DNA of 64,000 bases from an uncultured Defluviitaleaceae bacterium (GCA_964468805.1 CAYXWM010000003.1:33303-97302), one strand, 5' to 3'; shown: positions 1 through 64,000, counted from the stretch's first letter. Notes: generated by a model not told the origin, from the sequence alone. Numbers and translations: made by a program.

Positions 1-2
1 AC

Positions 3-1286
3 AGAGACAACGAAGACGAAGAATTTAGACTTGTGGCAACCTATGATTTCACCGCTTCCGTAAATCCCATTATGTTTGCGGAAGATAATAAAACGGTTTA
101 TGCCCTTTCTAATGTAAACAGAAACACATCGGCTCTGGTAAAAATCAACCCTGCCACAGGTAAGGAAAAAGAACTGATATTCAAAAATGATAAGGTTGAT
201 ATTTCAGGAATTTCATCGGGAATGAAACCCGGAACTTTAGGTGCTGTTTTTTACTACACGGACAAAAACAACATAGTGTTTTTGGATGATGAATTGAAAA
301 AGCTTTATCAAGAATGTCAAAAGATATTAAATACAGATGCCCCCATTTCCATGAGAAATCTGTCAGAAAATATGAATATTGCCATAATCGGTACGTACAG
401 TGACGTCAACCGAGGTTTGACTTACCTTTATGATCGCAAAAAAGGAAAACTTGAGTTGCTTTCCGATGCCAATACCGTCAATACCAAAGATTTGGCTCAA
501 ATGCTGCCCATATCCTATAAATCAAGAGACGGATTGGTTATTCACGGATACTTAACTATCCCCAAAAATACCAAACCTTATAATTTACCTGTAATAGTTA
601 ACCCTCATGGCGGACCCTGGGCAAGAGATTACTGGGGATATAACACAGAGGTTCAGTATTTGGCAAACAGAGGTTATGCGGTTTTGCAAATTAATTTCAG
701 AGGTTCTGTGGGTTACGGAAAGAAATTTATGTCCGCAGGATTTAAACAATGGGGTCTTAATATGCAAAACGACATTACCGACGGCGTTGAGTGGCTTAAA
801 TCCATAGGTCTTGCCAACCCGGATAAAATCGGTATATACGGCGGTTCTTACGGCGGCTATGCTACTCTTGCAGGTATAACCTTTACTCCCGATTTATACG
901 CTGCTGCCGTTGATTACGTTGGTGTATCCAACCTGTTTACTTTCCTTGACACTATTCCTCCTTATTGGGAAGGTATGAGAGAGCAATTATATGCAATGGT
1001 GGGCAACCCCGAAACAGACAAGGAACAATTTGAAGCCACATCTCCCGTTTTGCATGTAGATAAAATAAAAACTCCTCTTTTTATTGCTCAAGGTGCAAAT
1101 GACCCAAGGGTAAACAAGGCTGAATCCGACCAAATGGTTAAGGCACTTAAAGACAGAGGAATCGAAGTTGAATACATGGTTAAAGATAATGAAGGCCACG
1201 GTTTTTCAAACTTTGAGAACCAATTGGACTTTTATAAAAAAATGGAGCAATTCTTTGCTGAACATCTAGGCGGCAGAACTAACTAA
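3..1286 (+). CDS. S9 family serine peptidase (prolyl oligopeptidase / acylaminoacyl-peptidase type), 5' end outside window
   Basis: Frame is open from nt 3 with no stop before the tracked ORF at 33. The alpha/beta-hydrolase catalytic half carries the GGSYGG nucleophile elbow, HGGPWARD and a C-terminal NEGHGF motif. Confidence 0.8.
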
Positions 1287-1337
1287 TTTATTCGCTCCTT
1301 CAAGTATGTACGACTAACAATTATTAATATAGGAAAT

Positions 1338-1386
1338 AAAAAGCTTATGAGGATTATGTTGTTACAAACTCATAAGCTTTTTATTT
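1338..1386 (+). terminator. intrinsic terminator after the S9 peptidase gene
   Basis: Stem AAAAGCTTATGAG / CTCATAAGCTTTT followed by a T-rich run. Confidence 0.7.
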
Positions 1387-1519
1387 GAACCGTTGATACA
1401 AATTCCAATATAAAAAGTTTAACTCCGGCTATAAAAGCTTTTAAAGCCGGACATATCATGTTATACTAAACACGCAAATACCAGAAAAGAGGCAATACGC
1501 CTTAGAAAGATATGATTAT

Positions 1520-2641
1520 ATGAATAATTTACTAACAATTTCCTGTCCCTGTTTATTTGGTCTGGAAAGTATACTCTCATTTGAAGTCAAAAAAATCGGC
1601 GGAACCGATGTAGTTGTAACCGACGGCAGAGTTACCTTTAAAGGCGATGCTTCCATGATTGCAAAGGCAAGCCTATGGCTTCGCACAGCCGAAAGGGTAC
1701 AAATTATTTTGGGAAGCTTTGAAGCAAAAACCTTCGACCAACTGTTTGAGGGTGTAGCCGCACTGAATTTAGAGGATTTTATCGGACCGGATGATGCGTT
1801 TCCCGTTAAGGGATGGTCTGTTAATTCACAACTTTTCAGCATATCGGACTGCCAGTCTATCATTAAAAAAGCAGCTGTTAAGCGGTTGAGCAGCAAATAC
1901 GGCATTAGTTGGTTTGAAGAGACAGGCGACGTTTATCAATTGCAGTTTTCCATACACAAAGATATTGCAACCATAATGATAGACACAACCGGCTCGGGTC
2001 TTCATAAACGTGGTTACCGCAGAATTTCCAACGAAGCTCCCATTAAGGAGACTTTAGCCGCCGGTATAATCGACCTTGCCAGAATACGCTCCGACAGCGT
2101 AGTATTTGACCCTATGTGCGGCTCCGGTACTTTTTTGATAGAAAGTGCCATGCACGCCATGAACATAGCACCGGGCTTACGCCGCCGTTTTGTCTGTGAA
2201 GATTGGGCTATGTTTGACAATAATATATTTAAGACAGCCCGTTCCGAAGCAATGGATGCAGTTAAGCGTGATGCTTCTTTTATGGCATACGGTTCGGATT
2301 GTGATGAAAATTCGGTTCGCTTAACCTTGGAAAACGCAAAAATAGCCGGTATTCCCAAGCGGATAAAGGCTATAAAGGCGGATATAAGTGAGTTTAAAGT
2401 TACTGAACCAAAAGCCGTGGTGTTCTGCAACCCTCCTTACGGCGAGCGTATGCTTGAAGTCCAAGAAGCCGAGGAACTATACCGCCTTATGGGAAAAGTG
2501 TTTGAGCGCAGAAATGGTCTGAATTATTATATTATCAGTGCTCACGAGGAATTTGAAAAGAAATTCGGTAGAAAAGCCGATAAAAGACGTAAGCTTTACA
2601 ACGGTATGATAAGATGTCAGTTGTTTATGTACTTTAAATAA
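1520..2641 (+). CDS. THUMP-domain class I SAM-dependent RNA methyltransferase (RlmL/YpsC-like)
   Basis: 373 aa. N-terminal THUMP-like region, SAM-binding DPMCGSGTF and the NPPYGER catalytic motif. Confidence 0.8.
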   Translation: MNNLLTISCPCLFGLESILSFEVKKIGGTDVVVTDGRVTFKGDASMIAKASLWLRTAERVQIILGSFEAKTFDQLFEGVAALNLEDFIGPDDAFPVKGWSVNSQLFSISDCQSIIKKAAVKRLSSKYGISWFEETGDVYQLQFSIHKDIATIMIDTTGSGLHKRGYRRISNEAPIKETLAAGIIDLARIRSDSVVFDPMCGSGTFLIESAMHAMNIAPGLRRRFVCEDWAMFDNNIFKTARSEAMDAVKRDASFMAYGSDCDENSVRLTLENAKIAGIPKRIKAIKADISEFKVTEPKAVVFCNPPYGERMLEVQEAEELYRLMGKVFERRNGLNYYIISAHEEFEKKFGRKADKRRKLYNGMIRCQLFMYFK

Positions 2642-2742
2642 GGTTAAATATTATTTATTCGTAACAGTCTTACAAGCCTTTTTATTAACAGGGATAACAA
2701 GATACACATTGTATGAACGTTATAAGATGTTTCGGAGGAAAA

Positions 2743-3447
2743 ATGATTGTAAAAAATATTGAAATAAGCAATATACCCGCTGTTCTGTGGGGAGAAAAAA
2801 GTTCGAAAATAATTATCGCCGTACACGGAGATATGTCTTCAAAGACCGATGTTCCCATTGCTGTTTTGGCGGAAGAAACCGTACCACACGGCTTTCAAGT
2901 TCTGAGCTTTGATTTGCCGGAACATGGTGACAGAAAAAACGAACTGACCCTTTGTAAGGTTGAAGAATGCGTTTCTGAATTGAAAAAGATTATGGACTTT
3001 GCAAAATTACAAGCAGATTCAATTTCCTTAACAGCAATAAGTCTGGGAGCATATTTCAGCTTGCTTGCATATAAAGACGAAAATATAAAGCAATGCTTAT
3101 TTCTTTCACCTGTTGTAAATATGGAAAGAATTATAAAAAACATGATGGATTGGTTCGGAATATCGGAAGAACAGCTTTACAAAGATAAGGAAATAGCCAC
3201 ACCCATAGGCAAAACCCTATATTGGGACTACTACTGTTACGTGAAAAACAATCCCATTGAAAAATGGAATGCACCAACCTCAATTCTTTACGGCAAAAAG
3301 GACAACATTTGCGAGTATGAAATAATCTACGACTTTTCCCAAAGGTTTCAATGTAAATTAAATATATCCGAGAATTCCGAACATTATTTTCATAAGGAAG
3401 AAGATTTAAAAATCTATCGAGAAGAGATTAGGAAAAGCTTCTCGTAA
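2743..3447 (+). CDS. alpha/beta hydrolase
   Basis: Start moved to the ATG at 2743, 4 nt after GGAGG. HG oxyanion motif (AVHGD), a nucleophile-elbow-like AISLGAY, and overall alpha/beta hydrolase length. Confidence 0.6.
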   Translation: MIVKNIEISNIPAVLWGEKSSKIIIAVHGDMSSKTDVPIAVLAEETVPHGFQVLSFDLPEHGDRKNELTLCKVEECVSELKKIMDFAKLQADSISLTAISLGAYFSLLAYKDENIKQCLFLSPVVNMERIIKNMMDWFGISEEQLYKDKEIATPIGKTLYWDYYCYVKNNPIEKWNAPTSILYGKKDNICEYEIIYDFSQRFQCKLNISENSEHYFHKEEDLKIYREEIRKSFS

Positions 3448-3488
3448 AAAGTACAACCGGTGCCGAATAGCTGATTTGTTTCAAACCA

Positions 3489-3521
3489 CAAAAAAACCGC
3501 CTTTTAAAGGGCGGTTTTTTG
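3489..3521. terminator. bidirectional intrinsic terminator between convergent genes
   Basis: AAAAAACCGCC ... GGGCGGTTTTTT, a GC stem flanked by an A-run and a T-run. Confidence 0.75.
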
Positions 3522-4793
3522 TTATACTTCAGCTGCACTGACATTTGTTTTGTAATTTTTATATTTCTTAAACACTCGTTTGGACTGTAAAGCTATTAAA
3601 GCTGAAATACCGCCTGCCAGCAGAACAATAAAATGCCTTTGATTAACAAATGCATCAAAAAGCATTCCGTACATAGATTGACCTAAGGGTTGGGCACAAA
3701 GAATTAAAGCCAGTATCAACGAGATAACCTTTCCGATCAATTCCGGAGGTGTTTCGGCTTGCATGAAGGTAAGCATTTGTATTCCCACTATAGAACTTAA
3801 TCCCATTAAGCAAAAGCAGGAAACGGTTATAACCACATAACAAACAAACGGTGGCAATCCCAGTACAAAAACCAATCCTACCGGCAACAAAAGTAAGGAA
3901 CTCAAAAGCAGAAACAGGTAAACCTTATGTATCATAAGTTTATTTGCAAAAACTCCGGTAAGGATACCTCCACACAAAGCACCGGCAGCCATTGCGGCTT
4001 GAGTAATTCCGTATTCTATATCGGGCATCCCAAGAGTTTGGGTAACCAATACAGGTATTGCAACAAGAAGCAAGGAACTGAAAAACAAATTATATCCTAA
4101 AAAAATAGATACAGTTTTTATAAATATGGGATTATCTTTGGCAATAAAATTAAAGCTGTCTTTCATATCCTGCTTTACAATGTCCAAAATATTTTGTTTT
4201 TCTCGGGATTTCACATGAGGCATTTTTATAAATAATTCCATTACAGCAGAAACAAAGAATGCTATTATTCCCAAAATCAAAACGGGATTAAGCCCCCACG
4301 TAGAAAACAAGGAGCCTCCTATTAAGGGTGCCAGCAAGTTGGAAGCGGCGTTTACTTGATTTATTATAGAATTGGCAGAAAGCAAATTCTCTTTTGTAGC
4401 CAACAAAGGCATACTTGCCTGTACTGTAGGTTGATAAGCGCCTTGTATTCCGTAAAGTGTCATAAGGGTAACGGTAAATAAAATTACCAGATCCACCTTA
4501 CCCAACAAGATGAAAAACGCTGTTATCAAAGCTGCCGTAAGAAAATCCAATATAACCATAACGTTTCTTTTATTAACCCTGTCGGCTATTATACCACCTA
4601 CGGGTGTTAAAATTATCATAGGTATAAATGAAAAAGCAGCGGTTATCCCGAATAAAGCCGCCGAACCGGTAACCTTTAACAAATAAAGAGGCAGGGCAAA
4701 CCTAATTATTCCGTTACCGAAAAGCGAAATAATTTGCCCTATTACAACCAGCGTAAAATTTCTGTTCCACAATTTTTCAATATTCAATAACAT
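3522..4793 (-). CDS. MFS transporter (drug/siderophore-exporter-like)
   Basis: 423 aa, about 12 predicted TM helices, MFS loop motif GGIIADRVNKRNV between TM2 and TM3. Confidence 0.75.
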   Translation of the reverse strand: MLLNIEKLWNRNFTLVVIGQIISLFGNGIIRFALPLYLLKVTGSAALFGITAAFSFIPMIILTPVGGIIADRVNKRNVMVILDFLTAALITAFFILLGKVDLVILFTVTLMTLYGIQGAYQPTVQASMPLLATKENLLSANSIINQVNAASNLLAPLIGGSLFSTWGLNPVLILGIIAFFVSAVMELFIKMPHVKSREKQNILDIVKQDMKDSFNFIAKDNPIFIKTVSIFLGYNLFFSSLLLVAIPVLVTQTLGMPDIEYGITQAAMAAGALCGGILTGVFANKLMIHKVYLFLLLSSLLLLPVGLVFVLGLPPFVCYVVITVSCFCLMGLSSIVGIQMLTFMQAETPPELIGKVISLILALILCAQPLGQSMYGMLFDAFVNQRHFIVLLAGGISALIALQSKRVFKKYKNYKTNVSAAEV

Positions 4794-5071
4794 ACCTCCG
4801 TCAATTAAGTTTAGTTGAAAAATGGTCTTTTTAATTAAAATTTAGACATACCAAAAGTAATGCTGTCACTGAATCAAGTTTACGAAGGACGCCTAATGAA
4901 CATATTTGTTGTTCTAATGAATTATACTCAATATTTTTTACAATGCAAGTAAATTTTTAAACCTTGCAGAAAAAATGAGTATATACGTAATATTAGAGGC
5001 AGTTCTGTTGATGGCATTTTTCCACATGTAAACAAAGAGGGAACGCCCTTGATGCATAGAATTTTTTTATA

Positions 5072-5206
5072 TACACTCAATTGCATAAGGAATAGTGACA
5101 AAAGATATTCTTCATAAACGGTTCACTCTTGTGTTTATGAAAAAAACGCCGGTCGCTCACCATTACCAATAAACGTTTTTGTTACTACTTAACTCGAAAT
5201 TAAGTA
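5072..5206. repeat. family-1 MITE-like palindromic repeat, copy A (most diverged)
   Basis: Aligns end to end with copies at 13708, 18461, 56422, 56559 and 62529. Termini are TACACTCAATT / AATTAAGTA, each abutting TA. Confidence 0.8.
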
Positions 5207-5286
5207 TACATCTGATAACAAATAGAATCATAGGCAGAATTTTTACTCGAATTTTACTGTACTTGGTCATATTTTACGAAAATAAG

Positions 5287-5315
5287 TTGACTTTTTGCAG
5301 TTATGTGAATATAAT
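5287..5315 (+). promoter_or_regulatory. sigma-A type promoter for the small membrane protein-lgt pair
   Basis: TTGACT, 17-nt spacer, TATAAT, about 45 nt upstream of the start at 5361. Confidence 0.55.
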
Positions 5316-5360
5316 ATGTATAAAATTAATAAAAGTAAAATTTGAGAGGAGAAACGAATA

Positions 5361-5618
5361 ATGGCAGTTGCTTCAATGGTGTTAGGTATTGTTGCATTGG
5401 TATTTTTGTTTATACCCGGCGTAAACCTTCTGGGAATAATTGTTGCCATAGTTGGACTTGTACTTGGTGTAATCGCAAGAAAATCACCTGAAAACAGGGG
5501 TATGGCCACAGCCGGTATGGTATGTTCCATAATATCCTTGGCTATATGTACGGCAGCATGGATCGCTTGTCTTATGTGTTACGGTTCCATAGCAAGCAGA
5601 TTACCATTGTTGTATTGA
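5361..5618 (+). CDS. small integral membrane protein (DUF4190-like)
   Basis: 85 aa with two or three hydrophobic helices. N-terminal MAVASMVLGIVALVFLFIPG pattern is typical of DUF4190-type proteins. RBS GAGAGGAG. Confidence 0.6.
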   Translation: MAVASMVLGIVALVFLFIPGVNLLGIIVAIVGLVLGVIARKSPENRGMATAGMVCSIISLAICTAAWIACLMCYGSIASRLPLLY

Positions 5619-5655
5619 TTTTTTACGCTCATAAAACATGACAAGGAAATGATAA

Positions 5656-6441
5656 ATGTTATCTTATGTTTCTGTGTTTGGTCTTACCTTGCCTGCCTAT
5701 GGTTTAGCTGTAACTATAAGCTGGCTTTTGGGCGGTTACGTTGCCGTTAGAATAGCAAAGCAGCATAAGTTAGACGAAAATGACACTATATTAATACTGA
5801 TTTATTCAACAATAATCGGTTTTATCGGCGCTAAAATTTTGTTTTTAATAACGGTTTTACCTCAAGTGATTTATCTCTTACATAATGATCCCAACCTGTT
5901 TTTTGAAAACTTAATTAATAGCGGTTTTGTTTATTACGGCGGCGTTATAGGCGGAATTTTCGGTGCTTGGCTTTGTTCAAAGATTCACAAAATAAAGTTA
6001 CTTCCCCATATTTCTTCTATAATCGTAGCTTTGCCCTTGGCACATGCCATCGGTAGGGTTGGCTGTTTTTTGGTGGGTTGCTGTTACGGATTGGAAAACC
6101 ATGATTTTGGCATAATCTATCATGCGTCTCCGGTTGCTCCAAATAATATTCCTCTGTTGCCTGTTCAATTGTATGAATCATTTTTTAATCTCATACTCTT
6201 TGCAGTACTTTATCGAATATCAAAAAGAGCAAAATCCTACGATTCAACCATCTTGGTTTATGTGTATTCCTATGCAGTCATAAGATTCTTTTTGGAATTT
6301 TTACGTTTTGATTCTTCAAGAGGTAATATAGCAGGGCTTTATACTTCTCAATGGATTTCAGTAGGTCTGGTGATTTGCTGTTTGTTGTATCAGTTTTTAT
6401 TGCCGAGACTGTTTTTAAGACGTAATAATACAGATAAATAA
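5656..6441 (+). CDS. lgt: prolipoprotein diacylglyceryl transferase
   Basis: 261 aa polytopic membrane protein with the Lgt signature GRVGCFLVGCCYG and conserved Y/R residues. Confidence 0.85.
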   Translation: MLSYVSVFGLTLPAYGLAVTISWLLGGYVAVRIAKQHKLDENDTILILIYSTIIGFIGAKILFLITVLPQVIYLLHNDPNLFFENLINSGFVYYGGVIGGIFGAWLCSKIHKIKLLPHISSIIVALPLAHAIGRVGCFLVGCCYGLENHDFGIIYHASPVAPNNIPLLPVQLYESFFNLILFAVLYRISKRAKSYDSTILVYVYSYAVIRFFLEFLRFDSSRGNIAGLYTSQWISVGLVICCLLYQFLLPRLFLRRNNTDK

Positions 6442-6444
6442 AAC

Positions 6445-6490
6445 AAAAAGCTTACAACCATAGTTTATTGGCAGTAAGCTTTTCTTGTTT
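6445..6490. terminator. bidirectional terminator between lgt and the S41 peptidase gene
   Basis: AAAAAGCTTAC ... GTAAGCTTTT stem with flanking A/T runs. Confidence 0.65.
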
Positions 6491-6513
6491 TATATTTGTA
6501 TTTTAAAATACAT

Positions 6514-7710
6514 TTAAGATACCGACAGTTTTTTACGAATCACATCAACCGCTTTTGAAAGCTGAACATCTTCTTCGATTGGTAGGGTGGCTATTTGTAG
6601 ACTCAGTTCTTCGGACATTTCTACAACATGGTCAGGTACGATACCTATTTTGTTTATGCAAACACCGCTGGGGGTATAGTATTTAGCTATGGTTACTTTA
6701 ACTCCGGAGCCGTCGGTCAGAGGATATAAGGCTTGAACCAAACCCTTGCCGAATGTTTTCTCGCCGACCAAAATTCCTGCTTTCAAGTCCTTAACGGCTC
6801 CTGCCAAAACTTCCGAAGCAGAGGCTGAACTGCCGTTGACTATAACAGCCAAGGGAATATTTACGTGGTTTTCAGAGGAGTAAAAATAATTGGTGTTGCC
6901 TTGTTTATCTTCCGTATAAACTATTACTCCCTTGGGAACAAGAACGTCTGTTATTTTGGTAACCACATCCATAAGACCGCCCGGATTGTTTCGTAAATCC
7001 AAAATTAAGCCTTTTACCCTTTGTTTCATTAAATCTTCAAAAGCTACCATAAATTGCTTGTAAGATACTTCTTCGAAATTTGTCAGGCGTATATATCCAA
7101 TATCACCGTCTACTACCTTGTGGAATACTGTTGGTACATCTACAAGTTGCCTTACAACTTCCACATCAAAGGTTTTGCCTTCGCTTTCTCTTAATACCGT
7201 AATATTTACTGTAGTTCCCGGTTCGCCCTGCATCATGGCAACTGCTTCGCTGAGAGTATCTGCGAAAACTTCCATGCCGTTTATTTTCAGCAGAGAATCT
7301 TTTGGCTTTATTCCAGCCTTGGCAGCCGGAGAACCGTCAAAGGGAGCGATAACGGTGATACGGTTTGTTTTTCTGTTGGGAGCCACGAACAGGCCTATGC
7401 CGGCAAAGGAGCCTTTAATGTCTTGGACGAATTTTTTCATTCCGTTTTTATCCATGTAAGATGTATAAGGGTCACCAACGCCGTAAACCATACCCATATA
7501 CATTCCTTCTTCCAGAGCCCTTCTGTCAATATCGTCCACATAGTATCTGTCCAATATATCTTGAATTTCACTGACCTTTTGTTCCGGAGAAAGCTCTCCT
7601 CCGCCTAATCTTCTAACCAATGAAAAAAGATTGCTAAACGTTAGATTCAAAATAATTGTTATGGCAACGCCTATTGCAATTCCTTGAATCATGGTCTTCT
7701 TATTGCCCAT
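6514..7710 (-). CDS. S41 family C-terminal processing peptidase with PDZ domain
   Basis: 398 aa. N-terminal TM anchor, PDZ region, catalytic GSSASASE serine motif and TFGKG lysine motif. RBS GGAG. Confidence 0.85.
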   Translation of the reverse strand: MGNKKTMIQGIAIGVAITIILNLTFSNLFSLVRRLGGGELSPEQKVSEIQDILDRYYVDDIDRRALEEGMYMGMVYGVGDPYTSYMDKNGMKKFVQDIKGSFAGIGLFVAPNRKTNRITVIAPFDGSPAAKAGIKPKDSLLKINGMEVFADTLSEAVAMMQGEPGTTVNITVLRESEGKTFDVEVVRQLVDVPTVFHKVVDGDIGYIRLTNFEEVSYKQFMVAFEDLMKQRVKGLILDLRNNPGGLMDVVTKITDVLVPKGVIVYTEDKQGNTNYFYSSENHVNIPLAVIVNGSSASASEVLAGAVKDLKAGILVGEKTFGKGLVQALYPLTDGSGVKVTIAKYYTPSGVCINKIGIVPDHVVEMSEELSLQIATLPIEEDVQLSKAVDVIRKKLSVS

Positions 7711-8001
7711 TTTAACACTCCTTCATACAAATTGCGGGTCGGATTTTCCGGTTTAAGTTACAGAAATTAAACTGTAAATTCGTTTAACGGGCACCGGTGC
7801 CGGAGATATATAATTAATTTGTAAGACATATCTAATTCTATTAGCAAACTTGCTATATTATACCACTTTGTACTACAGAAACAAACACTTGCAAAAAAAT
7901 TTTTCTTGGGTAAAATAAAAGAAATACAACAATTTAAGAAATATGTTTTATATTGATTAATTATGGGAATAAATAAAGTCGAAAATATGTATAGTCATAC
8001 C

Positions 8002-8039
8002 GGTTCCATTTTTATCCCTCATTTTATATGGAATCAGTA
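8002..8039. repeat. family-2 repeat, 38-bp internally deleted derivative
   Basis: GGTTCCATTTT...TATCCCTCATTTTATATGGAATCAGTA matches both ends of the ~90-bp elements at 31783 and 56721 and lacks their middle. Confidence 0.6.
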
Positions 8040-8120
8040 TCAAATACATTTAACAATGATATACTCGATAAAAAAAGATTCTTACTGTTTGTGTATTTGT
8101 TTTAAATACAAAATTTTTAC

Positions 8121-8149
8121 TTGACACCCAAAATAAATCATGCTACAAT
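8121..8149 (+). promoter_or_regulatory. sigma-A promoter of the infC-rpmI-rplT operon
   Basis: TTGACA, 17-nt spacer, TACAAT, with extended -10 TGC. Confidence 0.7.
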
Positions 8150-8346
8150 CAATCATCAAGCAGAAGTGCCGCTTCTCACCTAATTGCCTATGGCTTTGGG
8201 TTACCGGGATATAAAGTTTTCTCGTATGTTGCAGTGGGGCTATGCCCTGCTTATTTTTTTGCCGAAACTTGGGCAGAAAAATTTTGGAAGCGGAACATTT
8301 ACATTTTTATATAATTTTTATTTATCTGTTTTGGAGGTGTTACACT
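8150..8346 (+). promoter_or_regulatory. infC operon 5' leader, likely L20-leader-type attenuator
   Basis: ~200-nt untranslated leader containing hairpin GCAGTGGGGCTATGCCCTGC followed by TTATTTTTTT (8231-8260). Firmicute infC operons are known to carry an L20-responsive leader. Confidence 0.45.
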
Positions 8347-8856
8347 ATTACCGAGTTAATGATCAATGAACAAATTCGTGATAAAGAAGTGCGACTTATA
8401 GATGCGGACGGAACCCAATTGGGTATCGTTTCCGGTAAGGAAGCACTCAGGCTTGCGGACGAAAAAAAGATGGACCTGGCGAAAATCTCGCCTACTGCGA
8501 AGCCTCCTGTATGTAAAATCATGGATTACAGCAAATATAAATTCGACCAAGCCAAGAAGGAGAAAGAGGCTCGTAAAAAACAAAAGAACGTTGAAATTAA
8601 AGAGTTGCGTCTTTCCCCAAACATCGATACCCATGACATAGAGGTAAAGGTGAAAAAGGCGGTGGAGTTTTTGCAAAAAGGCGATAAGGTAAAGGTTACC
8701 GTTCGCTTCAGAGGACGCGAAATGAGCCATACCGAAATAGCCTCTAAAATCCTTCACGAGTTTGCAGAATCTGTTTCAGATTATGGAGTAATAGAAAAAC
8801 CACCGAAAATGGAAGCCAGAAGTATGGCAATGTTTTTAACTCAGCGTCAAAATTGA
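8347..8856 (+). CDS. infC: translation initiation factor IF-3, probable ATT start
   Basis: Strong IF-3 similarity (INEQIR..VRLID.., KPPVCKIMDY). GGAGG at 8333-8337 lies 9 nt before an in-frame ATT at 8347. The first ATG (8359) is 21 nt from the SD. The ORF-track start at 8242 lies inside the leader. Confidence 0.85.
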   Translation: MTELMINEQIRDKEVRLIDADGTQLGIVSGKEALRLADEKKMDLAKISPTAKPPVCKIMDYSKYKFDQAKKEKEARKKQKNVEIKELRLSPNIDTHDIEVKVKKAVEFLQKGDKVKVTVRFRGREMSHTEIASKILHEFAESVSDYGVIEKPPKMEARSMAMFLTQRQN

Positions 8857-8880
8857 AATAACTTAAGGAGGGCATAAACT

Positions 8881-9078
8881 ATGCCGAAATTAAAAACTCG
8901 CAAAGCAGCAGCAAAACGCTTCACCTCAACAGCTTCAGGCAAGTTCAGATATGCTAAAGCCAACAAACAACATATCCTTGGCAAAAAAAGCTCAAGACGC
9001 AAAAGAAAACTTCGTATCAGAGGTATAGTTGACAAAACTAATCAAAAAGCAGTACAAAAAATGTTACCTTACGCCTAA
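8881..9078 (+). CDS. rpmI: 50S ribosomal protein L35
   Basis: 65 aa, [15 protein letters not shown]-terminus, RBS AAGGAGG. Confidence 0.95.
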
Positions 9079-9163
9079 GAAGGGTATTTTGTCGAATAAT
9101 CGTTTTATATTGATATACAACTCACTACCTAAAGATACCCAAGTTTAAAGGAGGACTTTTTTT

Positions 9164-9517
9164 ATGGCACGAATCAAAGGGGCTATGAACGCCAAAAAGA
9201 AACATAAAAAGATATTAAAACTTGCCAAAGGCTTTAGAGGAGCAAGAAGCAAGCAATATAGAATCGCTAAACAATCCGTTATGCGTGCGTTGGCAAGTGC
9301 TTTTGCCGGTCGTAAGCAAACCAAACGTGAATACCGCAGACTTTGGATCACTCGTATCAATGCAGCGGCTCGTATCAACGGAATCTCTTACTCCAAATTA
9401 ATGAACGGCTTAAAATTGGCAGGAATCGCCATCAACAGAAAAATGCTGGCTGAATTGGCTGTTAATGATGCAAGTGCATTCTCCAACTTAGTAGAACAAG
9501 CTAAAGCAGCGAAATAA
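9164..9517 (+). CDS. rplT: 50S ribosomal protein L20
   Basis: 117 aa, [16 protein letters not shown]..., RBS AAAGGAGG. Confidence 0.95.
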
Positions 9518-9526
9518 TAACCCTAA

Positions 9527-9559
9527 AATCAAGCAGTGTAAGTTGCTTGATTTTTTTTA
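9527..9559 (+). terminator. intrinsic terminator after rplT
   Basis: ATCAAGCA / TGCTTGAT stem followed by T8. Confidence 0.8.
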
Positions 9560-9698
9560 TTTGAGCGGAATAGTCAAATAAATAGAAAACTTTTTTGTAG
9601 AATTACATTAAAATTCCTTTACTGTAATTCCTGCAAGTAATACTTCACTAATGTTGATTTACATACATAACATAAAATAAAAGTTAAGGGTGAGTGTT

Positions 9699-10295
9699 AT
9701 GTTTGAATCAAGATTTGACAACAGTGATGTTCTGCATAATCTGACTAAAACCGTTGACATACCCATAGAGCTTTATGAATCTGTCTTAGGCAAGTATTTT
9801 ATCGGTTATGGGGATAATCTTGCCCTGGGTAAAGGTACCGCCGCATGGGCAAGGCTTTATAATCCGGAAAACTCAGGAGTAAACTTACACGTTAATGTTT
9901 GGACAGTTACAGACATATCCAATTCTCCGTTTAGGGCACAGTTTTGGTTTAATTCGGAAATTTCCGGAAATTATTTGGAGTCAGAATTGGTGACTCCTTC
10001 AAACACTGCTTTACGCCCTGCTCCCATTCCTAAGGTGAAGTTGCAAACGGCGTCAAATGTAAAGGATACTCCGGTTGGAGGTATTAAAGCTTACGTCAGG
10101 AGAGGCGATCCCAATACAACCGTAGCTGAAAATGAAAACGGAAAATTAATTTTTCCTCCCGGTGGGTCATTCTTGGTTTATCTGACAATCTATAACGATA
10201 ATCCGGAAGAAACGGCAGCGGGAAGAATAGCATTCGGTTGGTGGGAAGAAGAAATTCCTGTTAATAGGGAAATTAAAGCGGATTATATACTTTAA
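9699..10295 (+). CDS. hypothetical protein (beta-rich, no recognised motif)
   Basis: 198 aa from the ATG at 9699, with SD-like AAGGGTGAG upstream. It has its own terminator. No signal peptide or TM segment seen. Confidence 0.6.
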   Translation: MFESRFDNSDVLHNLTKTVDIPIELYESVLGKYFIGYGDNLALGKGTAAWARLYNPENSGVNLHVNVWTVTDISNSPFRAQFWFNSEISGNYLESELVTPSNTALRPAPIPKVKLQTASNVKDTPVGGIKAYVRRGDPNTTVAENENGKLIFPPGGSFLVYLTIYNDNPEETAAGRIAFGWWEEEIPVNREIKADYIL

Positions 10296-10346
10296 AATTT
10301 AAAATTTGCAATTAAACTTACTTATGCTACATAGATTTTCAACTAC

Positions 10347-10378
10347 AAAAGCCCGATTAATTTCGGGCTTTGTCTTTT
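10347..10378. terminator. bidirectional terminator between the hypothetical gene and asnB
   Basis: AAAGCCCGA / TCGGGCTTT stem with T-runs on both strands. Confidence 0.75.
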
Positions 10379-10397
10379 CATTATTTACTGTATTATA

Positions 10398-12230
10398 TTA
10401 AACCGCATTATCTTCGAAAAATACTCCGTACCAAACCAAAAACATATATACAGTCCAAATTTTACGGCTGTTGTCCTGTTTGCCGGATTTATGCATATCC
10501 AGTAATTTTACCAATTCATCAGTATTAAAGTAAATTGCCGCGGCTTCGCTTTGGAAAGCCTCTTTTACTTTGTTGTAATATTTATCTTCTCTAAGCCATA
10601 TTCTTATAGGTACGGGAAAGCCCAGTTTCTTTTTATTGCGTACTTCTTGGGGTAAATACTCTTGGGTAGCCATACGGAAAGCGTATTTTGTACTTGTTTT
10701 GTTAACCCTATAATCCACCGGAATTTTGGAGGCAACTTTAAAAACTTCCTTATCCACAAATGGCACACGAACCTCCAGGGAGTTTGCCATACTCATCTTA
10801 TCAGCTTTTAAGAGTATGTCGCCTACCAACCAGAAATGTATGTCTATATACTGCATTTTGGTTATATCATCAACCCCGGATACTTGATCGTAATAGGGTT
10901 TTGTAAGGTCTTGGGGCGTATAATCGGTAACGGGCTTTTTAAGAATAACGTCCCGTTCTTTTTTGGAGAAGATATTGGCATTGCCTATAAAACGTTCTTC
11001 TATGGTTTTACTGCCGCGGATAAAGAAATTCTTACCCTTAAATTTAAAGGGAATAACCTGCATTAAATTACCCATAAACTTTCTCAGCCACATAGGCATG
11101 GAAGTTATAAGTTTTAAATCCAACGGCTCTTTATAAATATTATATCCGCCGAAAAACTCATCGGCACCTTCTCCGGACAAGGCACCCTTTACGTGCTTGG
11201 AAGCCAATTTACTAACAAAATAAAGTGCCACAGCCGCAGGGTCTGCCAAAGGCTCGTCCATATGATACTGCACCTTTGTTAAGCTGTCCCAATATTCTTC
11301 GGTGGTTATGCACATATTAATGTTATTAATACCCACTGTTTCGGAAAGCTGTTTGGCATACTCTATTTCATTATAGGACTCGTAATCAAAGCCCACTGTA
11401 AAGGTCTTGTTTCCTTTAAAGCAAGCCGCTATATAACTTGAATCCACACCACTTGACAAAAAAGAACCTACTTCAACGTCGGAAATTTTATGTTTTACTA
11501 TGGAATCCTGGACGGTTTTGTCTATTGATTTTACCGTCGGGGTAAGGCTCATCTTAACCGGATTAAAGGCGGCTTGGAAATACCTGGTTATGGTTAATTC
11601 GCCCTTTTGGAATACCAAATAATGAGCCGGCATTAATTTATATACATTTTTAAAGAAGGTTTCAGGCAATACCGAATATTGAAAGGTTAAGTAATTCTCC
11701 AAAGCCTCTTGATTTACTTCCTTTTTAAAATGAGGATAGGAGAGAAAACTTTTAATTTCCGAAGCAAAAAGCATTTGATTATTTATTAAAGAATAATAAA
11801 AAGGCTTGATACCGAAGAAATCCCTTGCGGCAAACAACAGCTCTTTTTTCATATCATATATTACAAAGGCAAACATACCTCGTAAATGTTTCAGCATATC
11901 GTAGCCGTATTCCTCATAAAGATGAATCAACGTCTCCGTATCCGAACGATTGGCAAAGGTATGACCCTTTTCAATCAAACTTTGCCTTAAAGTTGCATAA
12001 TTATATATTTCACCGTTAAATACTATTACTATAGACTTGTCCTCATTGTACATAGGTTGATTTCCCTCGGTCAGGTCTATAAAGCTTAACCTGCGAAAAC
12101 CAAGGGTAATGTTATTGTCGCTATGTATACCATAAGAATCCGGTCCTCGATGGATTATCTTGTCCATCATGGCCTTAATTACTCTGTCTTTATCTTCCGT
12201 TTCTCCGGTAAATCCGCAAATACCGCACAT
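10398..12230 (-). CDS. asnB: asparagine synthase (glutamine-hydrolysing)
   Basis: 610 aa. N-terminal MCGI nucleophile Cys of class II amidotransferases and the SSGVDSS PP-loop. Confidence 0.9.
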   Translation of the reverse strand: MCGICGFTGETEDKDRVIKAMMDKIIHRGPDSYGIHSDNNITLGFRRLSFIDLTEGNQPMYNEDKSIVIVFNGEIYNYATLRQSLIEKGHTFANRSDTETLIHLYEEYGYDMLKHLRGMFAFVIYDMKKELLFAARDFFGIKPFYYSLINNQMLFASEIKSFLSYPHFKKEVNQEALENYLTFQYSVLPETFFKNVYKLMPAHYLVFQKGELTITRYFQAAFNPVKMSLTPTVKSIDKTVQDSIVKHKISDVEVGSFLSSGVDSSYIAACFKGNKTFTVGFDYESYNEIEYAKQLSETVGINNINMCITTEEYWDSLTKVQYHMDEPLADPAAVALYFVSKLASKHVKGALSGEGADEFFGGYNIYKEPLDLKLITSMPMWLRKFMGNLMQVIPFKFKGKNFFIRGSKTIEERFIGNANIFSKKERDVILKKPVTDYTPQDLTKPYYDQVSGVDDITKMQYIDIHFWLVGDILLKADKMSMANSLEVRVPFVDKEVFKVASKIPVDYRVNKTSTKYAFRMATQEYLPQEVRNKKKLGFPVPIRIWLREDKYYNKVKEAFQSEAAAIYFNTDELVKLLDMHKSGKQDNSRKIWTVYMFLVWYGVFFEDNAV

Positions 12231-12741
12231 AACAGCCTCCTGAGATTCTTAAATAATGCAAAAACGTACTCATAACGTAAAAATTTCCCGGAACTAAATT
12301 TGCAAGGCAAATTATTCGACTGCATGGAAATCACGTTATAAAACATATTTATATAAAAGCTTGACAATTTTAACAGATTTTATAATTAAATGTTCCTTAT
12401 AATTCTTTTTAATTGCTCCGCCTTAAACCTTAATTAATTGTTCCCATAGGAATAAAATTCTAACATGTTCGGCGTTTTAAATCAAGCCGGAAAAAAAATA
12501 TTAAAATATATTGTTAAAAACACCGTTCATGATATAATAACTTGTATAACCATAATTTGCGAGATTTTAGAATACGACTTTTCCGGCGATGTTTTTTACA
12601 TTGGCTTATGTTGCTCCAAGACTTCGCTAAAGATTTAAAAAGGCTCTACGGTATAAATGCTTTAATAAAATCCAACAAATACCGACAAATAATACAGCGG
12701 AGAATACACCCGGAGATTAATATATTTAAGGAGGTTTGAAC

Positions 12742-13656
12742 ATGTTTGAAACCAAAAAGAAAGAAATATTACTCGAGAGCGGAACAAACGAGTTGGAGGT
12801 TATGGAATTTACCATTGCCGACAGACATTTCGGCATTAACGTTTCAAAAGTTGTTGAAATAATGCAATACAACAAAATAACTCCCATGCCTAATTCCAAT
12901 CCATTTGTAGAAGGTGTTTTCAAGCCGCGTGAAACTATAATGACGGTTATAAACCTTGCGGCCTTTATGGGATTGCCGCCTTCTCCGTCTGAAGAAAGAG
13001 ATATTTTAATTATTACCAATTTTAATAAGGTAAGCTCTGCATTCCACGTTCATACCGTGGAAGCTATACATCGTATTTCCTGGTCAGACATAGAAAAGCC
13101 CGACCCTGCCATATACGGCGGCGAAGAAGGTTTGGCAACCGGAATTGCTCGTTTTGACAACCGTTTAATTACCATAGTAGACTTTGAAAAAATCTTGGTG
13201 GAAATCAATCCGCAAGTGGGTATACAGTTATCCGAAATCTCCGATTTGGGTCACAGAGACAAAAACTCAAAACCCATACTTATAGCCGAAGATTCTCAAT
13301 TGCTTAAAAGAATGTTGCATGAAGCCTTGGGTAAAGCCGGATACACAAACATTATCGAATGCAGCAACGGTTTGGAAGCTTGGGAGAAACTCAAAGCATA
13401 CAAAGAAAGCGGTCTGCCTATTCAAAACTACGTTTCCTGCGTTATTACAGACATTGAAATGCCTCAAATGGACGGTCATCATTTAACCAAGTTAATCAAA
13501 GATGACAGGGATTTGAGAATTTTGCCCGTTATAATATTCTCCTCGCTCATAAACAATGAAATGAGAAACAAAGGTAGCCAGCTTGGCGTTGACGCTCAAC
13601 TTTCAAAGCCCGAAATAGGAAACTTGATACACACCGTAGACCAACTTATTATTTAA
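12742..13656 (+). CDS. cheV: chemotaxis protein CheV (CheW-like domain plus receiver domain)
   Basis: N-terminal CheW-like domain. C-terminal REC domain (ILIAEDS..., DIEMPQMDG, K in SKP). ATG at 12742 is 7 nt after AAGGAGG. Confidence 0.85.
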   Translation: MFETKKKEILLESGTNELEVMEFTIADRHFGINVSKVVEIMQYNKITPMPNSNPFVEGVFKPRETIMTVINLAAFMGLPPSPSEERDILIITNFNKVSSAFHVHTVEAIHRISWSDIEKPDPAIYGGEEGLATGIARFDNRLITIVDFEKILVEINPQVGIQLSEISDLGHRDKNSKPILIAEDSQLLKRMLHEALGKAGYTNIIECSNGLEAWEKLKAYKESGLPIQNYVSCVITDIEMPQMDGHHLTKLIKDDRDLRILPVIIFSSLINNEMRNKGSQLGVDAQLSKPEIGNLIHTVDQLII

Positions 13657-13663
13657 AAAATTT

Positions 13664-13698
13664 CACCTTTAGGAGTAAGCGACCTAAAGGTTTTTTTA
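13664..13698 (+). terminator. intrinsic terminator after cheV
   Basis: CCTTTAGG / CCTAAAGG stem followed by T7. Confidence 0.8.
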
Positions 13699-13707
13699 TT
13701 GGGTTTA

Positions 13708-13829
13708 TACTTAATTTCGAGTTAAATAGTAACAAAAGTGGTGAGCGACCGGTGTTTTTTTCATGAAAACGCAAGAGGGAAGCGTTTACGAAGAATAGCT
13801 TTTGTTACTATTCATCATGCAATTAAGGA
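13708..13829. repeat. family-1 MITE-like repeat, copy B (short internal deletion)
   Basis: Same termini (TACTTAATT / AATTAAGGA) with TA on both sides. It lacks about 12 nt (CGTATATTCGTG) present in copy F. Confidence 0.85.
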
Positions 13830-13926
13830 TAATTGGAGATATAACTTGCTTCATCCGGAATTTGTACTTACATTGAATCCTTTTGTTCCGAATATAATGT
13901 TAAAAAAACCGAAAGGAATAGGATGA

Positions 13927-15477
13927 ATGTCAAGTTTTAAAAGTTATCGCCGAAAGCCGAAAATAGAGCATTTGACTAATTCTACCGGGGCGCCGTTGTA
14001 TAATGACATTTCTTCAATAACTACTCAACAGCCGGACTTTACCGTGACTTGGGATACGCAACTGATAGAAAAACTGTCCCATTTTAACAGGGAACGCATA
14101 CCCGAAAGAGTAGTACATGCCAAAGGAGCCGGAGCATTCGGTGTATTTGAGGTAACAAATGATTTGTCTATGTATACGAGAGCTTCATTCCTGTCACACG
14201 TAGGCAAAAGAACACCTGTATTGGTGCGTTTTTCCACTGTGGGCGGCGAAAAAGGCTCCGCAGATTCCGCCAGAGACCCCAGAGGATTTGCCGTTAAATT
14301 TTATACCGATGAGGGCAACTATGACATTGTGGGAAACAATACCCCGGTATTCTTTATCCGAGATGCCTTGAAATTTCCCGACTTTATACATACCCAAAAA
14401 CGCAATCCGGTAACCAACTTAAAAGACCCTAACGCCGTTTGGGACTTTTTTTCCCTTACTCCCGAGTCTATGCATCAGGTAACCATTTTGTATTCAAGCC
14501 GAGGCACTCCCAAAAATTTCAGGCATATGCACGGTTTCGGCACCCATACCTTTATGTGGTATACGGATAAAAATGATTATATCTGGGTTAAATTAAACTT
14601 TATCACAGACCAAGGTATAGAAAACTTTAACAGGGAAGAAGCTATAGAAACAGCCGGCAAAGACCCGGATTATTCAACACGGGATTTGTATAACGCAATA
14701 GAAAAAGGTAACTACCCGTCTTGGCGACTTTATGCTCAAATGATGACAAAGGAACAGGCAGAAACGTATCGCTTTAACCCCTTTGATGTTACCAAAGTCT
14801 GGTATCAAGCCGATTTTCCCTATATTCCTGTGGGCAAAATGACCCTAAACGAAATACCGCTTAATTTCTTTAATCAAGTTGAACAAGCGGCATTTTCACC
14901 GGGTAACTTTGTTCCGGGAGTTGGTCCTTCACCTGACAAAATGCTAAACGCCAGGGTTTTTGCTTATCCCGATGCACAACGGCACAGAATAGGCCCCAAC
15001 TTTAATCAACTGCCCGTAAATTCACCCATAAATGCTAAAGTAGCAAACTATCAACGTGACGGCTCCATGAATTTGGATAACGCCGGATTCCCCAATTATT
15101 TTCCAAACACCTTTAACGGACCGGCTCCCGATCCCGACCTTACGCCTCCAAAATTAAGCGTCAGAGGTACTGTGGCACGTCACGAAATGCCCTTTACTCC
15201 CATAGACCTGGAGCAACCTCGCAGACTTTTTTCCTCCATTATGGACGATAAAGAACGAGAAATGCTTATACACAATATTTGCAGCGATATGAAAGACGTA
15301 CTTCCTCGTATTCAATACAGGCAAACCGCTTTATTCTACCTTACCGACCCGGACTACGGTACCGGAGTAGCAGAAGGTTTAAACCTGGATATAGCCGGTG
15401 TAAAAAAACTTGCCGAAATGACCCAAGAAGAAAGAGTTAACGCAACCAGCGGAATGTTAAGAAATTATTGCTGGTAA
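13927..15477 (+). CDS. katA: monofunctional heme catalase
   Basis: 516 aa. RERIPERVVHAKGAGAFG active-site His signature and the proximal-Tyr region RVFAYPDAQRHR. Confidence 0.9.
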   Translation: MSSFKSYRRKPKIEHLTNSTGAPLYNDISSITTQQPDFTVTWDTQLIEKLSHFNRERIPERVVHAKGAGAFGVFEVTNDLSMYTRASFLSHVGKRTPVLVRFSTVGGEKGSADSARDPRGFAVKFYTDEGNYDIVGNNTPVFFIRDALKFPDFIHTQKRNPVTNLKDPNAVWDFFSLTPESMHQVTILYSSRGTPKNFRHMHGFGTHTFMWYTDKNDYIWVKLNFITDQGIENFNREEAIETAGKDPDYSTRDLYNAIEKGNYPSWRLYAQMMTKEQAETYRFNPFDVTKVWYQADFPYIPVGKMTLNEIPLNFFNQVEQAAFSPGNFVPGVGPSPDKMLNARVFAYPDAQRHRIGPNFNQLPVNSPINAKVANYQRDGSMNLDNAGFPNYFPNTFNGPAPDPDLTPPKLSVRGTVARHEMPFTPIDLEQPRRLFSSIMDDKEREMLIHNICSDMKDVLPRIQYRQTALFYLTDPDYGTGVAEGLNLDIAGVKKLAEMTQEERVNATSGMLRNYCW

Positions 15478-15498
15478 AAATAGGTGTTTAATAAATAA

Positions 15499-15537
15499 GA
15501 ATTCGTCGGATTTGTAAAATTCCGTCGAATTTTTATT
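15499..15537 (+). terminator. intrinsic terminator after the catalase gene
   Basis: AATTCGTCGGA / TCCGTCGAATT stem with one mismatch, followed by TTTTTATTT. Confidence 0.65.
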
Positions 15538-15809
15538 TGCATTAATTTTTGAATATTTACAGAATATATTAATATATTGTTAAGAATGCACAGTTGAATT
15601 AATTATGTAAATTTACTCTTTGATATGTATTAATTTTATCTATTTTCAGCATTAATTACATTAGCAAACTATCCTAAACTATGTTAATATTAGATAAGTT
15701 TAACTTAAAATTAATTCAGTTATCTGATTAAGTAAAGTAAACGTCAGCGTTTACAAAATTTTTGTGGAGGTGAATAATAGGCTTCCGAAAGCTGCGGAGC
15801 CTATAAATT

Positions 15810-16328
15810 ATGGCTGAACTTATTAAATTTGAATTTAGAAATTTGCCGAAGATATACGTAGTCGGTAAAGAAATTAAGGTTAAAGTCAGCGAAGTTATGA
15901 TGAATAATCCCATCCCAAAATTTTGGAAAAGCTGTATGGAGGATTGTTTTTTTAACGATATTGATTTTAATAAAGAAACCGTGTACGAAAATTCGTTGGT
16001 AGGTTTTATGTCAGAAATCAACGGAGACGGTTTTTCTTATATATGCGGAGTACCGCTTACCCACAATGAGTTCACTGCTCCCGATGATTATACAATAAAA
16101 GAAACTGAACCTATGAATGTTGCCGTAGGTTACGTTAAGGGTAAAGATGTGGCAGATGTGTATATGCAAGCTCATCAGTTTACTATTGAAGAAATTAAAG
16201 CACGAGGATATAAAACTGATATGAATTCTTGGTGCATGGAGCTGTATAACAACCCAAGGTTTACCCAACCGGATCAAGAGGGAAATATAATTATGGATTA
16301 TTATTTACCTTGCTTCCCTGAAAGCTAA
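15810..16328 (+). CDS. GyrI-like / AraC-effector-binding-type small-molecule-binding domain protein (tentative)
   Basis: 172 aa. The size and the pattern (VVG..., IPKFW, ...Y..G..., ELY...) resemble stand-alone GyrI-like domain proteins. Assignment by recognition only. Confidence 0.45.
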   Translation: MAELIKFEFRNLPKIYVVGKEIKVKVSEVMMNNPIPKFWKSCMEDCFFNDIDFNKETVYENSLVGFMSEINGDGFSYICGVPLTHNEFTAPDDYTIKETEPMNVAVGYVKGKDVADVYMQAHQFTIEEIKARGYKTDMNSWCMELYNNPRFTQPDQEGNIIMDYYLPCFPES

Positions 16329-16525
16329 TAATATAAAATTAGGTAATAGTACAACTTAAACTTTTTTGCTGTAAAGGTGCTTTATTTCATTAAGAATATT
16401 ACAAATTCCGGTTTTTTAACTTCAGAAAAAATTTTTTATCCTCAATTAAACCGGTTTTTCCCATAAATAAACGAATTTTTCCTAAAATTTCCCGGGGACT
16501 TTTGTATTTAGCTTTGATTAAGTAA

Positions 16526-16554
16526 TTGACGGCACTGTAGAAATATGTTAGAAT
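16526..16554 (+). promoter_or_regulatory. sigma-A promoter of abrB
   Basis: TTGACG, 17-nt spacer, TAGAAT, about 45 nt upstream of the abrB start. Confidence 0.55.
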
Positions 16555-16598
16555 TAAATGGATTTTGCATATAAAAGCAGCTAGAGGGGAGGTTTATT

Positions 16599-16859
16599 AT
16601 GAGACCGTTTGGCACCATTCGTAAAGTAGACGAATTAGGAAGAATTGTATTACCGTCCAGCCTTCGTAAAACATTTAATATCCAAGAAAAGGATTCTTTG
16701 GAATTTTTTACCGATGACGATAAAATTATTCTTAAGAAATATAATGCAGGTGATATATTTACCGGCGAAATGGAAGATTTAATCGAATACAAAGGCAAGA
16801 AAATTTCTAAAAAAACTATTATGGAACTGGTTAAGTTGGCAGAAGCTTCCGAAGAATAA
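16599..16859 (+). CDS. abrB: AbrB family transition-state regulator
   Basis: 86 aa. GTIRKVDELGRIVLPSSLRKTFNIQEKDSLEFFTDDDKIILKKY is near-collinear with Bacillus AbrB (SpoVT-AbrB swapped-hairpin domain). RBS GAGGGGAGG. Confidence 0.85.
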   Translation: MRPFGTIRKVDELGRIVLPSSLRKTFNIQEKDSLEFFTDDDKIILKKYNAGDIFTGEMEDLIEYKGKKISKKTIMELVKLAEASEE

Positions 16860-16948
16860 CAGTTTCCACGGAACAAAGCCGATTCAATTTTAGGGAATTG
16901 TTTTGGCTGTTCAGGATTTTTACGCTTATTTAAGCTAAAATACAAGAT

Positions 16949-16990
16949 AAACAAGGCATGAGAACTTACACTCATGCCTTGTTTTTTTTC
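16949..16990. terminator. bidirectional terminator between abrB and the fetB-like gene
   Basis: AACAAGGCATGAG / CTCATGCCTTGTT stem followed by T8. Confidence 0.8.
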
Positions 16991-17764
16991 TTAATATTGC
17001 ATTTGGTTTCTTGCATTATACAGAGTTCTGCTTCCAAAAAACAATGAGCAAAACACAGCCAAACAGGTAACCGTGGTAATTGCAATTATAATTGCAATTT
17101 GATATAGAATTGCGGTTGTGGGTACTGTACCCGATAAAATTTGACCTGTCATCATACCGGGCAGCGAAATTATTCCCATACCAAGCATAGAATTTAGTGT
17201 GGGGAGCAAGGCGGTTTCCAGTGCACTGTTGACAAAAGGAGTAAGAATTTTCTTGGGTGTAGCACCTATGTTTATTAGGGTGTCTATTCTCAGTTTTTCT
17301 GTGCTTATCTTCTCGGAGAAGGTTTTTAGACCCAAGCTGATTCCCGTCATAGCATTTCCCATTATCATACCGCTTATGGGAATGGTGTATTGAGGGTTAA
17401 AGAAATTCACTCCCACAACCCCGGCAACGAAAAAAATCGTTATGCTTAACCCTGTAACCGCAAGAGAAAGTCCCACGATAAATTTAAATTTTTTGTTCAG
17501 ACTCTTATTGCGAGACAATACGGTATGAACTGAAAAACCGCTCATGGCAATAAGATACAGAACAGTAAATACCGGATGAGGGTTACGGAAAATATAGGTT
17601 AAAATAAACCCGGCAAGTACCAGTTGGACAGTCATACGAATACTTGCAAACAACAGCAATTTTGTTTGATTAATCTTGCATTTTTTCATAACTGCCATTA
17701 CTACCAACAGCAGCACGTAAACAACGGAAAATTGAAATATATTTAAGGGTGCGGCTCCGTCCAT
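16991..17764 (-). CDS. ABC transporter permease, YbbM/FetB (UPF0014) family
   Basis: 257 aa, about 7 TM helices. Length and pairing with a YbbL-type ATPase are typical of the FetAB putative iron exporter. Confidence 0.65.
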   Translation of the reverse strand: MDGAAPLNIFQFSVVYVLLLVVMAVMKKCKINQTKLLLFASIRMTVQLVLAGFILTYIFRNPHPVFTVLYLIAMSGFSVHTVLSRNKSLNKKFKFIVGLSLAVTGLSITIFFVAGVVGVNFFNPQYTIPISGMIMGNAMTGISLGLKTFSEKISTEKLRIDTLINIGATPKKILTPFVNSALETALLPTLNSMLGMGIISLPGMMTGQILSGTVPTTAILYQIAIIIAITTVTCLAVFCSLFFGSRTLYNARNQMQY

Positions 17765-17765
17765 C

Positions 17766-18389
17766 TTAATCCCTCCCGGTCAATTCCAAAATACTGTCCC
17801 CAAAATCCTCCGCAAGGGATTTATTATGAGTAACCACAGCTAAACTAATGTCATTGTTAGTGCAGAAGTTTTTTATATTCTCCATAAGTCTTTGGGAATT
17901 ATGCTCGTCTAAGGCACTTGTAGGTTCATCAAGCATAAGTACCTTGGGCATGAAAGACAGGCATAGAGCAATGAAAACTCTCTGTTTTTCTCCTCCGGAT
18001 AAGTTACCGCAAAAAGAATCAAGCGGAAAATCGGCAAGGCAAATTTTCAAATATTCTTTAATGGTATTATCATCAGGTTTTTTTATATCTCTGTATTCGT
18101 AAAATTCATGAAAGTTGTCTCTGATAGTCCTGTCAAACAAAAAAACCGTCTGATTTACAAGTAAAACCTCTTTACGTAATTCTATTGGGTCGTAGCTTTC
18201 TATATTTTTACCCAAATAAGTAATTTCGCCTTTATCTGGGGATATAATGCCGTTTAGCAGCTTTAGTAAGGTGCTTTTTCCGCAACCGCTTCTTCCGCAA
18301 ATAAAAGTTGCTTTGTTTGATTGAATTTCTATATAGGGATACCGGACTATATCTTTATAGTTTACGTCTTTTATCGTAAATAAGGCCAT
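17766..18389 (-). CDS. ABC transporter ATP-binding protein, YbbL/FetA family
   Basis: Walker A GRSGCGKST, signature LSGGEKQR, Walker B LMLDEPTS. Start set at the ATG 4 nt after GGAGGA. The tracked start at 18401 overlaps that SD. Confidence 0.75.
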   Translation of the reverse strand: MALFTIKDVNYKDIVRYPYIEIQSNKATFICGRSGCGKSTLLKLLNGIISPDKGEITYLGKNIESYDPIELRKEVLLVNQTVFLFDRTIRDNFHEFYEYRDIKKPDDNTIKEYLKICLADFPLDSFCGNLSGGEKQRVFIALCLSFMPKVLMLDEPTSALDEHNSQRLMENIKNFCTNNDISLAVVTHNKSLAEDFGDSILELTGRD

Positions 18390-18460
18390 GCTGTCCTCCA
18401 AAATTCCTATGGCAATGATTATAGCGGATTAAATTGATATAAGGCAGTGAATACCGATTA

Positions 18461-18592
18461 TACTTAATTTCATAAGGAATAGCTACAAAAGCTATTCTTC
18501 GTAAACGGTACGCTCTTGTGTTTTTATAAAAAAACACCGGTCGCTCACCACTGCGAATATACGCTTTTGTATCTACTTAACCGGAAATTATA
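18461..18592. repeat. family-1 MITE-like repeat, copy C (one degenerate end)
   Basis: Left terminus is TA+TACTTAATT. The right terminus is decayed (AATTATATTTA). The interior is collinear with the other copies. Confidence 0.8.
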
Positions 18593-18619
18593 TTTAGGTA
18601 AACCACTGTACCGGTAAAT

Positions 18620-18661
18620 CAAAAATGCATACGGACAGTATTTAATTCCGTATGCAAAAAT
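18620..18661 (-). terminator. intrinsic terminator after the nitroreductase gene
   Basis: TGCATACGGA / TCCGTATGCA stem with a T5 run on the minus strand. Confidence 0.75.
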
Positions 18662-18694
18662 AAATTTTGGGTAGTATTTTTATTAGAGTTCTAT

Positions 18695-19201
18695 TTAACC
18701 GGTGTATCTTTCGTAGTGAATTTTACTGTCGTTAAACTTGTTTTTTGCATTGGGAGTCTTTGCCGGATAACCGAAAGCAACTATTGCAAATACTTGCAAA
18801 TTACTTTCCAAGTTAAAATAATCTGCAACAAATTTCATTCTATCTTCACCCGGTGCAACCCCCATCCAAACACCGCCCAAGCCTATACTTACGGCTTCCA
18901 AGAGCATATTTTGCGTGGCGGCACTAAGGTCTTGTTGCCAATATTCCGGGCATACAGAACCGGTTGTGTTTGCCAAAACCACAATGCCAAGGGGAGCTGA
19001 TTCCAGCAATTTGGCATAGGGGTTTACGTCCGAAAGATATTTCAAGCTGTCTTTGTTTTCTACAACAATAAATTCCCAGGGCTGTTGGTTACAGGCTGAA
19101 GGAGCGGCCATGGCAGCTTTTAAAAGCATTTGAATCTTTTCTTTTTCTACCTTGTCCGGTTTAAACTCTCTCACACTGGTGCGTTGAAATATTTCATTCA
19201 T
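18695..19201 (-). CDS. nitroreductase family protein
   Basis: 168 aa. RTSVREF N-terminal motif and the PSACNQQPWEF FMN-binding region. Confidence 0.8.
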   Translation of the reverse strand: MNEIFQRTSVREFKPDKVEKEKIQMLLKAAMAAPSACNQQPWEFIVVENKDSLKYLSDVNPYAKLLESAPLGIVVLANTTGSVCPEYWQQDLSAATQNMLLEAVSIGLGGVWMGVAPGEDRMKFVADYFNLESNLQVFAIVAFGYPAKTPNAKNKFNDSKIHYERYTG

Positions 19202-19292
19202 AATATCACCCTTTTTTTTCTATAGGCGTTTAATTCTCCGCCCTGTTGAGGCAATACAAGTCTTTATAAACAAGTACTTCAGAACTATGTAA

Positions 19293-19577
19293 TTATAACT
19301 GTTTATAAAGATTTACTTCAGATGGTGCTTCGACCAGAGGTCCCAAAAGAGGAACTATTTCCTTGTAGTGCTTGGAGTTATTGTGCAACTCTATTGCTTT
19401 TTCATCGTCCCAAAGCTCGATAAAAGTAAGTATTCGAGGATTTTTAATATCTTGGTGAAGATTATATACTTGACATCCTTCTTCTTTTTGGCTGCCTTCT
19501 ATTAAGGGGGCCGCAACTTTTATAAATTCTTCCACACAGCCTTCTTTTACGATATTCTTTGCAATTATGGTTATCAT
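19293..19577 (-). CDS. antibiotic biosynthesis monooxygenase (ABM)/YgiN-like protein
   Basis: 94 aa ferredoxin-like ABM fold pattern (..E.GC..Y.L..D...P....F.E.W.D..A...H). RBS AAAGGAG. Confidence 0.7.
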   Translation of the reverse strand: MITIIAKNIVKEGCVEEFIKVAAPLIEGSQKEEGCQVYNLHQDIKNPRILTFIELWDDEKAIELHNNSKHYKEIVPLLGPLVEAPSEVNLYKQL

Positions 19578-19726
19578 AATACATCTCCTTTGTATAAAGA
19601 ATATTAAACTTTGCTGTTACTTTGATAATATTAATAAAAACTCGGTGCATCTAAAAGTATAACACAATTTCCGGCAAAACTACAATCAAAATATCTAATC
19701 GTAAATTTTGCAGGACAACAGGAAAT

Positions 19727-19752
19727 AAGGCTATACAAAGTAGTATAGCCTT
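19727..19752 (-). terminator. terminator-like hairpin of unknown transcript
   Basis: AAGGCTATAC / GTATAGCCTT perfect 10-bp stem, followed on the minus strand by a moderately T-rich tract. It lies upstream of the ABM gene promoter region. Confidence 0.35.
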
Positions 19753-19968
19753 ATTGAGCGCTCCGGCGGCCGGCAAAGCAATATATGAACGGAGTATATC
19801 TCCGGGGTTTTAGCTTTATTATCAAAAGAACTTGCATCCAAACAAGCCAGGGTTTGACGACCGTCTTGATATAGTATATTCTTGGGGTCAAGCAGGGGTG
19901 ACACTTTGTACAAATTTTTTAGTACGTGAGATTTAATCCTTAACCCACTCAAAAGCTTAGTTTTACTA

Positions 19969-19997
19969 TTGATAATAAAAATAAGTAATGTTATAAT
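19969..19997 (+). promoter_or_regulatory. strong sigma-A promoter upstream of the amino-acid ABC transporter operon
   Basis: TTGATA, 17-nt spacer containing extended -10 TG, TATAAT. About 190 nt upstream of the first start codon. Confidence 0.6.
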
Positions 19998-20106
19998 ACC
20001 TTGAACAAAAAAAATCGTTATGTTTCCCATAGTTTTGAAGTGACTGTCAGACAAGAGTAAGGGAGAACATAAACAGACTTCTTCGAAACTGCTTTACGGT
20101 ATAATA

Positions 20107-20133
20107 CGCCGCTGTTTTTTTGCGGTGTTTTTT
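20107..20133 (+). promoter_or_regulatory. terminator-like hairpin inside the ABC-operon leader (possible attenuator)
   Basis: CGCCGC / GCGGTG stem (one G-U pair), 9-nt loop, then T6. Located between the promoter at 19969 and the start at 20190. Confidence 0.3.
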
Positions 20134-20189
20134 GGTCGGTATAATTAATTTCGAAAGATGTCTGATATAATTTTATCCCAAGGAGGACA

Positions 20190-20924
20190 ATGATGCGTAA
20201 GACCTTAATTTTATCAGTTTTGGCATTAAGCTTGCTTTTATCGGCTTGCTCTGCTGAGAAGAAAAAACTCGTAATGGGAACCGAACCCGGGTTTGCCCCT
20301 TACGAATACCTTGACGGAAACGTGGTAGCCGGGGTAGACGTGGATATCGCAAACGAAATAGCAAAAGATCTGGGCATGGAACTGGACATTAAAACTATGG
20401 ACTTTGACGGAGCCTTACTTGCAGTTCAACAAGGAAGCGTAGACTTTGTTGCCGCAGGCGTTTCTGTTTCCGAAGATCGTAAGGAAAACATGGATTTCAG
20501 CATTGAATACGCTATCTCCAAACAAATCATCGTTGTAAACGAGACAAATACCAACATTAACGGTCCCGAGGATCTTAACGGCAAAAAAGTCGCTGTTCAA
20601 CAAGGAACCGTAGCAGACTTAGAATTATCCGATGTAGAAGCGTATCAATGTGATGTAAAACGCTATACCCGTTATGTACAAGCAGTTGAGGATTTAAAGA
20701 ACAATAAAATCGACTGTATTGTAATGGATATTTTACCCGCCACAGAAATCGTAAAAGCTAACCCTTCTTTACTTATTCGTGAAAATGAAGTGTTAATTGA
20801 TAAGTATGCAATTGCAGTTAAAAAAGGCAACCAAGAAATGGTTGACAAAATCAATAAAACTTTGAAACGTCTTATCGACGAAGGCAAAATCGACGAATTT
20901 ACAGTAAAACATACGTCCGGGTGA
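20190..20924 (+). CDS. amino-acid ABC transporter substrate-binding lipoprotein (family 3 SBP)
   Basis: Signal peptide with lipobox LLLSAC, PBPb-type fold motifs, RBS AGGAGG. Confidence 0.85.
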   Translation: MMRKTLILSVLALSLLLSACSAEKKKLVMGTEPGFAPYEYLDGNVVAGVDVDIANEIAKDLGMELDIKTMDFDGALLAVQQGSVDFVAAGVSVSEDRKENMDFSIEYAISKQIIVVNETNTNINGPEDLNGKKVAVQQGTVADLELSDVEAYQCDVKRYTRYVQAVEDLKNNKIDCIVMDILPATEIVKANPSLLIRENEVLIDKYAIAVKKGNQEMVDKINKTLKRLIDEGKIDEFTVKHTSG

Positions 20925-20928
20925 CAAT

Positions 20929-21642
20929 ATGATTGACGGTTTCTTTAATTTTTTTGCTCAACTTTGGAGTAAATTTGATGCTGCTTTTTTTGTCAAAGAC
21001 AGATATTGGGTTTACTTGGACGGTCTTCGTTATACCTTGGAAATATCTTTCTATGCCATAATTATCGGCGTGCTTATCGGTATTTTGGTAGCTGTTGGTA
21101 ATTATATGGCTGATAATTCCAAGAAATTTCGTTGGCTAAGATACATTTTCGGGTGCTACGTACAGGTTGTGCGTGGCACTCCCGTAGTTTTACAGCTACT
21201 TATTATTTATAACTTTATTTTTGCCGGTCTTGCCGAGCCGGTTTGGGCGGCTGTGCTTGCCTTCGGTCTTAATTCCGGTGCCTATGTGTCGGAAATTATC
21301 CGCGGCGGAATTAACTCCATTGACAAAGGTCAAATGGAAGCAGGACGCTCTTTGGGTTTCGGACCTTGGCAGACAATGAAACTTATTATTCTACCCCAAG
21401 CCATTAAAAACATTATTCCGGCCTTGGGAAACGAATTTGTTGTTCTTATTAAGGAAACATCCATAGCAGGTATAATCGCCGTAACGGATATTACAAAGGC
21501 AGCTCAATACATCGGTAACAGTACATATGATATTTTGACGCCTTTATGCATAACCGCTGTGGCATATTTGATTTTGGTACTGGCCTTATCCCGGTTGATA
21601 GCCTACGTAGAAAGGAGATTGTCTCAAGGTGATAGAAGTTAA
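20929..21642 (+). CDS. amino-acid ABC transporter permease (His/Glu/Gln/Arg/opine family)
   Basis: 237 aa with the EAA-loop region [22 protein letters not shown]. Confidence 0.85.
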
Positions 21643-22351
21643 GAATTTAGTAAAATCGTTTGGAGACAATACGGTCCTCTGCGGTATTAACGAACGTATC
21701 AAACCGGGCGAAAAGGTAGTAATAATCGGTCCTTCCGGTTCCGGAAAATCTACTTTTTTGCGTTGCCTCAACCTTTTGGAAGAGCCGACAAGCGGTCAAA
21801 TCATTTTTGAAGGCGTGGATATTACCGATCCCAAAAGTGATATTAATAAAATGCGTCAAAAATTGGGGATGGTGTTTCAGCAATTTAACCTATTTCCACA
21901 TCTGACAGTTTTGCGAAACATCACCATAGCTCCAACCGTACTCAATATTATGACTGCAAAAGAAGCTAACCAAAAAGCCTATGAACTTCTGGAACGTATA
22001 GGTCTGGCAGACAAAGCCGAGTCCTACCCCAACCAACTTTCCGGCGGTCAAAAACAACGTATAGCCATAGTACGTGCTTTGGCTATGAACCCTGATGTTA
22101 TGCTTTTTGACGAACCAACTTCCGCCCTAGACCCGGAAATGGTAGGCGAAGTTTTGGAACTCATGCGTAATTTGGCCGAGGACGGCATGACCATGGTGGT
22201 AGTAACCCACGAAATGGGCTTTGCCCGTGAAGTAGGAACTCGTGTTCTTTTTATGGACAAGGGTCAAATTCTCGAACAAAATGAACCCAAAACCTTTTTC
22301 TCAGAGCCAAAAAACAAGAGATTACAGGAATTTTTGGCAAAGGTTCTTTGA
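21629..22351 (+). CDS. amino-acid ABC transporter ATP-binding protein (GlnQ-like)
   Basis: GTG start overlapping the permease gene end. Walker [18 protein letters not shown], Walker [12 protein letters not shown]. Confidence 0.9.
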
Positions 22352-22374
22352 GAGTAATAACATATTTAAACATA

Positions 22375-22415
22375 CAAAAACCTCCTTTTGTCTCAGACAA
22401 TTAAGGAGGTTTTTG
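22375..22415 (+). terminator. intrinsic terminator after the ABC operon
   Basis: AAAAACCTCCTT / AAGGAGGTTTTT stem-loop. Confidence 0.8.
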
Positions 22416-22472
22416 TATGTACAGGGAATCAACTTCAACAAGAATATATTATTTTATATTCGGCTTTTTTGG

Positions 22473-22536
22473 ATAGAGTGAGTTTGAGGGAGAAAGCTTT
22501 TTCGTCTTATAAAAAAAGTTTTCTCCCTCAAGGTTT
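22473..22536 (-). terminator. family-3 hairpin repeat acting as the copA terminator
   Basis: TTGAGGGAGAAA / TTTCTCCCTCAA stem with an inner CTTTTT/AAAAAG stem. Near-identical element at 44655-44714 and a related one at 62461-62520. Confidence 0.65.
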
Positions 22537-22549
22537 TAATTATTTGAAA

Positions 22550-25012
22550 TTATTTGTACGCCTTAAATCGTTTTAATCTCAAGGCATTGGACAGAACAGA
22601 TACAGACGATAATGACATAGCTGCGGCGGCGAAAACGGGATTAAGCAAAGGACCGCCAAACAGGTAAAGTATACCTGCTGCTACCGGAATACCTGCAACA
22701 TTGTAGGCAAAAGCCCAGAACAGGTTCTGCTTGATGTTTTTAATAGTGCTTTTTGAAAGGCGGATTGCTGTGGGTACGTCCATTAGGTCACTGTGCATAA
22801 GTACTATATCTGCACTTTCCATTGCTACGTCGGTGCCGCTACCTATGGCTATACCTATATCCGCCTGTGCCAAAGCAGGGGCATCATTTATACCGTCGCC
22901 AACCATGGCAACTTTTTTACCCTCTGATTGCAGCTTTTTGACTTCATTGGATTTATCCCCGGGCAAAACCTCGGAAAGCACCCTTGTAATACCTACTTGT
23001 TTGGCGATAGCTTCAGCAGTACGCTTGTTATCGCCTGTAATCATGGCAACTTCAATGCCCATTTCTGTAAGTTTTTTTATAGCCTTTGCACTGCTTGCCT
23101 TAACAACGTCTGCAACGGCTATAATACCGCAAAGTTGCTTATCTATAGCAATGTACATAGGCGTTTTGCCTTCACCTGCCAGGCGGTGTGATTCGTTTTC
23201 CATGCTTTCTGTTGCAATGTTCAGTTCGTTCATTAATTTAAAGTTACCCGCCAGAATTTCCGAGCCGTTTACGGTGACCTTGATTCCTCTGCCGGTAATT
23301 GCCTCGAAATCCGTTACGGGAAGAAGGCTTAGATTCTCTGTTTCAGCACCCTTGACTATAGCTTCGCCCAGAGGATGTTCGCTTCCTTTTTCAGCAGAAG
23401 CGGCAAGTTGAAGAAGTTTATTCTTGTCAAATCCGTTTACGGTAATTACATCGGTTACTTGGGGTTTCCCCTCTGTAATTGTTCCTGTCTTATCGAATAC
23501 TATAGTTTTAATTTTATGAGTAGTTTCAAGGGCTTCGCCGCCCTTAATAAGTATACCGTTTTCAGCACCCTTACCGGTTCCAACCATTATTGCAGTTGGT
23601 GTGGCCAGACCCAAGGCACAAGGACAAGCAATTACCAAAATTGCTATAAATACAGTAAGAGAAAAAACCAAGGATTGACCGCTAATCATCCAACCGGCAA
23701 ATGCAATAACCGCTATCACAAACACTATAGGGACAAAGTAGCCGGAAACAATATCAGCCATTTGAGCAATAGGTGCCTTTGAGCTTTGAGCATCCTCAAC
23801 AAGCTTAATAATTTGTGCAAGTGCCGTATCGCTTCCTACCTTGGTTGCTTTGAACTTAATTAAGCCGTTTTTATTGATGCTTGCCGCATAAACCTTATCT
23901 CCCGGCTTTTTATCGACCGGCATACTTTCGCCGGTTAACATAGCCTCGTCAATTGCTGTTGTTCCTTCTACCACTACTCCGTCAACAGGAATTTTTGAGC
24001 CGGGCTTAACAAGAATTATATCGTCTACCATAACATCTTCAATCAGTGTTTCGATTTCTGTGTTATTTTTAATTACAATGGCTGTTTTGGGTGCCAAACC
24101 CATGAGTTTTTTAATAGCCTCGCTAGTTTTACCCTTAGAAACCGCTTCAAGAGATTTTCCCAACAGGATAAGCGTAATAATTACCCCTGCTGTTTCAAAG
24201 TATAAACCCTCAACGGAATGCATATCTCCGTTCCATATTTTATAGGTGGAAAATAGGCTGTAAATAACCGCGGCTGATGTACCTATTGCTATTAAGCTGT
24301 CCATATTGGGAGATCGAAGCCAAAGCGCACGAAAGCCCACCGTATAAAATCGAAAACCTGCAATTAAAATGGGAATAGTCAAGAAAATTTGAACCAAAGC
24401 AAAGTTAAGAGGGTTAGCCATAGGCTCTATAATCATTGGTACAGGTGCATTAAACCAAGGTAACATGGGTCCCATTGCAATATATAAAAGGGGTAAGGTG
24501 AAAATTACAGCAACGGTAAATTTTCTCCAAAGGGTTTTAATTTCTTTTTCTTTGCGAATTTTATCTTCGTCTACAGTTGATTTGTGAGCAATTTCCGAAG
24601 ATTTGAACCCGGCTTTTTCAACAGCCTGCCTTACGGCGGACATACTTATCTTTTGTTGGTCTATTTCGCAGGTTAACCTCTCTGTTGCAAAATTAACGGT
24701 TACTGACTGAACCCCGTCAATTTTTCCTACTACCTTTTCTATTCTTTTTGCACAAGCGGCACAGGTCATGTCCATAATTTTCAGGGTGTTTGAGCTTTTA
24801 GTCCCGTGAATTTCAGCCTTAAATCCCGCTTTTTCTACGCTTTTTATAATGGCTTCAACTGATATAAGACTTTCATTTGCTTCCACAGCCATTTTTTCGG
24901 TGGTTAAATTAACCGAAACGGAATTTACCCCGTCGATTTTTTTGACCACCCTTTCAATTCTTGATGCACATGCGGCACAGGTCATACCGCTTATTTTAAA
25001 TGTCTCTTTCAT
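22550..25012 (-). CDS. copA: copper-translocating P1B-type ATPase
   Basis: 820 aa. Two N-terminal HMA domains (GMTCAACASRIE, DMTCAACAKRIE), TM CPC motif (ACPCALGLATP), DKTGT phosphorylation site, GDGINDAP hinge. Confidence 0.9.
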   Translation of the reverse strand: MKETFKISGMTCAACASRIERVVKKIDGVNSVSVNLTTEKMAVEANESLISVEAIIKSVEKAGFKAEIHGTKSSNTLKIMDMTCAACAKRIEKVVGKIDGVQSVTVNFATERLTCEIDQQKISMSAVRQAVEKAGFKSSEIAHKSTVDEDKIRKEKEIKTLWRKFTVAVIFTLPLLYIAMGPMLPWFNAPVPMIIEPMANPLNFALVQIFLTIPILIAGFRFYTVGFRALWLRSPNMDSLIAIGTSAAVIYSLFSTYKIWNGDMHSVEGLYFETAGVIITLILLGKSLEAVSKGKTSEAIKKLMGLAPKTAIVIKNNTEIETLIEDVMVDDIILVKPGSKIPVDGVVVEGTTAIDEAMLTGESMPVDKKPGDKVYAASINKNGLIKFKATKVGSDTALAQIIKLVEDAQSSKAPIAQMADIVSGYFVPIVFVIAVIAFAGWMISGQSLVFSLTVFIAILVIACPCALGLATPTAIMVGTGKGAENGILIKGGEALETTHKIKTIVFDKTGTITEGKPQVTDVITVNGFDKNKLLQLAASAEKGSEHPLGEAIVKGAETENLSLLPVTDFEAITGRGIKVTVNGSEILAGNFKLMNELNIATESMENESHRLAGEGKTPMYIAIDKQLCGIIAVADVVKASSAKAIKKLTEMGIEVAMITGDNKRTAEAIAKQVGITRVLSEVLPGDKSNEVKKLQSEGKKVAMVGDGINDAPALAQADIGIAIGSGTDVAMESADIVLMHSDLMDVPTAIRLSKSTIKNIKQNLFWAFAYNVAGIPVAAGILYLFGGPLLNPVFAAAAMSLSSVSVLSNALRLKRFKAYK

Positions 25013-25045
25013 AATGTATGTAGCCTCCGTTACTTACGATAAATA

Positions 25046-25621
25046 TTAAAATCCGCCTCCGCAACAACCGCCCAATCGGGGAAGTTCTGCTATTTGTTTC
25101 CGAATTTCAGCCTCATCATAGTTATTAATATCATCAACAACCGCAACAGTTGAATTTACCATACCCATCCAACAGCTGTATTGTATTACTCCCGTTTCGG
25201 TAGGCGTAAATTCTATAACGTTTTCACCTATATTTAAGGGTTGAGAAATTGCAAAATCCGGAATAATAATTTCGTTATTACAAGAATTTAGACTTTCAGC
25301 ATCAGCAACAATCGTCCATTTAACGGAAATATCCTTTTGAACGATTAATGCAGGGTATCTGTAAGATTCAAGCTCTGTAGCGATTTCTTGAACATCCTCG
25401 TTGACTTTTGCTGTTTTAAATGACTTTGTTGAAGAAGGATTCTCCACTTTTGACCAATCGAAAGTATTATTGCGTTCCCTTAAAGTGTCGGGGCGTGAAG
25501 TATTTGTTTTGGGACGGTTGTTTCCGCCAAAACCAAGTTCATTTGAACCCATTACTGTAACTGCGGCAAAAAAAGCTATAGCCAAAACAGATATACTGAT
25601 AATAATGCCTTTCTTTTTCAT
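25046..25621 (-). CDS. membrane-anchored cupredoxin-like domain protein with Cys-rich C-terminal tail (tentative fold assignment)
   Basis: 191 aa with an N-terminal signal/anchor. The C-terminal domain is paralogous to the C-terminus of the upstream protein (IIIP.F.ISQPL..GENVIEFTPTETGVIQYSCWMGM). It ends in GGCCGGGF. Confidence 0.6.
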   Translation of the reverse strand: MKKKGIIISISVLAIAFFAAVTVMGSNELGFGGNNRPKTNTSRPDTLRERNNTFDWSKVENPSSTKSFKTAKVNEDVQEIATELESYRYPALIVQKDISVKWTIVADAESLNSCNNEIIIPDFAISQPLNIGENVIEFTPTETGVIQYSCWMGMVNSTVAVVDDINNYDEAEIRKQIAELPRLGGCCGGGF

Positions 25622-25651
25622 TGCTTTACCTCTTTCCGTTTTTAAATATTT

Positions 25652-26974
25652 TTATTCCACGACGGTTATACTGCTTCTGATCATATTCATCCAACAGCTA
25701 TAGGGAATGATCCCTGTTTCTGTTGGAGTAAATTCAACTATGTTATCTCCGGCTTGGAGCGGCTGATGGATCCTGTATGCCGGAATTATAATTGCATTGT
25801 TACAGCCGTTTAAGTTTTTTTCTTCAGCGTGTAAATTAAATAATACCGGAATGTCTTTTTTCACCGTTATAGGGGCGTAGCCTCTCCGAGAAACTTCTAT
25901 ATTCACGACTTGGTATCCGTCTACTATTACCGGTTCAAAATCGCTTGTATCAGCGGTTTCTATACCGATAGCCGCAAAACCCGACATACTAAGCCCGGTA
26001 TTAAACATACCCAAGCCCAGTATTACTACAAGCACAGCACTGACAGACATTAACTTTCCGGCGAATTTTTTTGATAAAAATGAGCTGACTGCCCCAAATC
26101 CAAACATTAAGGGCGTTGTTCCAAGGCTAAATAAAAACATGGATATTGCACCTTGTACGGGGTTTCCCGTGGAAAGAGCGTACAATTGCATTGCTTGCAA
26201 AGGTCCGCAGGGCATAAGACCGTTCAACAGACCTACATACAGAGGGCCGGTAGTTTTTTCGCCTATTTTACTTGTCAAAAACTTGGGAAGTTTTAAATTA
26301 AATCTCCGGAGCCAAGGGAATATATTAAGCATATTTAAGCCCATTATTATCATAAAAACACCGGCAAATAAAGCAACCGCTCCACGCATAACACCGCTAA
26401 AACTGATAACTGAGCCTAAAGCACCTACAATACCGCCGACTACGGTATAAGAAATAACACGCCCCAGGTTATATAAAAAACTCGGACGTAATTTGTCCGT
26501 CTTGTTTTCGCCGCTTGCTCCCACGCATTGAGAAAGGTTAATACCGCCACACATTCCGATACAATGTACCGAGGTTAAAAGACCGATAACAAACAAAGCG
26601 GCATAACCCATACCGGCTTTAGCTTCGGGGAAATAATTAAAAAATTCAAATCCTCCAAAACGATTCATAAGCATAGAAACTCCCAAAATAATGATTGCCG
26701 TAACGGCAAGTCGAGAGTAATTTACAGGCTCTGTCTTGTTTATGCTTTCCTTATTTTCTTTTACCTCATAATTAAGCGATGAGATGGTTTGTTTAATTTT
26801 TGAAAGGCTGACTTTCCTTTTATCAAAACTGACAGTGACTTTACCGGTCCCGTAACTTGACTTAACATTTTTTACGCCGTCTACAGCTTTTAACTTTTTC
26901 TCTATCCTTGCTTCACAGCCGCTGCATGTCATGCCGCTTACCGCCAATTCCTCTGTAACAAAATATTCCGCCAT
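25652..26974 (-). CDS. HMA domain / TauE-SafE (DsbD_2-like) membrane domain / cupredoxin-like domain fusion protein
   Basis: N-terminal HMA (GMTCSGCEARIE). Polytopic core with SVHCIGMCGG and NGLMPCGPLQ motifs. C-terminal domain IIIPAYRIHQPL..FTPTETGIIPYSCWMNM. Start at the ATG 4 nt after GGAGGTG. Confidence 0.7.
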   Translation of the reverse strand: MAEYFVTEELAVSGMTCSGCEARIEKKLKAVDGVKNVKSSYGTGKVTVSFDKRKVSLSKIKQTISSLNYEVKENKESINKTEPVNYSRLAVTAIIILGVSMLMNRFGGFEFFNYFPEAKAGMGYAALFVIGLLTSVHCIGMCGGINLSQCVGASGENKTDKLRPSFLYNLGRVISYTVVGGIVGALGSVISFSGVMRGAVALFAGVFMIIMGLNMLNIFPWLRRFNLKLPKFLTSKIGEKTTGPLYVGLLNGLMPCGPLQAMQLYALSTGNPVQGAISMFLFSLGTTPLMFGFGAVSSFLSKKFAGKLMSVSAVLVVILGLGMFNTGLSMSGFAAIGIETADTSDFEPVIVDGYQVVNIEVSRRGYAPITVKKDIPVLFNLHAEEKNLNGCNNAIIIPAYRIHQPLQAGDNIVEFTPTETGIIPYSCWMNMIRSSITVVE

Positions 26975-27093
26975 TTTGCACCTCCGCAAACTCTTTAGCT
27001 TTCCTATTCTCGGTTTATTTATTATAAAATAAAATATAAATGTGTAGATTATATGGAGATGTTATTAAAACGCCGAGAATTTTACTCATCAGA

Positions 27094-27149
27094 AAAAATA
27101 CCCTACGCAAAACGATTAATAAACCGCTGTCAGCGTAGGGTATTTTTTT
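27094..27149. terminator. bidirectional-type terminator between the two-component genes and the metal operon
   Basis: AAAAAATACCCTACGC / GCGTAGGGTATTTTTTT long stem with A-run and T-run flanks. Confidence 0.75.
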
Positions 27150-27191
27150 ATTTACTGAAATTAAGTAATCCATTATATACGAAATAATTCT

Positions 27192-28580
27192 TTATATTTT
27201 CGGGATAGTTACAGTGAATTTACTGCCTCTGCCTTCTTGGCTTTCTACTGTAATTTTTCCGTTATGAGCGTTTATTATGGCTTTAACTACAGAAAGGCCT
27301 ATACCGGAGCCGCCGGTACTCCTTGCCCTTGAACTGTCGGTACGATATAAATGTTCAAAAATAAGGGGTAAATCTTTTTGGGCAATACCCACGCCGGTAT
27401 CGGTTACGGAAAATTCCAAGGTGCTTTTATCTTCTTTAACAACTATATTTATTTCTCCGCCCTTTTCCGAATATTTTACCGCATTGGAAATAAGATTCAA
27501 AATAACCCTGCTGATTTTATCCCTGTCGGCAGTAATACTACAAGGTTGGGCTTCAAGGTATAGTGTAAGGTTTTTTTCATTTAAATCTGCTTCAAAAGTT
27601 AAAATGGTTTGTTTTAACAAAGTGGAAAAGTCGAATTTTTCTTTATAAAGAGCCATGCTGTCATTTTCTATTTCAACGATTTTATCTATTTCCGATACCA
27701 TTCTTGATAAGCGAAGTATTTCCGCATGTAAACTTTCCATTCGCTCTGTTGTTGGCTCGAATATTCCGTCTATTATTCCTTCCAAATTAGATTGAATTGC
27801 CGCAAGAGGCGTTCTAAACTCATGGGCATAATCCCTTGCCATTCTCTTTTTTAATTCCTGCTGTAACTCAAGACTGCTTGCCAAGCTGTTTACGCTACCT
27901 ATTAATCCGTCTATTTCTTTGGTGTTGGATTTAAAGTTTATGCGGTCGGAATAGTTTCCCTTTTCAATTTCATTTGTTTTTATGGTAACTTTTTTAATGG
28001 GTTTCGAAATTTTGCTTGCCATAACATATCCAACGGTTAGGGCTATAAACAAAAAAATAAACGAAGCCTTAACGAAAAGATTGTTTAATAAATTCATAAA
28101 TTTAATATCGTTATCCCTGTAATAAAACGGCCCATAAAAACCTATGGAAACTGTTCCGTGGTCCCTACCGTTTTTAATAAGAGGGTAGCTTTTTTCCGAA
28201 TATTTGCCTTCAAAATTGGGATAACGCTGTCTCATTGTTTGTTCCATTGCGTTAATCATATTTTCACAACGCAAATTATCATAACAGCTCATGCAAAAAA
28301 TTTCATTTCCGTTGGGGTCCTTAACCATTAGAATAATTCCTTCATTTAGGGCGTTTTGCCCCAGAGACAGAAGAAATTCGTTGCTCGGTATTTTGTCAGC
28401 GTCAAATTGTGCCAAAACAGTTTGAACATAATCCAGGTTTTTTTGTTCCTGTCTGTCCCGGACATAACTTTGAAAATATTTCTCTAACAGAATATTGGCA
28501 ATAGTTGCCAGCGAGAACACCAAAAACATGGAAAGCAGAACATACGAAATTATCAGCCTTACTTTTAATCCCAATTTCAT
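27192..28580 (-). CDS. sensor histidine kinase (extracytoplasmic sensor, HAMP, HisKA, HATPase_c)
   Basis: 462 aa. Two TM segments bracket a ~140-aa loop containing FCMSCYDNLRCENM. H-box YAHEFRTPL and the G-boxes GGSGIGLS. Confidence 0.85.
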   Translation of the reverse strand: MKLGLKVRLIISYVLLSMFLVFSLATIANILLEKYFQSYVRDRQEQKNLDYVQTVLAQFDADKIPSNEFLLSLGQNALNEGIILMVKDPNGNEIFCMSCYDNLRCENMINAMEQTMRQRYPNFEGKYSEKSYPLIKNGRDHGTVSIGFYGPFYYRDNDIKFMNLLNNLFVKASFIFLFIALTVGYVMASKISKPIKKVTIKTNEIEKGNYSDRINFKSNTKEIDGLIGSVNSLASSLELQQELKKRMARDYAHEFRTPLAAIQSNLEGIIDGIFEPTTERMESLHAEILRLSRMVSEIDKIVEIENDSMALYKEKFDFSTLLKQTILTFEADLNEKNLTLYLEAQPCSITADRDKISRVILNLISNAVKYSEKGGEINIVVKEDKSTLEFSVTDTGVGIAQKDLPLIFEHLYRTDSSRARSTGGSGIGLSVVKAIINAHNGKITVESQEGRGSKFTVTIPKI

Positions 28581-29287
28581 GCTTGTTCTTCTCCTCCGAA
28601 TTTATATCCTATACCTCTTACAGTAAGTATATATTTGGGGTTGCTGTTATCGGTTTCTATTTTGGCACGGAGATTCTTTATATGGGAGTCTATGGTTCGG
28701 TCATATCCGTCATAATCAATGCCAAAGGCTGTTTCTATAAGTTCGTCTCTTGTAAAAGTTTTATTTGGGTACTTTGCCAATGCAGCAAAAAGTTTAAACT
28801 CGTTTGGAGTTAAATTTACCGGCTTCCCTTGTTTTTTTACACTGTATGATTGAAAATCTACCGCTAAATCCTCATTATTCCAACTCTTTTGGTTTTGTTC
28901 CGAATAAATCCCGACATCATTGCACCTCCGAAACAAACTGTTTACCCTTGCCACAAGCTCTCTCGGGCTAAACGGTTTAGTAATATAATCGTCAGCTCCC
29001 ATATTAAGACCGGTTATTTTATTATCCTCAGCAGACTTAGCCGTAAGCATAATAATCGGTACTTTCGACTGCTTTCGTATTTCCTTGCAAATTTCTTCTC
29101 CGGAAATAAAGGGAAGCATTAAATCCAATATAACCATATCCGGTTTGTTATTTCTAAACAGGGTTAACGCTCGGTTACCGTCAAAGGCTATAAGGGTTTT
29201 GTAACCGCTGTTTATTAAATAAGCATTAACGGCTTCAGAAATTTTAGGCTCATCTTCAACAATTAAAATAGTTAAGGGTTTACACAT
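28577..29287 (-). CDS. OmpR/PhoB-type response regulator
   Basis: 236 aa. REC domain (ILIVEDE..., DLMLP) plus a winged-helix C-terminus (LTPNEFKLF..., VRGIGYKF). 4-nt overlap with the kinase gene. Confidence 0.9.
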   Translation of the reverse strand: MCKPLTILIVEDEPKISEAVNAYLINSGYKTLIAFDGNRALTLFRNNKPDMVILDLMLPFISGEEICKEIRKQSKVPIIMLTAKSAEDNKITGLNMGADDYITKPFSPRELVARVNSLFRRCNDVGIYSEQNQKSWNNEDLAVDFQSYSVKKQGKPVNLTPNEFKLFAALAKYPNKTFTRDELIETAFGIDYDGYDRTIDSHIKNLRAKIETDNSNPKYILTVRGIGYKFGGEEQA

Positions 29288-29523
29288 TTTTTATATCCTT
29301 TTCTTTGAGTATTTATCTGAATATTTATTATATTGCAAAAATATGTAGGTTTTATGAAGATAATCGGATTTGCCGGTAAAGTAAATTTAATATAAATAAT
29401 TAAATTTACACTATGAAATTTTGCGGATTGGGTGTAATCTATATATAAAAGTATAACACAAGTAATTTGAAAACAATCTTTAAGTTTTATTAAATTTATC
29501 AACCGAAGAAAAGAGAGATAAAT

Positions 29524-30714
29524 ATGAAATGGAGCTTTAGGAAACTTAGTTTTATAGGAGTTATTGTATTTACAAGCTTAAGCATTTTGATTACAAGCCA
29601 AAATAAACAGGAAGTTCAGGTTATTAATACAATCAGACAAATAAAAGACAAAGAACAAACCACGGCTCCAAAAAGTAAAACGCAAGGCCCTTTTTTAGAA
29701 CTTTCGGCAGCGGATATTGCCCAAGATACAGCAAAAAAGAATGCCGACGACCATAAAATTTCTAAGCCGTCGGAAACAAATGAGTTTAAGCCCGTTGAAA
29801 TTGATTATAAAAAAGTAAAGCCCAATGAAATCGGCGAAATAATGATAGTAATGTATCACGGATTGCTTTATGACAAGCCTTCGACCGACTATCACAGAAA
29901 CGTTAATGATTTTAAAAATGACTTAAAGGTACTGTATGAAAAGGGATACAGATTGGTACCCTTACAGGATTTAATAGATAATAACATCAAAGTAGAAGCC
30001 GGACGAACACCTATAGTTTTGACTTTTGACGATGGGCTTAGTTCCGCATTTTCCTTGGAGACAAAAGACGGAGTCTTAGTTCCAAAAGTAGACTGTGCCG
30101 TAGATATAATAAATAAGTTTTCCGAGCAATATCCCGACTTTGGACGGGCTGCCGTGTTTTATATCAACGGTACAAGAGAAGCATTCATAGGTGACGGAAC
30201 TTTGCCTGAAAGGTTTGATTATTTAATAAGCAACGGCTACGAAATCGGAAACCATACTTACAGCCATAGCCAACTTTCCAAACTGGATAAAACCCAAATT
30301 CAAAACGAGATAGCTTCCGTACATAATTTAGTAAAGCAAAATACAAACGGATACGTTATTAAAAGCCTTACATACCCCTACGGATTAAGACCTAAACAGG
30401 AATTTATTAATTTCGCCTTATCCGGTACATACGGCGGCATTGAATATGAATATTCATGGGCAATCAGAGAAGGTCAAAGCGGAGCTAGTGCTGCGCCAAA
30501 CAACATCGCCTTTGACCCGCTGAACATTCCCAGAGTCAGAGGTACAAGCAACGCTGTAACGGACTTTGGCTGGTTTTTAGACTTTTACGAGAAAAATCCG
30601 TCCTTGAAGTATGTATCCGACGGTGACCCCAACCAAATATCCGTTCCCAAGTCTAAAAAAGAGTCGGTAAAACAAGAGAGTATTAAAGACAAGAGTTTAT
30701 ACTTTTACGAATAA
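29524..30714 (+). CDS. polysaccharide deacetylase (NodB homology domain) family protein, membrane-anchored
   Basis: N-terminal TM anchor and NodB motifs LTFDDG and GNHTYSH. Confidence 0.8.
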   Translation: MKWSFRKLSFIGVIVFTSLSILITSQNKQEVQVINTIRQIKDKEQTTAPKSKTQGPFLELSAADIAQDTAKKNADDHKISKPSETNEFKPVEIDYKKVKPNEIGEIMIVMYHGLLYDKPSTDYHRNVNDFKNDLKVLYEKGYRLVPLQDLIDNNIKVEAGRTPIVLTFDDGLSSAFSLETKDGVLVPKVDCAVDIINKFSEQYPDFGRAAVFYINGTREAFIGDGTLPERFDYLISNGYEIGNHTYSHSQLSKLDKTQIQNEIASVHNLVKQNTNGYVIKSLTYPYGLRPKQEFINFALSGTYGGIEYEYSWAIREGQSGASAAPNNIAFDPLNIPRVRGTSNAVTDFGWFLDFYEKNPSLKYVSDGDPNQISVPKSKKESVKQESIKDKSLYFYE

Positions 30715-30718
30715 CAGT

Positions 30719-31633
30719 TTATTGCTTAACTGCCAAACAATAATTAACATTATCAAATGCGGTTATTTTGTTATCTCTATTTCCGGAATTATATTTACCG
30801 AAAAACTGTTTCGTAATTTCGTTGGGGTTTAAATGCTCATATATTAAAAAGTTACATTCACAAAGCAGTTTTTCAATCTCATCATAAGAGTAACCCGAAA
30901 GCATTTGCTCCTTTGCACTGCCTGCCAACATTAGTTGTTTTTTTGTACGCTCTCCTGCCAATTCGGTGAAGGTATATTCGTCCTGATAGTCGAAAACTAT
31001 GCTGCTTCCTTTGGGAACGATTGTGGCAATTATTTTAATTAATCTATCAAAGGATTTCTTGGACAAATAATAGCTAATTCCAAGTAAACTGCAAAAACTT
31101 ATTTCGCATCGGTTGAAATCAGTGCAGGCAGTAAGATTATTAATCCAATCATCATTATTAAAGTCAGCTTCTGTAAAACACAGGTTATCCGGTAATTCTA
31201 TACCTGCTGCTTTTAACCTTTGCTTTTTATCTTTTGAGGTAAAGGGATGGTCAATTTCGAATATTTTTATGCCGGAAGCCCAATCCGGTTGACGATAAGC
31301 AAAGGAATCGTACCCTGCTGCAAAGATTAAATATTGTTTCGCACCTATCGTTACAGCGTTTTCAAGGGTTTTTTCGGTAAAAGCGGCTCTGCCGATGGGT
31401 GTTGGAGAGAGTTGATTGTCAACAATCCATCTTAAAGCCTCCTGTTCGTCGCCCTTAAAGCCGGGATTAAAAAAGCCTATTCCTTTAGACATATTAAATG
31501 CTATTTGCCGGTAATCTTCCTCACCCAACAATCTCTTCGCAATGGTGTCAGCAAATACTTTTTCAACATTATTCTCGTTATGAAAAGCTCTTGAAAAGGC
31601 ACTGATTAGTGCTGTCATACTGCGTTGCTCCAT
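30719..31633 (-). CDS. class I SAM-dependent O-methyltransferase (Ppm1/TcmP-like family)
   Basis: MTALISAFSRAFH N-terminus and an IFAAGYDS SAM-binding region typical of this family. Start set at the ATG after AAGAGGTG; the tracked ORF begins at an upstream TTG. Confidence 0.65.
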   Translation of the reverse strand: MEQRSMTALISAFSRAFHNENNVEKVFADTIAKRLLGEEDYRQIAFNMSKGIGFFNPGFKGDEQEALRWIVDNQLSPTPIGRAAFTEKTLENAVTIGAKQYLIFAAGYDSFAYRQPDWASGIKIFEIDHPFTSKDKKQRLKAAGIELPDNLCFTEADFNNDDWINNLTACTDFNRCEISFCSLLGISYYLSKKSFDRLIKIIATIVPKGSSIVFDYQDEYTFTELAGERTKKQLMLAGSAKEQMLSGYSYDEIEKLLCECNFLIYEHLNPNEITKQFFGKYNSGNRDNKITAFDNVNYCLAVKQ

Positions 31634-31782
31634 AATTTTCACCTCTTTATATTTGGATGGCATAGAAATTTTAAAACAACCCCTATCTTGGGATAAGGAT
31701 AATACACCACCCAACCGGTAAATACAAGACTTGAAATTTTCCGGGTTTTATGGTATAGTAAATACAGAATTAAGGTATATTA

Positions 31783-31873
31783 GATTCCATTTTAAACAGA
31801 GGATAATTGATTTTTTCCAACGGTTCAAGGAAAAAACGATTATTTTTGTCCTTCATCTTATATGGAATCAGTA
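31783..31873. repeat. family-2 palindromic repeat, full-length copy
   Basis: GATTCCAT...ATGGAATC(AGTA) termini, central TTTTTTCC/GGAAAAAA stem. Reverse-complement match to 56721-56816. Confidence 0.8.
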
Positions 31874-31917
31874 AAAAAAATGAAATCGCCACAGTTTATA
31901 TTGTGGCGATTTTTTTA
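31873..31917. terminator. bidirectional terminator after the antiporter gene
   Basis: GAAATCGCCACA / TGTGGCGATTT stem flanked by A8 and T7. Confidence 0.8.
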
Positions 31918-31978
31918 TAAATTAAAGGTATTGGAATTGCTTACTGTAATCGAGGTGGATTACTCTGTTTTATAAATA

Positions 31979-33160
31979 TTAATTTTCCTTTCTCAGCAGT
32001 TTTTTGTATGTCCTATCAATTAAAAATGCACCTAAAGGTGCAGTTATCAATATAGATACCACAGCCATAGTCAAAACAATATTTCCGCAAGCCAGACCCA
32101 TAGTAAGCGGGATAGAGCCGATTGCCGCTTGAACGGTTGCTTTTGGCATATAGGAAATCATGCAAAACAATCTTTCCTTTAATGACAGCTGTGTTTTTAT
32201 CATACACACAAAAACTCCTGCCATTCTGAAAACCAAAACCCCAAAGATTACAACCACCGAAAGCAACCCCGAGGACAGGGCATATTTAATATCTACCGTA
32301 GCACCCACAAGGACAAAGAGCCATATTTCCGCACACACCCACAGCTTGGAAAACTTTGCCGATAATCGCACAGAAGCCTCATTATGTTTCTTTTGCAAAG
32401 CCGCTCCCATACTCATAACGGCAAGCAGCCCCGAAAAACCAATGTTACCTTTAAGCGAATGTTCAAGTGTTACAAGTAAAAAAGAAATACTCAATATAAT
32501 AATAACTTTTCCGCTGTCCCGAATATGCACCTTTTTAAAAAAATAAGAAAGCCCAACCCCAAGTAGTAAACCTGCGGCAAGACCGAAAAATATAGCTGTG
32601 GGAACAGTAATAAATTGTGCCGGTGTTATTTCTCCTCCGCCGGCAAGGGACGTAAAGGCGGTAAATAAAACAATAACAAAAACATCATCAACAGAAGCCC
32701 CGGCCATAATAAGTTGAGGGATTTTTTTGTCTGTACCATATCTTCCTTCAATCAGCTTTAACATTCCGGGAACTATAACCGCCGGAGAAACGGCAGCTAT
32801 TACCGTACCCAAAACAGCGGCTTCAAGCAAAGATATGCCCAACAGCAAAGGTGCAAGTATAAGCATACCCACTATTTCAAAGCAAGCCGGAACAAAACAC
32901 ATGAGTATAGCCGGGCGACCTACTTTTATTAAGTCCTTTATATCCAGGGCAAGACCGGCTCTCGTTAGAATTATTATTAGGGCAATCTGCCGCAAATCGG
33001 CGGAAATACTTAATATATTGGGACTTAAAAGATTTAAAGCGGACGGACCCAAGATAATTCCCGTAATAAGCATACCGAGTAATCTCGGTAGTTTCAGCTT
33101 TTCAAATATACTTCCGAGCAAAAGACCGCAGATGAATACAAGTGCAAGACTGAATAGCAT
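31979..33160 (-). CDS. cation:proton antiporter (Na+/H+ exchanger family)
   Basis: 393 aa, about 11-12 TM helices, sequence pattern of the CPA superfamily. Confidence 0.75.
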   Translation of the reverse strand: MLFSLALVFICGLLLGSIFEKLKLPRLLGMLITGIILGPSALNLLSPNILSISADLRQIALIIILTRAGLALDIKDLIKVGRPAILMCFVPACFEIVGMLILAPLLLGISLLEAAVLGTVIAAVSPAVIVPGMLKLIEGRYGTDKKIPQLIMAGASVDDVFVIVLFTAFTSLAGGGEITPAQFITVPTAIFFGLAAGLLLGVGLSYFFKKVHIRDSGKVIIILSISFLLVTLEHSLKGNIGFSGLLAVMSMGAALQKKHNEASVRLSAKFSKLWVCAEIWLFVLVGATVDIKYALSSGLLSVVVIFGVLVFRMAGVFVCMIKTQLSLKERLFCMISYMPKATVQAAIGSIPLTMGLACGNIVLTMAVVSILITAPLGAFLIDRTYKKLLRKEN

Positions 33161-33190
33161 ATAAAATTCTCCTTAGCATAGTGAAGAACA

Positions 33191-33232
33191 TAAAAAAGCC
33201 AATGACTCTGCAAAAATTTTGCAAGAGTCATC
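33191..33232 (-). terminator. intrinsic terminator after ridA
   Basis: ATGACTCTTGCAAAA / TTTTGCAGAGTCAT stem (minus-strand reading), then a T6 run after 4 nt. Confidence 0.6.
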
Positions 33233-33274
33233 AGCTAAAACCGGTTTTGGTTATGGCGGAAGTATTCCGGGGCT

Positions 33275-33652
33275 TCAATTGATTTCAGCCAATACCTCTA
33301 TTTCAACCAAAACACCCTTAGGCAAAGCCGAAACCTCCACACAGGAACGAGCCGGCTTACCGGTAAAATGACGGGCATAAACTTCGTTAAAGGCGGCAAA
33401 ATTGCCCATGTCCGTTAGGAAACAGGTGGTTTTCAGCACTTTTTCAATACCCGAATTTCCGGCGGCAAGAACTTCTTTTATATTGCTTATTACCTGTTCG
33501 GTTTGCTCTGTAATTCCTCCGTCTACCGTTTCACCGGTGCCGGGAATAAGGGGTATTTGTCCTGACAAAAACAATAAATTTCCGTAGGCAACTGCCTGAG
33601 AATAAGGTCCTATGGCGGCGGGAGCCTTGTCTGTGCTTATTATTTTACTCAA
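33275..33652 (-). CDS. ridA: RidA family reactive-intermediate deaminase
   Basis: SKIISTDKAPAAIGPYSQA... YjgF/RidA signature. Probable TTG start 7 nt after GGTGA. The tracked N-terminal extension would overlap the upstream gene. Confidence 0.85.
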   Translation of the reverse strand: MSKIISTDKAPAAIGPYSQAVAYGNLLFLSGQIPLIPGTGETVDGGITEQTEQVISNIKEVLAAGNSGIEKVLKTTCFLTDMGNFAAFNEVYARHFTGKPARSCVEVSALPKGVLVEIEVLAEIN

Positions 33653-33659
33653 GTTAAAC

Positions 33660-34427
33660 TCACCTTTCTTCACGAAAATTTGAAATATCAAGAACAACTT
33701 CTCCGGCTATAATCAGACCAACAACCGACGGGACAAAAGCATTGCTTCCCGGAATCTGACGGCGGTCGGTGCATTTGCGTACGGTTCCCGGAGGACAAAC
33801 GCAGTTGTTTTTACAGCTTAAATGCATATCACCTGCCGGAGCGATGGGCGTTTCCTTTGAATAAACCACTTTCAGAGCCGGAATGTTTCTTTTCTTCAGC
33901 TCCGAACGCATTACTTTGGCAAGAGGACAAACAGAAGTTTTGTATATATCCTCTACCCTGAAAGCTGTGGCATCAATTTTGTTACCGGCTCCCATGGAGC
34001 TTATTATGGGGACATTATGTTGATTTGCCTTTACAACCAGCTCGATTTTACCGGTGACGGTGTCTATGGCGTCCACAATATAGTCATACACGGAAAAATC
34101 TATTTCAGACGAATTGTCCGGCATAAAAAACATTTGATGGGCGTTGATTACAGCTTTGGGGTTTATTTCAAGGCAACGTTCCTTGGCTACTTCTACCTTG
34201 TATTTGCCTACGGTTTTTCTTGTTGCGTGAAGCTGTCTGTTAATGTTGGTAATACATACCTTATCGTCGTCAAACAAGTCCAGTGTTCCGATTCCGCTTC
34301 GAACCAGTGCTTCAACGGTATATCCGCCCACGCCGCCTATGCCGAAAACCGCAACCCGAGCCTCGGACAGTTTTTTCATACTTTCTTGTCCAAAAATAAG
34401 TTCAGTTCTGCTTAATTCATTAAGCAT
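33660..34427 (-). CDS. tcdA: tRNA threonylcarbamoyladenosine dehydratase (ThiF/MoeB-family E1-like)
   Basis: 255 aa. Rossmann GIGGVGG motif; length and pattern match TcdA/CsdL. Confidence 0.7.
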   Translation of the reverse strand: MLNELSRTELIFGQESMKKLSEARVAVFGIGGVGGYTVEALVRSGIGTLDLFDDDKVCITNINRQLHATRKTVGKYKVEVAKERCLEINPKAVINAHQMFFMPDNSSEIDFSVYDYIVDAIDTVTGKIELVVKANQHNVPIISSMGAGNKIDATAFRVEDIYKTSVCPLAKVMRSELKKRNIPALKVVYSKETPIAPAGDMHLSCKNNCVCPPGTVRKCTDRRQIPGSNAFVPSVVGLIIAGEVVLDISNFREER

Positions 34428-34526
34428 TGTTTCCTCCTGCCAAATATAACCGGAAATTTAAAAGGGATTGAACTTTTGGTAGTAAACCTCTTTTAAGATG
34501 ACTTTAATATTTGTTTTTGTATTCTG

Positions 34527-35567
34527 TTATATTTTAAGTGCCTTTACATGACCAATGTTTACGGCAATATTGTATCCTACGGATGCCACCCTTTTGGTTA
34601 AACACATTCTGCATTCCGCCGCTTCTTCTCCGGTACAGATTTTATTATCATAAAGAGAATAAAGCTTTCTTACTTTAACCGGAGAGAGGTTGGGCATAAC
34701 TACGTTTGCACCGGCGGAAAGCCCCATTTCTCTGCCTTTTTTATCTATGGTGCCCAAGGCGGTAGTTGAGGGTAAAAGTATATTGGGAAACATAAGACGC
34801 AAAATAGAAATCATCTTTAAGCAAAGCTTAAAGTCGCCGTTTTCAAATTCATTAAAGGGAGTGTCTTTATGGGTAAGATAAGGTCCTATTCCTATCATAT
34901 CCGGTTTCAGCTGCTGACAAAACCTTAAATCCTCGATAAGATTCTCTGTGGTTTGATAGGGAGAACCTACCATAAATCCCGTGCCCACCTGATAACCGAT
35001 TTTTTTAAGATTTGCAAGACATTCCTTGCGATAGCTTAAACTCATGCATTCCGGATGAAGTTTTGCGTAATGCTCATCGTTGGCTGTTTCGTGTCTCAAC
35101 AAATATCTGTCTGCACCGGCTTCGTAAAAAGCCTTGTAGCTTTCGTAGGATTTTTCTCCCAAAGATAAGGTTATGGCACAGTCCGGGTATTTTTCTTTTA
35201 TGGATTTTATTATGTCACAAAGTCTTTCGTCAGTAAAATAGCCGTCCTCGCCGCCCTGCAAAACAAAGGTACGAAATCCCAATTCATAGCCGTTTTCGCA
35301 ACAGGACAAAATATCCTCTTTACTTAACCTGTATCTTTCCGCGTTTTTGTTATCTCTGCGGATACCGCAATAATAGCAGTTGTTTTTGCAATAATTGGTC
35401 AGTTCTATAAGCCCTCTTATATAAACGTCCGTTCCGTAATATTCCTGCCTTACGCTGTCTGCGGTTTTATACAGCAATTCATCGTAATCGTTGCATTCTA
35501 TAAGGGCTTTAAACTCTTCATCGGTTAAATCTCTTTGCAGTTTTAACTTTTCAATTAAATCTATCAT
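34527..35567 (-). CDS. hydE: [FeFe]-hydrogenase H-cluster radical SAM maturase HydE
   Basis: 346 aa. CKNNCYYCGIRRDN radical-SAM cluster motif. Long collinear similarity to characterised HydE (GADRYLLRHETAN, GANVVMPN). Confidence 0.8.
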   Translation of the reverse strand: MIDLIEKLKLQRDLTDEEFKALIECNDYDELLYKTADSVRQEYYGTDVYIRGLIELTNYCKNNCYYCGIRRDNKNAERYRLSKEDILSCCENGYELGFRTFVLQGGEDGYFTDERLCDIIKSIKEKYPDCAITLSLGEKSYESYKAFYEAGADRYLLRHETANDEHYAKLHPECMSLSYRKECLANLKKIGYQVGTGFMVGSPYQTTENLIEDLRFCQQLKPDMIGIGPYLTHKDTPFNEFENGDFKLCLKMISILRLMFPNILLPSTTALGTIDKKGREMGLSAGANVVMPNLSPVKVRKLYSLYDNKICTGEEAAECRMCLTKRVASVGYNIAVNIGHVKALKI

Positions 35568-35610
35568 ATATCACCTGATATTTGGAATTTTATAAGTACA
35601 ATCGGATTGG

Positions 35611-36684
35611 TTATATAATGGTTCCGCCGCCAACTACCGTATCATCGTCGTATAAAACCACGGCTTGTCCCGAAGCTATGGCTCTTTGGGGTTCGTCAAA
35701 AACTATTTTAACTCTGTCCGGAGTAACTTGGGTAACGGTAGCCCATTGTTCGTTGTGTTTGTATCTGACTTTAGCCTTTGCTCTTATGGGAGTTTCGGCG
35801 TTTTCTGCGGCAATCCAGTTAAAGTCCTCGGCGTAAAGGGTTGTTGTGAATAAATCCTTATCTTCGCAAAGGGTGACTGAATTTTTGGGTACATCTTTTG
35901 AACAGACATACATGGGTTTTGCCAAAGCTAGTCCCAAACCCTTTCTTTGCCCTATGGTATAACCGATTATCCCTTTATGACGTCCCAGAACATTTCCTTC
36001 CAAATCCGTAAAATCCCCTGCGGGATAGGTTTTACCGGTGTATTGCTCAATAAATCCCACATAATCACCGTCACGGACAAAGCAAATATCTTGGCTGTCG
36101 CGTTTTTTTGCGTTGACAAAGCCTTGTTGCTCCGCAATTTCTCTAACCTGTGATTTACGCAAATTTCCCAGCGGAAATAACGTATGTTTTAATTGTTCTT
36201 GGGTCATTGAATATAAAACGTAGCTTTGATCCTTGGTTTCGTCCAAGGCTTTTTTCAGCAGGTATCTGCCGGTTGTAGGGTCATATTGTATCCTTGCGTA
36301 ATGTCCCGTAACCACATAATCCATGCCCAGTTGTTTTGCTCGTAAAAATAGTTTTTCGAACTTTATAAATCTGTTGCAATCTATACAGGGATTGGGTGTT
36401 GCGCCTTTTTCGTAGGCTTCGATGAACCTGTCTATAACTCGGTCTTTAAATTCACCGGTAAAGTTGAATACGTAAAAGGGAACGCCAAGAGAATCGGCAA
36501 CCCTTCTTGCATCTTCCGCATCTTCCAAGGAGCAGCAAGTTTTGTCCCTACATACGCCAACGTCATCGTTGGTAAACAAATGCATGGTTATTCCCGTACA
36601 ATCGAAACCTTGTCGTTTGGTTAGATACACCGCTACCGAACTGTCAACACCTCCGCTCATTGCAACCAGTGCCTTTTTATTCAT
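35611..36684 (-). CDS. mnmA: tRNA 2-thiouridine(34) synthase
   Basis: PP-loop VAMSGGVDSS and catalytic Cys residues. Start at the ATG 6 nt after GGTG. Confidence 0.9.
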   Translation of the reverse strand: MNKKALVAMSGGVDSSVAVYLTKRQGFDCTGITMHLFTNDDVGVCRDKTCCSLEDAEDARRVADSLGVPFYVFNFTGEFKDRVIDRFIEAYEKGATPNPCIDCNRFIKFEKLFLRAKQLGMDYVVTGHYARIQYDPTTGRYLLKKALDETKDQSYVLYSMTQEQLKHTLFPLGNLRKSQVREIAEQQGFVNAKKRDSQDICFVRDGDYVGFIEQYTGKTYPAGDFTDLEGNVLGRHKGIIGYTIGQRKGLGLALAKPMYVCSKDVPKNSVTLCEDKDLFTTTLYAEDFNWIAAENAETPIRAKAKVRYKHNEQWATVTQVTPDRVKIVFDEPQRAIASGQAVVLYDDDTVVGGGTII

Positions 36685-36877
36685 TATATACACCACATTT
36701 CTTACTTACTTTTATAAAAATTATAGAATACATTATAAATTAGAATATTGCTAAAATTATATTTTATATTTAAACAGCCGGAAATGCAAGTATATTCAAA
36801 GGATATGTATATATGGATTGCTATATACATACAGGAATACTATGATTGTATTCCCTTTGTTTTAGCTTGTCAATACA

Positions 36878-36904
36878 CAAAAAACCGCCCATAAGGGCGG
36901 TTTA
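36878..36904 (-). terminator. intrinsic terminator after ileS
   Basis: AAACCGCCC / GGGCGGTTT stem followed by T6 on the minus strand. Confidence 0.8.
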
Positions 36905-36940
36905 ATAATCAGTAGTTTATATAGAATACCAATAAATCCT

Positions 36941-39900
36941 TTATTGCTTTTCAACACCGAAACTTACAGCTTCGCCGTTAATGTTCCATTGTTTGGTATA
37001 TCCCGCCAAACTGTCGGTAACCACATCCACTGCAAGTACATCGGTCATGATTGTTTCCTTGTTACGGGCAATTACATCGCAAATTTTTGCGTTGTCTTTG
37101 CAGTAAACTTTAATGCGGTCAAGTACTTCAAAACCGGCTTCTTTACGCATTGTTTGAACCTTGCTGATAATTTCGCGTACAAAGCCTTCTTCAATCAGCT
37201 CCGGAGTAAGGGTTGTATCCATTACGACGGTGACGTTTTTATCAGACTCGGTTACGTAACCCGGTTGTTGAGCTGTTTCATAAAGCACATCGTCCAAGGT
37301 TAAGGTAACTTCTGTTGATTCAACAGTGAAGCTTACTTCGCCTTGTTTGAATTGAGCCATAAGTTTGTTTCCGTCTCCGGAATTTAATGCTTCTGCAATT
37401 TTCGGAACAAGTTTGCCGTACTTGGGACCAAGGGTACGCAATTGAGGTTTGAAAGTAAAGGTAGTGAAGCTGTCAACGTTTTGGGTGAATTCAACGGTTT
37501 TAATGTTCAACTCATCCTTGATGATTTCAATGTAATCGTTGGGCAAGCTTTCAGCCTCGGTTTTAACAAACATTTTTGCGATGGGTTGGCGGTTTTTAAT
37601 GTTGGCGTTATTACGAGCCGCACGACCCAAAACAACTATATCAAGAACCAAATCCATGTTTGTTTCAAGTTCGGAATCGATTAATTTTTCGTCACAAACA
37701 GGGAAGTCGCATAAATGAACGCTTTCCGGTGCATTTTTATCAACGTTCTTTACAAGGTTATCATAAATTTCTTCGGTCATAAAGGGAACGAAAGGAGCGG
37801 CAAGTTTTGTAACCGTTAACAAGCAGTTGTACAAGGTCATAAAAGCGTTAACTTTGTTTTCGTCCATTTCGGAGCCCCAGAAACGCTCTCTGCAACGGCG
37901 TACATACCAGTTGCTCAAGTTGTCAACAAACTCATGCAGAGCACGACCGGCTTCGGTTAATTTATAATTTTCCAAGTAATTGTCCACATTTTGGATTAAG
38001 CTGTTAAGCTTGGAAAGTATCCATTTATCCATGGGACTTGCGGTTTTGGGATTAAATTTATGCTCAGTGGGGTTAAATTGGTCTATTTCAGCATAAAGTA
38101 CGTAGAATGCGTAAGTATTCCAATAAGTACCCATAAATTTACGCTGTGCTTCGCCTACCGCATCCGCATAGAAACGGTTGGGCAACCAAGGAGCACTGCT
38201 TGTAATAAAGTACCAACGAACCGCATCGGCACCTTGTTTATCCAAAACAGTCCAGGGGTCTACAACGTTTCCTATGTGTTTGGACATTTTACGGCCGTCC
38301 TTGTCTTGAACGTGGCCCAAAACGATTACGTTTTTAAAGGGCGCCTTGTCAAAGAGCAGGGTGGAGATAGCCATAAGAGTATAGAACCATCCTCTGGTTT
38401 GGTCGATAGCTTCGGAAATAAAGTCCGCAGGGAAGTTTTCGTTGAATATATCCTCATTTTCAAAGGGGTAATGCCATTGTGCAAAGGGCATGGAACCGGA
38501 ATCAAACCAGCAGTCTATAACTTCGGGAGTACGTTGCATTTTTTTGCCGCATTTGGGGCAATTAAGTTTAACGTCGTCAATATAAGGTCTGTGTAATTCT
38601 ATATCGTCGGGAACATTGTCGCCCATTTCTTTAAGTTCTGCAATGGAACCTATGGCATGACGATGTCCGCAGGAACATTCCCAAATGGGAAGCGGAGTTC
38701 CCCAATAACGCTCACGACTTAATCCCCAGTCGATTACGTTTTCAAGGAAGTTACCGAAACGTCCGTGTTTGATGTTATCCGGCAGCCAATTAACAGTGTT
38801 GTTGTTTTTCATAAGCTGCTCACGGACTTCGCTCATTTTTATAAACCAAGCGTCTCTTGCGTAATACAGCAAGTGAGTGTCGCATCTCCAGCAGAAAGGA
38901 TAGGTATGTTCATAGTCAATTTCTTTGAACAGATTGCCGCTTTCCGCCAGTTCTTTCATGATTATGGGGTCGGCATCTTTTACAAAAGTGCCTCTCCAAG
39001 GAGCAATATCCACAAATAAACCTTGTTCGTCAACGTGTTGAACAAAGGGCAAACCGTAATTTCTGCCTACTCTTGCGTCGTCCTCACCAAAGGCAGGGGC
39101 ACAGTGAACTATACCTGTACCGTCGGTTAAGGTAACATAATCGTCACAGCATACGTAATAAGCTTTTTTATCGGGTGTATAGAAGTCAAAAAGCGGTTCA
39201 TATTCTCTATGTTCAAGTTCAGAGCCTTGGAAAGTTTCCAGCACTTTATATTCACCCAAAACGGAGGAAAGAAGTGCTTCCGCCATAATAATTTCTTCTC
39301 CGTTGTATTCTGCCAAGGCATATGTCTGATTGGGGTTAACCACCAAGGATACGTTTGAAGGCAAGGTCCATGGAGTGGTTGTCCATGCCATAAAATATTG
39401 ATTTTCTTTATCTTTTACTTTAAATTTTACGAATATTGATTTTTCCTTAACGTCTTTATAGCCTTGGGAGACTTCGTGGCTGGAAAGAGCTGTTCCGCAA
39501 CGAGGGCAATAAGGCACGATTTTATGTCCTTTGTATAACAAATCTTTGTCCCAGATGGTTTTTAATGCCCACCATACGGATTCGATGTATGAATTGTTAT
39601 ATGTTACGTATGGGTTGTCCATATCTGCCCAGAAGCCAACCCTATCGCTCATTTCACGCCATTGTTGTTCATATTTCCAGACGCTTTTTTTACATTGTTG
39701 GATAAATGGCTCTACGCCGTAATTTTCTATTTCGGGTTTTCCTGAAATACCCAATTGTTTTTCTACTTCCAACTCTACGGGCAAGCCGTGAGTATCCCAA
39801 CCGGCTTTACGTAAAACCTTGTATCCCTTCATAGTTTTGTATCTTGGGATTATATCCTTAACCACGCGGGTAATAATATGACCTATGTGAGGTTTGCCGT

Positions 39901-40051
39901 TGGCAGTGGGCGGTCCGTCATAGAAAGTAAATACGGGACAATTTTTGCGATGTTCTATACTTTTTTGAAAAATATCGTTTTCTTTCCAAAATTTTAGTGT
40001 ATTTAATTCGCGACTGACAAAATCCATATTAGAATCTACTTTATTGTACAT
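36941..40051 (-). CDS. ileS: isoleucine-tRNA ligase, type 2 (long form)
   Basis: 1036 aa. GPPTANGKPHIGH (HIGH) and KMSKHIGN (KMSKS) motifs, CP1 editing insertion. Confidence 0.95.
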   Translation of the reverse strand: MYNKVDSNMDFVSRELNTLKFWKENDIFQKSIEHRKNCPVFTFYDGPPTANGKPHIGHIITRVVKDIIPRYKTMKGYKVLRKAGWDTHGLPVELEVEKQLGISGKPEIENYGVEPFIQQCKKSVWKYEQQWREMSDRVGFWADMDNPYVTYNNSYIESVWWALKTIWDKDLLYKGHKIVPYCPRCGTALSSHEVSQGYKDVKEKSIFVKFKVKDKENQYFMAWTTTPWTLPSNVSLVVNPNQTYALAEYNGEEIIMAEALLSSVLGEYKVLETFQGSELEHREYEPLFDFYTPDKKAYYVCCDDYVTLTDGTGIVHCAPAFGEDDARVGRNYGLPFVQHVDEQGLFVDIAPWRGTFVKDADPIIMKELAESGNLFKEIDYEHTYPFCWRCDTHLLYYARDAWFIKMSEVREQLMKNNNTVNWLPDNIKHGRFGNFLENVIDWGLSRERYWGTPLPIWECSCGHRHAIGSIAELKEMGDNVPDDIELHRPYIDDVKLNCPKCGKKMQRTPEVIDCWFDSGSMPFAQWHYPFENEDIFNENFPADFISEAIDQTRGWFYTLMAISTLLFDKAPFKNVIVLGHVQDKDGRKMSKHIGNVVDPWTVLDKQGADAVRWYFITSSAPWLPNRFYADAVGEAQRKFMGTYWNTYAFYVLYAEIDQFNPTEHKFNPKTASPMDKWILSKLNSLIQNVDNYLENYKLTEAGRALHEFVDNLSNWYVRRCRERFWGSEMDENKVNAFMTLYNCLLTVTKLAAPFVPFMTEEIYDNLVKNVDKNAPESVHLCDFPVCDEKLIDSELETNMDLVLDIVVLGRAARNNANIKNRQPIAKMFVKTEAESLPNDYIEIIKDELNIKTVEFTQNVDSFTTFTFKPQLRTLGPKYGKLVPKIAEALNSGDGNKLMAQFKQGEVSFTVESTEVTLTLDDVLYETAQQPGYVTESDKNVTVVMDTTLTPELIEEGFVREIISKVQTMRKEAGFEVLDRIKVYCKDNAKICDVIARNKETIMTDVLAVDVVTDSLAGYTKQWNINGEAVSFGVEKQ

Positions 40052-40123
40052 TCACTTTCCTCCTATCATTAGATAAGTATACCCACATTCGAAAAATTTG
40101 TAAAGTGTTTGCGGTATGTAAGA

Positions 40124-40180
40124 TAAAAAAGGGCGAAAAACCTTGGGGAAAACTTTTTCTGAAGAAAAAGTTTTCCCCAA
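40124..40180 (-). terminator. intrinsic terminator after the GHMP kinase gene
   Basis: GGGGAAAACTTTTT / AAAAAGTTTTCCCC stem followed by a T-rich tract on the minus strand. Confidence 0.8.
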
Positions 40181-40223
40181 ACCCCTTTCAAAAAGACTTT
40201 ATTATAAAAAATATTAATATTGT

Positions 40224-41507
40224 TTATTTTGTGCCTTTAAGTTCTACGGCGCCGTCGGGGCGGATATTTAGGACATGGACGGAGTCGTCGCCGTATACGG
40301 CTATCATTTTTTTATTGAAGGTATCCAGCAAGTCGTTTGGTACGAAATTTATGGTTGTTCCACCGAAACCGCCGCCTTGGACTCGCCAAGCACCTCTGCC
40401 TTTAAGAACGTCTTCTGCCAAAAACAGTGCAAGGGTTAAGCCTTGTTCCTTTTGAGCGGAGGAGAAGATATTTTGCAAATACTGAAACGAGGAAAGACCG
40501 GATTCTGTAACCAAGTCCAAAAACTCTTTAAACTTGTCGTTTTTCAGACAGTCCGCTACAGTTTTGGCTCGTTGGGTTTCTTTGTAGAAATGCAAAGCAC
40601 GAAGCACGGCTCGGTCGCCGCATTTTTTGCGAAGCAGGGCTATATTATCCGAAACATCTTGGGGATTAACTTGGGACAGAGTTTCTTTACCGAAATAATT
40701 AGCAACCGATTTCATGTCGTATGTAATGGCTGCATATTCGTGGGATAAATCAGAGTGCTCGGTTTTATTGTCTACTATAACAACAGAAAAATCTCGGGCG
40801 GTTAAGTCGAAATCTATTTTATCCACCAAAGCCGGTTGATTTTTAAAATCTATGGCAACCACTCCGCCGTAAGCACAGGCAATTTGGTCCATAAGACCGC
40901 AGGGTTTACCGAAATATCGATTTTCGGAATATTGAGCAATTTCGGAAATTTCCAAAGCGGAAATTTTTCCGTCGTTATAGAAGTTATTCAGTATAGTACC
41001 TACCAAAACTTCAAAAGCCGCGGAGGATGAAAGCCCGGAGCCTTTTAAAACCGAGGTTACAGCAACCGCATCAAAACCGCCTACCTTATAGCCCAACTCT
41101 TTAAAACGGGCAACTATACCCCGAATAAGAGCATCGGAAGTACCCTGTTCCTCGTCTTTCGGTTCAAGCTCGGTTATATTAACGGTATTCATAGGATATT
41201 CCATGGATTTCAGGCGAATTTGTTCATTGCCTGTTTTTGTTGCAATTGATATAATATCTAAATTGACAGAAGCCGCAACAACACAGCCGTTATTATGGTC
41301 CGTATGGTTACCGACTATTTCGCAGCGTCCCGGTACGGAAAACAAACTAACAGCCTCCGGTTCACCGAAAGTATTTTTAAAATACTCGCAAAGTTCGGTA
41401 TAACGTTGTTTTTGATTATCAACTTCATTTTTTAAATACAGTCTTTCAAATTCCTTGTTGTAGAAATCGGTCTTCAATTTTGCGGTTACATCGTTTAAAG
41501 TAAGCAT
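40224..41507 (-). CDS. GHMP-family sugar kinase (galactokinase family)
   Basis: 427 aa. Galactokinase-like N-terminal signature PGRCEIVGNHTDHNNG and the GHMP ATP motif GSGLSSSAA. Confidence 0.75.
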   Translation of the reverse strand: MLTLNDVTAKLKTDFYNKEFERLYLKNEVDNQKQRYTELCEYFKNTFGEPEAVSLFSVPGRCEIVGNHTDHNNGCVVAASVNLDIISIATKTGNEQIRLKSMEYPMNTVNITELEPKDEEQGTSDALIRGIVARFKELGYKVGGFDAVAVTSVLKGSGLSSSAAFEVLVGTILNNFYNDGKISALEISEIAQYSENRYFGKPCGLMDQIACAYGGVVAIDFKNQPALVDKIDFDLTARDFSVVIVDNKTEHSDLSHEYAAITYDMKSVANYFGKETLSQVNPQDVSDNIALLRKKCGDRAVLRALHFYKETQRAKTVADCLKNDKFKEFLDLVTESGLSSFQYLQNIFSSAQKEQGLTLALFLAEDVLKGRGAWRVQGGGFGGTTINFVPNDLLDTFNKKMIAVYGDDSVHVLNIRPDGAVELKGTK

Positions 41508-41638
41508 ATTTTATACCTCATTCCAAGTTTATTTTCATAATTACTGTGTAAAACGCACTCATTGCGTGAGAATTACTTCGAAATCAATTTGCCATAGAAA
41601 ATTTAACGGCTGCAAACTCACATTATTAAGGGGATTTT

Positions 41639-42469
41639 ATGAGCGGAAAACTTTATATTTGCGGTACTCCCATAGGCAATCTGGAAGATATGACCTTTAG
41701 GGCTATAAAAACTTTGCAAGAAGCAGACATAATAGCCTGCGAAGATACTCGTCATACCATAAAATTATTAAATCATTTCAACATTAAAAATCACCTAGAA
41801 GCCTACCACGAACACAACAAAAATGTCAAGGCTAAAAAGTTGACGGAGCTTTTAAAATCGGGAAAAAACATAGCCCTTGTGACTGATGCGGGTATGCCTT
41901 GTATTTCCGACCCGGGATACGAACTTATCAGCCTTTGCATAGAAAACAATATTCCTGTAACTGTTGTACCGGGACCTACCGCCTTAACGTCGGCATTGGC
42001 TTTATCCGGGCTTCCTTCGGAAAGGTTTATTTTCGAGGGTTTTTTACCGCAAAATAATAAATCACGCAAAGAAATACTCTCATCCTTGGCAAAGGAGCCC
42101 CGAACCGTTATATTCTATGAAGCTCCTCACCACTTGGTAAAAACTCTGGAGGATATTCTTAAATATCTGGGTAATCGCAAAATATCCGCAGTTAGAGAAT
42201 TAACCAAAATATATGAGGAATTGAAAAGAGGAACCGTTGAGGAATTACTTAGCTTCTACAAAGAAAACCCTCCAAAGGGCGAATTTGTACTTATAGTAGA
42301 AGGAGCAACCAAAGATATTAAGGATTGGGACCATATCTCCGTAGAAGACCATGTGAAAGAATATATTGAGGCCGGCTTGGATAAGATGTCAGCCATGAAA
42401 GCGGCAGCAAAAGACAGGGGAGTAAGCAAAAGCAAGATATACGCCATACTTAATGCAGAAAAAGAATAA
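41639..42469 (+). CDS. rsmI: 16S rRNA (cytidine1402-2'-O)-methyltransferase
   Basis: LYICGTPIGNLEDMTFRA...ACEDTRHT tetrapyrrole-methylase-fold signature of RsmI. Confidence 0.9.
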   Translation: MSGKLYICGTPIGNLEDMTFRAIKTLQEADIIACEDTRHTIKLLNHFNIKNHLEAYHEHNKNVKAKKLTELLKSGKNIALVTDAGMPCISDPGYELISLCIENNIPVTVVPGPTALTSALALSGLPSERFIFEGFLPQNNKSRKEILSSLAKEPRTVIFYEAPHHLVKTLEDILKYLGNRKISAVRELTKIYEELKRGTVEELLSFYKENPPKGEFVLIVEGATKDIKDWDHISVEDHVKEYIEAGLDKMSAMKAAAKDRGVSKSKIYAILNAEKE

Positions 42470-42481
42470 ACAGTTTCAAAC

Positions 42482-42526
42482 AAACCATTCTGAGATTTAT
42501 ATAAAATCTTGGAGTGGTTTTTTATT
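42482..42526 (+). terminator. intrinsic terminator after rsmI (imperfect stem)
   Basis: AAACCATTCTGAGATTT / AAATCTTGGAGTGGTTT imperfect stem followed by TTTTTATTTT. Confidence 0.55.
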
Positions 42527-42948
42527 TTGGTGAAGATTTTCATGTTATTAACATTAAATGCAACCTTTCTGACATAAAATATAGTAATACTTTTACTACA
42601 GATGTATAGAAAAAATATCTGTGCTTCATAGGAGTTCGTTTAATAAATTTTTACGGAAACGCCGGAACAGACCCTTTCTAACATTTTTCATGAAAGTCGT
42701 ACTCCTGTGTTTAAACAAGATACGGTATAAATGCAATCCGGAAGAAAAGCATAGATTCAAACGGGAAAAAAGCTGTTAAAACTTATAAATTTGTCGTAAC
42801 TTTATCCGGGTTTTCAGCGATTATTACAAAAAAATTACAACTCATTATATATAATTAAAATACTTCGGCAAGCTTATTCCGAACATTTTAAAAAACGGTG
42901 AAGTATTTGCCGTTTTCAAGCTCTCATATGTAAAGGAGGTGTAGGCTT

Positions 42949-43863
42949 GTGGAGATTTATGCCGACGTTGTTTTCTTGGTAAATTTCGTAATGGATGTGT
43001 TTATATTATGGTCCCTGGGTATTTTAACGGGGCGGAAGCGGAAGAAATCAAAAATATTTTCAGCAGGATTTGTAATGTCGATTTTATACTGCTTACTGGT
43101 GTTTTTGATTGAATTACGCTCTTATTTGAACATATTCGCCTCCATCACCATAATATTGATAGGAGTAGCCATAGCCTATACCCCGGCAAATATTAAGGAA
43201 CTGACCAAACTTACGATACTTTGCCATATCATAGCTTTTAGCATAGGCGGTTTCGGTTTGGCTATTTATTATTTCAGCAACATATATGATTTTTTCGGCA
43301 ATGTGATAAGCGGAACTGTAACGAATTTTTCGTTTGTAACTTTAATTTATTCCACCGTTGCCTTTTACATAGTTTTAAAGCTGTTTCAAAGATGGATTTT
43401 ACGAAGGGCTGTTCTAAAACAAATATACTATCCCATAAAGATTTATTGCGGAACTCAAGAGGCTTCGTTAAATGTACTGGCCGATACGGGAAATACACTT
43501 TGCGACCCCATAAGCAACGCTCCTGTCATAGTGGCGGAATATAAAGCAATTAAAAGCTTTTTTCCCGATAGCATAAAAGAAATGTTTAAGGAAAACGACC
43601 AATGCGATTTGTACAGGTTGAGTGCTGCTGTAGAGGGCGGAGATTTTTGGGGAAAATTTCGTATGATTCCTTTTTCCGCCATAGGTCATCAAAACGGTTT
43701 ATTGTTGGGTTTTAGGCCTGACAGGGTAGAGATTACTCAAGATAATACAAAGATTACTTTGGATAACACAGTTATAGGAATTTATAATCTTTGTCTTACC
43801 AAGGATGGTGCGTATCAAGGTTTGATAAATCCCCAACTGTTGAGTTTTCATAAAAAAGGCTGA
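42949..43863 (+). CDS. spoIIGA: sigma-E processing peptidase SpoIIGA
   Basis: GTG start 7 nt after AAAGGAGGTG. The N-terminal EIYADVVFLVNFVMD membrane domain and the DTGN aspartic protease motif (LADTGNTLCDP) are typical of SpoIIGA. Confidence 0.9.
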   Translation: MEIYADVVFLVNFVMDVFILWSLGILTGRKRKKSKIFSAGFVMSILYCLLVFLIELRSYLNIFASITIILIGVAIAYTPANIKELTKLTILCHIIAFSIGGFGLAIYYFSNIYDFFGNVISGTVTNFSFVTLIYSTVAFYIVLKLFQRWILRRAVLKQIYYPIKIYCGTQEASLNVLADTGNTLCDPISNAPVIVAEYKAIKSFFPDSIKEMFKENDQCDLYRLSAAVEGGDFWGKFRMIPFSAIGHQNGLLLGFRPDRVEITQDNTKITLDNTVIGIYNLCLTKDGAYQGLINPQLLSFHKKG

Positions 43864-43910
43864 ATTAATAACGAAATATTCGTTGGCGGCAAAGCATAAG
43901 GAGGTTAATA

Positions 43911-44648
43911 ATGCCGAAAATCAAAGACCTAATATTCGTTACTAAAGATTTGTTTGACAAGTTCAACACAAAAATTGTTGATTGCGAACCGGATACCATC
44001 TATTACATAGGCGGAAACGACGTTTTGCCGTCGCCCTTGGACCCCAAAGAGGAAGCGGAGCTTTTGGAACAATTGGGTACTAACGAAGACCTGCAAGTAA
44101 AATCCGTATTAATAGAACGGAATTTGAGGCTTGTAGTTTACATAGCGAGAAAATTTGAAAATACCGGAGTAAATGTAGAGGATTTAATTTCCATAGGAAC
44201 CATTGGGTTGATAAAATCCATAAACACCTTTAGGTTGGACAAAAAAATTAAGCTTGCTACCTATGCTTCTCGTTGCATAGAAAACGAGATTCTTATGTAT
44301 TTACGCCGCAACACCAGGACGAAAAGCGAAGTCTCCATTGACGAGCCTTTGAATGTGGATTGGGAAGGAAACGAATTGCTGCTGTCGGATATTTTGGGCA
44401 CGGAAGTAGACGTTATCTATAGGGATATAGAAGAGGAAGTTGACAGGGAGCTTCTTAATAAGGCAATAGAAAAGCTTTCTCAGCGCGAAAAACGAATTAT
44501 TGAACTCAGATTTGGTCTAAACAGCGATTCCCAAGAAATGACCCAAAAAGAAGTGGCAGACTTATTGGGAATATCCCAATCCTACATTTCACGTTTGGAA
44601 AAGAAAATAATCGGCAGGTTAAAAAAGGAAATTAAGCGTATGGTGTAA
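43911..44648 (+). CDS. sigE: sporulation sigma factor SigE (pro-sigma-E)
   Basis: 245 aa with a pro-sequence, then [13 protein letters not shown]. Regions 2 and 4 of a sigma-70 family factor. Immediately follows spoIIGA. Confidence 0.9.
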
Positions 44649-44654
44649 ATAAAG

Positions 44655-44714
44655 CAAACCTTGAGGGAGAAAGTCTTTTTATCAACGGCAAAAGGTTTCT
44701 CCCTTAAACTCTAT
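44655..44714. terminator. family-3 hairpin repeat, terminator after sigE
   Basis: AAACCTTGAGGGAGAAA / TTTCTCCCTTAA stem. Its reverse complement is nearly identical to 22473-22536, including flanking ATAGAGT. Confidence 0.65.
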
Positions 44715-44805
44715 ATTTCCAAAATCCGATTAAAAACGATTACCGGTTGCAAAGTTGAAAAAAAGCAGTTAAGAGGAATAATCCTTTTAACTGCTTTTTC
44801 GTTAT

Positions 44806-47379
44806 CTAAACTTTGAAATCCGATACCATTTGGGTTAAGACTTCAGAAAGGGTATTTAGTTGTTGAGAAGCGGCTGCGGCTTCTTGTGATGTTGCTGAAT
44901 TGCGTTGAATTACTTTTGATATTTCGGATATACCCTCGTTAATTTTAGAAATCCCTTGTGCTTGCTCGTTGGTAGATTTATAGATTGAGTTAATTATTGA
45001 GGATATTGAGTTAATGTCACTGATAATGGTATTGAGTGCATCGGAAGTTGTGGTTGCAAGTTGGGTTCCGGAGTTGATTTTTAAAATCGCGTCCTCTATT
45101 AAATTAGCTGTTTCCTGTGCCGCTTTTTGACTTCTGCCGGCAAGTGAACGTACTTCTTCGGCTACCACGGCAAAACCTTTGCCGTGCTGACCTGCCCTTG
45201 CTGCTTCCACAGCGGCGTTTAACGCCAGCAAGTTGGTTTGGAAGGCTATATCGTCTATGGTTTTGATAATTTTGGAGATATTGTTGGAAGCCGCCTTAAT
45301 TTCGTCCATGGAATAAAGCATATTAGCCATTTGCTTATTGCCTTCACCGGCACTGGTAATGGATTTTTTGGATAATTCGTCGGCATTTTTGGCTTCCACA
45401 GTATTTTGTTGCGTTTGCTCGTTAATTACATTAATTGAGTAATTCAGATTCTCTATTGTCGTTGCCTGCATAGTGGTTCCGTCAGCCAAATTCATAGAGG
45501 TTTCGGAGATCTGTTTTGCACCTGTATAAACATTTTCTGCGGATGCACGAATATTCGAAACAGTTTCTCGTAGGTTAGAATTAATCTTATTGATAGATTC
45601 CTTAATCATATTAAATTGACCAACATATTCACGAGTTATTTCTCTACGCAAATCACCTTGAGAAACAGTATCTAAAATTTCTGTAATCTCATCAATATAC
45701 GAGCCCACAGAAATTACGGTCTTTTCAAGAGAAACCATCATTTCGGCATAAGTTCCGTGATAATTTTTATTGATGCTGATGTTAAAGTCACCGCAAGACA
45801 AACGGCGCAGGGCACAGTTAACCTCTGTAATGGGTTTGTTAACTGCAATAAGTAAGTTGTTTAATCCTTCTGCAAGCTTTCTCCAGCCTCCTCCGTACTG
45901 CTCAGTGTCAATTCTTGCGGTAAGGTCACCTTCAATAGCGGACACTATAAGCTGAGAAAGCTCGTTATGGAGAGAAGATATGCTATGTTTTAATTCATTA
46001 AATCTTGTGTTGGCAAAAGCCTTTTGACCCGGAAACTCTTTTAAATTAACCTCAAAATTACCGTTGCCCAGATCGCCAAAAACGTTGATTATAGTTGAAG
46101 TATCTATAACCAGCGATTCAAATAAGGTGTTAATGGCATAAGATACCTTTTTGTAGTCCCCATTAAACAGACTTTCATCGATTTTAGCTGTTATCTCGCC
46201 CTTATCAAATCGGTCTGCCATAACGTCTATATTGTCTACCAAATTAATTATGTTGTCACGCATAACAGACACCGAGCGAGCCAAGGAACCTATTTCGTCG
46301 TTGCGTTCGGTATGCAGATTGGCGTTTAGGTTTCCGTCTGCCATTTCTTTAACGGCAGTTTCTATTTCAGTAATGGGACGCAGATTTTTGTTTATCATAA
46401 AGTACAGTAAAGCGGCTATAGCAATAAGTGCAATAATACTCACAATAATAACAGTGGCTATTTGCTCTGCTACGGGTGCATAAAATTCTTTATCATCAAC
46501 GCTGGAAATACTTAGCCAAACTGTTTTTGAACCACCCACATAAAAAGGAACGATTGAGCTGTAATATCGCTGACCATCCTTCATTTCATCAAAAAAGCCG
46601 GTGTTGACAGGATTTTTTGCTACGTCCAATATAAGATCGGGGTCTTTGCTCCCGGAGACATCTTTGTATTTTCTACCTATGTTTTCCGGAGTTATACTAT
46701 CCATGATGACGGTTTGGTGACCGCAGACTATTTCGTTATACTGACTTTTATATTGCGGTGAAGTATAGGTATTGGAAGAAAGCAAAGCCGTATCAATATC
46801 ACTGCCCACAAGACCAAGGAAATTGTTGTTTTCGTCCACAATCGGTCTGATAACAGTAATAACCGTGTATTCCTTACCGTTAATGCTTTTTTTGTGAGGA
46901 TCAAGAACGGTAAGAGCCTTGGATTGTGCTATAGCGGCATATTCTTCTTTGGTTAAAAATAAATCTTGTCTTAATTCATATTGTGCTTTTTCCCCGGTTG
47001 AATAAACCGTATAGCCGTTGGGTTTTACAAACTCGTCACCCACAGTATAAAAAAGGCTTAACATATCATTGTCTATGGCTTTCACAGAAGAGATAAGACC
47101 TGACAAGTTTTGATTTCTGAATTCGTCGGGAATGGTTCCCAAATTAATAACGGCTTTAATTAGGACCTCTTGCTTGTTAATAACAGAATCCATAAACTTC
47201 AAAGTAATTTTTGAGCTAAGATCTGCTATAAGAGATACTTTTTCTTTTTGTTCAAAAATCAAATTTTTGCTTGTAGAGTTTGCTATGACAACAGTTAGTA
47301 CAATGAAGGAAATCAGCAATCCCAAAACTGCAAACAATGTTAATTTTGATGCCAATTTCTTTTGCTTACCCATTTTCAT
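44806..47379 (-). CDS. methyl-accepting chemotaxis protein (Cache-type sensor, multiple HAMP, MCP signalling domain)
   Basis: 857 aa. Two TM helices bracket a ~270-aa extracytoplasmic domain. Conserved hairpin tip [31 protein letters not shown]. Confidence 0.9.
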
Positions 47380-47547
47380 TACTCCTATCTTTTAACCTTT
47401 GGGGGTGTGCCCGAAAAGTACTTAAGGTAGTATGGTTTTGAGCAATTATATTAAGTGTAAGAAAAATACCGACTCTTACCTATGCCGGTTCCGCAGAAAC
47501 ATTTGCGGAAAGACACAGTAATATAGTTTTTTGACACACTCCGTTTA

Positions 47548-49416
47548 CTATAAAAAAACCGAAAGAATTTTTGATATATAGTTAAGCATAGCTATTTCCT
47601 CACCCAGCCAAACCCTATAATCATTGCATTTGTCAAAACCGATAAAGCCTCTCATCTCACCTTTCTTATAAAAGGCACAGTGAATTACCGAATTGATATT
47701 TTGTTCTCTGAAAAATTCATAAGTTTTCTCATCCAAATCCGCAATGTCGTTGCAATAAAATATACCGTCTTGATTATAATGGCTGAACATAAAACCCATT
47801 TTATCAAGGGGTAAATTTTGGGTAAAATTCGCTTGTGACATAACACCTTCGGCACACCATTCGTAAGTTTTGCTGATATATTTGCCGTCTTCCGAATGTT
47901 CAAAAATATAGCAACGGTCAACATCGAATCGTCTGCCTATAATGCTGACCACCTTGTTTAAGGTGGTGTACATATCCTTTGTTTCGTAAAGCATTTCGAA
48001 AATATTGTAAATCGGGTCATCTGCATAATAACTGGCGACAAAACGGGCGGCATCTTCCAAAGGTGTTTTGTTACTCATTACGCATTCTTTTATAGTGTCA
48101 CTGTAAACAGTGTAGCAATCTTTTCCGCGTTTTTTAGAATTATACAAGGCTGAATCCGCAAGAGGGTAAAGCTCATTAAAAGATGTTCCGTGATCCGGGC
48201 AAACAGCTATTCCTATACTTGCGGAAATTTTGTATTCGTTTTTATCACCGGAAAAAGTATGCCGGAATGCGTCTGTTAAGGAATCTGCCTTGTCCTTAAT
48301 AACCGATTCTGCACTAATGTCTTGCATGAGTACAACAAATTCATCTCCGCCGAGCCTTCCTATTATATCGTCTTTTCTGAATATACCTTTAATTTTTTGA
48401 GCTATGTCTTTAAGAACACTGTCGCCGAATTGGTGACCCAAAGTGTCGTTAACACGCTTAAAATTGTCTATATCTATAATAAATAATGCAGACTTGGTTT
48501 TATGTGTGTGTTCCGAAAGATATTTTTCTATCCTTTCTTCAGCTTCTTCTTTGTTTAACAGTTTGGTGAGAGGGTCCAACTCGGCCTTTTTGGTTAAATT
48601 GGCTATACGTTCTTTTTGCTTGGTTATATCCGTAAGTTTTCCGATAATTCTGTAAGGAACTCCCAAGGAATTAACCTGCACATTGTAGTTTACGGAATAC
48701 CAAACAGTATCTCCGTTTGGCTGAATGAGTTTTATTTCTCTGCCGTTATATGAAGCCAGATCTTCATATTTATTACCATAAACCAAATTTGTAAATACAT
48801 CAAGGCTTTCTTCCGAAACTATACCGCTGTCTATGATAGATTTAGGATAATCTTCTATAATTTCGGGGATATTAAATCTTTGTGTAAAATTTGAAGTATA
48901 TTTAATTTTTGATGATTTAATGTCATAATCAAAGAAAACATCATTGGTTAAGTTAAAAATCAGATTATTGTATTCTTGTTCATGTTTAAGTTGTTCCATC
49001 AAAAGAAGATGTTCGGTTATATCAACGATAAGAATATATATTTTGACAGAGCCGTCAACCATTTTGCAACATCTTCCGCTGAAATGCACCCAGATGTAGC
49101 CATGAGTTTTATTGATCAGTTTCGCTTTTATAATAAAAGAGTCACCTTTTGATGTTTGTTCGAAAAAGGATTCGATTGCATCATCCTTGTCCTCGGGATG
49201 AAGGGTTAAAATACCCTTGTTTTGGTACAATTCATTAATTTCCTCCGGTGTATATCCAACCAGTTCATAATAACCCTTATTTGCATACGTCATGGTAAAA
49301 TCAGGGTCTGCATCAGCGATAACAATTCCGCCGGGTAAACAGGAATAAATAACATCCAGCTCTTTGACTCGGTTTAATAATTCATCGTAAGAAAGTTTAT
49401 TATAGTCTGTATTCAT
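47548..49416 (-). CDS. PAS-PAS-GGDEF-GAF diguanylate cyclase
   Basis: Intact GGDEF (RLGGDEFVV) with an RKDD I-site five residues upstream. N-terminal PAS repeats and a C-terminal GAF-like domain. Start at the ATG after GGCGGGTGA. Confidence 0.8.
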   Translation of the reverse strand: MNTDYNKLSYDELLNRVKELDVIYSCLPGGIVIADADPDFTMTYANKGYYELVGYTPEEINELYQNKGILTLHPEDKDDAIESFFEQTSKGDSFIIKAKLINKTHGYIWVHFSGRCCKMVDGSVKIYILIVDITEHLLLMEQLKHEQEYNNLIFNLTNDVFFDYDIKSSKIKYTSNFTQRFNIPEIIEDYPKSIIDSGIVSEESLDVFTNLVYGNKYEDLASYNGREIKLIQPNGDTVWYSVNYNVQVNSLGVPYRIIGKLTDITKQKERIANLTKKAELDPLTKLLNKEEAEERIEKYLSEHTHKTKSALFIIDIDNFKRVNDTLGHQFGDSVLKDIAQKIKGIFRKDDIIGRLGGDEFVVLMQDISAESVIKDKADSLTDAFRHTFSGDKNEYKISASIGIAVCPDHGTSFNELYPLADSALYNSKKRGKDCYTVYSDTIKECVMSNKTPLEDAARFVASYYADDPIYNIFEMLYETKDMYTTLNKVVSIIGRRFDVDRCYIFEHSEDGKYISKTYEWCAEGVMSQANFTQNLPLDKMGFMFSHYNQDGIFYCNDIADLDEKTYEFFREQNINSVIHCAFYKKGEMRGFIGFDKCNDYRVWLGEEIAMLNYISKILSVFL

Positions 49417-49660
49417 AAATTCACCCGCCTTTGTTAAACCGCTAAATTTAATGTAAAATTTCCCGCAGGGCTCCTTGGAGTTTGTTTTAAAATTCTGTGC
49501 ATTTTGAAGATTCCGCAAAGCAGTGAACCCGGTCCAAACATAAACTCTTGTACTATATGACGTGGTTTACTTGATCTGCATGAACATCCGAAAAATGTCC
49601 TCAAACGTTTTTTAAACAAACCCCTGCAAACGCTGAATATTAATGCTATCAGAAAGTCTG

Positions 49661-52459
49661 TTATTGCGGTTTAAAACTAAATCGACAAATATTAGAGCCG
49701 GAACCTTTGCATTCAGTTTCTACAACGGAATAGTTCTTTTTGGTATATTCATATAATATTCCGGAAATGAAACCTTCTTCATAACTGCAAAGATTTTTTC
49801 CACCTAATCCACAGGTACAATTCAAATAATCGCCCACCGAAATTAACCCTATGTCTGTATCTTTGTCGTACCTTTCTATATTTAAAATACCAAGTTTTGC
49901 TTCTCTGAGTTTTTCGGATAACTCTTTTAAAAATTCGTCAAAGGGCAAACCCGGTATAATGTTTTGCTGAACGAAAGCCCGACCGGCCATCTTACCGCAA
50001 TCTCTGAAAACAGCGGTCATCTCTCCGATTCCGTATTTATCAATGAGAACTTCCGTTAAAGTAATTTGGAACAGTCGATGAACGTAAATCGGTATTTCGG
50101 TAAATGATTTTTTCTGGGTTTTTTTTAAGTCTATAAGTCCCGAAAAATCGGGCTCGTCTTCCGGCTCATTGGACATGGGCGTAAAAAGGGAACTTCTCTC
50201 AACAAAATCATCAGCCGGTACAGGTCTGGCGTAATAATATCCCTGAACAATGTCGCAACCCACCTCTCGTAGGAAGTCAATATGTTCTTGAGTTTCCACG
50301 CCTTCCGCAACCGTGTGTATACCCAGCTCTTTAGCCATTTTCATAACATTGGCAATAACGGTTTTGGTTCTGGTTTTATATTTACTGCCCATAAAGAACC
50401 CTCTGTCTATTTTTATAACGTCCACAGGCAAATTCTTCAGTAAACCCAAAGAGGAATAACCTGTACCGAAATCGTCCATAGAAAGAGTAAAGCCGGCATT
50501 ATGAAGCCGATATATAATGTTTTCCAGTACTTCTTCGTTTTTAAATATTGTGGATTCCGTAAGCTCTATTTCAATATATTTTTTAGGTACGCCGTAGCGT
50601 TGTGCAATAGCTTCTATTTCCTCAACAAAGTTTTCGTTTTGCAAATGCAGTCTGGAGAAGTTAACGGAGACGGTTACTATGGGTAGGTCGTTATCCATCC
50701 ATTCCCTAATAATTTGACAGACTTTTTCCAGCATGTACATATCCAGCTTGGTGATAAACCCGTTCTTTTCGAATAGGGGTATAAATTTACCGGGAGAGAT
50801 AATGCTTCCGTCATCTTGCTTCCAGCGAACCAAGGCCTCCGCACCCACAACAGTATCGCTCTTTAATAGATATTTTGGCTGTAAGTAAACTTTAAATTCA
50901 TTATTTTTTAAAGCGGACTCCATTCTGTCCTCAAGTTTGGTTTCTTCTATTACTCTGGTTTTGAATTCGTCGTTATATTCGCAGATTACGGAATTCTTCT
51001 GATTTTTTGCTATGCTGTGTGCAAGGTCTACTTTTTGCAAAATGTCGTTAATATCGTTTTCGCCGGGTTCGGTAAAATAAACCCCGTATCTGAATTCCAA
51101 ACGATGATTGCCCAGGGTTCCGTTTATCATTGCAAAACGGGTCTCGAATTTTTCTTGGAAGTCTTCGGTGTAATCTTCAGTATCCAAAGAGTCAAAGACC
51201 ACGAATTTATCGGCACCTATTCTGGCAAAGGTAAAGTTTTTGCCGGCAGAGATTTCCGTTAACGCCTTGGCTATGTTTGTAATTACTTCATCACCAATGG
51301 CAAAGTCAAAAAGTTCGTTAATCACTTTAAAATGCCTTATATCCAGTGTAATTGCTATATGTTTTTTGTCGGGATTGTTTTTGGTTATTTTTAAAGCATC
51401 TATTTTAAATTTTGCCCTGTTGGGAACTCCTGTCAATTCATCGAAATACGCAGTTTTAAATAAGTTGTCGGAATGCTTTTTATGGGTTGCAACAAGATAA
51501 ACTATTAAAATCAAAAACATTAAAATGATACCGGTTGTTAAAAGCATGGCATTTGCCAGTATTTCATTTGAGCTTTTGGATATAACATCATCAGCCACAA
51601 TTGTAGCTATAATCCAGTCATTTACTCCCAAAGGAGCATAATGCATAAGTTGCACTTGACCGTTCAGTTCGAATACGGATTGACCGCTTTGGCCCATCTT
51701 TAACTTGCGAATAATTTCTTCTTCCGAATCGTTTTTAAGATACTTTATATCGTCTTTATTATAATTATCTTCATTTACTTTGTTAGCTGACGTTTGAGCT
51801 ATAATATTTCCTTCCAAATTACAAATAATTGCATATCCCATACCGCTAAATGAGCTTAAAAATAACTTGTCAAGTTCTTCGGTTTTATAAGTACCGAAAA
51901 GTACAGCTACGGTTTCGTCATAGTACTTAACCGGTGTTGAGAATACAACTATATTGCTGCCGTCAACTTTCGATTTTCTGGTATTTGAAAGAAAAGTCTC
52001 ACCGCTAAGGGCTTTTTTAAAGTAATCTTCTTGGGAAACATTGAGTTTGGCGTCATCGTTGCGAATGGCGTTTCCTTCCAAATCGGAAATTAACAAATGG
52101 CTAAAACCGCTGTTTACGGTTGCGTGCTTCAGAGCTTTCAGAATTGATTCGTTGTCTTCCTGTAATCCGGGATGTTGCTCGGTCATTGCGGTTATAAGAC
52201 CGGACAGGGTTTTAATTACGGCTACTTCGCCCTGAATTTTAGAAAGAAAGCTGTATTTTTGCTGCTGCATTATTTCTTCGAGAGTGTTGTTTGTTGTTTT
52301 GGATAGGTTCAGGTTCAGAGAGCTGTTATAAATGGAAAGCCCCCAAGCAACAACTGTCAACATAATTAAAAAAATTACCAGAAAATTGACTGTTTTCCAT
52401 CTTTTTGACAACTTTTTTCGCACCTTCCATCGTTTAGGCATTTTCAATTTTTTATTCAT
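49661..52459 (-). CDS. Cache sensor / degenerate GGDEF / EAL phosphodiesterase / C-terminal V4R-like domain protein
   Basis: 932 aa. TM-Cache-TM. The GGDEF site is degenerate (RIGADKFVV). The EAL domain is intact (GAEALVRW, ELTES, DDFGTGYSS, KIDRGF, QGYYYARP). The C-terminal ~165 aa end in ETECKGSGSNICRFSF. Confidence 0.8.
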   Translation of the reverse strand: MNKKLKMPKRWKVRKKLSKRWKTVNFLVIFLIMLTVVAWGLSIYNSSLNLNLSKTTNNTLEEIMQQQKYSFLSKIQGEVAVIKTLSGLITAMTEQHPGLQEDNESILKALKHATVNSGFSHLLISDLEGNAIRNDDAKLNVSQEDYFKKALSGETFLSNTRKSKVDGSNIVVFSTPVKYYDETVAVLFGTYKTEELDKLFLSSFSGMGYAIICNLEGNIIAQTSANKVNEDNYNKDDIKYLKNDSEEEIIRKLKMGQSGQSVFELNGQVQLMHYAPLGVNDWIIATIVADDVISKSSNEILANAMLLTTGIILMFLILIVYLVATHKKHSDNLFKTAYFDELTGVPNRAKFKIDALKITKNNPDKKHIAITLDIRHFKVINELFDFAIGDEVITNIAKALTEISAGKNFTFARIGADKFVVFDSLDTEDYTEDFQEKFETRFAMINGTLGNHRLEFRYGVYFTEPGENDINDILQKVDLAHSIAKNQKNSVICEYNDEFKTRVIEETKLEDRMESALKNNEFKVYLQPKYLLKSDTVVGAEALVRWKQDDGSIISPGKFIPLFEKNGFITKLDMYMLEKVCQIIREWMDNDLPIVTVSVNFSRLHLQNENFVEEIEAIAQRYGVPKKYIEIELTESTIFKNEEVLENIIYRLHNAGFTLSMDDFGTGYSSLGLLKNLPVDVIKIDRGFFMGSKYKTRTKTVIANVMKMAKELGIHTVAEGVETQEHIDFLREVGCDIVQGYYYARPVPADDFVERSSLFTPMSNEPEDEPDFSGLIDLKKTQKKSFTEIPIYVHRLFQITLTEVLIDKYGIGEMTAVFRDCGKMAGRAFVQQNIIPGLPFDEFLKELSEKLREAKLGILNIERYDKDTDIGLISVGDYLNCTCGLGGKNLCSYEEGFISGILYEYTKKNYSVVETECKGSGSNICRFSFKPQ

Positions 52460-52904
52460 AGATTCCTCTGTACGCTTAGAATGTGTTAGTTATATGTAAT
52501 TCATTGGGTTGTGTTAAAACTTTACAATAAAAATCCGGGGAACACTCTCCGGTTTATTTTAAAATACGGAAATTTATTTAAAAGTTGATTGACTATAATA
52601 TTTATCGGTAAAAAATGATTATTATTAAAGTGTTAAACCAAAATAAAACCCGGATTTTTAATGTTCTGTGGGGTTTTATATCATTGTAATAAATAATAGC
52701 ATAAAGATGATAAAATTAAAAGGAGATTTTACTGATTATTGTAAACAATAATACCGAGCTGTGGTTTTATAAATCTTATCAATAAATCTTACTTGTTGCT
52801 CTTATTCTTGTTTGGTTATATAATAGACTTTCTTCGAAACCGTAACCGTACAGGTTCGATATATATAATAAAATTTTTTTAATAGAATCTTTCAGAGGTG
52901 TTTA

Positions 52905-54266
52905 GTGATAAATTTACAGGAATTATACACAGTGGAAATTACCGACATGACCGCAGAGGGTGCCGGGGTCGGAAAAACCGACGGATTTACATTGTTTGTA
53001 AAAGACGGTGTTATTGGTGATAAATTATCGGTTAAAATCGATAAGCTAAAGAAAAATTATGCTTTTGCAAGCATTGCGGAAATCTTGGAAGCCTCTCCTC
53101 TTCGCCTTGAGCCAAAATGCAACCATTTCGGACAATGCGGCGGTTGTACCCTGCAACATATGGAATATTCCGAGCAAACTAAGATAAAACATAAAAAAGT
53201 CATAGAAAATTTGCGACGTATAGGCGGAATAAATGCTGATTATGATAATCTAAAAATGATACCGGCTCAACAAACATTTAATTACAGAAACAACGCCCAA
53301 TTCGTTATCGGAAAAGAAGGCGGAGTGGGAATACTGGGATTTTACCAACGTAATTCTCATGATTTGCAAAAAATAGAAAATTGCGATTTAGTGCATGAAT
53401 CCCACAGGGAAATTTTTGCAATACTGAGCAACTTTATTAAAGAAACCGGAATTTCCGTTTATGACGGTAAAACAGGTAAGGGCTTATTGCGTCATGCCAT
53501 ATATAGAATAGGCTTTAAGACCGGTGAAAAAATGCTTTGTTTGGTAATTAACGGCGATGAGCTGCCCAACTCCAAAAACTTAATAAAAAAACTCAGCCAA
53601 GCAGAAGGCTTTACCAATTTAAGCATAAATATAAACAAAGCCAAAAGCTCCGTAATAATGGGCAAAGAAACTAAAACCCTTTGGGGCAGCGATTGTATTA
53701 CCGATTATTTGGGTAACTACAAATTTGAAATTTCACCCAATTCTTTTTTTCAAATCAATCCGGTTCAGACGGAAGTTCTTTATGACAAAATTGTTGAACT
53801 TGCCGATTTTTCACCGGCTGATACGGTTGCGGATTTATATTGCGGTATAGGATCCATATCTTTGTACATTTCCCAATATGTCAGCATGGTATACGGAATA
53901 GAAATTTCTCCGGATGCAGTAAAAAATGCCAAAAGAAACGCAGAAATGAACGATGTGGGAAATACGGAATTTACAGAAGGCTCCGCCGAAGGCAAGTTTT
54001 CCGCTCTGAAAGAGCTTAAACCAAATATAATTATTTTGGACCCGCCGAGAAAGGGCTGCAATTCACAATTATTGGAACAAATTATAAATTCGCCGGCAGA
54101 GAAAATAATCTATGTTTCATGTGACCCGGCTACGCTTGCAAGAGATTTAAAATATTTAACCGAAAAAGGTTTTGAATTTGTGCGAGGTTATGCTATAGAT
54201 TGCTTTTGCATGACTATGCATACAGAAACTGTGGTCTTAATGACTAAGAAGCATATGTTCTCTTAG
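52905..54266 (+). CDS. rlmD: 23S rRNA (uracil-5-)-methyltransferase RlmD/RumA family
   Basis: GTG start after AGAGGTG. TRAM domain, Fe-S cysteines CNHFGQCGGCTLQH, SAM fold DLYCGIGS and DPPRKG. Confidence 0.85.
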   Translation: MINLQELYTVEITDMTAEGAGVGKTDGFTLFVKDGVIGDKLSVKIDKLKKNYAFASIAEILEASPLRLEPKCNHFGQCGGCTLQHMEYSEQTKIKHKKVIENLRRIGGINADYDNLKMIPAQQTFNYRNNAQFVIGKEGGVGILGFYQRNSHDLQKIENCDLVHESHREIFAILSNFIKETGISVYDGKTGKGLLRHAIYRIGFKTGEKMLCLVINGDELPNSKNLIKKLSQAEGFTNLSININKAKSSVIMGKETKTLWGSDCITDYLGNYKFEISPNSFFQINPVQTEVLYDKIVELADFSPADTVADLYCGIGSISLYISQYVSMVYGIEISPDAVKNAKRNAEMNDVGNTEFTEGSAEGKFSALKELKPNIIILDPPRKGCNSQLLEQIINSPAEKIIYVSCDPATLARDLKYLTEKGFEFVRGYAIDCFCMTMHTETVVLMTKKHMFS

Positions 54267-54463
54267 GCGAAAGTATTAAAATACTCTCCTTAAAAGCCTT
54301 TAAATTGGGGGATTTTAACAAAAGCATTTCCGGAAGAATGCCAAGGATATTTTGTTATCTCCTATTTACATTTCTCCGATAATAGTTTATTATTGTTTGA
54401 AATAAAGCAAATAAACGACAATATATGAGACTAAAATTTGACAGAAAGCTGGAGCTAGATAAC

Positions 54464-56347
54464 ATGAAGAATATTTTAAAACACATGACTTTAAGCGAAG
54501 GACTAAAAAATCTGTTAGAATGTCAACAAACTTTAATTATTCCTAAAGACAGAGAAGAATTGCTTGAGTTGGCACTGGGGGAAAAAGGTAATAAAACGTT
54601 TCAAGTGACTTATGAAGTTGAAGGCAAGGGAGAAGTACTTGAGGCGGAAGTAGTAAAATGTAAAAACGGTATTTCGGTTAATTATCAAGATATGTATATG
54701 AGAAGACGTGACCCTGATTGCATGGTTATAGGCGATAATCTTCCAACCGATAAACCGCAATACGAAAAGCTCTACGGCGAAAGTTTCGAAAATGTAAAAG
54801 ATAAAACTTTCGAGTGGCTTAAAAATCAAGAATTGATGCTGGTACCTTTTATGGCGGGCGGTCATGAATTTGGCTATGAAGCTTTGCTTGTGGCACCGAG
54901 CAATGCCGGATTTTTTGCAGCGGCAGTAGGTGATTTGCAAGGATTTATAGGAAGAGACGAAATCAGAGAAGGGTTTACACCCAAAGCTATTGTTTATTTG
55001 GCACCACCTTTCAGACATACTCACTTTAACGGCAGACAAGTGGTGGTACACAACAGAACAGAATCTGTACATGAAATTTTTTCCTATAATCTTTATCCCG
55101 GACCAAGTGCAAAAAAAGGCATTTACAGTGTTCTTTTGGACATAGGCGAAAAAGAAAACTGGTTAACTCTTCACGCATCAACAGTTAAAGTAATTACCCC
55201 ATACGATAATGAATTGGTTATTATGCATGAGGGTGCCAGCGGCGGCGGTAAAAGTGAAATGGCTGAGTATATTCATAAAGATGAATCGGGCCATATTTTA
55301 CTTGCAAGAAATACCGTAACCGAAGACGAAACATACATAGATCTAACCGCTTTCAGCGAGCTTAGACCTGTAACGGATGATATGGCTATGTGTCCTCCGA
55401 GTATCGTCACAGACGGCAAAAAACTGGTAGTAACCGACGGTGAGCAAGGTTGGTTCTTACGCATGAACCATATTACCGAATACGGCACAGACCCACATTA
55501 TGAAAAAATGTGCATTCATCCCAAAAAACCTTTGATTTTCTTGAATATGGATGCAACCCCGGACAGCACCTGCCTTATCTGGGAGCATACATTGGATGAA
55601 GAAACCGGTAAACCCTGCCCCAACCCTAGGGTAATTATGCCCAGAACCTTTGTACCCGGCGTAGTAAGCGAACCGGTGGAAGTTGATATACGCAGTTTCG
55701 GCGTAAGAACTCCTCTTTGTACAAGTGAAAATCCCACTTACGGTATTTTAGGCTTGTTCCATATTTTACCGCCGGCTCTTGCATGGTTGTGGAGGCTGGT
55801 AGCCCCCAGAGGACATGCAAATCCCAGTATTTTGGACAGCGGTACAGGTATGGTAAGTGAGGGTGTGGGTTCTTATTGGCCCTTTGCAACAGGAAAAAAA
55901 GTTCACCATGCGAACATGCTTCTTGAACAAATTTTAAATACTCCCAATACACGTTATATTATTATCCCCAATCAAAACATCGGTGCATACGAAGTAGGAT
56001 TTATGTCACAATGGATTGCCAGAGAGTACTTGGCAAGAAGAGGCAGCGTCCGATTCAAACCCGACCAATTGGAAGAATCCAGATGCTCCCTTCTGGGATA
56101 TTCCTTAACAAGGCTTAAAGTAGACGGTATGGATATACCTAAGGTTCTCTTAAAAACATACCGCCAACCCGAAATGGGTAAAGAAGGCTATGATAAAGGA
56201 GCAGAAATCTTAAAAGACTTCTTTAAAAAAGAGCTTCAAGACTATTTACAACCCGAATTAAACCCGCTGGGCAGATCAATTATAGAGTGCTGTTTAAATG
56301 ACGGTACTATCGAAGATTATTTAAGTTTTATTCCAATAAAATTATAA
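54464..56347 (+). CDS. uncharacterised P-loop protein (possibly DUF4914 / PEP-carboxykinase-like superfamily)
   Basis: 627 aa from the ATG 9 nt after GGAG. The only recognisable motif is the Walker-A-like HEGASGGGKSEM. Family name recalled, not verified. Confidence 0.6.
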   Translation: MKNILKHMTLSEGLKNLLECQQTLIIPKDREELLELALGEKGNKTFQVTYEVEGKGEVLEAEVVKCKNGISVNYQDMYMRRRDPDCMVIGDNLPTDKPQYEKLYGESFENVKDKTFEWLKNQELMLVPFMAGGHEFGYEALLVAPSNAGFFAAAVGDLQGFIGRDEIREGFTPKAIVYLAPPFRHTHFNGRQVVVHNRTESVHEIFSYNLYPGPSAKKGIYSVLLDIGEKENWLTLHASTVKVITPYDNELVIMHEGASGGGKSEMAEYIHKDESGHILLARNTVTEDETYIDLTAFSELRPVTDDMAMCPPSIVTDGKKLVVTDGEQGWFLRMNHITEYGTDPHYEKMCIHPKKPLIFLNMDATPDSTCLIWEHTLDEETGKPCPNPRVIMPRTFVPGVVSEPVEVDIRSFGVRTPLCTSENPTYGILGLFHILPPALAWLWRLVAPRGHANPSILDSGTGMVSEGVGSYWPFATGKKVHHANMLLEQILNTPNTRYIIIPNQNIGAYEVGFMSQWIAREYLARRGSVRFKPDQLEESRCSLLGYSLTRLKVDGMDIPKVLLKTYRQPEMGKEGYDKGAEILKDFFKKELQDYLQPELNPLGRSIIECCLNDGTIEDYLSFIPIKL

Positions 56348-56375
56348 TGTCTTTATTTGACTTTAATTTAAAAAG

Positions 56376-56411
56376 AGCAATGTACCCGACAAAGGGACAT
56401 TGCTTTTTTTA
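56376..56411 (+). terminator. intrinsic terminator after the P-loop protein gene
   Basis: GCAATGTACCC / GGGACATTGC stem (one A-A mismatch) followed by T7. Confidence 0.7.
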
Positions 56412-56421
56412 TTTTCATATA

Positions 56422-56556
56422 TACTTAATTATATAAGGTATAGTAACAAAAGCTATTCTTCGTAAACGGTTCGCTCTTGCGTTTTTTATAAAAAAACACC
56501 GGTCGCTCACCACTACGAATTTACGCTTTTGTTACTGCTTAACCGGAAATTAAGTA
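56422..56556. repeat. family-1 MITE-like repeat, copy D (first unit of tandem dimer)
   Basis: 135 bp, TACTTAATT...AATTAAGTA, TA on both sides. The right-hand TA is shared with copy E. Confidence 0.9.
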
Positions 56557-56558
56557 TA

Positions 56559-56693
56559 TACTTAATTATATAAGGAATAGTAACAAAAGCTATTCTTCGT
56601 AAACGGTTCGCTCTTGCGTTTTTATGAAAAAAACACCGGTCGCTCACCACTACGAATTTACGCTTTTGTTACTGCTTAACTCTAAATCAAGTA
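56559..56693. repeat. family-1 MITE-like repeat, copy E (second unit of tandem dimer)
   Basis: 135 bp, nearly identical to copy D and in the same orientation. Right terminus AATCAAGTA followed by TA. Confidence 0.9.
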
Positions 56694-56720
56694 TAAAAGT
56701 ATATTAACCGGTTTGTATTA

Positions 56721-56816
56721 TACTAATTCCAAATAAGATGAAGGACAAAAATAATCGTTTTTTCCTTGAACCGTTGAAAAAAATCAACTATCTTGTCCTC
56801 TGTTTAAAACGGAATC
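56721..56816. repeat. family-2 palindromic repeat, full-length copy (inverted relative to 31783)
   Basis: Its reverse complement aligns with 31783-31873 over the whole length, with a small internal indel. Confidence 0.8.
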
Positions 56817-56825
56817 ATTATATGT

Positions 56826-56852
56826 TAACTGAACATTAAAGTTAACCGATAT
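56826..56852 (+). promoter_or_regulatory. sigma-D (sigma-28)-like promoter upstream of the flagellin gene
   Basis: TAAC, 15-nt spacer, ACCGATAT, versus the consensus TAAA-N15-GCCGATAA. About 45 nt upstream of the start. Confidence 0.45.
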
Positions 56853-56896
56853 AAATTTATACTATGCTCTTACTTTTTTAAGGATGTGATGAGATA

Positions 56897-57904
56897 ATGA
56901 AATTATCTGACACTACTTACAAGCCTGCATTAAGAAATATGAAGCTTAACGAAGCTATAATGCAAAGGTCTATGCTTAGAATGGCTACAGGCAAGCGTAT
57001 TAACTCTGCTGCGGACGACCCTTCCGGAATGGCTATGTCTTCAAAGTTTAAAGCTATGATTAGGGGACTGTACGAATCCGAGCAAAATATTCAATTTGCC
57101 ATATCTCTTTTGCAAGTCAAGGAGGGTGCCTTGGGAGAGGTTCACAGCATGTTGCAAAGAATGAATGAACTTGCTGTTGCTGCTGCCAACGGAAGCTATA
57201 CAGATGAGGATAGAGCTAAAATGGACTTGGAATTTCAACAGCTTTCCCAAGGAATACGCTCTGTTTACGACGCCACGGAATTTAACAGAAGAAAACTCTT
57301 TGAAGGCAACAATACATATAAATCCCCAAGAGAAGTATTATCAAATAAAGATAAAACAAATATTTCGGAGGAATCCGGCACCCAAAGAATATCAATAAGT
57401 GATGAAATTTTAAAGAAACTTAATACCGAATTAATAAGTGCCGGTTTAAATACCATCGACTTTTCTTCCTTATCGGAACGCCCTTACTCCTCATTTAAAG
57501 TCGGTACAACAAGCGAAGATTATTTATATATTCAAACAGGAGCAAACGAGGCACAGGGATTTTTATTGTCAAACGACCCCGGTTCAAAAAGTTCCGAAAA
57601 AGGTATGGATATTAAAACGGTTGAAAGCGCCGGTAAAGCAATTACAAGTACCCAAAACTCAATAAACAGTATTTCCAACCAAAGAGCCTCTATCGGCAGC
57701 GAACAAAAAAGACTTGAGCGTTTGCTTGAGGCAATTCAGAATTACCGAGATAATCTTGAAGAGGCAGAAAGCCGAATCTCGGATGCTGACATGGCAAAAG
57801 AAATGATGGAATATACCAAGGCACAAGTAAAGCAGAAAGCTATAATGTTTGTGCTTAGTCATGCTAAGTTAAATATGAAAGACGTTTTGGTATTGTTAAA
57901 TTGA
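56897..57904 (+). CDS. flagellin family protein (divergent, orphan)
   Basis: 335 aa. Flagellin N domain (GKRINSAADDPSGMAMS..., LQRMNELAVAAANG) and C domain (RASIGSEQKRLE..., AESRISDADMAKEMMEYTK). The first ~30 aa and the C-terminal LSHAK are atypical. Confidence 0.75.
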   Translation: MKLSDTTYKPALRNMKLNEAIMQRSMLRMATGKRINSAADDPSGMAMSSKFKAMIRGLYESEQNIQFAISLLQVKEGALGEVHSMLQRMNELAVAAANGSYTDEDRAKMDLEFQQLSQGIRSVYDATEFNRRKLFEGNNTYKSPREVLSNKDKTNISEESGTQRISISDEILKKLNTELISAGLNTIDFSSLSERPYSSFKVGTTSEDYLYIQTGANEAQGFLLSNDPGSKSSEKGMDIKTVESAGKAITSTQNSINSISNQRASIGSEQKRLERLLEAIQNYRDNLEEAESRISDADMAKEMMEYTKAQVKQKAIMFVLSHAKLNMKDVLVLLN

Positions 57905-58011
57905 TATAAATAATGTGTCTGAGAATATTGTTGAGAGTTTCTTGTTAAACATCGTTTTTCGGAATTGTGTTTATAATATACCGTTTTGAAAGCCGGGTTT
58001 TCAAAGACACT

Positions 58012-59169
58012 TTATTTAATGTCGTCCAATTTAAGTTTCTTAATAATCTCAAAACCGTTATCCTCGCCCAATGGTTTTAAAATAACGGTACCCATATTGT
58101 CCAATGCTCCGAAGCTTATATCGTCAGGTAAACCGTGAGCTATTATTACCGTGTTCTTGCCTGTTAGCGGCAATGTTTCAAGTTTGGATTGAAAATTCTT
58201 TAAGATGTTATTTTGTTCATTTAAGGATAAATTCTTGCTCAAACGATAAACATCATACCAAAAAGGATCTACCAAAACATTTTGATCGCCAAAAGCCAAA
58301 TCAGCGGTTTCAATAGTTCTGCAAAGAGGACTTGCGATAACCGGATATTCTATAGGAATTTGTAAAGATCGAAGCCTTTCTCCATATTCAATTGCTTCTG
58401 CTCGTCCTTTCTCCGAAAGGTTTCTTTGGGTGTTGCAGTTATTAAAGTCCAAATTCTTTGAATCTTGACCCACATTTGCCTCACCATGTCTTGAATATAA
58501 AATATAACCTCCGTCCTTTAATAAATTATACAGCGAAGAATTTACTTCTTGTGCTGTTGTTACGCCGGAAGTACATTCTAAGGTAAATTTATTTAGGTCG
58601 TTAATACCCAATGACTTTTCTATGGTTGAAACCTGTGCCACAACTTTTTCGAATCCGTTCTTGCCGAATTTCTTCTCCTCAGTTTTTTCAAATGTTTCTC
58701 CCAATTTGTTGTATTTATCCGGTGGGGTCAGTTGATGAAAGGCAGGGAAAACAACCGTATCTTCCCGAGCGGTATGTGGTTCGTACATAGTTATAAGGCT
58801 TATCAATAGCCGGGAGAGTTGTTGATTATATGTATCTGTTTTGTCTCGGTTTATTCTAGGCAGGTCAAGTAACTTACTTGTTGCACATCTTGCGGCATCA
58901 TGCTGTTTCGATAAAGTTGTAATAAGTTCATTGTATTCCTTATAAGAACGTAGGACAGGAAAAACATAGTCCTCCTCCAACACCTGATGATAGTCTTCAA
59001 TAAATTTCTTAAAAATAACAGTTGCTTCCCTTAGCGTTTCATAAACAACTTCCATATTTTCATCTAAACCGGAATTTAATCTGATTACAAGATTTTTATA
59101 GATTAGCAATAACCGTTGTATAACTCCGTGTTCACGCATTAGGTCTTCAAGCGGTGAGACTTGTTGCAT
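58012..59169 (-). CDS. hemerythrin-like (HHE cation-binding) domain fused to a histidine phosphatase (PGAM/SixA superfamily) domain
   Basis: N-terminal ~195 aa has spaced His/Glu motifs (LMREHG, DYHQVLEE, KQHD, EPHTAREDTVVFP). The C-terminal domain has the catalytic RHGE motif (YSRHGEAN) and a later IIAHG. Confidence 0.7.
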   Translation of the reverse strand: MQQVSPLEDLMREHGVIQRLLLIYKNLVIRLNSGLDENMEVVYETLREATVIFKKFIEDYHQVLEEDYVFPVLRSYKEYNELITTLSKQHDAARCATSKLLDLPRINRDKTDTYNQQLSRLLISLITMYEPHTAREDTVVFPAFHQLTPPDKYNKLGETFEKTEEKKFGKNGFEKVVAQVSTIEKSLGINDLNKFTLECTSGVTTAQEVNSSLYNLLKDGGYILYSRHGEANVGQDSKNLDFNNCNTQRNLSEKGRAEAIEYGERLRSLQIPIEYPVIASPLCRTIETADLAFGDQNVLVDPFWYDVYRLSKNLSLNEQNNILKNFQSKLETLPLTGKNTVIIAHGLPDDISFGALDNMGTVILKPLGEDNGFEIIKKLKLDDIK

Positions 59170-59257
59170 AAAATCACCCTCTTTGTTGTTTTTTACTACA
59201 GTATGATTTGATATGCATAGCTGTGTTTACAAAAAACTGATAAAATGCGGTGATAAG

Positions 59258-59299
59258 CAAAGAAGCCCGGGCACTAAAGCTTAGGCTTCTTTTATTTTT
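59258..59299. terminator. hairpin between ligD and the hemerythrin-phosphatase gene
   Basis: AAAGAAGCC / GGCTTCTTT stem. The T-run is strong on the plus strand and only TTT on the minus strand, so its terminator function for ligD is uncertain. Confidence 0.4.
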
Positions 59300-60235
59300 T
59301 CAAACAATACATTCTTTAGGTAATTTATCGTTTCTTAATCCTTTAAATATGGGTTGTCTAAGCCCGCCGTTTTGAGTTTTATCCATAAACTCTACCTTGC
59401 AAACCAATACCGGTTTTACCCATACTGCACCTTCAAATTCGGGGAAATTTTTATACAATTCTTTTGAAACTCTGTCTGTGGCTTTGATTATTTTAAAATC
59501 GTCTCGAGAAACGCCCATAGCCACATGGCTTATATAAATTAATTCACTGTATTGATAACTGCCCAGAATAATGCTTGTGAGATTTTCTGCCTTCAGGTAA
59601 TATCCGCAAACCACAAAATCTTCATCAGATAAGGCTTTAATTTTTATCCAATCTTTACTGCGTTTGCCGAAATAATATTTGCTGTCCTTTACCTTTGCAA
59701 CAATGCCTTCAAGATTTTGTTCCTTTGCAAGATTAAAGAAGATTATTCCGTTTTTTTCAATGCACCGTGATATAGCCAAGAATGAATTTTCGGTTACTGT
59801 TTCGGATAATAACTCCTTTCGCTGTAAAAGGGGCAAATGGTTAATCGGTTGATTTTCATTGTATACCATATCGAAAGCGGTAAAACATACGGGGAGTTTA
59901 TACGATGCCATTTCTATTTTAAAAGGATTGCTCATAAAGCTTCGCCTTTGCAATTCATAAAAATCGGGCTTACCCTCATTTAAAATTATCAGTTCGCCGT
60001 CCAGTATACATCGGTTTTTGACCAGTAAGTGTATATTTGAAAGTTCGGGGTATATGACGTTTAGGCTTTTGTTTCTTTTGTTGCGCAGTTCTGTACCACT
60101 TTCATCCAGATAGGCAAGGCATCTTATTCCGTCAAGTTTTAATTCGTAAATATAATCGTCACTGTCAAAAGGCGGTTGATTTTCAGCTATAAGCATAGGC
60201 GAAATTTCTTTTTCAAAAAATATATCACTGTCCAT
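59300..60235 (-). CDS. ligD: ATP-dependent DNA ligase, LigD ligase-domain-only form (NHEJ)
   Basis: 311 aa. Adenylation motif I YELKLDGIR and an OB-fold C-terminus. No polymerase/primase or phosphoesterase module. The start abuts the ku stop (TAG then ATG). Confidence 0.85.
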   Translation of the reverse strand: MDSDIFFEKEISPMLIAENQPPFDSDDYIYELKLDGIRCLAYLDESGTELRNKRNKSLNVIYPELSNIHLLVKNRCILDGELIILNEGKPDFYELQRRSFMSNPFKIEMASYKLPVCFTAFDMVYNENQPINHLPLLQRKELLSETVTENSFLAISRCIEKNGIIFFNLAKEQNLEGIVAKVKDSKYYFGKRSKDWIKIKALSDEDFVVCGYYLKAENLTSIILGSYQYSELIYISHVAMGVSRDDFKIIKATDRVSKELYKNFPEFEGAVWVKPVLVCKVEFMDKTQNGGLRQPIFKGLRNDKLPKECIV

Positions 60236-60994
60236 CTACGCACCCTTTTGAGAAAGTTCTATGCTTTGCTTTAACGCTTCCATTAAGTCTATTACGTTGG
60301 TTTTGTTTTCTTGGGGTGCAGTCACATCTTTGCCTTTAATCTTGTCTTGTATCATGGATTTTAGTTTAAACTTATATTCATCCTTATAACTTTCCGGCTC
60401 GAAAGGCTTATCCATGGACGAAATCAATGCCTTTGCCATATTGAGTTCACCTTCCGAAACTTCCGGTTTTTTATAGTTTTGCGAGATAGCTTTTACTTCT
60501 TCTTCAAAAAACATAGTCTGAATCAAAATGCCTTCTTCTCGGGGTATAATCGCCAGCAAAGTTTCCTTAGTACCAAGGACAGTTTTGGCGATTGCAATTT
60601 TTTGCTCCGACATCAGAGCTGCCCTTAATAATTCAAAGGCCTTTTCGCCGCCGGCTTCGGGAACTGCGTGATAAGTTTTGTCATAGTAAATAGGGCTTAT
60701 TTGATTAAGATGTGCAAAATGCAATATTTGCATTGATTTTTCCTTTTCGGTTTTTATTTTCTCAAAATCATCTTCCGTTACAACAACATACCTATCCTTT
60801 TCATATTCGAAACCCTTGACTATATCCTTTCCGGAAACCTCCTCACCACAATGACCGCAGACTTTTTTATATCTGATTCTTTCGTGATCGTCTTTATGGA
60901 GCTGATTAAAATGTATGTCAGTATCTTGAGTAGCTGTGTGTAAGCTTATGGGTATATGCACCAGACCGAAAGAAATAGCACTTTTAGTAGCCAT
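60236..60994 (-). CDS. ku: Ku protein (NHEJ DNA end-binding)
   Basis: MATKSAISFGLVHIPISLHTAT is the typical bacterial Ku N-terminus. Start set at this ATG; the tracked 26-aa hydrophobic extension is not expected in Ku. Confidence 0.9.
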   Translation of the reverse strand: MATKSAISFGLVHIPISLHTATQDTDIHFNQLHKDDHERIRYKKVCGHCGEEVSGKDIVKGFEYEKDRYVVVTEDDFEKIKTEKEKSMQILHFAHLNQISPIYYDKTYHAVPEAGGEKAFELLRAALMSEQKIAIAKTVLGTKETLLAIIPREEGILIQTMFFEEEVKAISQNYKKPEVSEGELNMAKALISSMDKPFEPESYKDEYKFKLKSMIQDKIKGKDVTAPQENKTNVIDLMEALKQSIELSQKGA

Positions 60995-61024
60995 GAATAC
61001 CAATCCTTTATGAAAGTTTGGTAT

Positions 61025-61054
61025 TAGTATGTACAAAATGATGTGGGAGTATAT
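61025..61054 (-). promoter_or_regulatory. possible forespore (sigma-G/F-type) promoter of ku-ligD
   Basis: Minus strand reads ATATA, 18-nt spacer, CATACTA, versus the published sigma-G consensus GHATR-N18-CATXHTA. About 30 nt upstream of the ku start. Confidence 0.3.
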
Positions 61055-61271
61055 AACTAAAATTAAAAACATGTAGCACTATAAGAAATTTCATACCCTC
61101 GGGTCGTATTACGGTAAATCGCTTTAAGGTTTGCGGGATACGTAATAACTAAACCTGAGTTTTGGGTTTATTTGTATATATATTGTTTTAATTTACCTTT
61201 GTGTATGTTATACTATATTTCTACTTTTCTTCGACAGAATAATGTGTGATTTTACAATTATTAAGGAGGAT

Positions 61272-62429
61272 ATGATGAAACGATATGTTATGCTGCTTTT
61301 TACTGCTTTGATTTTAACAGCCTGCAACCCACAAAAGGCTGATAATCCACCCACGGACGGCACGGCTACCGGTCCGGAAGCCACAAGCACAAATTCGCCT
61401 ACTCCAAAACCCGAACCCACATTAAAGCCCGAACCCACATTGAAGCCGGATGAAAAAACGCTGACCATTTCGGAATTTGAAGAATTGATGGTTACACAAC
61501 CTTTATCGGTTGTAGAAACCAAATACAGCGTTCAAGACGAAAAATACAAGTCACTTTATCCTGATTTAATGCAGGCCATAATAAAAAACAATACGGAAAG
61601 TGATATTAAAGACGCTGTTGTTGCCTTTGTTGCCTGGGACGAAAATAATTTGCCCATAAAAATTAAGACAAATATAGATTTTACAGACGGCGCATATATT
61701 AAGAAAGTTAATTTTTCGGATATAAATTTAGTCGGCGGACAGACCTTTGGTTCTCAAAACGGAATGGGCTTGGACGAGACTATGAAAGTAAAATCCTTTA
61801 AAGCCATAGTTGTTTCCTACGAAACCTTCGACGGTATTTCTTGGGATAATCCTTACTTTGACGAGTTCTGCAAACTATACGAAGGTAAAAAGTTCTCTGA
61901 AGATTTGAGTGTAGATGTAAAAATTGAGGATTCTACTCCCAAAACCCCGGATAAGAAAACTGACACAGGTAAAGAAGCCCAACCTACTGTAAGTGCAGAT
62001 GCATTTGAACAGGAAGTCGCCAAACAACCTCTGATCGTTACGCAAACCAAATACGTAGTTCAGAACGACAAATATAAAAACCTTTATCCCGATATGCTTC
62101 AAGTAATAATCCAAAACAACAGCCAAGATGATATCCGGGATGCAGTGGTGGCGTTTGTCGCCTGGGATGAAAATAACCTTCCCGTAAAGATAAAAGGTAA
62201 TATTGATTTCAGTGACGGAGCTTACATAAAAGAAGCGAATCTCTCCGGAATAAATTTAGTTCCGGGTAAAACTTATGGTTCAGATAATGGTTTTCCTGTT
62301 GATGAGGGTTTAAAGATAAAAAACTTTAAAGCTATTGTGGTTTCATATAAAACATTCGATGATGAGTCCTGGGAGAATCCCTTGTACAAGGAATTCTCTA
62401 ATCTGTATGGAGGCAAAAAGCTTTCTTAA
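61272..62429 (+). CDS. lipoprotein with two tandem ~145-aa domains of unknown function
   Basis: ATG after AAGGAGGA. Signal peptide with lipobox LTAC. Pro/Thr-rich linker, then two paralogous domains (aa ~66-209 and ~242-385 of the mature numbering from 61272). Confidence 0.8.
   Translation: MMKRYVMLLFTALILTACNPQKADNPPTDGTATGPEATSTNSPTPKPEPTLKPEPTLKPDEKTLTISEFEELMVTQPLSVVETKYSVQDEKYKSLYPDLMQAIIKNNTESDIKDAVVAFVAWDENNLPIKIKTNIDFTDGAYIKKVNFSDINLVGGQTFGSQNGMGLDETMKVKSFKAIVVSYETFDGISWDNPYFDEFCKLYEGKKFSEDLSVDVKIEDSTPKTPDKKTDTGKEAQPTVSADAFEQEVAKQPLIVTQTKYVVQNDKYKNLYPDMLQVIIQNNSQDDIRDAVVAFVAWDENNLPVKIKGNIDFSDGAYIKEANLSGINLVPGKTYGSDNGFPVDEGLKIKNFKAIVVSYKTFDDESWENPLYKEFSNLYGGKKLS
61407..61442 (+). repeat. 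18-bp tandem duplication encoding (K)PEPTLK x2 in the lipoprotein linker
   Basis: AAACCCGAACCCACATTA followed by AAGCCCGAACCCACATTG. Confidence 0.85.
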
Positions 62430-62460
62430 TACAATTAACTGTAATGACTTTTAAAATTTA

Positions 62461-62520
62461 AAAACCTTGAGAAAGATAGCCTTTTTCCGACGAAGAAAAG
62501 GATTCTTTCTCAAGGTTTTT
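62461..62520 (+). terminator. family-3-related long hairpin, terminator after the lipoprotein gene
   Basis: AAAACCTTGAGAAAGA / TCTTTCTCAAGGTTTT outer stem and CCTTTT/AAAAGG inner stem, followed by T-rich sequence. Confidence 0.7.
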
Positions 62521-62528
62521 CTTTTTTA

Positions 62529-62662
62529 TACTTAATTTCGAGTTATGTAGTAACAAAAGCGTATATTCGTGTGGTGAGCGACCGGTGTTTTTTCATGAAA
62601 AACGCAAGAGCGAACCGTTTACGAAGAATAGCTTTTGTTACTATTCCTTATGCAATTAAGTA
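62529..62662. repeat. family-1 MITE-like repeat, copy F (reference copy)
   Basis: 134 bp. Perfect 9-bp termini TACTTAATT / AATTAAGTA, subterminal 13-bp inverted pair TAGTAACAAAAGC / GCTTTTGTTACTA, central palindrome TTTTTCATGAAAAA, TA on both sides. Confidence 0.9.
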
Positions 62663-62816
62663 TAAGGGTTAATAAACTCACATTATTTTAGCGTGAGTTC
62701 GACGTAGTCGAACAATTTTCAAAGCGAATTAAATTCCAAAGGAATTTTGATGTTATGAAGCAATTTTTACAATGCTTTTATTGCAAAACAGCCGAATTAA
62801 ATTTTTATCAAATGCA

Positions 62817-63440
62817 TTATTTTGCTAAACTTACGTAAATATTATCTTGAAATCGGTTATCCTTATCTTTGTAATCCTCTTGAAGATATCCGAAAACATA
62901 ATGGTCAGCGAATACTTTCACAACCAAGCCTTTTCTTATTAATCCCTCTTGCACAAAACCGGCTTTTTCGGCTACGATTTTGGAACCCGGGTTAACCGTA
63001 AAGCAACGCAAAACCAGTCTTTTTAAATCCATGTGAGTAAAAGCCAACTTAACGGCTGCATTTAGGGCTTCTGTGGCTATACCCTTGCCCCAGTAATTCT
63101 TGTTTATTCTATAACCCACTTCGGCTTGCCTTTTCATAACAAAATCATAGATTATAATTTCACCGATAACCTTTTGTTCCGGTAAATATTCAATGGCAAA
63201 ACGAAGTTCTCTTTTTGCCCTGTATTCTATATCTATATTTGTTAGGTAATCGTATTCCGGCGTTTCAAATTCATCATGCAAAAAACCTGTTTCCAAGTCA
63301 TAATATCCGCAGTATTTTTGCACTTCCAAATCGTTGAGGAATTCGTTTAAGTCGTTAAAATCCTTCCAAACGGCTCGGCGTAGATACAATCTTTCAGTCT
63401 TAATTTCCGGAAAATGCACAAAACAATCATCAAAGCTCAT
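62817..63440 (-). CDS. GNAT family N-acetyltransferase (RimJ/RimL-like)
   Basis: 207 aa. Acetyl-CoA binding region NKNYWGKGIATEAL. 4-nt start/stop overlap with the upstream gene. Confidence 0.8.
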   Translation of the reverse strand: MSFDDCFVHFPEIKTERLYLRRAVWKDFNDLNEFLNDLEVQKYCGYYDLETGFLHDEFETPEYDYLTNIDIEYRAKRELRFAIEYLPEQKVIGEIIIYDFVMKRQAEVGYRINKNYWGKGIATEALNAAVKLAFTHMDLKRLVLRCFTVNPGSKIVAEKAGFVQEGLIRKGLVVKVFADHYVFGYLQEDYKDKDNRFQDNIYVSLAK

Positions 63441-64000
63441 TTGTAAACCCCCATATATTTTGTCAGTAGCTTTTCAGGTTTGTACGCAAGTTTGGAACGT
63501 CTTAAACCTTCTATTCCCAAGTCTTCCTCACGGTTGATAAATTCATAATCGGAGCAGGCGTAAACCGCAAAATCTCTGTTTATAGCTTGATATATACCGT
63601 TATAATTGTGGTCTGCTTTTTCTACAAATATATCAAACATATTCGTGTAAGACGGTGCCCCGTAGGTATAGCCCAGAACTTTGCCGTCTATTTTAACCAT
63701 GCCGCCTTTCAGACCAAGCCGGTTCCAATTATCAAAAACCCTGCGTACTATTTCATTTTCCGTTTCAAGAGACGAGGTTTCCGGGTTTTTATCCGAATTG
63801 TCTTCAAGCCATTTTTGTTGAAATTCCCAAGCCTCTTCAAGATTATTTTCGGTAAGGGGTTCGAAGCTGTAACGTGTTCCGTATTTGTTTAAGAACAGAT
63901 TCAGATTGTTTCTGCGTTTTTTTAAATCTGAGCCCTCTAAGGTTATTAGGCGTTTAGATTGGTATATATATTCTGCCCATCCTCTGTCCGTGGTAAATTC
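63437..64000 (-). CDS. DUF2156-like protein (MprF C-terminal-type acyl/aminoacyl-transferase fold), 5' end outside window
   Basis: The minus-strand frame is open from the window edge (EFTTDRGWAEYIYQSKRL...KKRRNNLN...) through the tracked ORF at 63437-63700. Family assignment is by pattern recognition only. Confidence 0.6.
   Translation of the reverse strand, partial: EFTTDRGWAEYIYQSKRLITLEGSDLKKRRNNLNLFLNKYGTRYSFEPLTENNLEEAWEFQQKWLEDNSDKNPETSSLETENEIVRRVFDNWNRLGLKGGMVKIDGKVLGYTYGAPSYTNMFDIFVEKADHNYNGIYQAINRDFAVYACSDYEFINREEDLGIEGLRRSKLAYKPEKLLTKYMGVYK

Follow-up and report, generated by a model that had tools for sequence, protein, structure and literature searches.

A TA-flanked hairpin repeat with a conserved structured core in an uncultured Defluviitaleaceae bacterium

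Introduction

A palindromic repeat of about 138 bp recurs in a 64,000-nt stretch of DNA from an uncultured Defluviitaleaceae bacterium (GCA_964468805.1; the whole stretch is referred to here as the window), and raises the question of whether such a sequence is a mobile element, a structured RNA or a binding site for a protein. Bacterial MITEs have been defined as elements of less than 200 bp with terminal inverted repeats (TIRs), TA at the termini, a target site duplication (TSD) and transcripts that form long stem-loops (PMC2229807). Small TA-flanked hairpin repeats such as ERIC and Correia are in daily use for strain typing; movement is understood for RUP alone, and no transposase is known to mobilise ERIC or Correia. 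An earlier note on this DNA had described the repeat as MITE-like, with a dispersed structured RNA or protein-binding cassette as the alternative reading. The window is ordinary chromosome of 38% G+C, carrying SpoIIGA, sigma-E, Ku, LigD, IleRS, CheV and flagellin, and the host is a flagellated, spore-forming member of the Clostridia.

Copies and arm families

Six non-coding copies of 126-139 bp are present in the window (Table 1), at the places and in both the orientations given in the earlier note. When a covariance model made from relatives is applied to the window, it returns these six, at 80-132 bits, and no further convincing copy. The coordinates of the copies count one flanking TA on each side and the sign is that of the F strand, which is the better-folding strand, reading GGTGAGCGACCGG...GAGCGAACC; four copies run one way and two the other. 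Aligned in a common orientation, the six have a mean column identity of 80%, with pairwise identities of 76-95%. The string GCGACCGG occurs six times in the window, against 0.5 occurrences expected, and is confined to the copies, while the inner 13-mer that forms the two halves of helix P2 gives 14 matches against 3.7 expected. The internal features claimed for the repeat are all present, namely the 9-11-bp termini, the 13-bp inner pair, the A/T-rich central stem and the direct repeat GAGCGACCGG ... GAGCGAACCG. Each copy lies between ORFs, as had been stated, and TA does abut 11 of the 12 ends, the sole exception being a degenerate terminus of copy 3, whose 3' core reads GAGCGTACC. An internal 13-nt deletion in copy 2 has removed the 5' half of helix P3, and the 3' core of this copy is GAGGGAAGC; overall, the 3' core is mutated in three of the six window copies. 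Copies 4 and 5 repeat with a 137-nt period and have one TA in common (…AAGTA-TA-TACTT…).

Table 1. Positions of the six copies in the window and of the parts of the focal copy (R1, full covariance model)
Feature	Position	Strand	R1 score (bits)	Remarks
Copy 1	5070-5208	F on -	93.3	Most diverged full-length copy
Copy 1, 3' core				Mutated form, GAGTGAACC
Copy 2	13706-13831	F on +	80.1	
Copy 3	18459-18596	F on -	112	
Copy 4	56420-56558	F on -	132	First in head-to-tail pair
Copy 5	56557-56695	F on -		Second in head-to-tail pair; 95% identity to copy 4
Copy 6 (focal)	62527-62664	F on +	124.8 on +, 32.4 on -	One flanking TA per side included; F reads 5' GGTGAGCGACCGG ... GAGCGAACC 3'; RNA fold -49.1 kcal/mol on + vs -37.6 on -, z = -6.9
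P1 5' half, left terminus	62527-62537	+		TA-TACTTAATT; pairs with 62654-62664
P2 5' half	62548-62560	+		TAGTAACAAAAGC; pairs with 62631-62643
5' core	62573-62585	+		GGTGAGCGACCGG; outer GGU helix strand, G·A/A·G, GC, G·A/A·G, CCG
Central stem-loop P5	62585-62605	+		GTGTTTTTT-CAT-GAAAAACGC
3' core	62608-62616	+		GAGCGAACC; antiparallel to 5' GAGCGA
P2 3' half	62631-62643	+		GCTTTTGTTACTA
P1 3' half, right terminus	62654-62664	+		AATTAAGTA-TA

Covariance-model search of related loci gave about 45 distinct related copies. Their arms define at least nine families (W, G, M, M2, T, C, R, K and A), with a single H copy in addition. A scan of one genome per species, queried with 20 nt of the core, gave approximately 16 copies in the termite-gut Defluviitaleaceae MAG WQVC01 and a single copy, nearly identical, that sits where a short contig binned as Acidaminococcales (L001) ends; the remaining matches were few, and were chance or coding. 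More families came from two termite-gut samples in a metagenome scan with a two-part core pattern. The sister genome GCA_964392115.1, in which CheV is 96% identical to the window CheV (more distant homologues being labelled Defluviitaleaceae), has two copies, at L064:6885-7023 and L066:13642-13780. These have the inner arms and core of the window copies, with an interior that is approximately 85% identical, but their termini are TATAGTCAAATG where those of the window are TATACTTAATT. Further copies, which the earlier note had proposed to seek in relatives by BLASTN, are present in the sister genome, the MAG and the termite-gut samples. Most other families end TATA(G/C)T; A and H deviate, and the H copy (L005:5263-5412) has the core with quite different ends that lack TATA. 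The arms follow host base composition, with a high A+T content in the window (38% G+C) and a high G+C content in the MAG (about 50% G+C). Copies resemble each other more within a genome than between genomes.

Outside these genomes, BLASTN searches of 72,556 plasmids with one copy from the window and one from the MAG found nothing, and two pattern scans of viral contigs gave 0 real matches, seven loci found with the looser pattern scoring at chance with the core model. A search of Rfam with cmscan, put forward earlier as a check for a conserved RNA, matched no family: there were 0 matches in the whole window to Rfam 15 at gathering thresholds, and permissive thresholds applied to the tandem copies gave sub-threshold noise only. 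In the literature searched, the core strings appear in no relevant paper, and two recent MITE surveys mention nothing similar for Clostridia. Separately, public contigs L001, L062, L063 and L065 end inside the repeat, and exact look-ups of the proteins encoded on the window flanks mostly gave no record, or records on short contigs broken inside the repeat.

Fold, covariation and the core

Each member of the family is one long imperfect hairpin with five helices, P1, P2, P3, a short core helix and the central stem-loop P5. P1, formed by the termini, has 9-13 bp, P2 has 12-13 bp and P3 has 5-7 bp. P1 and P2 are separated by an internal loop, the loop between P2 and P3 has a conserved 5' UAAAU and 3' AUA(G), and the junction between P3 and the core helix is marked by 3' GUUU(A). 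In an unbiased MAFFT alignment of 31 members, standard pairs occupy 94.5% of cells, compared with 35-46% after a shift of the 3' partners by 1-3 columns. Changes on both sides are seen in 34 of 43 pairs, and the observed covariation values were reached in 0 of 500 shuffles. Across families, compensatory changes affect all nine pairs of P1, 12 of the 13 pairs of P2 and four of the eight of P5, a helix that differs among families in both length and sequence and has 98.7% of its cells paired. Predicted RNA fold energies range from -47 to -73 kcal/mol (z = -6 to -10), and about 35 unpaired nucleotides are conserved. On this alignment, the arms are shown to evolve freely provided that pairing is kept. 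The architecture of termini and inner repeats described in the earlier note is therefore real in its parts, but does not amount to termini plus filler, as the whole length is a covarying hairpin with a fixed core of about 50 nt and several junction loops.

The core is far better conserved than the arms, and is fixed across at least nine arm families as 5' GGUGAGCGACCGG - variable stem-loop - A-N-N-GAGCGAACC-GUUUAC 3'. Its layout, 5' GGU-GA-GC-GA-CCG-(stem-loop)-ANN-GA-GC-GA-ACC 3', folds as GGU/ACC, G·A + A·G, G-C + C-G and G·A + A·G, followed by a small C-rich internal loop. The two GAGCGA motifs had been described as a direct repeat, and both are present; the implied pair of double-stranded binding sites does not stand, since the motifs oppose each other as antiparallel strands. 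Their spacing varies from 34 to 49 nt, tracking the length of the central stem. In families R and K the core reads GGUGCGC...GCGCACC, the outer G·A/A·G becoming G-C/C-G through an A-to-C change that falls at a different position in each "repeat", and the outer helix is GGC/GCC in family A and GCC/GGC in family H. The variable spacing, the two-strand R/K conversions and the outer-helix changes in A and H all favour antiparallel strands over two double-stranded sites. A K-turn was considered for the core and rejected, as CCG adds three invariant nucleotides to the strand that would have to be unbulged, and C·C would fall at position -1.

The two sides of the core differ in how they decay within families. 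Among six window, four M2 and three R copies, none of which had been found through the core itself, the 13-nt 5' core carries 0 changes in 169 positions, against 70 in 1514 (4.6%) elsewhere (Fisher p = 8e-4); for the window copies alone, the figures are 0 of 78 and 7.4%. The string GCGACCGG is invariant in every copy, decaying copies included. The 3' core is conserved between family consensuses, but in resident copies it changes at the background rate (5/117). Selection for transposition acts on master copies and cannot guard a motif once it has been inserted, so that GGTGAGCGACCGG appears to be under continued in-place selection, or else copies losing it are removed. The neutral-like decay of the 3' core does not fit a simple model in which the folded motif is the functional unit. 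In general, the strong conservation of the centre suggests that something recognises the element.

The hairpin is also asymmetric between strands. G·U pairs on the F strand outnumber A·C mismatches by 58 to 14 and, since an A·C mismatch on F is a G·U pair on the opposite strand, the count favours F. Covariance-model scores are 80-158 bits on F and 12-54 bits on the opposite strand, and F gains 11-12 kcal/mol in stability with RNA parameters, compared with 1.4-2.4 kcal/mol with DNA parameters. By these measures F is shown to be the selected folding strand. Selection on an RNA fold would be expected to leave such an asymmetry; G·T is the least bad mismatch in DNA as well, so that the bias would also be compatible with single-stranded DNA.

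Insertion sites and mobility

The sites of window copies 1 and 2 are unoccupied in GCA_964392115.1, where the flanking genes are syntenic (for copy 2, at locus L064), and the copies of that genome sit at other or re-occupied sites. The window has no counterpart of the sister-genome copy that lies downstream of rplT, and an acetyltransferase gene has a copy downstream of it in both genomes, but with different termini and left neighbours. For 35 copies with two scorable neighbours, the intergenic regions are tandem in 19 cases, divergent in nine and convergent in seven, and the F strand is sense or antisense to genes equally often; both intergenic class and orientation are random with respect to genes. 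In copies 4 and 5 the F strand is antisense to both neighbours. The element is mobile, since its sites are not conserved between sister genomes and its orientation is random; the proposal of mobility is thus upheld, and restriction of the copies to orthologous positions, which would have spoken against it, is not what the comparison with the sister genome shows. Such behaviour marks a selfish mobile element, and not a cis-regulatory RNA transcribed by read-through or an RNA gene at a conserved position. The random orientation rules out an element that acts in cis in the 3' UTR of the gene upstream. The element is a real, previously undescribed family of mobile hairpin repeats. In four comparisons of sites with the sister genome, the intergenic DNA proved too diverged for a base-for-base match, and no clean empty site could be aligned. 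A possible remnant of a G-type terminus at window positions 9566-9580 failed on alignment.

The ends of the element have the form TA-TA(C/G)T...A(G/C)TA-TA. At the tandem junction of copies 4 and 5 the sequence GTA-TA-TAC is compatible with a 2-bp duplication of TA and incompatible with a 4-bp one. From this junction, and from the TA at 11 of 12 ends, we infer that TA is probably the duplicated target, although the tandem junction could have arisen by unequal recombination instead. Ends of the type TA-(T/C)AGTG resemble the Tc1-type end TA-CAGTG.

No transposase, recombinase or reverse transcriptase was found among the approximately 50 window ORFs annotated with Pfam/NCBIfam, which confirms the earlier report that the window lacks a transposase. 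The insertion setting is AT-rich intergenic DNA, often just beyond the T-run of a terminator. Folding of the flanks reveals hairpins with U runs 6-25 nt from copies 2, 3, 4/5 and 6, and the cheV terminator hairpin lies 8 nt ahead of copy 2. Proximity to an intrinsic terminator, reported for five of the six copies, holds for copies 2, 3, 4 (with its tandem partner 5) and 6, and no convincing terminator lies beside copy 1. The hairpins flanking the copies have bulged stems or loops of more than 8 nt, and so went uncalled by a simple terminator scanner. The element is not associated with any conserved promoter or terminator.

Comparison with known repeat families

Measured against the definition of bacterial MITEs, the repeat is shorter than 200 bp, non-coding, multi-copy and intergenic, has TIRs with terminal TA, and shows insertion polymorphism between related genomes; a long stable stem-loop transcript is predicted only. 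Its placement in the same class as Correia, ERIC and RUP is reasonable under that definition (PMC2229807). In classical MITEs, however, the termini are conserved and not the interior, whereas here the core is conserved while the termini vary.

The closest parallel in layout is ERIC (also called IRU or RU-1), a 127-bp repeat of Enterobacteriaceae and Vibrionaceae, which was compared as an E. coli copy (L068:81-207) and as the published E. coli and Salmonella RU-1 sequences (PMC2759123). ERIC shares the size class, the intergenic location, the occurrence in either orientation and the imperfect hairpin over the whole length. It also has TA at both ends, its termini starting TATAC(T/C) as those of the window start TATACT (PMC2759123), a strand-biased fold (-49.9 vs -39.7 kcal/mol) and a centre that is its most conserved part. 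The ERIC core reads 5' (A/G)GUGAG(U/C)GA-AU-(central stem-loop)-U-GAGCGAAC 3' and, in the same layout, the window family reads 5' GGUGAGCGA-CCG-(stem-loop)-ANN-GAGCGAAC 3'; both have tandem GA, 2 bp and tandem GA beside the central hairpin. The ERIC-type layout, a central core around a hairpin within a TA-ended whole-length palindrome, is thus present, as a likeness of layout and not a proof of membership. A motif descriptor written by hand from the window family matches every member, ERIC and one unrelated place in 1.15 Mb. ERIC used as an nhmmer query against 0.5 Mb holding all the copies matched none of them, and the full and core covariance models (R1 and R2) returned nothing at E <= 10 on the ERIC locus L068. 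ERIC differs in lacking the 13-bp P2 arm, the invariant CCGG and the A/U central stem, and its hosts belong to the Pseudomonadota, in contrast to the Bacillota here. The motif shared by ERIC and the window family may reflect common descent or convergence. The element is like ERIC in layout, a link that is suggestive but unproven; homology is not statistically detectable, and membership of the ERIC family is not established.

The Correia repeat of Neisseria (NEMIS or CREE, 104-157 bp) shares TA flanks, long inverted termini and hairpin transcripts. At 14 of the first 16 positions, the termini of the MAG families, TATAGTGAATCAAATT..., agree with the Correia repeat tatagtggattaaattt, a likeness that is borderline given the number of comparisons made, and the window family (TATACTTAATT) matches the Correia 26-bp inverted repeat tatagtggattaa... 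less well (8/11). Correia probably differs in its interior, which would be unrelated and lack the GAGCGA core, and has TIRs of 24-26 bp with an IHF site in the long form, whereas the conserved part here is a central GA-rich internal loop. RUP of S. pneumoniae (107 bp, mobilised by IS630-Spn1) is, likewise, a small AT-rich Firmicute MITE with short TIRs and insertion at TA, and serves as the model for the IS630 proposal of the earlier note, but its link to an insertion sequence rests on TIR identity with a resident IS, and no conserved structured core has been reported for it. REP and REPIN sequences, mobilised by RAYT (Y1) transposases, are strand-specific, high-copy intergenic hairpin repeats with a short invariant motif as the presumed recognition site of the enzyme, and persist vertically within lineages. 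They differ in that a REP is 20-40 nt long and tagged with GTAG or CGTC, a REPIN being a pair of REPs in inverted orientation; assignment to this group was rejected, as the element has no such tag, its motifs are in direct orientation, its inverted-repeat ends are TA-flanked and the window has no Y1 gene. Three other assignments also failed. Integron attC sites (RYYYAAC ... GTTRRRY) do not agree with ends of TATACTTAATT/AATTAAGTATA and a conservation that is central and not terminal; IS200/IS605 ends do not agree with TIRs and TA flanks; and transposon ends of the IR/DR type do not agree with conserved motifs that are central and directly oriented.

Possible functions of the hairpin

The best reading of the repeat is a non-autonomous family of mobile elements of the bacterial MITE kind, to which ERIC, Correia and RUP belong, with a structured core. 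Of the alternative put forward earlier, the structured element stands alongside the MITE and the duplex-binding cassette is very improbable, given the 34-49 nt spacing and the antiparallel pairing. The covariation of the arms and the antiparallel pairing of the GAGCGA motifs mean that the structured-element and MITE readings are both true.

In its fuller form, this reading holds that a TA-inserting MITE is mobilised in trans, that selection on its hairpin favours the F strand, probably as RNA, and that the invariant GCGACCGG strand of the loop is a protein contact; taken together, these propositions strike us as somewhat better supported than not. A transposase supplied in trans would insert copies at TA; given the TA flanks and the ends of TA-(T/C)AGTG type, an IS630/Tc1-like DDE enzyme would be the obvious candidate. 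The hairpin would act while the F strand is single-stranded, most likely as transcribed RNA; most of the difference between the strands comes from G·U pairs. In the internal loop, the invariant GCGACCGG side may contact a protein, which could be a nuclease, an RNA-binding factor or the mobilising enzyme, by analogy with the action of RNase E and RNase III on ERIC and Correia transcripts. Because orientation relative to genes is random, many copies would be read through on the wrong strand, so that a role as RNA would need either a promoter of the element's own or a tolerance of inactive copies.

A second explanation, which we regard as unlikely, is that the repeat is primarily a multi-copy structured non-coding RNA, such as a small RNA or RNP scaffold, carried by a mobile hairpin. 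F would then be transcribed from its own or an adjacent promoter, and the GA-rich internal loop and the junction loops (UAAAU, GUUUA and AUAG) would bind a host protein. Such an RNA would account for the strong covariation in all helices together with some 35 conserved unpaired nucleotides, for the G·U bias and the large, RNA-specific energy asymmetry towards F, for the rod-like fold with z-scores of -6 to -10 and for the purifying selection on the 5' core in resident copies. Yet it would be an RNA with no Rfam match at gathering or permissive thresholds and no conserved promoter or terminator, at sites that are not conserved between sister genomes. Its copies would also be decaying (the deletion in copy 2, the end of copy 3 and the mutated 3' core in three of six window copies), and the TA-flanked inverted termini and tandem insertion are hallmarks of a transposon.

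The strand-specific folding could alternatively belong to single-stranded DNA. In a replicator with REPIN-like logic, the hairpin would form in single-stranded DNA, for example on the lagging-strand template, the core and not the termini would be recognised by a structure-specific enzyme, an HUH/Y1 transposase or other recombinase, and the whole hairpin would be excised and reinserted. A core that is conserved while termini vary, with one family having unrelated ends, would be expected of such a replicator, as would the invariance of GCGACCGG in all copies and the random orientation relative to transcription. Several families cap the central stem on F with c-GNA-g triloops (CGAAG and CGCAG), a type of loop that is very stable in DNA hairpins. 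With DNA parameters, however, the strands fold nearly equally, the excess of G·T adding little stability. Annotation of the approximately 50 window ORFs with Pfam/NCBIfam revealed no Y1/HUH (Y1_Tnp) gene, the repeat has neither a GTAG/CGTC tag nor a short REP unit, and it possesses the TIRs and TA flanks that IS200/IS605-type elements lack. The invariance of the 5' core in resident copies would also be unexpected if the core mattered only during transposition, and overall this replicator seems to us improbable.

A double-stranded DNA cassette, in which the GAGCGA(A/C)C(C/G)G direct repeats or the 6-bp palindrome ACCGGT serve as dispersed operators or nucleoid-protein sites, is very improbable: the confinement of an invariant GCGACCGG to the elements and its conservation in resident copies regardless of orientation would suit a site at the DNA level, but a spacing of 34-49 bp allows no helical phasing, the changes peculiar to single families fall at different positions in the two repeats and recreate antiparallel pairing instead of repeat identity, the second repeat decays neutrally, and the full-length compensatory evolution of the arms is left unexplained.

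Conclusions

The trans-mobilised MITE with a structured core is a new family within a known kind of element, and its core is unusually informative. It provides a natural experiment in which at least nine arm families stay paired while a core of about 50 nt, and above all GCGACCGG, stays fixed; this constraint pinpoints the nucleotides to be mutated, or to be used as bait in pull-down assays. At about one copy per 10 kb, the repeat also breaks short-read assemblies. The core layout is common to E. coli ERIC, which suggests a relationship across phyla. A bolder proposal, to which we give a small but real chance, is that the double tandem-G·A core (5' GUGAGYGA ... GAGCGAAC 3' around a stem-loop) is an ancient module, that the Clostridia element and enterobacterial ERIC form one superfamily spanning two phyla, and that the GCGACCGG side docks a widely conserved mobilising or processing protein. 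If this were true, the core would offer the first handle on the movement and action of ERIC-type repeats, which have been orphans since 1990-91.

Clustered and nested copies

A stretch of 650 bp (L005:5093-5740) holds three copies of the element, the ~138-bp TA-flanked hairpin repeat, each belonging to another arm family. The family H copy contains the core, the ~50 nt that are fixed across families, and its ends are GACTTCTTGCA...TGCAAGAAGTC, without TATA. Local pile-ups have been described for pneumococcal repeats, and the cluster of three copies is alike.

Another palindromic repeat, ~110 bp long, containing …GCGAACGCCGTTGAGAACCGAGAAGGCGAGGCGGGAAACGCGGGCTTCTGCGCGTTTTCCGCCGAAGCCTGAGCGGGCTTCTCAAGTGCGTTCGC… and unrelated to the element, is present in the termite-gut MAG (Defluviitaleaceae WQVC01). 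Several element copies in this MAG host a nested ~110-bp repeat, either adjoining the 3' core or in place of it, and in one case the repeat is joined to the end of the element via a TA that is common to both.

Locations of clustered element copies, other palindromic repeats and the 87-aa ORF
Feature	Location	Strand	Remark
Element, family R	L005:5093-5242		
Element, family H	L005:5263-5412		
Element, family C	L005:5600-5740		
~110-bp palindromic repeat	L011:4064-4185		
~110-bp palindromic repeat	L061:8365-8470		
~110-bp palindromic repeat	L049:8655-8760		
~110-bp palindromic repeat	L008:5664 onward		adjacent copy
Soil palindromic segment	L025:2305-2481		high G+C
Soil palindromic segment	L037:343-519		high G+C
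Soil palindromic segment	L051:1298-1474		high G+C
87-aa ORF	window 63437-63700	-	LPG_synthase_C match, C-terminal third only (profile positions 185-296 of 298)

Possible remnants and look-alikes

Within the spacer downstream of rplT, where the sister genome (GCA_964392115.1) has a full element copy (L064:6885-7023), the window carries AATAGTCAAATAAAT at 9566-9580, with 10-11 contiguous bases identical to the sister-genome element terminus TATAGTCAAATG. This segment may be a decayed remnant of the element, but its alignment is unconvincing. The sister genome also has a 300-aa gene (L066:14544-15446) at the place of the 87-aa ORF of the window, which may represent a disrupted gene or reflect an upstream stop in the window.

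An AT-rich hairpin (23% G+C) between lgt and an S41 peptidase gene (window 6426-6503) gives a weak score with the full-element covariance model (21-23 bits, both strands) and lacks the core; it is probably no member of the element family but a bidirectional terminator. The segments on soil metagenome contigs, recovered via the core pattern, carry GGGTGAGCGACCGGAGGCAGCC ... GAGCGAACCGGCTGCCTCCGGTTCGCTC with an ORF start (ATGTCGCACGCCAAACTG...) immediately downstream. They have short motifs in common with the element but a different architecture, which suggests that they may be unrelated to it or may form another structured leader.

Contigs ending within the element

L001 (CAZKFG010000116.1, 1811 bp), a contig with the bin label 'uncultured Acidaminococcales', ends within an element copy that shows 93-95% identity to the window copies. 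The window proteins indicate Defluviitaleaceae-like Clostridia, in contrast to this bin, and L001 looks like a mis-binned contig terminated by the repeat, rather than a second host class. Public short-read contigs (L062, L063 and L065; Logan, SRR10912415/6), which encode catalase and CheV exactly as in the window, start or stop within copy 2 of the element, and the element therefore breaks assemblies of the window organism.
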